From assembly GCA_964016885.1 (NCBI GenBank), contig OZ024743.1, positions 4,836,001 through 4,900,000 of the forward strand: a DNA stretch of 64,000 nucleotides, written 5' to 3'. Shown here piece by piece: positions 1 through 64,000 of this stretch (within the stretch, counting starts at the first letter, position 1; each line of letters begins with the position of its first letter). Both the position numbers and the translations under genes were made by a program. The notes below the pieces were generated by a model, which was given only the letters and a program-made list of their open reading frames with translations, did not search any database and was not told where the DNA came from. This DNA comes from Eledone cirrhosa (lineage: Eukaryota).

Positions 1-133
1 AAAGCCACACCCCATAGGGAATAAAACAGTCGAGTTTACTTAAATTGATTCAGTACCTGACTAGTAAATATTTTATCAACCCCGGAATGATGAAAGACAT
101 TTTGTTCAAAGGTCTTAGAAATTAAGCATAGAC

Positions 134-158
134 AATGATGATGATGATGATGATGATA

Positions 159-246
<88 letters not shown>
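134..246. repeat. (ATG)n/(CAT)n inverted trinucleotide microsatellite
   Basis: (GAT)n switches directly to (CAT)n at ~200. Confidence 0.95.
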
Positions 247-1032
247 CACCAGTGTTTGGGTGGGGGGCACCAGACTGATAATAGCTGTTCAAGATTGGAG
301 TCTCGCAACTAGATCCTCTCACCACATCATCAAGGAGAAATTGGCCAATAACAATAATTGTCTTTAATATGAGCACAAGAATTTGGAGATGGGTGGATTA
401 ATTAATTAAATCTACCTCAGTATTTTTGACTGATACTGTATTTTATCGACCCAGGATGTTTGAAAGACAAAATTAACCTCGGGGGAGGGGGGGGTTGAAC
501 TCAGAATGTAAAGAACCACAACTAAATATTTCAATAATTTACTTTATTGGACAGAAAGGGCAAAGGTGCTTGAAGCACTTCAATAGCGAAATACAGAGGA
601 AAACAACAAGTGTGGGGTGGTGGGGAGTTACATCGAGTAAAAGAATGAAATCAACAATAGCAATAAAAACACATTAATAAACAGGTAATAATTGTTTCTA
701 TTTTTGGCACAAGGCCAGCAATTTTTTGATTAAATCAACCTCAGTGCATTACTGGTACTTTATTTTATCAACCCCGTAACGATGAAAAGCAAAGCTAATC
801 TCAGCGGGATTTAAACTCAGAACGTAAAGGGACGTAACTATGCTGCAAAGGATGCTCTCTGGCGCTCTACTGATTCTGTCAATCCACCGCGCTAATAACG
901 ATTATAAAAAGAAACAACACAGAAGAAAAGGGGAACAAGGATCCAAAATGTGGCACCTCGGTCCCATGGGCCGTAATAATGTTACATAAAGGTTAAATGA
1001 AGCACGGGACCCTTGTACATGCTGGGTTCATT

Positions 1033-1258
1033 GCAAATACTACACATACTACTAGATCAATCCGACATTACCCGCACACAACCATAGATTGCACTCACAC
1101 ACACAGCAAATACTACACATACTACTAGATCAATCCGACATTACCCGCACACAACCATAGATTGCACTCACACACACAGCAAATACTACACATACTACTA
1201 GATCAATCCGACATTACCCGCACACAACCATAGATTGCACTCACACACACAGCAAATA
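1033..1258. repeat. Perfect tandem triplication, 73-bp unit
   Basis: GCAAATA recurs at 1033, 1106, 1179 and 1252 with identical intervening sequence. Confidence 0.93.
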
Positions 1259-2018
1259 ATGGTTTCTGATTTAGACACAAGGCCAACAATTTTGGAGAGG
1301 AGAAAGTCGATGAAATCGACCCAGTGCATTATTGGTACTTTATTTATCGATCCCGTAAGGATGAAAGGCAAAGCTAACCTGAGCACGTAAAGGACCGTAA
1401 CTCTATGCCGCGAAGCATGGTGGCCGGCGCTCTACCGATACAGCCAATGATTTCTAATGTTGGCACAAGGCCAGCAATTTAGGCGATAGGAAAATCTATT
1501 ATATCCCAGTACTTGAATGGTACTTTATTTTGTTGACCTCTGAAGAATGAAATGCAACATTGACCTTTAGAAGGTAAAGTGTTTGGTAGAAATCCTGCCA
1601 GATATCCAGAAGCAAGTGGTAATAATAACCAGCTTCGTGCCGAGCACTTTCTCTGGTTCAGGCTACAAGGTGAACGTGTGTTTTGGTGTGTTGTGGAGAA
1701 TATATGCATGTGAGTGTCATGTTTTTGACAGAATGCGTGTGTGTGCGTGTGATTGTGTGTGTGTGTGCGTGTGATTGTGTGTGTGTGTGTGTGTGAGTGT
1801 GCGTGCGCATCTGTTTGTGTGAGTGTGAGTGCATGCGTATTTATATCAGTGTTTGCGTGTGTCTTTGTACATGCGAGTGTTTTGGTGTCTATCGAAATTT
1901 TTTATTGTTTAAGAGACGACACGCGTCACTCGCCACGAGTCACATGTCACACTAATTCTCATTAACTGCTTACATATACAGAGATACAAACGTATGCATA
2001 CATACATAGAAACACACA

Positions 2019-2061
<43 letters not shown>

Positions 2062-3201
2062 GCATAAATAAATACTTAAAAACATGTACACACATACAAA
2101 CTTACACACACATACACACACATCGTATACAAACATACAACGCTCGTATACAAACATACCCACACAGTGGCACGCGCGTGCGTGTGTAACGTATATCTAT
2201 TTACTTTATTGTTGTTGCTGTTGTTGTTGTATAGTAAAGGTGAAAGAATACCCATGTATTATTTCAACCACGTGTCTCCATTTATCATAAGAAAAGTGAT
2301 GCTCTTCAGGAAGACAGCACTAATCACCGTCTTCCTTCTTCCACCCCGGGTCCCCGTACACATAGCTCTTGATGAAAGAAATGAACCGTTACAAGGCAAA
2401 GAAGAGGCAGAAAGTGGGCGTTGTTGTGCCGCTGCCACTATTAGTGTCCATAAGATGACAATGGATGATGACAAAACAATAACAACAACAACAATGCTAC
2501 ATTGAATACAGAAACGACATTAACAGTAACAACAAGGACGGACACTTGTTGAATATAAGAGTATTAACAGAATGAACCACACAGCATGATGTATAGTAAT
2601 AGTGACGATGTTGTAGTTGTGGTGATAGTAGTAATCATGGTGGGAGTCATGGCTGTCTTCGTCGTAGGGGTGTTGTTGTTGTTGTAGTAGTTTGTTTTGA
2701 TGTGGCTACTATTTCTTTTTGTGGGTGTTTAGTTATCCTGTTGTATACGACAGAAGTTTATATATAACATATAACGAATGAGAGAATGGCATTTCGTTGG
2801 ATCACGCAAATCATAAGAAATGTGTTGTTAGGTTAAAAAGGTGGAAATCTACCCGAAGTCCGGATCTTATCCTTGTTCCATTGGTATTAAGCGACTGGGG
2901 GTACAAGATGGGTTACTGGGACACATATTGTCGGTACTCATTTCAGCTGCGTAGACTAAATCAAAGTGAAATTAAGTATTTTACTCAAGAATACATGCTG
3001 CCCTGTCCAGGAGTCGAACCCATGACATTGCAATCCTTAACCACTTTCTTTGATAACATACCCTAACCACTTTCTTTGATAACATACCTTAACCACTTTC
3101 TTTGATAATATACCCTCTTACGCAAGAAAAAAGTACCAGCGGTCTAGGCGGTGGTCTTAAACAGTCTAACGGTCTTTCTGTACGAGAGTTTTCGTCTAAC
3201 T

Positions 3202-3790
3202 CGGTGGTTCTCAACTGAGATCCATATATAGTTTCAGGTGGTCCACGCAAGAAAAATAGTAATTTGGGGGTCCACAGTAGTATACTAGAGAGCCATGAAA
3301 AATAGTTGCTTTAGAAATATATATTTCAAGACACTATTTGAAGCGTTAGAGGAAGAAAATAAATTAAAACAATCAAAAAAGTCTTCACGGTAAGACTAAC
3401 AAACATTTCGTCGACAACCTATATCGTATAAATTAATACAGTGTAAGGAAGCCAGGTCCGAACGCAAAGGAGCCGAGCTCCAACTGTCATCGACTCCATC
3501 TTTCTCGCCCTCCCCAACTCTGACTATTATGAGAAAATGAGGTCCCACGCGCTGGCCGCCTCAGGGCCCCGGCGGAAAGAATAAGAAAAGTTAAACAAAG
3601 AAGTTGGTAAAAATAATTCTCTAGGGAATTAATAGAAATTAAAAGGAATGTTAATGAAAGAAGACAAAACCAATGCTAACAATAGCAATAGTAAAAGCAA
3701 CAGTAATGACAAAAATGCTATGAGGGTTCGCCAGAGCAAAATAGGAAACAGAAGAGGCCATAGATGAAAAAAAAAATTTCAGAACCATGC
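3202..3790. mobile_element. Degenerate hAT-Charlie-like non-autonomous element
   Basis: CGGTGGTTCTCAAC ... TTTCAGAACCATG resembles CAGTGGTTCTCAA TIRs. Confidence 0.4.
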
Positions 3791-4005
3791 GCACTTCGAC
3801 TCAAGGGGATAATGAAGTCCCTTGACCAATGTCTCACAACAGTGCTTGCAAAGTGTACCTAAACCTTTCTGTTGCCATAGGATATCCATACATGCATGCA
3901 AACATGTATGGATATATCTATGTGTATATGCATGTATGTATGTGTCCATGTATGTATATATCCACGTATGTATATATATATCCATATATGTATGTATGTG
4001 GGAGG

Positions 4006-4045
<40 letters not shown>

Positions 4046-4561
4046 GGGATGCTGAAAGGTTTCTGGCTTTGGGTAAAAGAAAATACAGGCGGATCAGTTA
4101 ATTTTGATTTCGTTCAACATATTACCCTCTCAGATTCACATAGTTATTGCAGTGGTCCTTCAGTTTTTCTAAGCCCTGTAAAAAGAACTCAGAAGGTTGG
4201 TCTTTCAACCAAGCCTCTGTAGTAGCGATCAAGCCAGAAACGTGTCAGTACCCCCTCGTATTTGCTTCTACGTATATGTATTTATTGCTTTTCATTCTTT
4301 TTCGATTGCTTAATAAGTACCAATCCAGCCTTGTGGCTGGTTTTTCCTCTGTCTGTCTGTTTGTCTCCTCCACCTCTAACTCTCTCTCTCTCTCCTTCCC
4401 TTCTCTCTCCATCTTTCTCCGGAAGAAAGCGCATGTGTTCCAGCCTGGAAAGGGGTGGGGACACGCCATGTGTTATGACGGCACACCTACGACTCCATCT
4501 AGAGTTAAGAGAGCCAACATAACTTTTTATTTTATTTCGTGTAAATGTGTGTGTGAGTGTG

Positions 4562-4602
<41 letters not shown>

Positions 4603-4609
4603 GTGTGTG

Positions 4610-4694
<85 letters not shown>

Positions 4695-4695
4695 T

Positions 4696-4804
<109 letters not shown>

Positions 4805-6779
4805 CCTTTAATCTTTTGCCTCTTCCAGCCATCCGGCTGTGGCCATGCTGGAGCACGGCCCTTGTATGTATAAATATATCAAGCATTTATTGAGTTGGAT
4901 GTTTCAATGATCAAACTACGGAGGGTTTATGGCCGAAGCCGACGAAGGATCCATCATATAAACAATTGAACCTGACTGAATAAAACCTAAACTACACACG
5001 TTATCACTGAGTAGGTTCTAGATGGGTCGTCGGACACACGAGTAAATTGTACTTGATGACCACTGAGCGATCTGTCCAAACTGCTGCCATTGTCGCTGCC
5101 GCTGTTAATGATGATAAGGAGGGCTAAAGTAATAGCAGTAGTAGTAGTAGTAGTAGTAGGAGGAGGAGGAGGAGGAGGAGGAGGAGGAGGAGGAGGAGAA
5201 GAAGAAGAAGAAGAAGAAGAAGAAGAAGAAGAAGAAGAAGAAGAAGAAGAAGAAGAAAACAAAGTTGACATTGACAGGATTTGAACTCAGTACGTAAAGA
5301 GACCGAACTAAATGCTATGAAATATTTTATCTGCCATTCTACCAACCCTACTCTTATTGGTATTAATGGTTTCTGATTTAGGCACAAGGCCAGCAATTTG
5401 GAAGAAACGGAAAATCGCTAGAACTGATAAAAGAGATTCTGTTAGAATAATTGTTTCTACTTTTGGCACAAGGCCAGCAATTATCTCAGTGCATTACTGG
5501 TACTTTATTTTATCGACCCCGTAAGGATGAAAGGTAAAGTTAACCTCGGTGGGATTTGAACTCAGACCGTAAAGGGCTGTAACTCTATGCTGCAAAGCAT
5601 GGCGTCCGAACTTCTACCGATACTACCAACTGGTAGCATAATGGATAGAATATAGCTGTCCTTGTTCTGTACTAGGTCATCTCTGCTCGAGCAGACTTAT
5701 CATCAAAGGCGTTTCAATCGTGACCATCCCGTTTTTTCCTATATAAAGGATTATAAATAATGAAAGTGGTGGATTTCATGATGGTGTTGGCGGTTGTGTG
5801 GATGTTTGGTGTTGTGGTGAAAGTTGAGATGGTGGTAGCGGTGGTGCTTGTAGTAATGGTGGTGGTGGTGTTTATGGTTGTTTTCATCGACGCTACCGTT
5901 GTAATCTTTGTGGTAGTGATGCAGTTTTCATATTGTAGTGAAGAGATATTTGTTGTGAAGTTTCAGTTATTTGTACTACTGTTGTAGTTGTAGTTGTTGT
6001 TGTTAGTGAGTGAAAGTGGTGGATGTGATTTGTGTAGTTTGGAGAGGGTGTGGCTGCAATTATCTTGTTAATAGATTCATTCTGTTCAGGTGATATAAGT
6101 TCAAGTAGTGGCACCCTATGGACAAAAACATGGTCCACTGAAACGTGCCATAATCAAGCAGACCAGGAAGCCAAATAAACTTCAGGGCTTAGTCTAATAC
6201 ATACTTCACACATCAATGAATGCCACCTCCCAGCCCGATTTGCTGTCCTTCTCCGCCTCCCATCTTCCTTACGTCTCGTATAGTTCCATTCTTTTCTCTC
6301 TTCCTCACTCTTTCTTTCTTTCGTATGTATGTATGGATATATGTATGTATGTGTATCTATGTACGTATGTGCGTATGTATGTATGTATGTGTGTGTGTAT
6401 GTATGTATGTGTATATATGTACGTATGCGTGTATGTATGTATGTATGTATGTATGTATGTATGTATGTGTGTGTGTATGTATGTATGTGTATCTATGTAC
6501 GTATGCGTGTATGTATGTATTATGTGTCTATGTATGTATGTATGTGTATCTATGTACGTATGCGTGTATGTATGTATGTGTGTGTGTGTGTGTGTGTATG
6601 TGTGTATGTGTGTATGTATGTATGTATGTACGTGCGTGTGTATGTACGTATTATAAATATATATATATACATGTATAGTGTGTATGTGATTCAGTGAATT
6701 GCTGCTGGTGGTACTAAAATGAACACTCGATACTCATGCAGAGTGTATATATTTAAAAAAAACGATGAAGTTTCGTTTA

Positions 6780-7450
6780 CATGTAGTTAGTTTTATATTG
6801 TGTATCGACCTGTTACACACGTTTCGCTGATGATTGACTCAAGGTCAACCATAACGGTTATTGGTTCGACTCCATGATCGACCTGCTCTTCAGACAAGCG
6901 ATGCAACAAGAAATACAGTGTTTTTGTTGAATTGCTATGTGAAGGCGATCGACGGTCTAAGTTACATATATGACGTCGATACTGTGTAGACTGATTTCTT
7001 CCTTGGCATGCCTCAGATATAAAGGTCCCTCGGTGGAATCGACTGTTATTGCATTTGCTTGAGTTCATAGATAGCATCGGGTTGGTATATCCGCTGTATG
7101 TTCAAGTTAGGGTACTTAATTCATTTTATTAGAAGCACCTAGTGGTATGTGATTGTCTTTAAAGCATACGTGACTTTGGCTATGTATTTTATGACAAGCG
7201 GGTTGTTTGACCGTTGTTGTGTGGCTTATGTGGAATAGGTGACGGTATCTTGGTAATATGCCTACTTGCTGGTTAAAAATGTAGGGGACAGGTGACTGGT
7301 TGAGGGTGCAAGCAGTCAGTGTTAGAGCCCCTGGCCTCGGTTACAACGACTTGGGGACACATATAGTTATCCGTTGGCTGTTTATATTATTTTACACGCT
7401 AGGTTCCTCGTTGTCGGAATTACACGTGAAATAGTATGACGGGGACAATA
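6780..7450 (-). mobile_element. Degenerate PLE 3' end with pLTR hammerhead
   Basis: The minus strand reads LLIK*IKYPNLN (7095-7135), like the end of a PLE GIY-YIG domain, followed by an HHR motif at 6809-6898. Confidence 0.5.
6809..6898 (-). ncRNA. Hammerhead ribozyme motif with long stem II insertion
   Basis: Minus strand: cttgt-CTGAAGA-gc[~55 nt]gc-GAAA-cgtgt-GTA-acagg. Confidence 0.55.
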
Positions 7451-8545
7451 TTTCAATAGCTATAATTTAACTTTTTCTAATTATTACTTAGTGCATTACT
7501 GGTACTTTATTTAATCGAGCCCGTAAGGATGAAAGGCAAAGGTAACCTCGGTTGGACTTGAACTCAGAACGTAAAGATCCAGCGGCATGGATTTATGGCC
7601 TTTTACGTTCTGAGTTCAAATCCCGCCGAGGTTACCTTTGCCTTTCATCCTTACGGGGTCGATAAAACAAAGTACCAGTAATGCAATGGGGTTGATTTAA
7701 TCGACTTTCCCTGTTCCACAAAAATTGTTGGCCTTGTGCCAAAAGTAGAAACATTATTTATAATTTCGTGTTGTTTGGATTGTAATAGATTTCTTATTTG
7801 AGTTTTTATTAATTTTCTTCGCGTTATCTGGGTTTGCTTTGGAATCCAGTTTAGAGTTAACACGTGGACGATTCCTATGGTTAGGTTAAGGTGATAAGTG
7901 GTTTCTTATCATTTTGTGTAAATTTATATTCGATTTTAATTGATGATTTAATTGGTCATCTTTTTACTGAGCCTGCGGCTTCACTTCGTTATTTTCATCG
8001 AGTGTATCGGTCTGTTAAACGGTATAGGGTTTGGATTAGATTAATGAGTGATAAAAGGGCTTTGGGTCATTAAGTGGGATAGTTTTTAGTTTAGGTTAAT
8101 CTATGATTCCAAGGTTTAGGTTTGATCGGTTTAAATTCTGGCTCCTTGGGAATATATGGTCGAGAGAATACTTCTGGTGGTTGCTGTGATTGTGAGTGGT
8201 TGCATGGCCAATGACACAATGGGATCACAGTCACTGCAGATGATTATTGTAGCTATGTAATACGATAGCTGAAGTCTGATGACGCCTGACATACTTATAC
8301 CAGTAATTGATGAAGGTCGATGCTTGTTTTGCCATGTACAACTCGGGTCTGGTGAATATAGGTACAAGGATTATTTTTACTTGAGTTTGGAGAGGGGATA
8401 ACTTTGGTTTATTCAAGGTAACGTATTAGACGGTCTTACTTACACGCAAACACACACACACAAACATACACACACACACACACACACACATACTCACACA
8501 CAAAAACACCCACACACCCACATACACACACATATATTCCAATAC

Positions 8546-8632
<87 letters not shown>

Positions 8633-9018
8633 TATGTATATATAACCAGTTTCCTCTCCGTTTGTCCTTCCCATCGCTTAGTAATCTATCCATGTATTTA
8701 TCTATTCAGCTACGTGTAAATCTTTCTTTTTATCATTCATTCTGGTCGACTAATTGTTTGCTCGTGCCAACGTCGACGACAATGTTTACAGGTGTTTGTA
8801 CTGGCTTCTGTGACATTATAACTATTCCGTTTGAGCAGGAATTGAAAACGAATCCAAACCAGATTGTCACATCTCGCCGGGTGTTCACAGCGATATTTAA
8901 ATGGTTTTTGTTTTGTTTTGTTTCTTTTGTTTTTTAATATGGTTTCTTTATTAACCACACAGAGCTTACATTAAGAAAACAATAAAGACGACACAGAACG
9001 ATACAATGTGTGCGTGCG

Positions 9019-9102
<84 letters not shown>

Positions 9103-9107
9103 CGTGC

Positions 9108-9186
<79 letters not shown>

Positions 9187-9192
9187 CGTGCG

Positions 9193-9264
<72 letters not shown>

Positions 9265-10075
9265 CGTGTTTGTGTGTGTTGTGTGTGTGTCTGTGTGTTA
9301 AAAATGTTATAACAGGATCAAAAAAGAAAAAATATTTTTAACATCTAACAAAACAAAAGCCCCAATAGGCGGGGAGATCTCCAAGGGTCACTCAAAAGCA
9401 GAAAAACAATTAACATTCAGGGTCATTGTGGACGAGTTCATAGAGTTCATTTGAAATACTAGCTTTGCTTGAGAGTAGAAGGTGATCATAAGTGCTATGT
9501 AAACTGTGTCGGTTAGCCAGTTTCAGCTTTCAGCCACAGCAGTTTCGATCATGTAGCTTACGCCCTCGGAAACAAAATGCATGTTTCCTAAAGTTTTCCT
9601 TTCTCTTTATCATAAAATCTTAGATCTCAACATACTGTATGAAGTTGCTATTCAGCCGAGTCAATATTCGATTTCAATTCCCAGTCAGGGTATTTCTTGC
9701 TTTATTTTGTTAGTGTATGTTATTTTATTTATTTCTCTTACCTTTGAATAAATTACAAATGTCCCAAATTCCTCTGAACCCTGTCTTAAAGAAAAGCACA
9801 CGGCCGGACTTTTGAATTACATGTACAATCATTCCAATGGACTTCCTCACAGTCTTTTTATTTTGTTTTTAATATTGTTGGAGAGGGGGTTATAAATTGA
9901 AACACTCTTTTTCGTGGCGGAATAGTTTTCAATTATTCCGTCTGAGGATGCTGAGATCTAATGAGGGACCGCTACTGTTATGTACTGTTAGGTAATCCAG
10001 AACGACTCTGAGTCTGGTCATTGTAGAAACGTGCGTCACGTAATAAACATATGTAAAACTGATCTCTCTCTTCTG

Positions 10076-10118
<43 letters not shown>

Positions 10119-10124
10119 CGCGCA

Positions 10125-10242
<118 letters not shown>

Positions 10243-11246
10243 GGAGAGGGGGGAAGAATCATCCAGTACTTTCATAATCAAATTTTCTTGTTCAGCTTCA
10301 GGTTAGCACTGATCGAGGAGGCCTATGTTTAAAGGCTTTCCCGTGACTATTCCGTCTTTTCTTATAAATAGGACAGTGTTTTCTAAAACAGTGTGTGGGA
10401 GAGGGGGTAAGGGTGATTTGACTGCTACTTCTAGCAGAATGAATCACCACGTCGGGGTGTACTCGATTGAATCTTCTCATTAAACAATCTATAAATATTT
10501 TGTCATCCTCTAAAAGTTTAAGTCGAGCCCCTTATGATTTGAGCTCAGAAATAGGAAACAATTGTTTCTACCTTTTTGGCAGAAGGCCAGCAATTACCCA
10601 GTGTATTACTGGTACTTTATTTTATCGACCCCGTAAGGATGAAAGGCAAAGTTAACCTCAGAGGGATTTGAACTCAGAATGGCAAGGGCCATAGAAATAG
10701 GAAATAATGAAATAATTTCAATATATTACTTTTCTTTTTAAATATACACAACAAAAACACAAACAAAAAGAATTGGAAAAAAATCTCCACACCGGTTTTC
10801 AGTGTCACATTTTACAAAAATAAATATTCCATTTCGTATTGTGTACTCCTTACACCAGCTGCACCATACTCTATCTATTAATAAGATAATACTGCTAAGA
10901 ACACCCGTCTGCATAAACTGCGGACAAAAAAGGGAAGAAAACTAAAACGGAAACGTGCTACGGCATATGATATGCGCATGTGAATACACACGACCTTATT
11001 TAAATATCGTTTAAAATAAAGACTACAAAGAGCTATTAGTAATTCTGTATGATCATAGTTGTGTTCGTTGATGAGAGTCTATATTCCGAGTGGAACGAGT
11101 TTAGATTTGTCAGTGAGAATGCGTTCAAAATATAGTTGGTTGTTAATTAAATGTAAAAATTACGCTTTAAAAAATATCAAACAATTTTTTTAATTAATAA
11201 ATATAGTACCACAGTTTCTTTTTTTTTTTTACCTTTGTCCTTGTAT

Positions 11247-11431
11247 CAGACCTGCCAACCTCTAAAACCCCAAACGGGGAGTACCATAAAAAAATGCCCA
11301 AAACGGGGAGAAATGAGGGAAATGGGGAGATATTACATAATAAAAGCTATACCCATTTTCACAAGAGAAGACATCTATCACCTACTCCAAAGTGGGTGAT
11401 AGATGTCAGACAGGGAGAGTTGACAGGTCTA
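11247..11431. mobile_element. MITE with short TIRs (hAT-like)
   Basis: CAGACCTGCCAAC ... GTTGACAGGTCTA. The same left terminus recurs at 59340. Confidence 0.55.
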
Positions 11432-12425
11432 TTGTTTGTTTTGGGGTTGTGCAGTATATACCATAACTAAATGTTTCCAGCTTTCTTTCAGACCTGTTCC
11501 CGAGAAAAAAGCCAGCAGAAGAGGAAACTATACCAAGAATCAAGAATCAACCAACACCGAATACCTTTTTACTTTGATCATACCTTTTCTTATATAATAT
11601 TATGTAATAAAATATTTCAATAAAGTTTTACTGATACTGTATGTGTTGTTTCATCTGTGTCTGAAATTTCTGTGTATTCCACAGTTTGTACAAACCCATG
11701 TGTGTGTTTATTCTGTGTTTTTATGTCCTTGATTGATAAATATTCTGCCATCGCTCGTGTATCTGGATGTGCAATGAAGTGTTGAATTTTTGTGAGATTG
11801 CTAGAAATATGTCATAAGCCCTGACCTAATAATTATCGGTACGTTACTGATTAAAAAAGCCAAAATAAACGGACTGGGGTATTTTATAGCTAAGTTAATA
11901 ATAAAATAAAAAACAAATAACATATTTGAGTACTACATCAAGTAGTAGTTCTATCAAGCACTATGTCAAGTACAGTTCATATTTTTCAAGCTCAAAATCA
12001 ATATTTAAAAAAAGACACTAAGTCATCATAATTACATAAATAATGTTCATCAGTCAAAAAGGGATGCGTGTTATACACGAATGCGTGTTATACACGAATG
12101 CACGCAATACACGAAAGAATACAATACACGTTCGGTCCATTAATTTCTGTTGCTTCTTATCAATGTCTAGCACAAACGTTATCCTGCACCGTCACACAAA
12201 TATCTATGTATCTACAGATGAAGTTATCTGACCATATAACTATCTAATATTCTGACTGATTAGCTAACCACCTACCTAGATAATCACCAGGAAGACTTTC
12301 CTGGTGATTTCTTTCGAAAGAATCAGTTCTAGTCCTGTAGAAGCCATTTCTATATTAAATTTGATGTTTACACTCTACATTGAGTACCTTAATTACTGTG
12401 GTTCCCCTCGATTGAACCCAGGACT

Positions 12426-12504
<79 letters not shown>

Positions 12505-12514
12505 AAGAGAGACA

Positions 12515-12594
<80 letters not shown>

Positions 12595-13058
12595 CTGCAT
12601 GTATGCATGTATATATACAAATATATACGTGTAAATATTCAGGCAGATACATAAATAGATCGATGAATAAACAGGGAAGCTGACAGATTGTTTACGACTC
12701 AATTCATTATACAATATATATAAATGTAAGTCTTATAACTATATAATAAAGCAATAAACCCTGTTCGGCAGCTGTTGTTAGAGTCCTTATTGCTACTCAA
12801 ACGTAGCTTCAGGTCGAATAGACATGTGATCAAAACTATAATCTTTCCAGATGTGACCATTCCAATTTTTATAGCTACATGTACCAATGACCGTGTTGGT
12901 AAGAAGTTTGCATTGTAGACATGAAGTTCCGGGTTCGAACCCTTTGTGCGGAGACTTGTGCAAGCATCTTCTGCTAGAACGTCAGGTTCGGCAATAACTT
13001 GGAAGTTCAATTTGGTTTTTGAAGGTTTACGAAAGACCATCGTATGTATGTACGTAAG

Positions 13059-13325
13059 CAGTGGCGGACTGGCCAGGTTGTCAGGTTGCCAGGTTGCCCA
13101 ATGGCAAATGGGCCCCATGGGCCCACGGTAGCATTGCAGAGCCCAGTGTAGTATTTTAGGGGCTAATGCTTTGCTTTCAAAATATAACTGAAGTCTAAAA
13201 GAAAGAATAAAATTTTTTTTTTAATAAATAAAACAAATTAAGCAAAGCATTTGGTCAACCAATTCCCCAGGGAATTACTGGAAACCAAAATATATGATAG
13301 TGCAAATAGCTGGAATCAGTGTTTT
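13059..13325 (+). mobile_element. DNA-transposon-like repeat end; second copy at 14880-15137
   Basis: CAGTGGCGGACTGGCC terminus and ~250 bp shared between the two loci. Confidence 0.55.
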
Positions 13326-13369
<44 letters not shown>

Positions 13370-13376
13370 GTACATA

Positions 13377-13525
<149 letters not shown>

Positions 13526-13774
13526 GAAAGACCAAAGGTCATTATTGAAAGTCACTGGATTTCGCAAAATACATAATATTTTTGATTGGAGAAGGGAAGA
13601 TATTTTTGCGCAAAAATTTGATCGCACTGTTTTGTTTCCACTTAAGTGTTTTTTTTTTAATGTTATTTATTCATTATAAAAATTAAATTATATCATTCTA
13701 TATGTAGATGGGCTCTCTTCATCTCCTGGCAACCAATATTTTTAGACCCGGTCCCCCACTGTATATATATATAT

Positions 13775-13855
<81 letters not shown>

Positions 13856-14014
13856 TATAATACCAATCATTGTAAGTTTGAATCTTACTGACATACAAAA
13901 ACATATATATATATGAATAAGGTAACCCCAAGTAGAATATAGTCTAGAATCTAGACTATATTTAGATGAGAAACAAAACGAGGATGTAGTGTATGGAACA
14001 CCCAAATGATTTAG

Positions 14015-14445
14015 AAGTCAACCTTAAGTAGGAGCAATAACATTAAGAAAGTCATGAACGACACCACATCATTTTGAATTGAAAATGTTGAAAGTAGGTT
14101 TATAAGTATGAATTTTCACTAGATTTTCGTAGCTGTCTCAGTGGCCTAGCGGTAGGTACTAGAGACAGTGGAATCCTGGTCGAGAGGTACATGTAATCTT
14201 TTTCAGTTTTTATTTTACAACCCATTGAAAAAAACTGAAAAGGTTTACCGGGAACCCTACTCCCGACCACGATCGAACTTCAGACCAGGATCACCACCGT
14301 CTATGATTCCTCCAACTAGGCCGCCGAGAAAGCTACAAGAGTATAATGAAAATTAATAATTATAAACCTACTTTCAAAATCAAAGTTAAAAATGATGTGG
14401 TGTCGTTCATGGCTTTCCTAGAGCTATTATATTTAGGGTCGGCTT
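14015..14445. mobile_element. Fold-back/MITE-like element with ~170-bp diverged inverted arms
   Basis: catgaacgacaccacatcatttt (14053) pairs with aaaatgatgtggtgtcgttcatg (14389). gaaagtaggtttataa pairs with ttataaacctactttc. Confidence 0.7.
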
Positions 14446-14534
14446 ATTAATCTTCTGGCTCTTTGGTAACAACCTTATTATTCCTATGTGTGTTTAACTG
14501 TTGAATTAATTTAATTTGATTATTTTAACAAACA

Positions 14535-14584
<50 letters not shown>

Positions 14585-15497
14585 GTTTCTACTTTAGGCA
14601 CAAGGCCAGCAATTACCCAGTGCATTACTGGTACTTTATTTTATATACCCCGTAAGGATGAAAGGCAAAGTCAACCTCGGTGGGATTTGAACTCAGATCG
14701 TAAAGGGCCGTATATATATTATATTATATATATATTATATATAATATATAAGGGACGTATATTATATATATATAACAAAATAAAACAAGGACAAGTGGTT
14801 ACTCCTTCATTACGTTTATTGGTTGGTGACGCGCGTTTCACCCCCGATCAGCTCAAGTTTCGATCTGTATCTATCTAGCCCGACTCTGGCCAGGTTACCA
14901 GGTTGCCCAATGGCAAGTGGTTCCCAGGAGGCCTACGGTAACATTGCAGGAGTTCGCAGTAGCATTGCAGAGCCCACTGTAGTGTTTTAGGGGCCAATGC
15001 TTAGCTTTCAAAAAAATACCTGAAGTCTAAGAGAAAGAATAAAATGTTTTTAAAAATAAATAAATTAATTAAGCAAAGCATTTGGTCAACCAATTTCCCA
15101 GGAAATTAATAGAAACCAAAATAGCTGGAATCAGTGGTTGTACATTCTACTAAAGCTAAAGTTTAGTGTATTCATGCATGCAAACATACATATATAAACA
15201 CATACACACAAGCCTATATATATACTTACACATACACACGAACTACTGACCAAACAATGTTTGATACCAATGGGTTAAAGACATCTGTCAAATCAATTAG
15301 TGGTGAAGGTGATGTGTGTGTGTATATATCTTTAATATATCTCATATAAAATAATACAGCCAATTATCCACACAATACAATATAGTTAGCACTCCAAACG
15401 TTTAATTGGGAATATACTTCGGTATTTCCTAATGTTTGTTGAGTGAGTTGGAAATTGGTCAGAGTATCGTTATTAGCTTTCTCCGTTTACGTTATTA

Positions 15498-15559
<62 letters not shown>

Positions 15560-15562
<3 letters not shown>

Positions 15563-15855
15563 GGAAAAGAATGAAATGAAATTTCATTTCTCATTCTTAG
15601 TACGGCTGATACTTAAATATAAGTATGTACACGTATATACATACATGTATACAGACGTACAGTAGTATGTATATATATATACATACATGCACACATATAT
15701 ATATGTACGTATGGGTTTACCGAACATTTATTATAATGTTCGGTTTGTTTGTAAACAAACATCCCGAATTAAGCCGTACAGTGTTCGGCAACCATCGTTG
15801 CCCTTTTTGTTCAACACTGACAAAGGAACGATGAACAAGTTTCAAGCTTATTAGC
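15560..15855 (+). repeat. Dispersed repeat, second copy at 38565-38910
   Basis: Shared cttagtacggctg...cccgaattaagccgtacagtg...caagcttatt. Confidence 0.8.
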
Positions 15856-16199
15856 TATCGTCAGCATCGTATACCTTCCTGTCAGATGATTGAACGTTTG
15901 AACGTATATATTTTCCTTATGCATATTAACGGCTGAGCATTATTTTTGATGGATTGGCAGTATTGGTAGAGGGTCGGACGCCATGCTTTGACGTATAGAG
16001 TTACGGCCCTTGCCATTCCGAGTTCAAATCCCGCCAAGGTTAACTATCGGGGTCGATAAAATAAAGTACCAGTAATGCACTGGTTAATTGCTGGCCTTGT
16101 GCCTAACGTAGAAACAATTATTTTTGAGTGACAACTCCCAGATTCACTTGTGCACTTGTTCATCCTTTGAATGGTAAGAAGGTTTTACAGATGTTGAAC

Positions 16200-16826
16200 G
16201 TTACAGATATCTGGCCATTTGTATTTGATGACTTAAGGAGCTGCGTTCATTCTCCTAGAATCCATGTTCAGTTTTACGTTTATCTTGGGTACTGAATCTG
16301 CAAACTCATCAATGGTCCGTAGATATCTTCCTTCTCTTTCTTACTATATGTGTGATCCCAAACAACAATATCAGGCCGGTAGTGTTTTTTGTTTAGTAGC
16401 GCTTTCTATATCTATATTCCACCAATATTCCTTAGAGCCCTCAATTTCAACAAATTTTTCCCTATTTGTTGTTATTTTTGTCTTCTGTAGTGCATTCCAG
16501 ATTGTTCTGGTTACCATATCATGTCTCATGGGGAGGTAGTAACGAGAGGACATTCTTTCATAGTTGGCCATAATTTGACTAACATCGTCGGTTTTTGTTT
16601 TGTACAGCTTACATTTATTGCCAGCTGGTGGCTTTCCTCTTTTGTGAGGTAGGTACTTAGTAGGATGTCTTGTTTTGGGATTGCATAAAAGTATGAACTC
16701 GTTGGGACACCATGTCAGACATTTAGTGTGGTTTATCTCCTCTATAGTCTTAATGACCTGGTCTTTTTTTCTTTCATCGAGCATTGAGTACAGTTTTCCA
16801 TTATTCCTGGGAGGAATCTGTGTCAT
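16200..16826 (-). mobile_element. Remnant of restriction-like-endonuclease (RLE) non-LTR retrotransposon C-terminus (R4/NeSL-like)
   Basis: ORF 16371..16826 has a degenerate zinc knuckle plus RHD motif. After a frameshift it reads KHYRPDIVVWD, the RLE PD motif. Confidence 0.65.
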
Positions 16827-16857
16827 CTTACTATTTCATTTTTTATTTCTGATTCTA

Positions 16858-16893
16858 TCTTCTGATGAAGGACTAGGATCCGAAACGTAAAAA
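16858..16893 (+). ncRNA. Minimal hammerhead ribozyme; inverted mutated partner at 17404-17439
   Basis: tctt-CTGATGA-agga-ctagga-tcc-GAAA-c-GTA-aaaa. The partner has CGGATGA and the aaga stem I strand. Stem III is the palindromic ACGU typical of PLE minimal HHRs. Confidence 0.65.
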
Positions 16894-16981
16894 CTCTTTT
16901 CCTACTATATCAAGCGTTGAACTAATATACTTCTTCATTGTACTGTGTTGTTTTTGTTTACCTGATGCACACACACGCACA

Positions 16982-17105
<124 letters not shown>

Positions 17106-17557
17106 TATATTGTATATTATATATTGTTGCCTGAGTGTGTGGTTGTAATCACTAAAGAAAGGGCCCTCAATGTGTCAACATAGTGGTAAATATATTATAT
17201 TATATGAAATATATCGCCAACTGGCTTATACCTTCCTAGTGACTCCGTGTTTCCCGACACAAATTGATTCTACTTCGTTAGTCAGCTATGAGAAAGTCAC
17301 CGCCGGGTGTGTGGGTGGATGCAAAAAGAAAACAGAAAAAAAAAGCAAACAACACAGTACAAAGAAATATATTAGTTTAACGCTTGATATAGTAGGAAAA
17401 TAGTCTTTACGTTTCGGACACTAGTCCTTCATCCGAAGGTAGAATGAGAAATAAAGGATGAAATAGAAAGATAGAGAGTGAAAACAGGAGGGAACGGAAA
17501 AGATGTTTTGAGAAAAAGCATGTTTGTCAGCCAATATGTATATATATGTGTGTGTGT

Positions 17558-17749
<192 letters not shown>

Positions 17750-18136
17750 ATGCGTGTGTGCGTGTGTGTGTGTGTGTGTAATATGTGTCTATTTGTGTGC
17801 GTGCGTGTGTGTATGTGCCCAACTAAAAGAAGTACTATATAAACGACTAAATCCTCGAAGATGGTACCACAGCATGGCCACAGTTCAAGGTCTGAAACTA
17901 GTACAATACACACATACATGCATTCACCAATCTGCCCTTCCATGCTATTAAACGGCAATGTGTTGAGGGAAATATTGTTGCTATTTCTAGCAGAACTATC
18001 AATCCTGTAAGAAGCTCCAGACCGTGTGTGTTGTTTTGTTTACGTTTTTCTGTTTCTATATAAACTTATTAACCTTCTTTAACCCTCTTTTTCCCTATCC
18101 CACCTCCCATCTGTCTGCACATTATATATATATATA

Positions 18137-18210
<74 letters not shown>

Positions 18211-18341
18211 TGTGCATGTGTATATACATATATATATATATACACATGCACACACACATATATATATATATATATATACTAAGCTAGTTAAAAAGAATCG
18301 ACGCAGCCTCGGTCGTTTTCTCATTCACTCAATGAGATAAT

Positions 18342-18344
<3 letters not shown>

Positions 18345-18375
<31 letters not shown>

Positions 18376-18388
18376 TATATAGATATAG

Positions 18389-18421
<33 letters not shown>

Positions 18422-18508
18422 CAGCGAGAAAGAGAGAGGATGTATGTATGCATGGATGGATATGTATGTACATATGTATGTATGTATGTATGTACATATG
18501 TGTATATG

Positions 18509-18539
<31 letters not shown>

Positions 18540-18682
18540 GTATGTGTGTATGCATGTACGTACGTATGTATGTACGTATATATGTATGTATGTATATATG
18601 TATGTATGTATATATGAATGTATGTACGTATATATGTATGTATATATATATATGTATGTATATATGTATGTATATATGTATG

Positions 18683-18716
<34 letters not shown>

Positions 18717-18938
18717 CATATGTGTATATGTATGTATGTATATATATGTATATATATGTATGTGTGTATGTACGTACGTATGTATGTACGTATATATGTA
18801 TGTATATATGTATGTATGTATATATGAATGTATGTGCGTATATATGTATGTATATATGTATGTATATATGAATGTATGTGCGTATATATGTATGTATATA
18901 TGTATGTATGTATATATGTATGTATGTATGTATGTATA
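18345..18938. repeat. (TA)/(TG)/(TATG)n compound microsatellite; similar large tracts at 4547-4800, 6323-6670, 9006-9298, 10078-10240, 17538-17815, 45975-46422, 58678-58858
   Basis: Direct inspection. Confidence 0.95.
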
Positions 18939-19234
18939 TCTTCAGTTGTTTCTTTCCTTCGCTTAAGTTGTTTGTCGCTGTTAATAGTCGTTTGACATTG
19001 TTTAAAGATGCCAGATCGATGTGTGTGTGTGTGTGTTTATGGATGCGTGTGTGTGTGAGAGAGCGTGCGTATGTCACAAGCCTCTACACGTGTATGCAAT
19101 CTCTACGTTTTTAAAATTAGCCTAAATTTCTTCTTAGACGGGGCAAGTTGACAACGAAACGAGAGAAGTGAAATTAAGAACGATCCGCTCTGTAAGTTTA
19201 CCGCTGTGTGTGTATATATGCGTGTGTGTGTGTG

Positions 19235-19366
<132 letters not shown>

Positions 19367-19466
19367 GACGTCATCTTGATGGGGAAGGGGCGGATTAGAA
19401 AAATGAATAGGAAAATTTCATTTCTCGCCTTTATTCATTTATTTATTTCTACAAAGTTGTCCAAAT

Positions 19467-19623
19467 TCATCATCACCATCATCATCACCATTATCATCAT
19501 CATCACCATCATCACCATTATCATCATCATCACCACCACCACCACCATTATAATCATCATCACCACCACCACCATCATCATCATCACCACCACCACCACC
19601 ACCATCATTATCATCATCACCAC

Positions 19624-19655
<32 letters not shown>

Positions 19656-19672
19656 CCACCACCACCACCATT

Positions 19673-19703
<31 letters not shown>

Positions 19704-19752
19704 CCATCATCACTATCACCATCACCATCACCATCACCACCACCACCATCAC

Positions 19753-19783
<31 letters not shown>

Positions 19784-19926
19784 GTCATGACCACCATCAT
19801 CATCATCATCACTACCACCATCACCATCACCACCATCATCATCATCATCACCACCACCACCACCATCATCACCACCACCACCACCACTACATCATCATCA
19901 TCGTCGCTATCATCATCATCATCATC
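19467..19926. repeat. (CAT/CAC)n compound trinucleotide microsatellite
   Basis: Direct inspection. Confidence 0.95.
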
Positions 19927-20644
19927 AGTGTCGTTGTTTGCTGTTTTCTTTATCTTAATGGATCAGTCATTTAATGCACACATTCATTTTTCTTTCTTCT
20001 TTTTCTTTACTTTCCAATAAAAGAAAATAAAGGAAAAGTTAAGAAATATAAATAAAAGGGAGGTAACATAAAAAAAGAATAAGAATGGCGGGTCTAGGTC
20101 GGAAAGCAAGCAGCAGTCGTAGATCCACCCAAGTAGTCGCGTGTTCGCTTTGGACTGTGGCACGTGCCTCGCTATACTGGGTCTGTTTAACAGCGACTAC
20201 GTCTGCTACGAAACTATTCATAACGACTCAGGCAAATATTAACTAATATAATCGAAGATCTATCAATTAGACGAGAGAAAGGGGAAAAAAGAGAGAGAGA
20301 AAAAAAAAAGAAAGAGTAAGAGAAAGAACATTAAATGTTTTTTCGTCTTCTTTCATTTTATTTATTTATTTAATTATTTTGCTGCACCCGAATACTTAAT
20401 TCGTAGGTAAAAAAAAGAACGAAAGAGGCCCCCGTGTTTTTGGACGCCCCGACAACTCGTTCCTAGTTGCCTAGGTCGGCTGCCAGCCACGCGTACCAGC
20501 ATCTGGCATCAAAATTGTCGTCCCAGACTAAACGTTATCAACACAAAACACAATCTGGTCTATCATCGAATGTATGCGATGATAGATGCAACCAAACTTT
20601 TCAAACGTTCGTATGGATTTTCAACTAAACTAATTCACACAAAC

Positions 20645-20729
<85 letters not shown>

Positions 20730-21176
20730 AAATCAGGCACACACGCACACACAGGTATATACACGCTATCATCTGGGTGTCTCTAGTTACATCAGTGTCT
20801 GAAACTTACTAGCCAAGGTATAACTTTATAACTCTATTTTATCTTTTATAAATATGTATGCCTGCGTGGGAAGGGGCGGGGATATGTATGCGTTTCTATA
20901 GATAGATAGATGGATAGATAATAATAGTTTCTACGTTTGGCACAAGGCCAGCAATTATCCCAGTGTATTACTGGAACTTTATTTTATCGACCCAGTAAGG
21001 ATGAAAGGCAAAGTTAACCTCGGTGGGATATGAACTCAGACAGTAAAGGGACGTAACTCTATAGCAATAGTAATAATAAGGGTCTGAAAAAGTTAGGAAA
21101 ATTTAATACATCTCTCTCTCACCCCTCTCTCCCTCTCTTTATGTATATCTATTATATATTATATATACTCTATATA

Positions 21177-21250
<74 letters not shown>

Positions 21251-21257
<7 letters not shown>

Positions 21258-21534
21258 AAAAAGGGATGAAATCGAAAATGCAACTGAAGTCTTATTTTTT
21301 TTTAAATATATATATTTATTTGGTTCCTTTACCGGTTTCGCAGTTCTTCTGCTTTTCAAAAGGTGAGTTGAGATGGAGGGTCTGTGGTTTAGAAAAACCA
21401 CAGACCCTCCATCTCAACTCACCTTTTGAAAAGCAGAAGAACTGCGAAACCGGTAAAGGAACCAAATAAATATATATATTTTAAAAAAAATAAGACTTCA
21501 GTTGCATTTTCGATTTCATCCCTTTTTCTTTATA
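21251..21534. repeat. Near-perfect ~140-bp-arm palindrome next to (TA)n
   Basis: Centre ggttt-agaa-aaacc at ~21392. The arms are reverse-complementary out to tataaagaaaaaggg and ccctttttctttata. Confidence 0.95.
21422..21459 (+). ncRNA. Variant minimal hammerhead (U3-A8 core); mirror copy on minus strand at 21326-21363
   Basis: cctt-TTGAAAA-gcag-aagaa-ctgc-GAAA-ccg-GTA-aagg. Stems I and II are perfect and stem III is palindromic (ACCGGT). Confidence 0.65.
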
Positions 21535-21589
21535 CTTCCACTCGTGTAGGACACCTCGGTTATTTTTCATTTTGTAAAAAAAACCTCAC

Positions 21590-21640
<51 letters not shown>

Positions 21641-22095
21641 TAAACGGAATAGAAAATGCTGACAAATTGTTCACAGTTGAAAAATGGTTTAATTAGGAAT
21701 AAAAGAGTATTAGTGATTGTATGGGTTAGTATTCAGTTGTGGTTTTAAGTTTTTAAGTTTTTACCGGTTGCGCATTTCTAAATGCTTTTCAAAAATAATT
21801 TTGAGATAGAGTGTCCGTGTTGTTTGCTCTGATCTGATTAGTTTTGGGAATTCTACCTGTTTTTATGTTAAAAAAGTGGCTCCAGCGCTACTTTGGTGTT
21901 GCCAAAATTCTTGTGGTCAAAACAATTTTGATTGGTCGGTAGAGGTCATGTGAATAAAAAAATTGGTTTTGCGCAAAGACTGAGAAATGACTCTTTCACA
22001 ACAAATATGTGTGTGTGTGTGTGTAGTAGTAGTAGTAAGGTGTTCGATGTTGTGATAATGGTTAGCAGGGATGTGTGTCAATTGGCTATTAAGAT

Positions 22096-22171
<76 letters not shown>

Positions 22172-22230
22172 TATATTATAATATATTATATTATATTATA
22201 TATATGGTATATCATATTATATTATGTATA

Positions 22231-22420
22231 AGGGTGGATTGGCAATATCGGTAGAGGGTCGGACGCTATGCTTTGACGCATAGAGTTACGGCTCTTGCCA
22301 TTCTGAGTTCAAATCCCGCCGAGGTTAACTTTGCCTTTCATCCTTATGGGGTCGATAAAATAAAGTACCAGTAATGCACTGGGTAATTGCTGGCCCTGTG
22401 CCAAAAAGTAGAAACAATTA
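22231..22420 (+). mobile_element. Same SINE family, full-length
   Basis: Direct match to 43224-43411. Confidence 0.88.
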
Positions 22421-22614
22421 TATATATATATATATATGTGTGTGTGTGCGTGTATGTGTGTGTGTGTGGTATATTAATTGGTATGTAATGTTTAGTCACT
22501 ATTGGTTCACCAGTTTCAGTGCTCAATGGGTCCAGTGACGATGTTGTATTCCGCGTTTGGTAATTCACCACAGTAGGCATCCTTAAGTAGCCGAGTGCTA
22601 ATAATATTAATAAT

Positions 22615-22792
22615 AATTGTTTCTACTTTAGGCACAAGGCCAGCAATTACCCAGTACATTACTGGTACTTTATTTTATCGACCCCGTAAGGATGAAAGGC
22701 AAAGTCAACCTCGGCGGGATTTGAACTCAGATCGTAAAGGGACGTAACTATGCTGGAAAGCATGGCGTCCGACCCTCTACCGATACTGCCAA
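22615..22792 (-). mobile_element. Same SINE family, inverted
   Basis: Reverse-complement match. Other copies (approximate starts): 690-, 1258-, 5450-, 7490-, 7600+, 10557-, 14580-, 15950+, 20925-, 26825+, 37019+, 37862-, 41613+, 57855-, 58177+, 62806-. Confidence 0.88.
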
Positions 22793-22980
22793 TGAGCAGG
22801 AACGAAGTATTAACATAGCATCATTATGTTTATTCATATATGAAGCCTGTTTCGCGAACGATCACTTTGTAGATTCTCTAATGAATTCATTAGAGTAACA
22901 AGACTCACTATTTAGCCTTAATAAAGTGAATATTAAAACTCTATTTCGGTATTGAGTACTCTCAGCCGTCAACCTCATAC

Positions 22981-23031
<51 letters not shown>

Positions 23032-23073
23032 AAAGAACACAAGAGCGTCTACAACATCAAAAGATTTTTATTG

Positions 23074-23118
23074 GCTTACAATGTTTCTTCCTTACGTAAC
23101 CGTAGGATTCGTCAGAGC
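23074..23118 (-). ncRNA. Minimal hammerhead ribozyme (PLE pLTR type)
   Basis: Minus strand: gct-CTGACGA-atcctacg-gtta-cgtaaggaa-GAAA-catt-GTA-agc. Confidence 0.7.
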
Positions 23119-23899
23119 TATAAAAGGGGTTTGATTGGTATTATGGACTCTACCAACCAAACATTCAAGAACAAAGAGTAAAGAGAGTAAAGAGCAAAAG
23201 CAGGGGACGATAAGTCTAATTTTGGTGCGGGAGGGTGGGGTGTGGGTCCTTGTTTACTAGCTGTGGTCATATTCATTCCCGGGAGTCGAGTGGTTATTTG
23301 AGCCATAGATGGGGTGGCGTCGATAGTAGGGTGCAGAGGGTGTGCAGAGGCTACACACACACAAAGGGCATGCAATATATATATAACGGAGGAGAAAGTA
23401 CATGAGGTAATTAGAAATGGAAAAAGAGTAATAATAATAATCTATAATTAATAATGTATAATAAGGCATGGGGAAGATTACACTATAATAAGGTATAAAA
23501 GTAAGAATAAGGTAAAATATAAATGAGGATAAAAGTGAAAATAAGAATAAAGATAAAAAAATATATATATAAAAAAATATATAGAGAATATATAAAGAAA
23601 TATAAGCAAGTATTAGAAAGGGTAAAACACAATGTAAAAAAACCGATTTTTTCAAATAAAAATATTATAAATATGGGGGGAGAAAACGGGATAGAGAAAT
23701 ATAATCAAATGTGATTAGTTGAGAGAATATAAGATGATAATAGTTATGTCAAGTTTATACATCTTAATAATAAATAATCTGTATATCAGAGTTACACATC
23801 CATCAATTCACTTGCAGGTTCAACCCACGTGGCATAGTCCATTGTTCATCTATGTGGTCATGTGCGTTTGTGTTTGACACCACAGCAGATGCACAAGTT

Positions 23900-24330
23900 C
23901 GTAAATTCCAATGCAGATAGAACTCTATTTTTGCTCACCCAGACATTGACGGAGGATCCAATATTCCTAGTTCAATATGTGTGTGGTGTTATTTTGGTCG
24001 CACAAATCAATCACTTGGTTCAATATTATGGAGTATGGTTTTCTGGTCTTCGTAACAGTGTCAGTGGTTGTATATCTCGAAATCACAAGGATCACAGTAC
24101 TCCGGTTTGGTGTGATTATCGGACATCCAACTATGTTGTCGGTGGTTGGATTCAATTCTATTGCTCCGAACGTAGAACTTTGTCGATTGAACATTAACGA
24201 GGCAGAGTGAGGTCGCATCTGTGGTACAAAACGGTACGCAAGGAAATTCTTCTTCTTCGTTTCATCCGGGTCCAGCAGTCATGTGCAAGAACCGCTACGT
24301 AGTAATTGTGAGGGTAATCGGTCAAGATAG
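23900..24330 (+). mobile_element. Degenerate GIY-YIG (PLE-like) remnant
   Basis: YFGRTNQSL at ~23989 is preceded by a Cys-containing segment. The region is heavily frameshifted. Confidence 0.35.
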
Positions 24331-25554
24331 TAACTGACCGAAAATTCTCTTAGGAATTCAGACAGGCATGACAGGTACATTTAGGTCAGCAGTTTCTTTA
24401 TGTGTACGTGTGTCCGATACACACAGACACATATTTATATGTATTTCAACTCAAAAAATTCAATTGATTCGCTTATTGATATCATATCTCTGTTGCTCCG
24501 ATGGGCATGTTGTGGTGTTCTGGTCGTGTTTAGCATTCACTGTGTTTTGCCATTACCTTGGAATGTGATGTTATGGTCATCAATAGTCCGGCAAGCGCAT
24601 TCCTCTCTTATATTGTGGGGAATGGTGTTCTGGTCCCCAGTAAACATTTGGGTCAGCAGGAGGGGTGGTGGTTCTCAGTTTCAACTGCGACAATATATAT
24701 ATATATATATATATGTTTATCCCGGGTTCAATCGGAGTAACCACAGTAAGTAAGGTACTCAATAGATAGCCGAGTATAAATATCTAATATAGAAATGCCT
24801 TCTACAGGACTAGAACTGTTTCATTCGGAGGAAATCATCATGGAAGCCATATATATATATATATATATCCCGAGTTCAATCTGGGTTAACCACAGTAAGG
24901 TACTCAATATATATATATATATATAATATGTGTATGTATGTATGAGATAATGAAGCCTTACTTTTAAATGTTTTTATTGTATATCGAACGTTATAATTGT
25001 TTCACAAATGATTGGCTCTAGTTCAAAATGGGCAACTTTTGATGCTAGTCAAAAAGACAAACATGCCACATGCGGCTCGCGGGCCGCAGTTTGCCTATGA
25101 CTGCTTTAGGTCTTTATCGATATGTTAGACGTGACCCCAGTATTAATCTGATTATCAGACGTGTGGACTCAATGAAAGCATTTTTACCTCTAGAACCCCT
25201 GATATGGTAGTGATATATCTACACATTTAATCGGTATCTCTTTATTAGTTGTTTGGCCAGCATGTGGGTCTATTAGGTTGAATTTAGTGATTTGGTGGTG
25301 TGAGGCGTATGTGGACAAACTAAGAGTATACGCCAGATCAGTTGACCGGGCATTTGCTACCCCATAGGCTGGGATTATCAAACCAGGGGCAACAACACCC
25401 ACAGCAACGATGACGATAGCAATTACCACAACGGCAGCACCACCACAACACCACAACACCAACAACACACCAGCAGCAACAGCAACAACTTTAATAACCA
25501 CTGAGGTGGTGGTTCATACCAGTCGTTAAAAAGTCAGAAATTGGCGGACAACAA

Positions 25555-26823
25555 CAACATAAAGTAGACATTAAGGACAGTACAGGACAATACAGGACGG
25601 TACAAATGGGCATTTCTGCGTGTAAAAAAAAGAGGATGTAATAAAAATAACAATGAAAAATTCCCCAATAGGGGGGAGACTTCCGAAGGACATTTGTGGA
25701 GAAAGCCCATTAAAAGGCCACAGTGACCCTGACCACCAGGGCAAGTGCCCTCTCCCAGTTTTCCACCTTTAATTTAAAGACACATACTCAGAGTAGACCC
25801 ATTCACTCGAGCCATACTTGCTTCTCTCACCCATCTTTCAACAAAATGGTGGGAAGAGAGCACTTCCCTCTCTACCCTGATTTTCCTTTTCAAATGAAAT
25901 TTGAAAAAGTTAATCAGGGCATCACCGAAGAGGTAAGTGCTCGTCTTCAGCCCTTTCAAACGTGTCCACCATACTATCTCTTTCGCCATGGCCACCAGAC
26001 AGATAAAAACTGCCTGCCCTTCCCGGCTAAAGGAAGAAGCGGGACAATCCTCACGATGGACTCAGCTGATAGCTGGATCCGTCCTACAGGTGACAGCAGG
26101 TGTTCGACATAAACCCACAAGTCAGCAATGCTCGGACAGTGGACGAGTGCGTGCAGGACGGTTTCGTCGCCCTGCGCACATCTCGGACATGCCCGGCTGA
26201 CGGCACCTCCATGCCTTTCGAGTTTATTCCGAACTGGCAAAGCTCCTCGGTAGCACTGCCAGGCCAGGGATTTGTGGAAGTTGTCCATAGGCCCCGGCCC
26301 GAAAGTCCTTCCGAAGAGATTGGCTAGTTGATTTTCGTCGACGCCTAGAGTTTCTCCAAGTACGTCGTCGCTCTTCCCCTCCACTAATCCTCTATAGACG
26401 GCCAAGGTGGAGTTTCCACCGATCACATTGCCCGATTGGTCGAGTGCTGTGTGCGCCTGAAGACATTCCAGTCTCCAAGCGCTCCCTCTCGGTCTTCGCT
26501 TGACCCAGGACTGCAGCTCCGTCAAGGAGACGAGCTGGGGAAAGACGTGTCTAGCAAACGGCGACCACACCTGATCACCGTCGAGGAAGAGGTGGAGATG
26601 TCGTAGCCTGAGCGCGTGTCTGCGCATCATCAGCCACGGCATGCCTAGCCCTCCACGTAGCGGGTGTTGACAGCAGATGGACCGCCTGACCATCGGAGCG
26701 CGTCCCTTCCACAATAAGCGAAAGAGCAAACGCTCCAGCGCAGTCAGGCGGTGCTTAGGATAAGGTACGACGGTCAGGCGGTAGTAGATGACGGATGCGG
26801 TGTACGTATTCGCCACCTCCGCT
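25555..26823 (-). mobile_element. Tx1-like LINE 3' fragment (ORF2 C-terminus + 3'UTR)
   Basis: ORFs 25974..26816 and 25774..25995 are clear homologs of the C-terminal half of 28463..29923. The 3'UTR is nearly the same as 34150-34380. Confidence 0.9.
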
Positions 26824-26944
26824 CGAGGTTAACTTTGCTTTCCTCATTACGGAGTCGATAAAATAAAGTACCAGTAATGTACTGGGTATTTGCTGGCCTT
26901 GTGTCAAAAGTAGAAGCAATTAAATTTGTTTTTGGAGGGGGAGG

Positions 26945-28140
26945 GAAGAGAATTTTTTTCTTTTTTGGTTTCTTTTTTCTTTTTTCCTGATACCGTTACC
27001 TACTCCTCGTCGTCACAATCTGTCTCCAGTTGTGATAGGCCGGGGAGTGGAAAATCCTCCACAGCCGTTAGTTTTGGTTGTGGTGTGGTGGATGGTGTAG
27101 GCGCTGGTGCTAGTTCTGGCGCGTTGGGTGGTGGTGGTGTTGGTTTTGCTACTGTTGCTGGGGTTGTTGCTGTTACAGTTGCTTCTGTTGTTGCTGCTAC
27201 AGTTGTTGCTGCCATCTCTGCTGCTGGTGTTGTTGATGGTTGAGTCACCGGGGTGGGTAACAGAGGTGGCCTCAACCTTTTAGCCTGAAGGCAGAAAGCC
27301 ATTCACCACAAACGACACACCTAGGCCTTCTGCCCTCGACGATTACGGTGAGGTGGCTGCCCTCAGTGAGGTCTATTACCTCTGGGATCTCCTCAATGCT
27401 GTTTTGGTCCGCTTGGATCAGGAGCTCCATCCCAGATCCGGACCAATTCTCCTGCATTTCTTTCGCTATTACGATTATCTTGGTGTTGGCTTCGATGCCG
27501 GTGGGGACGGCAGCTATTAGCCAGGGAATTTCGATGGCCGGTGGAACGTGGGTGACCCTGATCTTTACGAGTTTCTGGCTACAATAGTTTGGGACGAGTG
27601 TGAAGTCGTCACTTCTTAATGGGGCCATGTTCTCTAGCCTCCTGTGGGTGTTTCAAAGAACACGTCCACGGTTCCATATTTCTGCCCACGTCTGATTTGG
27701 GTGTTTTTTGCCCACATATGTCCCAAAGCTTTTTGGATTTGGGACTCGGATGCCCGTTCCACTCGGCGCGATTTTATGTTAATTGTTCGATAAGACACGG
27801 TGCATAGGCGCCGATGCTCCATTTTATTAGGTGGAGGGGTGAGGCTGACCCTGTACCCATCTTTCTTTACCATTTTTCGGTGTGAGGTGTTAGTTTGTGA
27901 GGAAGGTGTGACCCTGAGTCGTCCATGATTTTTCAAAGAAAAATCTTTTTTTGATAATTATAAAAGTTTAAATTTTGGGCTCAAGGCCCCAATCTTTATG
28001 GGTGTCCTTTTCAGAAATCAATGTGTGTGCACTTATATACAGTTAACAATAAAAATTTCCCATAAATGGCAATTTTAAACAACTGAAAATAACAAACCTT
28101 TGCGGAGCTCACAATAATACGATTTACTACGTACGTCGCC
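26945..28140 (-). mobile_element. Tx1-like LINE 5' fragment (5'UTR + degenerate ORF1)
   Basis: ORFs 27634..27936, 27272..27628 and 27000..27302 align by eye with ORF1 at 32060-33350 (RVERASESQIQKALG, VEGRRPRC). Confidence 0.85.
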
Positions 28141-28462
28141 AATAATAATAATAATAATGATTTCTTTATTGGCCACAAGGGCTGACATCAAGAAAAACAT
28201 TACAGACAGCACAGGACGGTACAGGACGGTACGATGTGGGTTTTGTGCGTGTAAATATTTTTATTATTTATATAAGAAAAGAAAAAAAAGGACATAGAAA
28301 CATATATATATATAAACAATAAAAATTAAAATTAAAACAATGAAAAATTCCCCAATAGGGGGGAAACCTCCGAGGGTTACTCGTGGCGAAAACCACACAA
28401 ACGACCACGGCTACCCTGACCACCAGGGCAAGCGCCCTCTCTCAATTTTTCCATTTCTCAAA

Positions 28463-31400
28463 CTACAGGCGTATATTCAGAGCGGTCCCGTTCACTCGGA
28501 CCATTCTCGCTACATTCACCCACCTTTCAACAAACTTGCTAGAAGGCAGCACTTGCCTCTCCACCCTGATTTTCCTCTTCAAGTGAAACTTAAAAAAGTT
28601 AATTAGGGATTCGCTGAAGAGGAAAGTGTCTGTCTTTAACCCTTTTAACCTTGTCCACCACACAATCTCTTTCGCCATGGCCACCAGGCAGATGAAAACC
28701 GCCTGCCCTTCCACCTCGAAGGAAGACGGCGAGACCATCTGCACAATGGACTCAGTCGATAACCGGATCAGTCCTACACGCGACAGCAACTGTTCGACAT
28801 AGCTCCACAAGTCAGCAATGTTCGGGCACTGAACGAGTGCGTGCACGACGGTTTCGTCGCTCTGCGCGCATCTCGGACAGGCTCGGCTGACGGCACTTCC
28901 GTACCTGTAGAGCTTATCTCGAACCGGCAGCGCACCCCGGTAGCACTGCCAGGCCAGGGATTTTTGGAAGTTATCCATAGGCCCTGGGCTGAAAGTTCTC
29001 CGGAAGAGAGCAAACAGCTGATCTTCTTCGACGCCCAGGATCTCTCCGAGAATGTCGTCGCTCTTCCCCTCCACTAGTCCTCTATAGAACGCCGAGGTGG
29101 ATGTTCCACAGATACTGGTGCCCAGCTGGCAGAGGGCAGTGAGCGCCTGGAGACATTCCAGTTTCCAAGCGCTATCCCTCGGTCTTTTTCTGACCCAGGA
29201 CTGCAGCTCCGTCAAGGAGACGAGCTGTGGGAAAACGTGCCTGGCGAACGGCGACCACACCTGTTCACCGTCAAGTAAGCACCAGAGATGTCGCAGCCTC
29301 AGCGCATGTTTGCGCATCATCAGCCATGGCATGCCCAGTCCTCCACGCAACGGGTGTTGACAGCAGATGGATCGTCTGACCATGGTAGCGCCTCCCTTCC
29401 ACAAAAAGCGGAAGCGGAGGCGCTCCATTTTGGTGAAAGTTGGGCTGGAGCAAGGGACGACGGTGAGGCGGTAGCAGATGACGGATGCAATGTACGCATT
29501 TGCCACCTCCGCCCGGCCTTTCAGGGACAGCTTCCTCTCGGCCCATTTCTGGGTGAGGGAGGCCACGCTGCTCGTCACCTCGTTACAGTTTTTTTCCATC
29601 TGGAGGTCCGGTCCGAACCAGACCCCGAGCAATTTAACCGGTCCGTCCGTCCAACGCCCCACGACGCTGTCGGACGGCATGGACTTGCCTCTCCAGGTGC
29701 CGAGCTGCAAGCCCACCGACTTTTCCTGGTTTATCTTTGCTCCTGTCAACGCTTCGTATTCCTTGAGAGCGGTGCCGAGCATCTGGACGTGTCTGGTGCT
29801 CGACACCAATACTGTGACGTAGTCGGCGTAAGCCGACTCGGATTTCCCCCATCCTAGTTTGCGTGGGACGCCCCTCATCGCCCCCAGTTTGTGCAGTAAC
29901 GGCTCGAGAGCCAATACGTACAAGAGGGACGAGAGGAGACAACCCTGGCGGACTGAGCGTATGATGCTGAACGGCTACGACAGGTGACCGTTCAGCCTCA
30001 CAACTGAGCAGATGTCGCTGTACATTGCTGCGATCCAACCCCTGAAAACGGGCCCGAAACCGGCTGCCTCGAGGACCGCCACCAGGTACCGATGGTCGAC
30101 CCTATCGAATGCTTTGGATTGATCCAAGTTGATCAGGGCCTCACCCGTGCCAAGTTCCTTAACCACTCTCTCTATGATGTATCGCATGGGGTGCAGGTTG
30201 TCGTGTATGGATCTGTCCGGAATGGCGCATGTCTGCGCCTCTCCCACCAGACCCTTGACGACAAGCGCCAACCTCGTTACTAACACCTTGGCCAAAATCT
30301 TGAACTCTGCGTTTAGCAGAGCCTGAAATTATCGATAACATCCCCCTTGTTCGGATCTTTTCTCAGCAGCGCCACTGCTCCCCGGCTCACAAAACTGGGA
30401 ATGCTCCCGTTCTGCTGCCAGTTGCAGTAAACGTCTGCCAAGAGGTCACCGAACAAGTCTGGCATAAATGCATAAAGCTCGTAGGGCAGATCATCCAAAC
30501 CTGGCGATTTACCCCTTGTGCAGTTAGCCATCGCTTCCCGTATTTCACCGGCTGTTATTGACTTTTCGCAACACTGTGCTGCGGTCGTCGAGAGCCGAGC
30601 CAGTCCGTCGAGGTATGCACTGAAGTCCATGCCCCGATCCTGGCCGCCGCTGCCCCCGAACAGTTCAACAAAGTGCTGCTGAAAAGCTTCACACATCCGC
30701 TCGGGTTCGAGCATCACGCACCCGTTTTGGTCAGACAAAGACCGAATTGTGGCTTTGTTGCCACGTCGCGCCTCTGCCACCCGGGCCCATTGGACGGCTT
30801 TTGCCCCTCGTGTTTCAGAGCACGCGCTCTAGCACTGACAACGCAGCCTTCGTGTTTTGCGTTGAAGAATTGGTTGAGTGGCAATCTCGCGGCAAGCACG
30901 TCGGTTGCGATGCCTGTCCTAAACGCCTCTTCTAGCTTTCTGGCTAGCTCTCCCTCTACTCTATTTTCCTCTATCACTATTCCTTTGCTAAACCTAATCG
31001 ACTCTACTTTAATTGCCCTTTTCAGGGCGAACCACCACCTGTTGTTGACGACCGCTCCCGTCAACGCCCGCTTAACTAATACGCTAATCCGGTCTCTGTA
31101 GGCTTTGCGCGCCGGAAAGACGCGTTCAGCTTCCAGTAACCAGGCCCTTGTCTATGAAGTCTGTCTATGTCGATCTCACAGATCACAAATTTGTGGTCTG
31201 TGTAGTCGACTATTTTAAATTGTGGACAACTTATACTAGCCTTATCTAGTTCTCTGCAGAATATCCTATCGAGATACGATCTGGATGACCTGATGCGGTT
31301 TGTCCATGTCGACATTGGCACATTCGGGTGCGCAAAACGTCTGAGCAGGTTGGTGAGGCTCTTGCACCCTCCTCCCATATCCACTATCCCCACACAATCC

Positions 31401-31884
31401 CAGCGTGCATCCAAGGTACCGTTCCAGTCGCCCACTAACACTAAAGAGCGGGACGTTCCAAGAAAGGTCTCTAGACGTCTGAAGAAGTCTGGCCGTCCTG
31501 CCCCTGTTGGGGCGTAGACGGCTACTAACATGAAAGCATTGCCTTCGCTGCCGGTCACGTCCAGCACCACCGACTTACCTTCTGGGTCTAGGAAGATGGC
31601 TCGTATGGCGAGATCCAAGCCTCTCCGAAAAAGGACGACAACCCCTCCCCCGATCCTGGACGGCTGGGAGATGCGTATACATCGTAGCCGCCGAAGATCG
31701 GTGCGAAGGCTTGTGCTTCGGAGATTCTGGTCTCACTGATGGCCACTACATCTATGTTTAGTGACCTGAGGTCGTTGAGCAGGTGACCCTGTTTCCAAGA
31801 TGACCCCAGGCCACGTGCATTTATACTGCCTATTCTGAGTACGGCCATGTTGGATGAGAAACGGGGCAAGTGAGAAAGGGTCAC
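28463..31884 (-). pseudogene. LINE ORF2 (APE endonuclease + reverse transcriptase + C-terminal zinc finger), several frameshifts
   Basis: APE motifs: SINARGL, ISET, VAVYAP, LVGDWN, YLDRIF, TDH. RT motifs: KSPGLDD, LDQSKAFDRVDH, LALEPLL, AYADY (YADD mutated), KLLGVWF. C-terminus: CPRC...ETVVHAL..C. Confidence 0.93.
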
Positions 31885-31899
31885 TTACCTTGATCGTGT

Positions 31900-33943
31900 G
31901 GTGAAGGGACAGTAGAACCGTCCCTTTCGCTGGTCATGGGTGTTTCCAAGAGGATGTCAGTGTATATCCTCTTGGTAACCGACCCTCTGAAGTCTCCAAC
32001 TGCGTTGAGGAATTTTTGTTTTAAAGGTGTGTACTGTTCTATTGAGATTTCAATGATGCTTATGTTTGTCGGGTGAGTTCTTGTGTTGGTGGGGTGTAGT
32101 AGTTTTTTTCTGTGATGTCTGTGTGCTGCTTTATATATTGTATGAGTTCTTTTTTTGCCATGTTTATGGCTGTGTACATTTTGGTGGGAGGGGTGGTTTT
32201 GTTGCTGTTTTCTTCTTGTTGCTGTTTGGTGTGTGTGTCTTGTTGTGTTTGCGTTGTTGGTGTTTTTGGTGATGCTGGTGGTGGTGTGGTTGTTGTTGTC
32301 AGTGGTGCTTGTGGTGGTGATGGTGGTGGTGTTGCTGCAAGTTTCCTTGCTGCCTTTACCCTTCTTTGTATGCCTTCGCTTTTGGAGGGTGAATCTAAGG
32401 TTTTTTTTCTTTTTTCTTTTTTGTGGCAGACCGTTTGCCACTTCACTCCCGCCTCAAACTCCATGTCGGATTCTGTGGCGTCTGGGAGGGGTATGTGCTC
32501 CACGGCTGTTGGTGGTGGTAGTGGAGCTCTCTTCGGCAATTTTGTTGCTGGTGTAGCTACTTCAAATGTAGCTATTGGCGTTGCCGCTACTAATGATGCT
32601 GCTTTAGTTGTCCGTGGCCATGGTACGGGTGCTACGGACGTTGCCCTCCTACTCACCGTGGACGGGGCTTCTGCGTTTGTTGTCTGTCCTGCTCTTGGTA
32701 GCAGCGGACTAGGTATTGGAAGGAGAGGGGCCTTCTTCTTCGGTGTCTTCTGCGGGCAAAAAACCCTGAGGTGACCCTTCGACCCACAGAGATAACATTT
32801 TGGCCGTCTTCCTTCTACACTTATAGGGAGTTGGAGTCCTTCCTCGATGTCTATGATATCGGGGATAGCGTCGATACATTCCTGGTCAGTTTGTATAAGC
32901 ATTTGCATGCCTATACCTGACCAGTTCTCTCTCCCTATTTTTTCTACTTGCAGCATGGTCGTCCTGTTCTCGATTCCAGCAATGACAGACGCGGCCAGCC
33001 AAGGTATGGGCACGTCGGGTGGGACCTGGGTCACTTTGACCCTCACAATTTTCTACCCGCAGTAGGAGGGCACCAAGACTATCTCCTCACTCTTTACGAT
33101 TTCCAAAGAGTGAGACTTTGCTTCCTGGGGGGTGGCGAAAAGTACGTCTACTGTGGCGTACTTTCTGCCTCGGGTGATGTGGGTTTTGCGTGCCCAGACG
33201 CACCCCATGGCCTTTTGGATTTGAGCCTCCGTGGCTCTCTCCACCCGATGTGAGATTTTGCTTACGGTGCGGTAAGTCACCGTCCGTAGCTGCTGGTCCT
33301 TGAAAAAATCGGGTGGAGATTTCAGGGAGACTCTATTGGCGCCTCTTGTCACCATGGCCCTTGCGACTGCCATCTCCTCCTCTGTGACTAACACTGTCTC
33401 GATATTTCGGGCGACACCTGCAAAAGAAGTGGTCCCTTTTTCAGCAGCACCACTATTGCTGCCGCTACTGGTCTTACTAGTGGTGCTGAGATCGCTATTA
33501 CAGGTATCGGTGTCATTGTTGATGTTTTCGTTGGTACAGTTGTTGGTGTTGTTGTTGTTGTTTTCGTTGATACTGTTGCTGTTGTTACTGTTATTGTGGC
33601 TGATGTTATTATTGTTGTTTTTGTTGATACTGTTCCTACTATTATTGTTGTTGTGGCTGTTGTTATTGTCATTGTTATTGTCGTTCTCGACGTTACCGCT
33701 GTTATTTTTGTTGTTACTGTTGTTATTGATGGTGTTGTTGTTGGTGTTGTTGTTGGTGTTATTGTTGGTGTTGTTTGTGTTAGAAATATTTGTTAATTTT
33801 AAATCTGTAACAATCTTCTTTTCCTTTGTAATATGTTCGTTTATATTTACCTCCGCTGGAACGCTGTCTTGTTGACATACTGATAAAGTCCCCCTCTCTC
33901 TGTGTTGTCTGACAGCGCTCTCTCTGTTTCTTGTGTTATACAT
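31900..33943 (-). pseudogene. LINE ORF1 (gag-like nucleic-acid chaperone) with CCHC zinc knuckle; frameshift near 33050
   Basis: ORFs 33053..33943 and 32060..33046 abut. Features include the CYLCGSKGHLRVFC knuckle, an Asn-rich N-terminal tract and a Pro/Thr-rich C-terminal tail. A homologous copy lies at 27000-27936. Confidence 0.82.
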
Positions 33944-34120
33944 GTTGAAATTTTTATTTTTTTTATATATTTACACAAATACGAATACGGCACCCCGTAA
34001 AGGGGTGCCGTATTATTTACGAGTGAACCCCTGTGTTAGGTGGGTCACTTCTTCTAAACTTTTATCAAATTTAAAACTTGAATAAAAGGTTTAGAACGGT
34101 TGAAAACGAGGTAAAACGTT

Positions 34121-35015
34121 CAATAATGCTTTCTTTATTAACCACAAGAGTTTACATAAAGTAGACATTAAGGACAGTACAGGACAATACAGGACGGTAC
34201 AAATGGGCATTTATGCGTGTAAAAATCAAAAACAAAGGATGTAACAAAAAAAATAACAATGAAAAATTCCCCAATACGTGGGAGACTTCCGAGGGACATT
34301 CGTGGAGAAAGCCCATTAAAAAACCACAGTTGGCCTGACTACCGGGGCAAGTGCCCTCTCCCAGTTTTCCACCTTTAATTTACAGACACATACTCAGAGT
34401 AGGCCCATTCACTCGGGCCATAATTGCTTCTCTCACCCATCTTTCAACAAAATGGTGGGAAGAGAGCACTTCCCTCTCTACCCTGATTTTCCTTTTCAGA
34501 TGAAATTTGAAAAAGTTAATCAGGGCATCACCGAAGAGGTAAGTGCTCGTCTTCAGCCCTTTCAAACGTGTCCACCATACTATCTCTTTCGCCATGGCCA
34601 CCAGACAGATAAAAACTGCCTGCCCTTCCTGGCTAAAGGAAGAGGGCGGGGCAATCCTCACGATGGACTCAGCTGATAGCTGGATCCATCCTACAGGTGA
34701 CAGCAGGTGTTCGACATAAACCCACAAGTCAGCAATGCTCGGACACTGGACGAGTGCGTGCAGGACGGTTTCGTCGCCCTGCACGCATCTCGGACATGCC
34801 CGGCTGACGGCACCTCCTTGCCTGTAGAGTTTATCCCGAACTAGCAAAGCTCCTCGGTAGCACTTCCAGGCCAGGGATTTCTGAAAGTTCTTCCGAAGAG
34901 ATTGGCTAGTTGATTTTCGTCGACGCCTAGAGTTTCCCCAAGTACGTCGTCGCTCTTCCCGTCCACTAATCCTCTATAGAACGCCGAGGTGGAGTTTCCA
35001 CCGATCACATTGCCG
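34121..35015 (-). mobile_element. 5'-truncated Tx1-like LINE copy
   Basis: ORF 34380..34847 is near-identical to the 25774-26260 peptide. The AATAAA-containing 3' end is near 34130. Confidence 0.9.
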
Positions 35016-35284
35016 GTAAACATAAAGTACAGTAAAATAAGGTGAAGATAAGAAAGGTGGGAGTGAAAATCAAATTAGTGCAGGTAAATAAGCCGAAATA
35101 TTTAGAGAGGGAATATTCCGATAGAAATTATATACATTAAAATATTAATATATATATAGAGAGATAAAAATGCAATTATATACACACACACTCCCATACA
35201 CACACACAAATCCCCAAAATCCTCTACAGGCAATATTTATTAGTATGCTGTTGAAGTATCTATACATTTTGGGGGGACACTCTG

Positions 35285-35339
<55 letters not shown>

Positions 35340-35686
35340 GCAAGTTTGAAGAATTATTAAATAAAATATACCCAGTCTTTCCTCACCTTAGTCCGTAGAA
35401 ATCAACCAGATATATAATCATTTAAACGGGGTTATAAGTTTAAAATGTAACTATGAAGAAATAATAGACAAATGATACAGACTATTTTCCGCGAAGAACA
35501 GTCTGATAAAATTTATCTTGTCATTCCTTTTAGCCCGTAAAAATTAACTAGACAAATAATCAATTGAACGAGCTAAGTCTAAAATATAAGTTAGAAGAAA
35601 AAATGCATATAAACTTTATATGTATATATATATATAGAAATAGCTGTCGAAACGGCTTGAGCTCTGCCGTCGGGGTCATACCTTTT

Positions 35687-35746
<60 letters not shown>

Positions 35747-36186
35747 TACAAGGATATTCAATTTGTTGGTAATTCAACAAATATAAATGTTTATAACTGA
35801 TTCAAAGCACTCGACAGATTTTCTGGAGTATAATATTCAATGATATTAAATAAATAGAAACTATATTTATAAAACCATATTTATTCTATTATATATATTT
35901 CAAGGGTACCAAAACTTTGGTACGCTCTCATCAGATAAAATACAAACTTTGTTTTATAAATATTGACATAACCAGAAAAAAATACCCTAACGGTTATGTC
36001 AATTGGCAATGAACGGAAAAAAACGTATTATCTTCGTTTTTTTTTCGTTCATTGCCAGAGAACGTCTCCACGAACCACCTAATAGAATATTAGTCTACGA
36101 CTTCATTTATACCATAGACGTGGTTTTGTCTTTGCGTGTAATTGAAGAGATAGTGAAAATATATGCTATTTTCAAAAATACACAGT

Positions 36187-36292
36187 GACTGATCGGCCTG
36201 ATTTGCATATTAGCAGACTGGCTGATCAGTCAGATCTGCATATTAGCAGATCCACTGATCAGCCAGATTTCCATATCAGCAGACTGGCCAGT
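36187..36292. repeat. 33-bp tandem repeat x3
   Basis: gat(t/c)t(g/c)catat(t/c)agcaga at 36200, 36233 and 36266. Confidence 0.85.
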
Positions 36293-36483
36293 CAGTTCCT
36301 GTATACGAGCGATAAATGGCCGGCTTTGCTAAATTCAAATAAAAAAGACAATTTCGCTCTACATGGCTGAATACAATAAATATAATCTGAGGTTTTCGAA
36401 TATTAATAAAACATTCGATTATGAAAACAAGCCTCAATTTTATAGCCATGTCAGTAGAATGAACACTTCATTCTTGCTCTTAT

Positions 36484-36549
36484 GCGAACAGTGAGCTGTA
36501 CTGATGAAGAGTGATATCCAGAAACATTAGTGTCTGCAGTTCTGTTCGC
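36484..36549 (+). ncRNA. Type I hammerhead ribozyme at apex of long hairpin
   Basis: gctgta-CTGATGA(36501)-agagtgatatcca-GAAA-cattagt-GTC(36532-34)-tgcagt. Stem III is near-palindromic (ACATTAGTGT). Stem II is weak. Confidence 0.7.
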
Positions 36550-36652
36550 ATGCCAACATAAGAGCAAGAATGAAGTGTTCATTCTACTGACATCGCTATA
36601 AAATTGAGGCGTGTTTGCATAATTACAAACGAATCAAATGTTATTATTAATA

Positions 36653-36952
36653 CTAGCAGAAAAACCACCCTTCGGGTGGTTTTCTGCTGGCCTGTGTAGT
36701 GAACATATTGATATTATACGCAAGTATATATACATGTAGATATGATACATCAAATAAAATCGTAATTGACAATATACACAGAAATTGAACGAAGACTGCG
36801 TTACACTGTCTTATGTAATCAGTAACGTAATCCATTGACGGGAATATATGACTGTTTATTTAAGCGATCGCTAACCGGAAGTGTTGACATGTGAACATTT
36901 TAAAGAAGTGAATCTTAAAATAAGCGACAAAATTATTTATATATAATGAAGA
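36653..36952 (-). mobile_element. Possible short non-autonomous Helitron
   Basis: The minus strand ends with the GC hairpin gcagaaaaccacc-cgaa-gggtggtttttctgc and CTAG|T. The putative start is TCTTCATTATATATAAA. Confidence 0.35.
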
Positions 36953-37283
36953 ATAACGAAATTTAGTAGATTAATTATGTAATATTCATTCATTATTTAT
37001 TCAAAGTTTATTTATTCCATTCTGAGTTCAAATCCCGCCGAGGTTAACTTTGCCTTTCATCCTTACGGGGTCGATAAAATAAAGTACCACTAATACACTG
37101 GATAATTGCTGGCCTTGTGCCTAAAGTAGAAACAATTATTTATTCAAAGTAATCCAACTTATTTTACAAACGGGATAAAAAAAAAATATTCTGGACGCAG
37201 ACCCGCACTCCTTTCTTTATTATAGTTTAGATTCGAAAAACTCAGATTACATTTATTGTATTCAGCCATGTAGAGCGAAATTT

Positions 37284-37324
<41 letters not shown>

Positions 37325-37352
37325 TACAACATATAAACACACATATATAAGC

Positions 37353-37413
<61 letters not shown>

Positions 37414-37504
37414 ACATATAAATACATAAATACATATATGCCTATATATATATATATATGCACATATAGGTACGTACATATATATACACACATACATCAT
37501 ACAT

Positions 37505-38390
37505 ACAGATAGAGAGGGGAGAGAGTGTGGAAATAATGGCTAGAGAGAGGGAATGAGAGAGAGTGTTGTATGGTAGATATAGAGAGGGGGAGAGATTCAT
37601 GTTTATTGATATACAGAAGGGATTGGAAGAGAGTTCCGTGTAGTAGATATACAGAGAGGGAGAGTTTGGCGTTAATTGATATAGAGAGGGCGGTTAAGGG
37701 AGACAGTTGTATTGTTGATGAAGAGAGGGGGAGAATCTGGTGGTAATGAATAGAGTGAGAGAGATTGGGGGAGAGAAAGAGTGTGTGTCGTGTAGTAGAT
37801 ATAGAGCGGGGTAGATTTCAATTCTTGTAGATATAATGAGAAGGTTGAGAGAGATAAATATCGTTTCTACTTTTGGCACAAGGCCAGCAATTATTCCAGT
37901 ATATTACTGGTACTTTATTTTATCGACCCCGTAAGGATGAAAGGCAAAGTTAACCTGGACGGGATTTGAACTCAGATAAATATTGTTGAATATACAGAGC
38001 GGTACTGGATGAGACATTTTCGTAAAAGTTATAGATTAATAGAGAGAGAACAATTACGAGAGAGTGTGACGGGAGAGTTTGGAGATGATTGATATAAAGA
38101 GGGAGATTAGGAGAGTGTTTTGTATGTTAGATATAGAGATGGGGAGAATTTGGTGGTTGTAGATATAGAGAGAGGGATAATGAGAATGCCTTGTAGTAGA
38201 TATAGAGAGTGGGAGAGTTTAGGGGTGATTGATATATATGGGGGATTGGGAGAGATAAGTGAAGGTATTTATAGAGAGGGGCGAGTGTATTAGTGTTAGA
38301 TATTGAGAGGGGAATAAGAGAGATGGTTTCGTGGTAGATATAGAGAGGGGGAGAGTTTCGTTTTAGTAGATACAGAGAGGTGGATTAAAA
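37505..38390. repeat. Degenerate purine-rich minisatellite interrupted by a SINE
   Basis: Recurrent gtagtagatatagagagggggagag-like units. Confidence 0.7.
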
Positions 38391-38503
38391 CCATTTTGTG
38401 TGATAGACATTTTTGTGGATCATCATACAAGACTGTTGATCCTGTGAGTGCGCAGGTGTAACAGAGGTTATCAATAATCATAATAAATGAATATATATAT
38501 ATA

Positions 38504-38559
<56 letters not shown>

Positions 38560-38692
38560 TATATAAATGGAAAAAATGAAACAAAATTTCATTTCTCACT
38601 CTTAGTACGGCTGTTACTTAAATATAAGTATGTATACGTACATACATATATGTATGCAGACGTACAGTAATATGTATATATACACATACATG

Positions 38693-38767
<75 letters not shown>

Positions 38768-39021
38768 GTATGGATTCACCGAACATTTATTATAATGCTC
38801 GGTTTGTTTGTAAACAAACATCCCGAATTAAGCCGTACAGTGTCTAGCAACCATCGTTGCTCATTTGTTCAACACTGACAAAGGAACGATGTACTAGTCT
38901 CAAGCTTATTATATATATATAGGAGATTAATAAGTTGGGTATAATACCAGTTTATTACCAAATGCGAAGAAGCTCGATGTATTAACCCCTTAGGAAAAGG
39001 TACAGAACATATTTATTTTAA

Positions 39022-39101
<80 letters not shown>

Positions 39102-39343
39102 CAGGGGTGATGGAGCTGGTGGGGCGCGACTATGCCACCTGGCCCCCAATAATTATATTTTTCTCCCAAAACTACCAAAACACACATCTATTTGGATATG
39201 CGCTACAATTTATGTACATGTTATGTTTATTGTATATCGAAGTTTTCCGACCATTTTAGAGTGCAAAAAGCTAAACTAATCACTACAACTAAATTGACCT
39301 AATATGCCCCCCTCCCAATTCAGAAATACTTCCACTGCCCCTG
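39102..39343. mobile_element. MITE with imperfect TIRs (hAT-like)
   Basis: CAGGGGTGATGGA ... TCCACTGCCCCTG, in a TA-rich target. Confidence 0.5.
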
Positions 39344-39499
39344 ATACATACATACAGGAAAGGAGCTAACTTGTCAGGTGATCGAATCAAGGACATCCAG
39401 CGTTTTCGTTAGTCTTTTCATTGTTGATACTATCTGTCGGAGCAACTATTTATAGAATGAGCAGGGATTTCAACTCAGAATGCGCATGGGTGAACTCTG

Positions 39500-39800
39500 T
39501 CATGGTGTCTGACTAAGTGTTTAAGGGTGTTCGGCTCATGATCGTGAGTTCGATTCCCGGCACCACGTTGATTCCTACAGTAAGTTTTTTAAATTTTATT
39601 TCAGGGTACTCCAATCCACTGAACTGAGGATAAAAGGAGTTGTATTTTTATTTCAAAGGATGGGCTTATCACAGTGAATCACCTTGAGAGCTACGTTGAA
39701 GGTGCACGCGCCTTTGAAATATGCAACCACTTGTACGTTAATTTCATGTGTAGGCTGTTCTGTTGTTCAAACACCTGAAACAAATATCAGAACCGACGGA
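39500..39800 (+). mobile_element. Older, different tRNA-derived SINE-like repeat
   Basis: Head GACTAAGTGTTTAAGGG...GAGTTCGATTCCCGG. A similar reverse-oriented head (GGAGTCGAACCC...TTAACCACT) lies at ~2870-3045. Confidence 0.45.
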
Positions 39801-40027
39801 AGCTCAACACACTCTCTGAACACTACAGGAGCTAACTTTCTAAGTAATTTTATATGAATTCGCTAACCGATCTGTAACAAGGTAGTAACTGATATGTTGA
39901 TAGACGTTTCTTTGCGTGATTCGAGTGTGAAAAGTGTGATGTCCCCGTAATGCGATACTTGATAGGAATTTCGAATCACAGCAAGGATATATATACTTGC
40001 CTATATCTTGCTCTGTGAGTCTGTGAG

Positions 40028-40094
<67 letters not shown>

Positions 40095-40227
40095 TAGTAA
40101 TAAACACAGTAAATTGTGTGTTTAATATTACGAGGGTTGAAGAACCACATTTGTTTGAAATATTTAACCATGAACAGAGAGAATGATAAAAATAAAATTA
40201 TACAGGCCGCCTCAATAACAATTACAT

Positions 40228-40306
40228 CTCTCGGACAGATTAGGGATTAATCTGTTTCGCCCTGAGTGTGTTTGTAACAGATAATCATCAGCATCGTCAG
40301 CGAGAG
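40228..40306 (-). ncRNA. Type I hammerhead ribozyme, canonical core
   Basis: Minus strand: ctctcg-CTGACGA-[stem II region]-GAA-acagatta-atccc-taatctgt-C-cgagag. It has a 6-bp stem I, an 8-bp stem III and a GUC cleavage triplet. Stem II pairing is imperfect. Confidence 0.78.
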
Positions 40307-40553
40307 AATCTGATTAAATGGGACAAACAACTAATACTAACGTTCACACAGAAAAATTAATTCTTCACCTCGTGTGCCGTAAGTCAAAAGTGTTGTGAGT
40401 GGATTGGGCAGAAATAACAGTCCAATATACGCAATCAAATGTATTTCAAACAAATGTGGTTCTTCAACCCTCGTAATATTAGACACACGATTTACTGTGT
40501 TTATTACTACATATATTATTGTTATAATGCTCAGTATTTATACTTTGAGCTTG

Positions 40554-40584
<31 letters not shown>

Positions 40585-40590
<6 letters not shown>

Positions 40591-41582
40591 ATTAAATAAA
40601 TGGAAACTATATTTATAAAACCATATTTATTTCATTATATATATTTCGGGGATATCATATTAACAATATGCTATGCCTTCCTCAGACAAAATACAATATA
40701 AACAGTTTTATAGATAAATAGATTCGACATACCGTTATAACACCGACTTCCATTTGAAGAGGTTTAAGCTGGCAGTGAAAAAATTTTACACAGAGAGAAA
40801 GAAAGAGAGAAAAAAAAGAGAGAAAAAAAGAAAGAAAGACAGAAAACGAAGAAAAGGAAGAAAAAGAAGAAATGCATGGAACAAAATAGAGAGATGGAAA
40901 GATAGATAAAGCGAAGAACTTCATGTAAAGAAACAGAAAGAGATATATATATATAGAGAGAGAGGAAATAGAGATAGATACATATATATATATAGAAAAT
41001 TAGGTAGTGGGAGGTCATTTTGAGTAAATGTATCAATGATACATTTATTTATTTATTTATTTATTTAGCTCAAGTATTAATGTAAGGGAGATATATAGAG
41101 AGAGAAAAAAAATATAGAGAGAGAAAAAATAGCGAGAGAAAAAAATTTAAAAATAGCCAGATATATTCGAGGCGTAAAAACCCTATTTACGCCTCGAATA
41201 TATCTGGCTATTTTTAAATTTTTTTCTCTCGCTATTTTTTCTCTCTCTATATTTTTTTTCTCTCTTTTTTTTCTCTCTTTCTTTCTCTCTGTGTAAAATT
41301 TTTTCACTGCCAGCTTAAACCTCTTCAAATGGAAGTCGGTGTTATAACGGTATGTCGAATCTATTTATCTATAAAACTGTTTATATTGTATTTTGTCTGA
41401 GGAAGGCATAGCATATTGTTAATATGATATCCCCGAAATATATATAATGAAATAAATATGGTTTTATAAATATAGTTTCCATTTATTTAATATTGTAAAT
41501 ATACTCCAAATATTTGTCGAGTACTTTTATATCAGTTATAAATATTTACTAGTTGTAACCCAACAATTTTAAATATAACTTT

Positions 41583-41587
<5 letters not shown>
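40585..41587. mobile_element. Fold-back solo pLTR of the 52-55 kb PLE family
   Basis: 40585-40830 is inverted at 41260-41497, with a near-perfect palindrome centred ~41184. The sequence matches 52020-52375 and 55080-55592. Confidence 0.82.
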
Positions 41588-41617
<30 letters not shown>

Positions 41618-42181
41618 GCCGAGGTTAACTTTGCCTTTCATCCTTTCGGGGTCGATAAAATAAAGTACCAGTAATGCACTGGGATAATTGCTGGCCTTGT
41701 GCTAAAAGTAGAAACAATTATATATATATATATGTAGATAATTCTACCAAAATATACGGTAGTGTCCAATCCGTATGAAGAACTCAATGTAATTCAAATA
41801 TCATGAAAAGAGAAGATGCATTCAAAAATTTTCGATGAAAATCATAGGAAAACAGAGTCAAGATAAATTAATAAAAACAATGAAGACAGCATGAAGGTAT
41901 GTATAGTTCCTTTGATAATTTGTAATATTTTTACATAGATCTATATGATATACATACCAACACACATATACATCCTAGAAACGATCGTAAAATGATGATT
42001 TTTTTAAATATAAGGAACTTGTTCTTTGTTTTTATTTCATTGTTTTTATTAATTTATATATATATATATAGTTGTTTTTCGCTAATTCCAAAGCCGAAAT
42101 ACGATTTTCGGTAATTTATATTTGTATATATATATATATACAAGATAGAGCAAACAGCACGGACACTCTATCTCAAAATTA

Positions 42182-42219
42182 TTTTTGAAAAGCATTTAGA
42201 AATGCGCAACCGGTAAAAA
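42182..42219 (+). ncRNA. Variant hammerhead-like motif (UUGAAAA...GCAA); further copies at 21757-21795 (-) and 48141-48177 (+)
   Basis: ttt-TTGAAAA-gcatt-taga-aatgc-GCAA-ccg-GTA-aaa, conserved in three copies of the repeat. Confidence 0.45.
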
Positions 42220-42336
42220 CTTAAAAACTTAAAACCACAACTGAATACTAACCCATACAATCACTAATACTCTTTTATTCCTAATTAAACCATTTTTCAA
42301 CTGTGAACAATTTGTCAGCATTTTCTATTCCGTTTA

Positions 42337-42415
<79 letters not shown>

Positions 42416-42463
42416 TGTACAGATTAAAGTTTAAGCAAAGAATCGCTGCCCTCACCCTTTTAC

Positions 42464-42519
<56 letters not shown>

Positions 42520-42677
42520 TCATTGGATTACACCATCTAGTCGATCATTTTGATCTCGGTAACTATTTTAGTGATTTCGATGAAAGTTGAATGGAAACGT
42601 CAAGAGAACATATGTACATATAAGGATCGAAATACCAAACGATATCTTCGATATACGCGTGCACACACACATGCACA

Positions 42678-42789
<112 letters not shown>

Positions 42790-42805
42790 GAGAGAGAGAG
42801 AGAGT

Positions 42806-42863
<58 letters not shown>

Positions 42864-43223
42864 TGTGTGTGTGTGAAAAGTAAACAGAAATAACAAAGCA
42901 AACGTCACGGTACAATGAAGAAATATATTAGTTTAACGCTTGAAATAATATATATATATAATATAATTATATATAATATAATTTTGCGGTACAAATATAT
43001 AAAAGTGGTTAATGCAGTCTTATGTTAGAATGTCGTTTTTCACGCAGAGTTCAAACTTCATAGGTTCCAATTAAATTACGTTGAGAAAGCAAATGTTCTA
43101 AATTTTACACTATATCTGTTTAACACAAACACGTATTTGTATTGAGTGGAGCATCAAATATTTTCAAATGCTGTCGTGGGTAATGGAGCAAAACAAATTA
43201 AGGGCCATTATTATAGAGTCATC

Positions 43224-43411
43224 GGTGGATTGGCAGTATCGATAGAGGGTCGGACGCCATGCTTTGACGCATAGAGTTACGGCCCTTGCCATTCTGAGTT
43301 CAAATCCCGTCGGGGTTAACTTTGCCTTTCATCCTTACGGGGTCGATAAAATAAAGTACCAGTAATGCACTGGGTAATTGCTGGCCTTGTGCCAAAAGTA
43401 GAAACAATTAT
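43224..43411 (+). mobile_element. tRNA-derived SINE, full-length representative (~190 bp)
   Basis: It has an A-box-like TGGCAGTATCGG, a B-box GAGTTCAAATCC, a central GCCTTTCATCCTTACGGGGTCGATAAAATAAAGTACC (resembling the Meta-SINE conserved domain, from memory) and an (ATT)n tail. Confidence 0.88.
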
Positions 43412-44137
43412 TATAGAGTCATATATGTGTTAATTTCAGTGACATAAACTGGGATTATACGCCTGTATAATCGGCTTATCGCTCAATTGTACGCATCAAC
43501 AGAATACGAAGGAAATGACAGCCAGCAATGTTAGTGGTGTTGCTTGTTGGCTCTGGTCTGTACTATATCAAGGTGAGGGATTTTTACAATCCTCGAGGAA
43601 AATATTTTGTATGTATCGGTAAGACCACTATAATATTTAAGATTAGAGTATGATGGCAAAACGTTGAGTTTCACTGTGATACAGAAGTAGCAGCATGTTA
43701 ATACATTTCCAAATACCTTCTCTAACATTGCTAGTGAACTCTCTTTTATCTCTCGATTGTCAAATATGCTTTTCAAGTTATGTTTTTTATGCAGCAATAT
43801 ATACAAATGTATACAAATTTTAAAGGTGTGCTGCTGAATATATCAGCACTATGTGAAGGGACAAAGCTCTGTATTTCGACATGTCGACTCTTTTAACTCT
43901 ACGTTTCTTTGCAATATTTTTGCACTGTAGTTTTTAACGACGCAGGATATATATATATTTTTTAAGCAGCTATAGATCACCTTCATATTGTTTTTGGTTG
44001 AACAGCTTGTAGAAATGTTGGTCATTAAGTAAATATTTGTCCACACTGGTTGTTACACGAATGGTGAATGTGAGGTTATACTATATATACCTTCTGTGTG
44101 ACGAAGGAGCTTTGAGAAATATATAAACAACCGGTTA

Positions 44138-45870
44138 CACCGTGTAACATACTTTTTGTTCCCCGGTTCTAAGTGTCATTTCATGGTTTCTTATATCCCA
44201 TTATTATTTTTAAAAAACACTATTTTTTAATCAGAAGTTTGGGTTTGTGGTCAGGAGTTTGATATTTCGAAATTTTCATATTTTTCAAGAAAAAACACAT
44301 TTTTTTTAAATTTATCAGTTCAAATAATTAAATCAACAGAGTATATATTTATTTTATTACACAAGCTTATCAAAAGCAAACAAGTAAAAACAAATAACAC
44401 TTATAAAGCAACTTATACACGTCAGAAATGACTGGATTTCCTGGATTTGCGGCTGTTGTCCAGGTCGCATTCCCGCACTAGCCCCAGATACAGTCCCCCA
44501 TCATTTTTTCATTGTAGTGGCCCTGGTACCTCCGCTCTATCTCTTTCACACCTTTGTGGAATCGTTCGCTTTGTTCTTCTGAGTAGGCGCCCATATTGTC
44601 CTTGAATTTTTCCAGGTGAGCGTCCAGCATATGGAGTTTAAACGACATCCTGCCTCCCATGGCGCCAAAAGCCTTTATCAGATCCTGCACCAGTTGCTGG
44701 TAGTTTTCAGCTCTGTAGTTGCCCAGGAAGCCCTTAACAACTGCCTTGAAACAGTTCCATGCTGTTCTCTCAATCCTGTTGAGCTTATTGGAGAACTCAG
44801 TAGACTCAAACACCTTCTTTATCTGAAGTCCAACAAAAATTCCACCTTTGATTTTGGCCTCAGATAACTTGGGGAAGAACTCAAGAAGGTTCTTAAAAGC
44901 GGTTGAATCTTGGTTGAGAGCCTTCACAAACTGCTTCATCAACCCCAACTTAATGTGCAGTGGCGGCATGAGCACAATGCTGGGATCAACCAGTGGCTCC
45001 CACATGACGTTCTGGGTCCCAACTACAAATTCTGTTCGCTGCTCCCAATTCTTTCTTTTGTAGTGGTCAGAGTGGCTCTGCTGTCCCAAAGACAGAGGAA
45101 GCATTGGAATTTGATAAAGCCTACTTGGAGTTCAAGTAGGAAAGCCACCATATTGAAGTCTCCAATGATTTCCCAGTTGTACTGGTTGTATTGCAGAGCT
45201 TCCAAGAGGACTGTAGTAATCTTCCTTCAGGCAGACTGAATGAGCTAGGGGCAGTGTCGAGAACTTGTTTCCATTGTGGAGGAGGACAGCCTTCAAACTT
45301 GTGGTGGAGCTGTCTATAAATAGCCGCCACTCCTTGGGTACAAACGGCACCCCAATAACGTCAAACAGTTCAGACATGTCATGGTAGAAGCAGAGGCCAT
45401 CCCTAAGAGTGTAAAAGCCTGAGAAAGGTTCGTGTCGACTTCTCTGACTTGTCACCTACACTTCCTCCTTGACCAAGTTCCACTGCTTCATCCTGGAGAC
45501 GAATGCTTAAAACACAACTTACCCTTTATTCAGGGTGCGAAAATCCAGTATCAATAAATCTCTTTAATCCACTTTTTAACAATTTTATACTTTATTGCAC
45601 TTTTATAATTTTCTTTAGGTATTACACTTTATTTTATAATTTTAATTTAACCTGAAACATATATAAAAAAATCATTTAACATAAGCAAATTAAACTTACA
45701 TACAACGTAAAATCCAGCATACAAAAAATTCTAGTGAATAGCTTAGAATTTTTACAAACCCAAACTTTTAACTGTTTAATAGCACTTTTTTGTTTATTTG
45801 GGACCTAAGTAACACAAAAAAGTGATTACAAGCCAGGAACAGAGGAAAAAAATTTTTTTGTTACACGTTG
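44138..45870 (-). mobile_element. Chapaev-type (CMC superfamily) DNA transposon, internally deleted, degenerate transposase
   Basis: Termini are CACCGTGTAACA... and ...TGTTACACGTTG, flanked by a TTA duplication (44135-37 and 45871-73). Transposase fragments at 44478-45500 read WRLFIDSS, IIGD, PPLHIKLGLMKQFVKAL and SEEQSERFH. The family assignment is from recalled motifs. Confidence 0.8.
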
Positions 45871-46100
45871 TTATCAAACCAACCAACCAACCGGAAATTT
45901 ATAATAAATTGAAATGACAACCAACAGGTACGTGTGTTTTTATTGGCAACATGACCCTCCCAAAGTATAACAATATACATACATACATATATATATAAAT
46001 TATATATATATATATAACATATATATAATATATATTTATATATATATATAAATATATATATAATATATATTTATTTATATATATATATATGTATATATAT

Positions 46101-46179
<79 letters not shown>

Positions 46180-46312
46180 TATATATAACATATATATAAT
46201 ATATATTTATATATACATATATATAATATATGTATATATATGTATATAACATATATATAATATATATATATATATACATATAATATATATATATAACATA
46301 TATATAATATAT

Positions 46313-46353
<41 letters not shown>

Positions 46354-46569
46354 CATACATATATATAATATATATACATACATATATATAATATATATAC
46401 ATAACATATATATAATATATATAGTTAGGGAAGCAAAAAATTGCTTATTGTGATCCAGTTTTTGGTTAAGAAAGCCAGTTTTATTAATGGTTTCAACGTA
46501 CGGTTTGTAAGTTTGTAAGAATTCCGTTCAATCTTGGAGTATAAAGTATAAAAGAGAAAACACAGGTAA

Positions 46570-47935
46570 GCATTAAGAGAAGGATTTTATCCAGGTATTT
46601 ACGACCGTTTCATTGGTAAGTGCAACTTATATTGCTATACTGCAAATAGCAGCCACTCAATTATAATTGTTGTTCACAGTCCAAATTTTCAAAATAGTGA
46701 GTAAGTTACTCTTGAAATAATTCTTAATATATAGAGAAAACATTTATTTGGAATTGTATTTACTAGTATAGAGAGAGAGGAATCAGAAGGTGAGGGGACA
46801 GACGGAATAGTATAGAGAGAAAGGAAGGGGGAAGAGGTAGGAAGTAGAGTGACAAACTGAGATGGAGAGAGGGGTAGAAGTGGAAGGATTCCTTGGTCAG
46901 TTTTGAAATGGTATTACATCGGAGCGACTGGGAATACATTTAAAGCCCGTTGGTATACACACCGTTACGCAATGAAACATTCCCAGCACCGTTATGTAAC
47001 TACCCTTGCAAACAAGACCTGGCAACTGAGGGAAAGTAACCATCAATACACCCTGAAGTGGAAAAAATTATCGAACGCGCCCCCATATCGGAGTGGTATG
47101 AGAAGCTGTCGATTATGCGACCTTGAGCTGTTCCACATCTTAAGTTCGAAGAATAAGTTACTCAACAATAAAATCGAGAGATCAATTTATTGTAACCATA
47201 GACTCAAAGAGAAGTTTTCGCACTACAAGTGCAAATCGAACCCTTAACCTCTTACTACCAACTGACAAACTGCATATACTTAGACTTTATACCCTTTTGT
47301 TGTATCTAAACCCTTTAATTACCCACAACACCAATACATATATCCCCCTCTTCTCCCTCATTCCTTCCATCCCTCCCCTTCTAGGCTATCTTTTCTTTTC
47401 TTCTTTCTCACCCCCTTCTTTGCTTTTATTTTTGTCATTATTATCTTTATCTTTATTTTTTTATATATATATATATATATATATTATCTCTTTATATCTC
47501 CCCCCCCCCCTCTCTCTCCCTCTCTATCCATCCCTCCCACTATGATCAATTTAATTCTCTTTAACTCACTACATTCCACGACATGAAGTCTACTATCAAA
47601 ACTGACCAAGGAATCCTTCCACCTCTACCCCTCCCTCCATCTCAGTTTGTCACTCTACTTCCTACCTCCTACCCTTCCTCTCTCTCTATACTATTCCGTC
47701 TGTCCCCTCACCTTCTGATTCCTCTCTCTCTATACTAGTAAATACAATTCCAAATAAATGTTTTTCTGTATATATTAAGAATTATTTCAAGAGTAACTTA
47801 CTATTTTGAAAATTTGGACTGTGAACAACAATTATAATTGAGTGGCTGCTATTTGCAGTATAGCAATATAAGGTTGCACTTACCAATGAAACGGTCGTAA
47901 ATACCTGGATAAAATCCGTCTCTTAATGCTTATCT
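46570..47935 (+). mobile_element. Truncated PLE: GIY-YIG C-terminal ORF (46903..47247) between inverted pLTRs
   Basis: The peptide YYIGATGNTFKARWYTH...CRLCDLE...LLN...CNH is homologous to the C-terminus of 52291..54153. 46570-46902 is an inverted repeat of 47598-47935. Confidence 0.85.
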
Positions 47936-47964
47936 CTTTTATACTATATATATATATATATATA

Positions 47965-48290
47965 AAAGGAAAAGAAAATGCTGACAAATTGTTCCCAGTG
48001 AAAAATAGTTTAATTTGGAATAAGTAAAAATTAGTAATAAGTATTGGTTAGTATTCAGTTTTAGTTTTAAGTTTTTACCGGTTGAGCGCCCGTTATGTTT
48101 GCTCTAGAGCAAACATCACGGGCGCTCTATCTCAAAATTATTTTTGAAAAACATTAGAAATGCGCAACCGGTAAAAACTTAAAACTAAAACTGAATACTA
48201 ACCAATACTTATTACTAATTTTTACTTCTTCCTAATTAAACTATTTTTCACTGGGAACAATTTGTCAGCATTTTCTTTTTCTTTTACCAA
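47965..48290. repeat. Fold-back pLTR-like element
   Basis: aaaagaaaatgctgacaaattgttcccagtgaaaa... and its reverse complement at 48245-48280. The centre gagcgcccg..cgggcgctc is at ~48105. Confidence 0.88.
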
Positions 48291-48379
48291 TATATCACAA
48301 CTCGTGTTTTACACCTCTATTCTCTTATATATATATATATATATACATACATATATATCATATATATATAACATATATA

Positions 48380-51213
48380 TATATTGTTATACTTTGGGAG
48401 GGTCATGTTGCCAATAAGAAACACACGCACCAGTGCTTTCACTTCAATTTATTATAATAAATTTATAAATTTAGGAATTTATAAATTTCTGGTTGGTTGG
48501 TTGGTTGGTTCCACAACCAGATAGTTGTTTATATATTGTCAAAGTTCTTTCGTCACACATTCTGTGACCGCTTCAGTGACTGGGATTCTTTTCTTTGTTT
48601 TTGTGCCTCTCCTTTGTTCTGTCCTACGCCATTTTGTTTCTGTGTGTGTGTTGTGTGCTCAGTCTGCGCATGCGCCACATCCGGGTGTCTGTGTGTGTTT
48701 ATATTTGTTTATTTATTTGTTTATTTACATGTTACCGGTTGGTTGTTTGTTCTATGTGTGTGTGTGTTTTCATTTTGTCCTTAATTGTAAGTTGTGATGT
48801 TGCTGTTCCACTCATATTTTCTATTTAATTTTGGTTGTAATTCTTTTATGTTTATTGCCTCTGTGATTTGTCTAAACATTGCGTCTTTTCTGTGTGTAGA
48901 TTCTATTTTTATTTCTATGTTCTCTAATTTACCCTTATGTTCTATTTTAGCATGTTGGTAGAGTACAGATTATTCTTTACTATCTTGAAGGTCTCGCCAG
49001 TGTTCATTTATCCGTTCCCCTACACTACGAGCTGTCTCACCTATGTACACTATATTTTTGTCTCTACATTGTCCTTCAGTACATCTTATGCTATACACTA
49101 CATTTCTAGTTTTACAGTTAATATGGGGGATTATTTTACAGGTTATACATTTCTTATCTATACAGGGGGGGGTCTTTGGAAAGGGTATGTCTTGCTAATA
49201 AGTGTTTTTACGGAGGTACCTGGTCTTTCTACTATCTTAATATTGAGTTTATGTTTATCTAGGGCTCTTCTAAATTTGGAAGCTAATTCACCTCTAGGGG
49301 TTGTATCGATGAACATTACACTCTGGTATTTATTGCTATCATACCATGAGTTTATTCTATTAGCCTTATTCCTAGTTCTTTCTATTCTATTCCAAAATTT
49401 GCTCCTATACAAGGGGCAGGTCCTATTTGTGTCATTATTTATCATTTTTTCCCATTTGATTCTGGCTCCTCTATACACTCTGATTCTATCTCTCTGATTG
49501 TAACCAGAGAACTGCATACGGTGGATGAAGTGTTGTATGTGTCTCTCTAGTTCTTCGGGGTTGCACATGCGGGACACGTTTCTCATCACCCGTACCAAAT
49601 CCGCAATCAGTATGTTGATTTTGGTATGGTCCGAAACAAGACCAGCAAGAGGCAGACCACCTACCATTACCTCAATGGCCAAGAAAACCCACACAGATAG
49701 ATGGAACGGGTGGACCAGAGCCATACGGACAGCCGAAAACCACGATGAACTGAAGAAAATGATTGCACATGCGGTAGGGGCCAGCATAAAACTAACCCTT
49801 AAGGAACATATGTTCAAATTTAATGGAAAAACATATGCCCAAGAGGAAGGAGCAGCCATTGGTGTTAGCATTGCAGGCGACATGGCTAACTTATTCATGG
49901 TATGGTGGGACAGTAGACTTAAACTTAAACTTAAAGAACAATTAGAAGACCCCTTAACCCTGATAATGTACTCCCGCTACGTTGATGATATAAACATCGT
50001 AGTTAAGACACCCCCACTAGGGAACAGTCAGGAACTAGAGAAAAACACAATGGAAAGCATCCAGCAAATAGCTAACTCCATCCACCAGAGTCTCTATAGA
50101 CTACCCAAGTAAACACCCCAACCATCGATTGCCTGTACTAGACACAGAGCTCTGGTTAGATACCATTAATAACAAAAAATAAATCCCCCGTTCCCATTAT
50201 GCCAAACCCATGACTTCCAAACATCTGATCCACCGAAACTCGGCTGTTTCAGACCATACCAAAATCAACATACTGATTGCGGATTTGGTACGGGTGATGA
50301 GAAACGTGTCCCGCGTGTGCAAATTTAGAAGGGCCCTAGATAAACATAAACTCAATATTAAGATAGTAGAAAGACCAGGTACCTCCGTAAAAACACTTAT
50401 TAGCAAGACATACCCTTTCCAAAGACCCCCTGTATAGATAAGAAATGTATAACCTGTAAAATAATCCCCCATATTAACTGTAAAACTAGAAATGTAGTGT
50501 ATAGCATAAGATGTACTGAAGGATAATGTAGAGACAAAAATATAGTGTACATAGGTGAGACAGCTCGTAGTGTAGGGGAACGGATAAATGAACACTGGCG
50601 AGACCTTCAAGATAGTAAAGAATCATCTGTACTCTACCAACATGCTAAAATAGAACATAAGGGTAAATTAGAGAACATAGAAATAAAAATAGAATCTACA
50701 CACAGAAAAGACGCAATGTTTAGACAAATCACAGAGGCAATAAACATAAAAGAATTACAACCAAAATTAAATAGAAAATATGAGTGGAACAGCAACATCA
50801 CAACTTACAATTAAGGACAAAATGAAAACACACACACACATAGAACAAACAACCAACCGGTAACATGTAAATAAACAAATAAATAAACAAATATAAACAC
50901 ACACAGACACCCGGATGTGGCGTATGCGCAGACTGAGCACACAACACACACACAGAAACAAAATGGCGTAGGACAGAACAAAGGAGAGGCACAAAAACAA
51001 AGAAAAGAATCCCAGTCACTGAAGCGGTCACAGAATGTGTGACGAAAGAACTTTGACAATATATAAACAACTATCTGGTTGTGGAACCAACCAACCAACC
51101 AACCAGAAATTTATAAATTCCTAAATTTATAAATTTATTATAATAAATTGAAGTGAAAGCACTGGTGCGTGTGTTTCTTATTGGCAACATGACCCTCCCA
51201 AAGTATAACAATA
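48380..51213. mobile_element. Penelope-like element with large 5' inversion (inverted pLTR+EN copy, partial RT, GIY-YIG, pLTR)
   Basis: 48380-49275 is a near-perfect reverse complement of 50320-51213. RT motifs GAAIGVSIAGDMANLFM and YSRYVDD lie in 49635-50112. GIY-YIG motif YIGETARS...EH...EAINI..LN lies in 50545..50814. Confidence 0.9.
51015..51057 (+). ncRNA. Variant hammerhead-like motif in PLE pLTR (CUGAAGC core); mirror at ~48538-48580
   Basis: gtca-CTGAAGC-ggtcaca-gaatg-tgtgac-GAAA-gaa-CTT-tgac. Confidence 0.5.
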
Positions 51214-51339
51214 TCGGTTTCAACACACGATTTCAGATAAAGAATCTTGCTAAACAAATTCAGAAACGAAATATATATATATATATAACATATATAACAT
51301 ATATATATATATATAACATATATAACATAGATATAATAT

Positions 51340-51687
51340 ATTCTATTCTATTCTAGGACGGGTAAAATTCCCGAGATCCATGGACGAGTTCTCTCCAGCA
51401 GTCTCTATCCCGTCATTATCGCTGCCATGTCCTGTATCTCCAACAGACCAGTGTCTGTCCTTAGGGCATCAACATACGTTAACCTTGGTCTTCCTCTTCT
51501 AGTGTGTCCATGTAGGGGCTCCCACAGGAGCACTGAGTGCAATGTCAACTCTGGATGTCGGTGAGCATGTCCAGCTCACCTCAGTCTCCTCTGTGTCACT
51601 TTTGAGGTGACTTTTGGGAGGCTCCCATACAGCTCTGAGTTTTTCATCCTCAGTGTATACTGATTAATGTTCAGAGCCATCCTCAGC

Positions 51688-51690
<3 letters not shown>
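51340..51690 (-). mobile_element. RTE-clade LINE 3' fragment
   Basis: Minus-strand translation reads MLRMALNI..NSELY..RRLR*AGHAHRH..VLLWEPLHGHTRRGRPRLTYVD, the typical RTE C-terminus, followed by a short (TAGAA)n tail. Confidence 0.75.
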
Positions 51691-51769
<79 letters not shown>

Positions 51770-51846
51770 GAAAAGTATAGAAATTATTGTGAGCGTGAAG
51801 CCAACAGTATTTCATAATATATATATATATATATATATATTATGAA

Positions 51847-51877
<31 letters not shown>

Positions 51878-51896
51878 GAAATATATATATATTATG

Positions 51897-52021
<125 letters not shown>

Positions 52022-52290
52022 TGGAAAGTTATATTTAAATTGTTGGGTTACAACTAGTAAATATTTATAACTGATATAAAAGCACTCAACAAGTATTTGG
52101 AGTATATTTACGATATTAAATAAATGGAAACTATATTTATAAAACCATATTTATTTCATTATATATATTTCAGGGATATCATATTAACAATATGTTATGC
52201 CTTCCTCAGACAAAATACAATATAGACAGTTTTATAGATAAATAGATTTGACATACCGTTCAACATCGACTTGTATTTGAAAAAGTTGAT

Positions 52291-54153
52291 TTGGCAGTGA
52301 GAAATTGTAAACAGAAAGAAAGAAAGAGAGAAAGAAGGAAAGAAAGAAAAGAAAGAAAGAAAACGAAGAAAAAGGCAGATAAGGCCGAGCTTGAGAAAAT
52401 GAATGTCGAAGCATCTTGTATAATGCACGAGTTGGAAATTGAGAACAGAACACAACCTTTCGTGCCCAGGAAACCGAAGATCAATATGAAAGATCACAAA
52501 AGGAATTTTGAAAATGTCTTACCAGTTAGATTGATCGCACCATCAAAATCGGACCTGGGCAAATTAAGCAAAAACATTCTTGACAGGGTGATACAGCAAA
52601 TTAAGAACTTGGATTGTTTACCTAACCTGAGCTTGTGGAAGGGAACTGGAGAGGTTGTTGAGTGGTTTAAACAAATTAAATATAACAATAATAATAAGTT
52701 TATTCAACTTGATATTGCTAACTATTATTCTTCTATTACCCCTAATCTACTAAATAAGGCACTAAATTACGCATTCAAACATACAGACCTAACTAGCAAT
52801 GAAATGCACATTATATTATCGGCTAGGAAAACATTGATAGAATTTAATGACCAACTATGGACCAGAGCAGATAGAGATAGCAATTTTGACATTACTATGG
52901 GATCATCCGACTCAGCTCAGGTAACTGACCTTGTGGGCTTATTTTTAATCAATTCGCTACATAGAAAAATACCTGGTACTACCGGAGGTTTATATAGAGA
53001 TGACATGCTTTTACTTATTGATAATAATAACTCTGAACTAAATAGAAAAAGAAAACAAATTACACAATTTTTTAATTACTTTAATCTTAAAATAGAAATT
53101 GAGAACAACCATAGAATAGTCAATTTCCTAGATATAACATTAAATCTCAACACATGTCTTCACTATCCTTTTCACAAGTTGAATCAAAACTTAAACTATG
53201 TCAGCTTTAACTCTAACCACCCCAGATCTGTCAAAAACACTATAGTAAACTCTGTTCAAAAACGTATCTCTAGAATCTCGTCTAATAGAAAGATTTTCGA
53301 CGAAAAAGCCCAGTACTACAATGAAGCGTTAGCTAGAGCAGGATATAGTGATAAGATTATGTACATAGATAATGATAGACAACCTAAACAAAATAACAAC
53401 TATTTTAATTACGGCAACAACCTTAACAAATATAATAGAAAGCATTACAATAATTCCAAAAGCCAAAAAAGAAATAGAACTAGGAACATAATTTGGTTTG
53501 CCCCCCCTTTCTCACTAAACATTAAAACCCACATCGCTAAACTATTTTTTAAAGCTCTTGATAATCGCTTCCCTAGAACACATAGGTATCACTCAATTTT
53601 CAATAGACATACTATAAAATTAACCTACTCATCCACCAAAAATTTAGCACAAAATATTAATAGAATAAATAATAGGAACTTAAAACCTAGTGATAATAGC
53701 ATAAATAATATACAAGTTAACAAATGTAACTGTAGAGATAGATCTAAATGTCCGTTAAATAACAACTGCTTAGTTAAAAATATAATATACAATTGTAATG
53801 TTAAAACTGACTCTAATTCTTTTAACTACGTCGGTTCCACATCGATGGAATTTAAACTTCGCTATAATAACCACAAGAATTCTTTCACAGATCCAAGCAA
53901 AAAATCTTCAACAGCACTATCAGGCGTACTCTGGCAACTTAAGCTAGATAACGTTAGATATTCGACGGCTTGGAATATAGTCTCAAGAGGGATTCCTTTT
54001 AATTCATCCTATGAGACATGTGACCTCTGTGCAGAGGAGATATTCTTTATACTAAAATCTAAAAATTCCCTTAATCTACGGACAAATTTATTCAGTTGCT
54101 GCAAACATAGATTAAACTCAACTTTTAAATATAAATTTAAATTTAAAATGTAG
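52291..54153 (+). CDS. Penelope-like element RT + GIY-YIG endonuclease (Naiad-type), uninterrupted but 5'-truncated
   Basis: RT motifs: QLDIANYYSSI, ITMGSSDSAQVTDLVG, LYRDD, VNFLDITL, SNHP. Endonuclease: IIY...YVGST...RYNNH. Cys motifs CNC..CP...C, CDLC and CCKH resemble Naiad PLEs. The first ~28 codons come from the inverted pLTR (junction ~52375). Confidence 0.92.
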   Translation: MAVRNCKQKERKRERRKERKERKKTKKKADKAELEKMNVEASCIMHELEIENRTQPFVPRKPKINMKDHKRNFENVLPVRLIAPSKSDLGKLSKNILDRVIQQIKNLDCLPNLSLWKGTGEVVEWFKQIKYNNNNKFIQLDIANYYSSITPNLLNKALNYAFKHTDLTSNEMHIILSARKTLIEFNDQLWTRADRDSNFDITMGSSDSAQVTDLVGLFLINSLHRKIPGTTGGLYRDDMLLLIDNNNSELNRKRKQITQFFNYFNLKIEIENNHRIVNFLDITLNLNTCLHYPFHKLNQNLNYVSFNSNHPRSVKNTIVNSVQKRISRISSNRKIFDEKAQYYNEALARAGYSDKIMYIDNDRQPKQNNNYFNYGNNLNKYNRKHYNNSKSQKRNRTRNIIWFAPPFSLNIKTHIAKLFFKALDNRFPRTHRYHSIFNRHTIKLTYSSTKNLAQNINRINNRNLKPSDNSINNIQVNKCNCRDRSKCPLNNNCLVKNIIYNCNVKTDSNSFNYVGSTSMEFKLRYNNHKNSFTDPSKKSSTALSGVLWQLKLDNVRYSTAWNIVSRGIPFNSSYETCDLCAEEIFFILKSKNSLNLRTNLFSCCKHRLNSTFKYKFKFKM

Positions 54154-55487
54154 TATATTTAGTTTGATTTATAATTATTTGGGAAACTAGCCGATAAATC
54201 TTTCGATTTCTTCTTTTTATTCTTCTTTTTATTTTTATTTTTATTTTTATTTAAACATTCTTCATGAAAAATTAAACTACCCTAAAAGTTGATGCTCCAA
54301 ATATTTCGATTAAACGTTACACTAGATAAACTTCTATATTAAATATAAGAACACATGTAGACCAAATGGGCATCCTAAACTTTTTGAAATGATTTTTGCT
54401 AGACGCGATTTGATAAATAATTTTTAGCTTTATCTGTTTTCGACTCTGATGCTTATAATGAACTTGGCAATATATTGTCAATTAATTTTGAAGGGTTGAT
54501 CTTTGTGGTTTATTTTTATTGTTGTAATATTTTCTAATATTTTTATTTTTAATATGTAATATTTTTTTGTAATATTTTTTAGTTTTCTATTTTATTATTA
54601 TTTATTATTATTATTATTATTTTTTTTTGTTTTTGTTTCTGATATTTTTTATTAATATATTGAAATCTGTTCTCTATTTCTGCTTGATAGATAATCATGT
54701 AGAGTAAAGACAAGAATAGTATTCTTAAAATTAATATAGACTCTATATATATGTGTATATATATACACATATATGTATACTTAAATTTTTATAGCGCAAT
54801 GAGAATGTTCTCCGTGTGAAATAGGGGTTTGCAGAGTTGATCACGTAAATTCACATCGATGTTTGTAGTTATCATATAAACATATGAATTTTTAAAACTA
54901 AACATAAGATCATTACTTTTCACACATTATGGATACGTGTCTCATTCAGGAATACTGATATTTACATTATAGTGCCTGGTTTTTATACGTACTAATACTT
55001 CTACATTAAAACATAGGGTTTTTAAATTATGCCTCGCCTATGTCTGGTTACTTTTCATTTTTCTCTATATATAACGGCTGGTTTCTCTCCTAACCACATA
55101 TATCTCCCTTACATTAATACTAGAGCTAAATAAATAAATAAATAAATAAATGTATCATTGATACGTTCATTCAACGGATGTCCAACTACCTACTTTTCTC
55201 TATATATATCTATCTCTATCTATTTCCTTTCTCTATATATATCTCTCTCTGTTTCTTTACATGAAGTTCTTCTCTTTATCTATCTTTCCATCTCTCTATT
55301 TTGTTGCATGCATTTCTTCTTTTTCTTCTTTTTCTTCGTTTTCTTTCTTTCTTTTCTTTCTTTCCTTCTTTCTCTCTTTCTTTCTTTCTGTTTACAATTT
55401 CTCACTGCCAAATCAACTTTTTCAAATACAAGTCGATGTTGAACGGTATGTCAAATCTATTTATCTATAAAACTGTCTATATTGTAT

Positions 55488-55545
55488 TTTGTCTGAGGAA
55501 GGCATAACATATTGTTAATATGATATCCCTGAAATATATATAATG
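55488..55545 (+). ncRNA. Hammerhead-like motif in Naiad-type pLTR (copies at ~52158-52215 -, ~40636-40692 -, ~41391-41447 +, diverged ~35888-35940 -)
   Basis: ttttgt-CTGAGGA-agg[hairpin]cct-GAAA-tatat-ataa. The diverged copy has CTGATGA and a different but still paired stem II. The cleavage-triplet register is ambiguous. Confidence 0.55.
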
Positions 55546-55631
55546 AAATAAATATGGTTTTATAAATATAGTTTCCATTTATTTAATATCGTATATATAT
55601 ATATATATATATTTATATATAAGATATTAAG

Positions 55632-55818
55632 TGTTTCTATTTTAGGCACAAGGCCAGCAATTACCCAGTACATTACTGGTACTTTATTTTATCGACCCCG
55701 TAAGGATGAAAGGTAAAGTTAACCTCGGCGGGATTTGAACTCAGATCATAAAGGGACGTAACTCTATGCTTCAAAGCATGGTGTCCGACTCTCTACCGAT
55801 ACTGCCAATCCACCGCCC
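55632..55818 (-). mobile_element. Same SINE family, full-length
   Basis: Reverse-complement match from tail to head. Confidence 0.88.
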
Positions 55819-56341
55819 TTATATATAAGATATTAATAAACGGAAACTATATTTATAAAACCATATTTATTTCATTATACATATTTCAGGGATTTGTTGT
55901 TTTGAATATCTGAGGTATATTCAAAACAACATACAGCGGAGGACGCGTTTCGCACTTGTCCGACAGACAACCTTTCCCCCACCCCGGAAAAACCCCCAGT
56001 TGATGCATGTGAATCCGAAATATATAGGGACTATTAAATCTCTCCCAAGGTAACTCTCTCTCGTGTTGTTATTTTATTTTACCCTTTATACTCTTTCCTT
56101 CATTCTTCTACACATCTTATACACACCACGCATCTCAACGTACACCCACTTACATCTCTCTCTCCATCACCGGATCTTGTTATCCGGAGATTTACCCACT
56201 TGCATTGTCGAGGCTTCCAAACGACTTAAAGATATTTACATATATATATATATATTTAAATATATATATATGTAAATATATATATGTTTTTATATAGACA
56301 TAGATATATATAAATATATATATGTTTTTATATAGACATAG

Positions 56342-56410
<69 letters not shown>

Positions 56411-56463
56411 TATATATATATTTATATATATATATAAATAAATATATATATATGTATTTATAT

Positions 56464-56642
56464 AATTGTTTCTACTTTTGGCACAAGGCCAGCAATTATC
56501 CAGTACATTACTGGTACTTTATTTTATCGACCCCGTAAGGATGAAAGGCAAAGTTAACCTCGGCGGGATTTGAACTCAGAATGGCAAGGGCCGTAACTCT
56601 ATGCGTCAAAGCATGGCGTCCAACCCTCTACCGATACTGCCA
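56464..56642 (-). mobile_element. Same SINE family
   Basis: Reverse-complement match. Confidence 0.88.
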
Positions 56643-58677
56643 TAATGATGTTGATTAACCAGAGTTGTGTATGCCACATGCCAATCAGTAAACGATGATG
56701 CAATTAGAGTCAAGTACTCAACGTCATGTATATCCTTCTAAATGCGATTTGGTAGTCCATGGGGGAGTATACGTACAATAATGATAATCGCGAAGGCCAG
56801 ATGTAGATATTCATAATTATCATTATTATATATATATATATATATTATGAGTGCGTATGTGTGTGTGTGTGTCTGTGTCTGTATGTGTCTGTATGTCTCT
56901 ATGTGTGTCTGTGTGCGCACAGTACATAGAGAAATTACAATTAAAATAAGAACAGACACAACACAAACTCGTGTTTACATTTGATAAGCCCATAAATGTC
57001 GATCACCACTGTGAAACTGAACAAAAAGCCACGCCCCCTAATTACTCTAACAGAGATTCCATTGCCGTAGGGGACTTGCCTCTCTTCTCCCCACCCACTC
57101 GACTATTTATAGAATTAGGTTTTATAATTTCCGTCTTTAATCTTATTCTATTTCTTTTTTTTATTTCATTTTCACTGGTGTTGTTGTTGCTTGTGGTGGT
57201 GTTTGTCATGATGATGACACTGGTGATGATGGTGGTGGTGGTGGTGATGGTGGTGATGATGGTAGTGGCGGTGATGGTACTGGTGGTGCTTGTATTCGTT
57301 TTGTTATATTTTGTTTTTTAAATATGTTTTCTTTCAATTATATATGTTCGTCTTGCCGGTTTATAGATGCGTAAAAACCCACCATGTAGTTTAACCGCTG
57401 TTTATTGTATTGTTAATACTGATGATATTAATCTTGCAGTTATTGGTCTCATTAGGGAGTTGGATTAGTAGAGTCGTTAAAACGTTGGACGAAATATTTT
57501 GTAGTATTTATTCCAGCTTTTTACACACTGAGTTCAAATCCCGCCGTCGTCAACTTCGTCATTTATCCGTCAGAGGTTTATAAAATATTCTACGATTCAA
57601 GTACTTGGATCGATATAATCCATTTTCCTTTCCATCAAAATTGCTGGCCTTGTACCAAAATTAGAAATCATTATTGTTGTTCACGCTGCTATTTGTTCTA
57701 AATGTTTGATCAACAAATTTATTTGATATTATCGAACATTTCGAATGTTTTCTTTGTTGTTGTTGTGATGGTGGGGGTGGGGTGGGTCTTCTTCGTCTTC
57801 TTCTCTTCATTGTTGCTGTTGTTTCTGATGTTATTCTTACTTCTTACTAATAATTGTTTATACTTTAGGCACAAGGTCAGCAATTACCCAGTGCATTACT
57901 GGTACTTTATAATGATTTCTAGTATAGGCACAAGGCCATTAATTTTTTTTTTTTTGGGGGGGGGGGGGGTCGATTAAATCGACCCCAGTACTTTCCTGGT
58001 ACTTTATTTTATCGACCCCTTAAGGATGAAAGGCAAAGTTAAGCTTGGCGGGATTTGAACTCAGACCGTAAAGGGCCGTAACATGCAAAGCATGGTGTCT
58101 ATCGATACTGCCAATCCACCGTCATACTTCTTACTAATAGTAGTAACTATTGTTTTGCGTTATTATTATTATCGTATTACGTCCCTTTACGGATTGAGTT
58201 CAAATCCCGCCGAAGTTAACTTTGCCTTTCATCCTTACGGGGTCGATAAAATAAAGTACCAGTAATGCACTGGGTAATTGCTGGCCTTGTGCCTAAAGTA
58301 GAAACAATTATTATTATCGTATTTAGTTGCTTTGCGGCAGAGAGTTATGGTCCTTTACGTTCTGAGATCAAATCTCGCCTTACAGGGTCGATAAGATAAA
58401 GCACCAGTAACGTACTGGGGATCGATTTAATCGACTCTCCCCTCCTCAAAAATCGTTGGCCTTATGCCTATACAAGAAACCATTATTATCGTATTTATAT
58501 ATCATTAGAATCGTTAAAGAAGTCGAGAAAATACCTTATGGGATTTAGTTGCATTCCATTATCTTCTGAGTTTAAATTCTACCTAGTTCATATTTGTTTT
58601 TCATTCTTCCTAGAATGAAAAAAAGGAAAAATATTATGGTTAATATAATCATCTGCTCCGTGCCCTACCTCTCCAAA

Positions 58678-58804
<127 letters not shown>

Positions 58805-60225
58805 TGTGTGTCTGTGTGTCTGTGTGTCTGTCTGTCTGTCTGTCTGTGTGTGTGTGTCTAGTTAGAAACCAATGTTACTATCGTTGTTATTGTATAGTTT
58901 GTTTTGTTGTCACAATATTACTAATACTATCGTTTTCTTGCCATTGTTATTACCAACGTTGTTGTTTGTTGTTGCTGTTGAGGTTGTTATTGTTATTTTC
59001 TTTGCTATTGTTTGTTGTGATATTTTGGAAATACTGTCAAGTGGAATCGATGACATCACGAATCATTTCATTTTGGGTCTATTCTCTTTCAATCACTTCT
59101 CTCAAATCGATTATTGTTGTAAGTTTCGTCCTATACATATTGTCTTTTACGTATCCCCATGAGAAAAGGTCCAGAGGCATGATCTGGTGAAAGTGGGGGG
59201 GAATTCAACTCTACCTTTTCACCCAATTTATTTGTTACGCAGATTTGCGACAAGATAGTACGGCACATTCCTATGGGAGTGAAGAGGGCTTCCATCTTGC
59301 TGAAAATAAAACATAATTTCCATGTTGCTCTCGAATACGCAGACCTGCCAACCTCTAAGGCTAACAAACCCCATTAAATCAAATTAGGACTTTTAATTGA
59401 TTAAAAAATTCATTTTAGTGCGTGCAGTTTTTATGTAGTGTTCTATAAATAACAAATTAATATAATCATATTTTCAAATTTAAACAACAAAAATAAATTT
59501 ACATTATTATGTATCTATGTATCAAGAGAGGATATTTATCTTATGCATCTTGCTTAAGTGACAATGCTAAATAGTAAGCAATTGGCGAACTGTTTTAGCA
59601 TCTCAGGTTGATTGTGAATTATCCCAAACTCTCAAAGTCAATTTATCCTGCTTTGGAACTAACAAATCAAACTTGAATCTGCGAAGTGTGGGAGACTAGT
59701 TAAAAGTCTGGGGATGGTCAATAGACATAACATCTATAATTGTCTTATCATGTGCGTGTGCGCGTTGACGTTCTCTCTCTCTCTTTCACTCACTGCCTCC
59801 GTCTCTCTCTCTCTCTCTCTCTCCATCTCTATCAATTATAATCAAATGAGAACCAACACGCTGGCTGCCCTGCGGTCCTGGCGGACAGAATAAAGTTTCA
59901 TTTTACAGGGTTAATTTTCTGAATGCCACAAATGTGTAGTCAGGTGACTAGCAAGCTATCAATAAAATAATAAATATCTTACATGAATTTATAAAAATAA
60001 TTATAAAATCAGTAAATAACAGTTTTTTTTTTGTTTTTGTTTGTTTTTTTTTTTTTTTTTTTTTTTTTGGGGGGGGGGGGGGTGCGGAGGGGGGGGGGGG
60101 TCATGTTAGGGCCTCTTTCGATTCAGAGCGCCTTTATAATATGTGTAACAGGCTTAATATATGAACAAAATACTATATTGTTTATACTTATATTATAGAT
60201 GGTCTGAACAAGTTTATTTAGCTTT

Positions 60226-61791
60226 AAACATTATCACTATGTATAATTGTACTAAGAAACATTATCACTATGTATAATTGTACTAAGAAACATTATCACT
60301 ATGTATAATTAAAAGAAACATTATCACTATGTATAATTAAAAGAAACATTATCACTATGTATAATTAAAAGAAACATTATCACTATGTATAATTGTACTA
60401 AGAAACATTATCACTATGTATAATTGTACTAAGAAACATTATCACTATGTATAATTAAAAGAAACATTATCACTATGTATAATTAAAAGAAACATTATCA
60501 CTATGTATAATTGTACTAAGAAACATTATCACTATGTATAATTGTACTAAGAAACATTATCACAATGTATAATTAAAAGAAACATTATCACTATGTATAA
60601 TTAAAAGAAACATTATCACTATGTATAATTAAAAGAAACATTATCACTATGTATAATTGTACTAAGAAACATTATCACTATGTATAATTGTACCAAGAAA
60701 CATTATCACTATGTATAATTAAAAGAAACATTATCACTATGTATAATTGTACTAAGAAACATTATCACTATGTATAATTAAAAGAAACATTATCACTATG
60801 TATAATTGTACTAAGAAACATTATCACTATGTATAATTGTACCAAGAAACATTATCACTATGTATAATTAAAAGAAACATTATCACTATGTATAATTGTA
60901 CTAAGAAACATTATCACTATGTATAATTAAAAGAAACATTATCACTATGTATAATTGTACTAAGAAACATTATCACTATGTATAATTGTACTAAGAAACA
61001 TTATCACTATGTATAATTGTACTAAGAAACATTATCACTATGTATAATTAAAAGAAACATTATCACTATGTATAATTGTACTAAGAAACATTATCACTAT
61101 GTATAATTGTACTAAGAAACATTATCACTATGTATAATTGTACTAAGAAACATTATCACTATGTATAATTAAAAGAAACATTATCACTATGTATAATTAA
61201 AAGAAACATTATCACTATGTATAATTAAAAGAAACATTATCACTATGTATAATTAAAAGAAACATTATCACTATGTATAATTGTACTAAGAAACATTATC
61301 ACTATGTATAATTAAAAGAAACATTATCACTATGTATAATTGTACTAAGAAACATTATCACTATGTATAATTGTACTAAGAAACATTATCACTATGTATA
61401 ATTGTACTAAGAAACATTATCACTATGTATAATTAAAAGAAACATTATCACTATGTATAATTAAAAGAAACATTATCACTATGTATAATTAAAAGAAACA
61501 TTATCACTATGTATAATTGTACTAAGAAACATTATCACTATGTATAATTGTACTAAGAAACATTATCACTATGTATAATTAAAAGAAACATTATCACTAT
61601 GTATAATTGTACTAAGAAACATTATCACTATGTATAATTGTACTAAGAAACATTATCACTATGTATAATTAAAAGAAACATTATCACTATGTATAATTAA
61701 AAGAAACATTATCACTATGTATAATTAAAAAAAACATTATCACTATGTATAATTAAAAGAAACATTATCACTATGTATAATTAAAAGAAAC
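60226..61791. repeat. Minisatellite, ~53 units of two length variants (31 bp and 28 bp)
   Basis: AAGAAACATTATCACTATGTATAATT followed by GTACT or AA. Confidence 0.97.
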
Positions 61792-62482
61792 ACCTAAAGT
61801 ATTGTTGTTGACGCTGTTGTTGTTTAGATGCAAGTAATCCCTGATTGGGTATTCCTACAATAAAAGGCATTCCAGTGGTGACGATCACATATTTTAAGGC
61901 TATTTAGTACTAGATTATTTAATGCATTGGCCCTACTTTTAGAGCGTAGGCTGTGATTTGGAATAGACCTGGCTATTATTTTCAGTAGGTCGAGTAACAG
62001 CTTAGGGACTCCCACTTGGACTGATTCTTCTTCCGTTTTTGTTGTTGCTTTCTTTGAATTTTGATTGATTTGTTTTACATATTCTGTTGTTTGGGTTTTT
62101 TTTCAGTTTTATAGCTTGTTTTAGTTGAGGTTTCGGTTTTCTTTTGTATTTTTAAAGTAATAGATGGGTTTTATCATAAATAGTGCCAAATTGTTACAAA
62201 TCAAAGATGGCCCTATTAATTACAACGATGCGGGTCTCATTTACAGTTGGTGATGACCCTGGCATTCACCAGAGGTCTTTTCAACGTTCACAGTCTTCAA
62301 ACCACATGACACTTTACTGAAATGGGATGTAATAAATGTTTAAACGTTTATAGCTGTCCACATAGCTTATTGTCTACAGAGGAACTAAAGGACACCATAA
62401 ATATACTATTGTCACCACCCTCATCCAATAAACGACACGAAAGAATGCAGCTTTGTCATGCATGATTTAGTACCATCTTCAG

Positions 62483-62575
<93 letters not shown>

Positions 62576-62655
62576 GGAGAGGTGGAGGGAAGAGAGAGAG
62601 GTGGAGAGGACGACGATTACTATAATCATTTTCATTTGGGACGACCACATATCAA

Positions 62656-62695
<40 letters not shown>

Positions 62696-62767
62696 GATGT
62701 CCCAAAAAATGTATACAGATGTCAACAGCATTCTAATAAAAGTATGTATACATTTTGCGAGCACACC

Positions 62768-62809
<42 letters not shown>

Positions 62810-63072
62810 GTTTCTACTTTAGGCACAAGGCCAGCACTGGTACTTTATTTTTATCGACCCCGTAAGGATGAAAGGCAAAGTTAACCTCGACGGGATTTGA
62901 ACTCAGACTGTAAAGGGACGTAACTATGCTGGAAAGCATGGCGTCCGACCCTCTACCGATACTGCCAATCCAATGATCGGTGATTACTATAATCATTTGC
63001 ATTTGGGACGACTATATTTCATATGTATATATATGAAGTGTTACCGTACTCTATGTAGGCTACAGAACTGTT

Positions 63073-63207
63073 TAGTTATGTAATAAACAACATAAGACAA
63101 TTATTTCATTTACCAAAGGTTTCACGAAAACAGACGTCTGTGTCAAGCTCATCTGTCTTCGTGAAATCTTTGGTAAATGAAATAATTATCTTATGATGTT
63201 TATTACA

Positions 63208-63213
<6 letters not shown>
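63073..63213. repeat. Imperfect ~60-bp-arm hairpin next to (TA)n
   Basis: tagttatgtaataaacaacataag... pairs with ...cttatgatgtttattacataacta. Confidence 0.88.
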
Positions 63214-63275
<62 letters not shown>

Positions 63276-63898
63276 AAATGTGGTCATCCCAATTGCAAAT
63301 TATTGTAGTAATCGTCGATCACTATAAACAATAGTTGAAAAGTCGGATAAACCATTCCCAGAGATTAAAAGTACTAGGCACCCTCGAATGCTAAATGAAT
63401 GTGTTAGCTATTATGCTAAGTCGTCCATGGTCACCGTCTTTTATAAGATTTGAAGCCTATAGCTAGAAGTGTAAAGATGCGACTGACTTAAGAGGCTTTG
63501 GGAATATTTGAAATTTTAAATGTAGTCATTCCAAATGCAAATGACTGTAGGGACAATTGATTATTATAAACAATAATAGATTAATTGGGTAAAGTACCCC
63601 TGAAGGTGGAAAAAATAGAGAGATGCGGCTGCGAGACACGCACCGGCATCTGAGAGGTGCGTGTTTGATTCCACACAGGTGCTTCTGTACCAAAGTACAG
63701 GTCAATCTGATGATAATTTGAAAATTATAATATTGTCAAAGGTGGTGATAGAATGCCATGCGACATTTGTTCCAATTTCTTACGCCCCGAGTTCAAATCC
63801 CGCCATGGTCTTTTATCCTTTAGTGGTCGATATATATAGTATTAGTCAAGTACTGGTGTCGATTCTGAATCTCTTCACCCAGCCTTCTCCCCCCCCCC

Positions 63899-63954
<56 letters not shown>

Positions 63955-64000
63955 TTGTGGTTGACAGCTGAGAGATTAGATTACTCTCAATACTAAAGTA

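What the first reader, a model, noticed from the sequence alone, without database searches (positions are those of the whole stretch)
36401..36652. Hammerhead core at the tip of a ~100-bp rod-like hairpin (retrozyme- or viroid-like architecture)
Seen: stem I of a canonical CUGAUGA/GAAA/GUC hammerhead is extended by long inverted arms. gcctcaattttatagccatgtcagtagaatgaacacttcattcttgctcttatg pairs with 36557-36610, and pairing continues out to 36401/36652. Unlike the other fold-backs here, the ribozyme is not duplicated in the arms; it sits once at the apex and could fold in the full transcript. Inference: a small non-coding mobile unit whose RNA is a self-nicking dsRNA rod.
Basis: partly seen in the sequence, partly recalled or inferred. 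Interest (0 to 1): 0.72.

Follow-up and report, generated by a model that had tools for sequence, protein, structure and literature searches.

The report
Inverted retrozyme insertion, not RNA rod
The hairpin and hammerhead motif are real, but they are one damaged copy of a 437-base non-coding repeat with thousands of copies, likely pasted in back-to-back by a Penelope-type retrotransposon; the rod's junction occurs only here, so it is an ordinary example of a known kind of element (retrozyme), not a viroid-like unit.

Summary
The fold-back (z -15) and type I hammerhead core (36501-36534) are real. The hammerhead belongs to a 437-nt non-coding monomer (683 exact 45-nt cores; 3,242 exact 3'-region matches in this 3.0-Gb animal genome). 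In 186 sampled insertions, 112 are head-to-head pairs with variable junctions; only 1 of 112 has the hammerhead once at the apex, and this window's junction is unique genome-wide. Both rod 'boundaries' are artefacts: the left arm runs on to 36146, and the right arm is split at 36652 by a Helitron-like insert and resumes at 37232. Insertion scars are Penelope-like: TA targets, two 3' end sites about 35 nt apart, one per arm in 79 of 83 pairs. The family core is conserved (26 changes vs 59 expected), but this copy has two private stem II changes, and the predicted rod fold sequesters the core. Verdict: new member of a known kind (animal non-LTR retrozyme / non-autonomous Penelope derivative). 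The autonomous partner was not found and there is no RNA evidence. This scan has reported similar families in this genome many times.

The parts
36146..36491 (-). Left arm: inverted, 5'-truncated copy of the 437-nt monomer (about m8/m23 to m374; m1 = base after the GUC). An 8-nt deletion lies near the junction. Its 3' end is non-canonical, likely lost by a later deletion (inferred).
36486..36652 (+). Forward copy, monomer positions m389 to m119, carrying the hammerhead. 36486-36491 is a 6-nt microhomology shared with the left arm and supplied by stem I complementarity.
36501..36534 (+). Type I hammerhead core with an extra A after CUGAUGA and an extra A before GAAA; predicted cleavage 36534/36535
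   Evidence: cleavage not tested
36509..36519 (+). Stem II: 4 bp with 3-nt loop in the family; two private substitutions here (36510 A for G, 36517 T for C) abolish the predicted hairpin
   Evidence: (family letter in about 99% of laid depth)
36524..36533 (+). Stem III segment: 3 bp with 4-nt loop as monomer; self-complementary over 10 nt (-8.8 kcal/mol duplex); also complementary to the core (7-bp blocking helix)
36535..36547 (+). Stem I 3' strand, pairing with 36486-36500 around a 2-nt bulge
36653..37231 (-). Non-autonomous Helitron-like insert (5' TC, 3' hairpin plus CTAG, between A and T, no target duplication); it creates the apparent right end of the rod
   Evidence: hallmarks from PMC4344730
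37007..37134 (+). Short interspersed repeat inside the Helitron-like insert, flanked by a 15-bp direct repeat (SINE label recalled, not tested)
37232..37283 (+). Remainder of the forward copy (m120 to about m171), ending at the family's 'long' 3' site, followed by a CA/TA microsatellite
35689..36145 (.). Neighbouring, unrelated repeats: a minus-strand copy with another hammerhead motif (CTGATGA at 35934) and a plus-strand fragment 36023-36145 of a third family that abuts the left arm

Best explanation
This is one decayed insertion of a 437-nt, protein-free, hammerhead-bearing repeat (an animal non-LTR retrozyme) that was likely copied into DNA by a Penelope-type reverse transcriptase/endonuclease, and the rod is likely a by-product of that insertion. 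Shown: monomer size, copy number, head-to-head pairs with variable junctions, two 3' end sites used one per arm, TA-rich flanks, allele sharing between arms, core conservation, uniqueness of this junction. Inferred: tandem copies are transcribed, self-cleave (probably best as dimers) and may circularise; the borrowed enzyme cuts both strands of an AT-rich target and starts cDNA from two internal sites about 35 nt apart on the same RNA, one from each DNA end; the two 5'-truncated cDNAs are joined by microhomology. Here the join used the 6-nt complementarity of hammerhead stem I, which leaves the ribozyme once at the tip. Later a Helitron-like element split the right arm, the left arm's far end was likely deleted, and stem II mutated, so this copy is predicted to cleave poorly or not at all.
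For: 437-nt spacing of tandem cores; 683, 711 and 3,242 exact pattern matches with 0 control matches. 112 of 186 insertions are head-to-head (50 of 87 in the least biased sample), junction overlap >=1 nt in 62 of 112; 79 of 83 pairs with two canonical ends combine one short (m135-152) and one long (m160-192) end, against 41.5 expected. 3' ends: 45 of 100 at m142-150, 54 at m168-188, mostly running into (TA)n. This matches the inverted 5'-truncated copy and 30-40-bp tail of PLEs (PMC8557442) and the two RT start sites with cutting and extension of both strands in vitro (PMC11167929). Arms share diagnostic alleles 287 of 363 vs 210 expected; tandem units 208 of 249 vs 139.5. Core changes 26 vs 59 base-matched expectation in 128 copies not selected on the core. 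18 of 100 copies exceed one monomer. Young PLE-like ORFs abound in the genome (70 of 70 scored matches at 95-100%). Window junction unique.
Against: No autonomous element sharing this monomer was found: best E 0.24 against 20 PLE-like loci, none in 12 paired loci. No long tandem arrays seen: the longest single-orientation runs in the 15 best long loci are about 680-910 nt, near 2 monomers, whereas described retrozymes range to tens or hundreds of units. The family hammerhead is atypical (A opposite A at the base of stem II), has no Rfam match and is predicted to be self-blocked as a monomer (+6.2 kcal/mol); a blocked dimer is still 8 kcal/mol below the double hammerhead. Cleavage, transcription and circles are untested. 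29 of 112 pairs, including this type of copy, have at least one non-canonical 3' end. All unselected samples come from contig C1.
Confidence: 0.86

Rival explanations
1. One reading: the ~250-nt rod with an apical hammerhead is itself the mobile unit and acts as a self-nicking dsRNA (viroid-like).
For: Strong fold. A search with the rod as query returns many short palindromic copies that contain one hammerhead (L002-L030).
Against: Those copies were selected by likeness to the rod and their junctions differ from one another. Junction unique; 1 of 112 unselected pairs has this layout; both boundaries are explained by other events. The two repeated-junction cases checked in detail (L262, L272) are local duplications that include flank; L035/L036 share 3 kb of flank.
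Confidence: 0.03
2. The monomer is simply the pseudo-LTR of an autonomous Penelope-like element whose ORF-bearing copies are rare or lost, so the copies are 5'-truncated PLE insertions rather than a self-standing retrozyme.
For: [quoted passage not shown]
Against: Long copies wrap round into the same monomer rather than into coding sequence; no ORF found attached.
Confidence: 0.08
3. The inversion arose by fold-back self-priming of a single cDNA at stem I (hairpin copying), or by a later DNA rearrangement, not by priming from both target ends.
For: The junction lies in stem I complementarity; 9 of 112 pairs are centred on the small palindrome at m6-m27; self-priming was proposed for palindromic PLE junctions (PMC3846280); arms share alleles.
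Against: Fold-back cannot make an arm longer than its template (left arm runs to m374, right arm ends at about m171), and does not explain why arms take opposite 3' end sites in 79 of 83 pairs; most junctions are asymmetric.
Confidence: 0.1

Closest known systems
Metazoan non-LTR retrozymes (Cervera and de la Pena 2020, PMC7229834, parts 2-4 of 6 read; Li, Clavereau and Pollet 2026, 10.64898/2026.07.22.740005, parts 1-3 of 5 read)
   Same: Non-coding tandem monomer with one type I hammerhead, AT-rich, strongly self-paired (L047 monomer z -9), co-occurring with PLE-like elements; size within the 51-972 bp range of the 2026 survey; an unpaired base of stem II has a precedent (U-U in axolotl HHR_Amex2).
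   Different: Mostly dispersed sub-dimer copies in head-to-head pairs, no long arrays seen; hammerhead predicted to be self-blocked in the monomer, which the 2020 paper describes for plant retrozymes and viroids rather than most animal ones; RNA and circles not shown here.
Penelope-like elements with hammerhead pLTRs (PMC8557442 and PMC3846280, passages read; PMC4209133 and PMC11167929, parts 1-2 of 4 read)
   Same: Partial tandems, adjacent inverted 5'-truncated copy, 30-40-nt optional tail, (TA)n/AT-rich targets, extra base at 9/10.1, palindromic stem III.
   Different: No RT/GIY-YIG ORF; no autonomous element with this terminal sequence found.
Hammerhead viroids and plant LTR retrozymes (as described in PMC7229834; otherwise recalled)
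   Same: Hammerhead motif; predicted self-pairing that blocks the core.
   Different: The rod is a genomic inverted duplication unique to one locus, not a conserved circular RNA fold; type I, no LTR/PBS/PPT seen; no replication evidence.
Non-autonomous Helitrons (PMC4344730, passages read)
   Same: The 36653-37231 insert has 5' TC, 3' hairpin and CTAG, and AT flanks.
   Different: Only explains the rod's right edge; no RepHel partner was sought.

Membership tests
Type I hammerhead ribozyme | Core CUGANGA / GAAA / UH in type I order with stems I-III | tested here: met
   core intact in 111 of 138 copies, core plus 4-bp stem II in 75 of 138
Type I hammerhead ribozyme | Stable stem II closing directly on the core | tested here: inconclusive
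   Family: 4 bp but with an A on each side at the base; window copy: not met, hairpin energy 0.0
Type I hammerhead ribozyme | Match to Rfam hammerhead models | tested here: not met
Type I hammerhead ribozyme | Self-cleavage | not testable with these tools
   Indirect only: core conservation and a drop in 5' ends across the predicted site
Non-LTR retrozyme | Non-coding monomer of a few hundred nt with one type I HHR, in tandem | tested here: met
   437-nt tandem with two intact cores in L047/L048; further same-strand pairs 437-438 nt apart
Non-LTR retrozyme | Multimeric arrays (three or more units) | tested here: inconclusive
   None in 15 best long loci or in the sampled loci; no genome-wide tandem scan possible
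Non-LTR retrozyme | Expressed as linear and circular monomer RNA | not testable with these tools
   No run on record as RNA was listed
Penelope-like element (insertion type) | Inverted 5'-truncated copy adjacent at the 5' end | tested here: met
   112 of 186 insertions
Penelope-like element (insertion type) | Optional 30-40-bp tail at one end only | tested here: met
   79 of 83 pairs short+long; end clusters m144/149 and m168-182
Penelope-like element (insertion type) | RT plus GIY-YIG ORF, or homology to the pLTR of an autonomous element | tested here: not met
   search limited to one PLE-like family and 12 paired loci
Viroid-like rod as mobile unit | Same arms and boundaries in other copies | tested here: not met
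Helitron (insert 36653-37231) | 5' TC, 3' hairpin + CTRR, insertion between A and T, independent copies | tested here: met
   25 of 30 loci found by its end lie outside this monomer; both ends read in 14 of 30;

The most novel reading that the evidence does not exclude
The family is an animal retrozyme with a viroid-style off switch (core paired to its own palindromic stem III in the monomer, released in dimers), and its genomic copies record hammerhead cleavage in vivo: 5' ends pile up just 3' of the predicted cut (12 of 54 at risk in m1-20 vs 2 of 42 in the next 20 nt upstream), so cleaved linear RNA as well as uncut or circular RNA is copied from two start sites into both ends of one DNA break by a borrowed Penelope enzyme.
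Probability: 0.25. Interest if true: 0.5.

Novelty: new member of a known kind. Interest (0 to 1): 0.2.

Why it matters
As a locus it matters little: a decayed repeat copy whose rod is accidental. As a family it adds genomic support to the published but untested idea that animal retrozymes are moved by Penelope-like enzymes (one short and one tailed end per insertion, both arms sharing alleles), and offers a modest, testable hint that ribozyme cleavage defines some template 5' ends in vivo, which in vitro work on the anole PLE did not see. About 60% of insertions would give fold-back RNA if read through, a possible dsRNA source for editing or silencing (inference, untested). This scan has already reported the same insertion pattern for several other hammerhead families in this genome.

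Tried and rejected
Rfam: no hit at gathering threshold in the window; only low-scoring repeat-driven matches at E<=10. RNA evidence: no RNA holder listed; laying four contig runs gave only family letter frequencies, and the one guessed-RNA run laid 3 tiny pieces off the element; this says nothing on expression. Autonomous partner: the window's 633-aa ORF (52252-54153) has no Pfam match (its PLE label rests on recalled RT and GIY-YIG-like motifs and on flanking hammerhead repeats in L184/L190) and its loci share nothing significant with the monomer; the PLE-like ORF beside two copies in L272 is separated by about 570 nt of TA repeat. Rod re-mobilisation: repeated junctions were flank-including duplications. 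Helitron-bearing subfamily: rejected as a necessary part, since the insert occurs mostly elsewhere; whether the five or six shared-site cases are independent was not resolved. L320 as an empty site: rejected, it is an unrelated junction of the neighbouring families. Tandem-unit identity within vs between insertions was uninformative (4 loci, 0.940 vs 0.938). A sequence look-up in earlier findings and a near look-up returned nothing. Literature searches listed no paper on cephalopod hammerhead retrozymes; an octopus repeat annotation has no 'ribozyme' occurrence in its main text (PMC13282606). The library is partial and no supplements were read, so family-level prior description (for example in repeat libraries) is not excluded.

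Full report
Observation. The window lies in a 3.0-Gb, microsatellite-rich animal genome (G000:C4:4836001-4900000; 'octopus-like' is from recall and earlier AI notes, not tested). 36395-36660 folds at -125.9 kcal/mol, z -15.1, 0 of 200 shuffles as stable. In that fold, however, the catalytic core is paired with the stem III segment; forcing the hammerhead costs 7.6 kcal/mol, and this copy's stem II has no stable hairpin, against -4.4 kcal/mol in family copy L029. The two stem II letters responsible (36510, 36517) differ from the letter in about 99% of laid contig depth. Rfam finds no hammerhead here.

The real unit. The 300-nt query has many genomic matches (97 listed from 40 scored of 3,645 candidates). 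Exact patterns give 683 (45-nt core), 711 (m16-49) and 3,242 (3' region) matches, controls 0. Same-strand cores 437 nt apart define the monomer; I number it from the base after GUC (m1). A real monomer folds strongly (z -9.0; 68% paired as a circle). On this scale the window is: inverted copy m374 to m23 at 36146-36484, forward copy m389 to m119 at 36486-36652, a 579-bp insert, then m120 to about m171 at 37232-37283 and a microsatellite. The insert reads TC...hairpin-CTAG on the minus strand between A and T; 25 of 30 loci retrieved by its end are outside the monomer, matching Helitron hallmarks (PMC4344730, passages). So 36652 is an insertion point, and 36401 is only where pairing stops because the partner strand was displaced: 36350-36401 pairs with 37231-37282. 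The left arm's far end abuts a fragment of another repeat family, also cut short, which suggests a later deletion (inferred).

Test of the rod hypothesis. The 31-nt junction of this copy has one genomic match at <=2 mismatches, itself. I mapped 210 loci from three pattern-selected samples, all on contig C1, giving 186 distinct insertions: 112 head-to-head, 72 single orientation, 2 three-part; 50 of 87 in the 3'-anchored sample. Junction positions scatter over the monomer; by blast ends 62 overlap by >=1 nt, 11 are blunt, 39 have extra bases. A single hammerhead at the apex of short arms occurs in 1 of 112 (0 of 50 in the 3'-anchored sample); 9 of 112 are centred on a small palindrome at m6-m27 with no hammerhead. 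Loci retrieved by likeness to the rod (L002-L030) often do have one hammerhead in a palindrome, but their junctions differ from one another. Repeated junctions proved to be duplications that include flank. The window's junction uses the six bases of stem I that are complementary by design.

How copies are made. Of 100 3'-anchored rows, 45 end at m142-150, 54 at m168-188 and 1 at m115, mostly into (TA)n; AT-rich flanks blur the ends by a few bases. In head-to-head pairs with two canonical ends, 79 of 83 have one short and one long end (41.5 expected); the other 29 pairs have at least one end outside these classes. An earlier AI note on another family (e1-10310822) prompted this count. An inverted 5'-truncated copy and a 30-40-bp tail at one end are the published PLE anatomy (PMC8557442, passages; PMC3846280, passages), and the anole PLE protein cuts and extends both strands and starts at two internal sites that define the tail (PMC11167929, parts 1-2 of 4). 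Arms of one insertion share diagnostic alleles at 287 of 363 site pairs (210 expected), tandem units at 208 of 249 (139.5 expected); some sites are gap-prone and the set includes L002-L030 and L304-L318. Arms are 94.8% identical within and 92.9% between insertions (47 pairs). 18 of 100 rows exceed one monomer; the longest runs among the 15 best long loci are about two monomers. These fit copying of one multimeric or circular RNA from both DNA ends (inferred); they do not distinguish circle from multimer.

Is the ribozyme alive in the family? In 128 distinct copies not selected on the core, the 11 core positions show 26 changes against 59 expected at base-matched rates, four polymorphic sites left out; copies are related, so the P value (1e-6) is optimistic. 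Core intact in 111 of 138, with 4-bp stem II in 75. The motif has the extra base after CUGAUGA and palindromic stem III of PLE hammerheads that act as dimers (PMC4209133, parts 1-2 of 4), plus an extra A before GAAA. The family monomer is predicted to be blocked (+6.2 kcal/mol); the double hammerhead equals two blocked monomers (-69.4 vs -69.6) but lies 8 kcal/mol above a blocked dimer. 5' ends: after dropping 14 of 100 rows interrupted at m108-110, 17 of 59 at risk end in m1-20 against 2 of 42 in the 20 nt upstream of the cut; without five rows blurred by palindromes, 12 of 54 vs 2 of 42 (P 0.02; 5.0 expected from background). A similar excess lies at m34-53 (13 vs 6.3), a hairpin, so stalling at structure explains this as well as cleavage does. 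About ten copies in a separate sample start within m436-m4 (read by eye). The anole study found no reads starting at the cut and no need for cleavage in vitro. I rate this as suggestive only.

Partner. The window holds a 633-aa PLE-like frame with 70 near-identical genomic matches, but it carries a different hammerhead repeat and shares nothing significant with the monomer. Twelve paired loci showed no ORF bracketed by this family. The partner is unidentified.

Comparison and novelty. Animal non-LTR retrozymes are non-coding tandem repeats with type I hammerheads, expressed as circles and proposed to use PLE machinery (PMC7229834, parts 2-4 of 6); a 2026 preprint links them to pLTRs (10.64898/2026.07.22.740005, parts 1-3 of 5). 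This family works like them and meets the sequence criteria; expression, cleavage and circles are untested (no RNA holder listed). Searches listed no paper on cephalopod examples, and PMC13282606 has no 'ribozyme' in its main text; supplements and repeat libraries were not seen. Earlier notes of this scan describe the same pattern for several families of 310-750 nt in this genome, one of about 430 nt that may be this family (not checked). Verdict: observation partly confirmed, rod-as-unit interpretation rejected, retrozyme label supported; new member of a known kind; interest 0.2.

Noticed in passing
window 52252-54153 (+), between inverted arms 52103-52374 and 55328-55599: 633-aa open frame with RT-like and GIY-YIG-like motifs (recalled) but no Pfam hit; 70 scored genomic matches at 95-100% identity, many with open frames of about 745 aa: a young Penelope-like family with its own hammerhead repeat (also at 40685, 41397, 52209, 55493).
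   Followed up: partly
window 48381-51214: 789-nt perfect inverted arms around a broken RT fragment (weak RVT_1, E 6e-4): another head-to-head Penelope-like insertion.
   Followed up: no
monomer m110-m120 (L041, L049, L052, L055, L058, L163, L213 and others): The same AT-rich site is a hot spot for secondary insertions: a ~190-nt SINE-like repeat with differing 5' truncations (about 13 of 100 anchors) and the Helitron-like element (window, L014, L016, L026, L282; L301 nearby).
   Followed up: partly
window 36992-37149; L014, L026: The Helitron-like insert itself carries SINE-like insertions at one shared site with different 5' ends; L016 lacks it.
   Followed up: partly
window 35689-36145: Another head-to-head pair: a hammerhead-bearing minus-strand copy and a fragment of a third tandem repeat family (about 140-nt internal period, 96-98% identical copies elsewhere).
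   Followed up: partly
window 25974-34973 (-): Fragments of a LINE (Exo_endo_phos, RVT_1, zf-RVT hits).
   Followed up: no
window 16862 (+) and 23115 (-): Further CUGANGA...GAAA motifs not examined.
   Followed up: no
monomer m224-m334 (window 36186-36298): Internal ~33-nt repeats around a palindromic TGATCA motif; unit number varies among copies (L027, L040).
   Followed up: no
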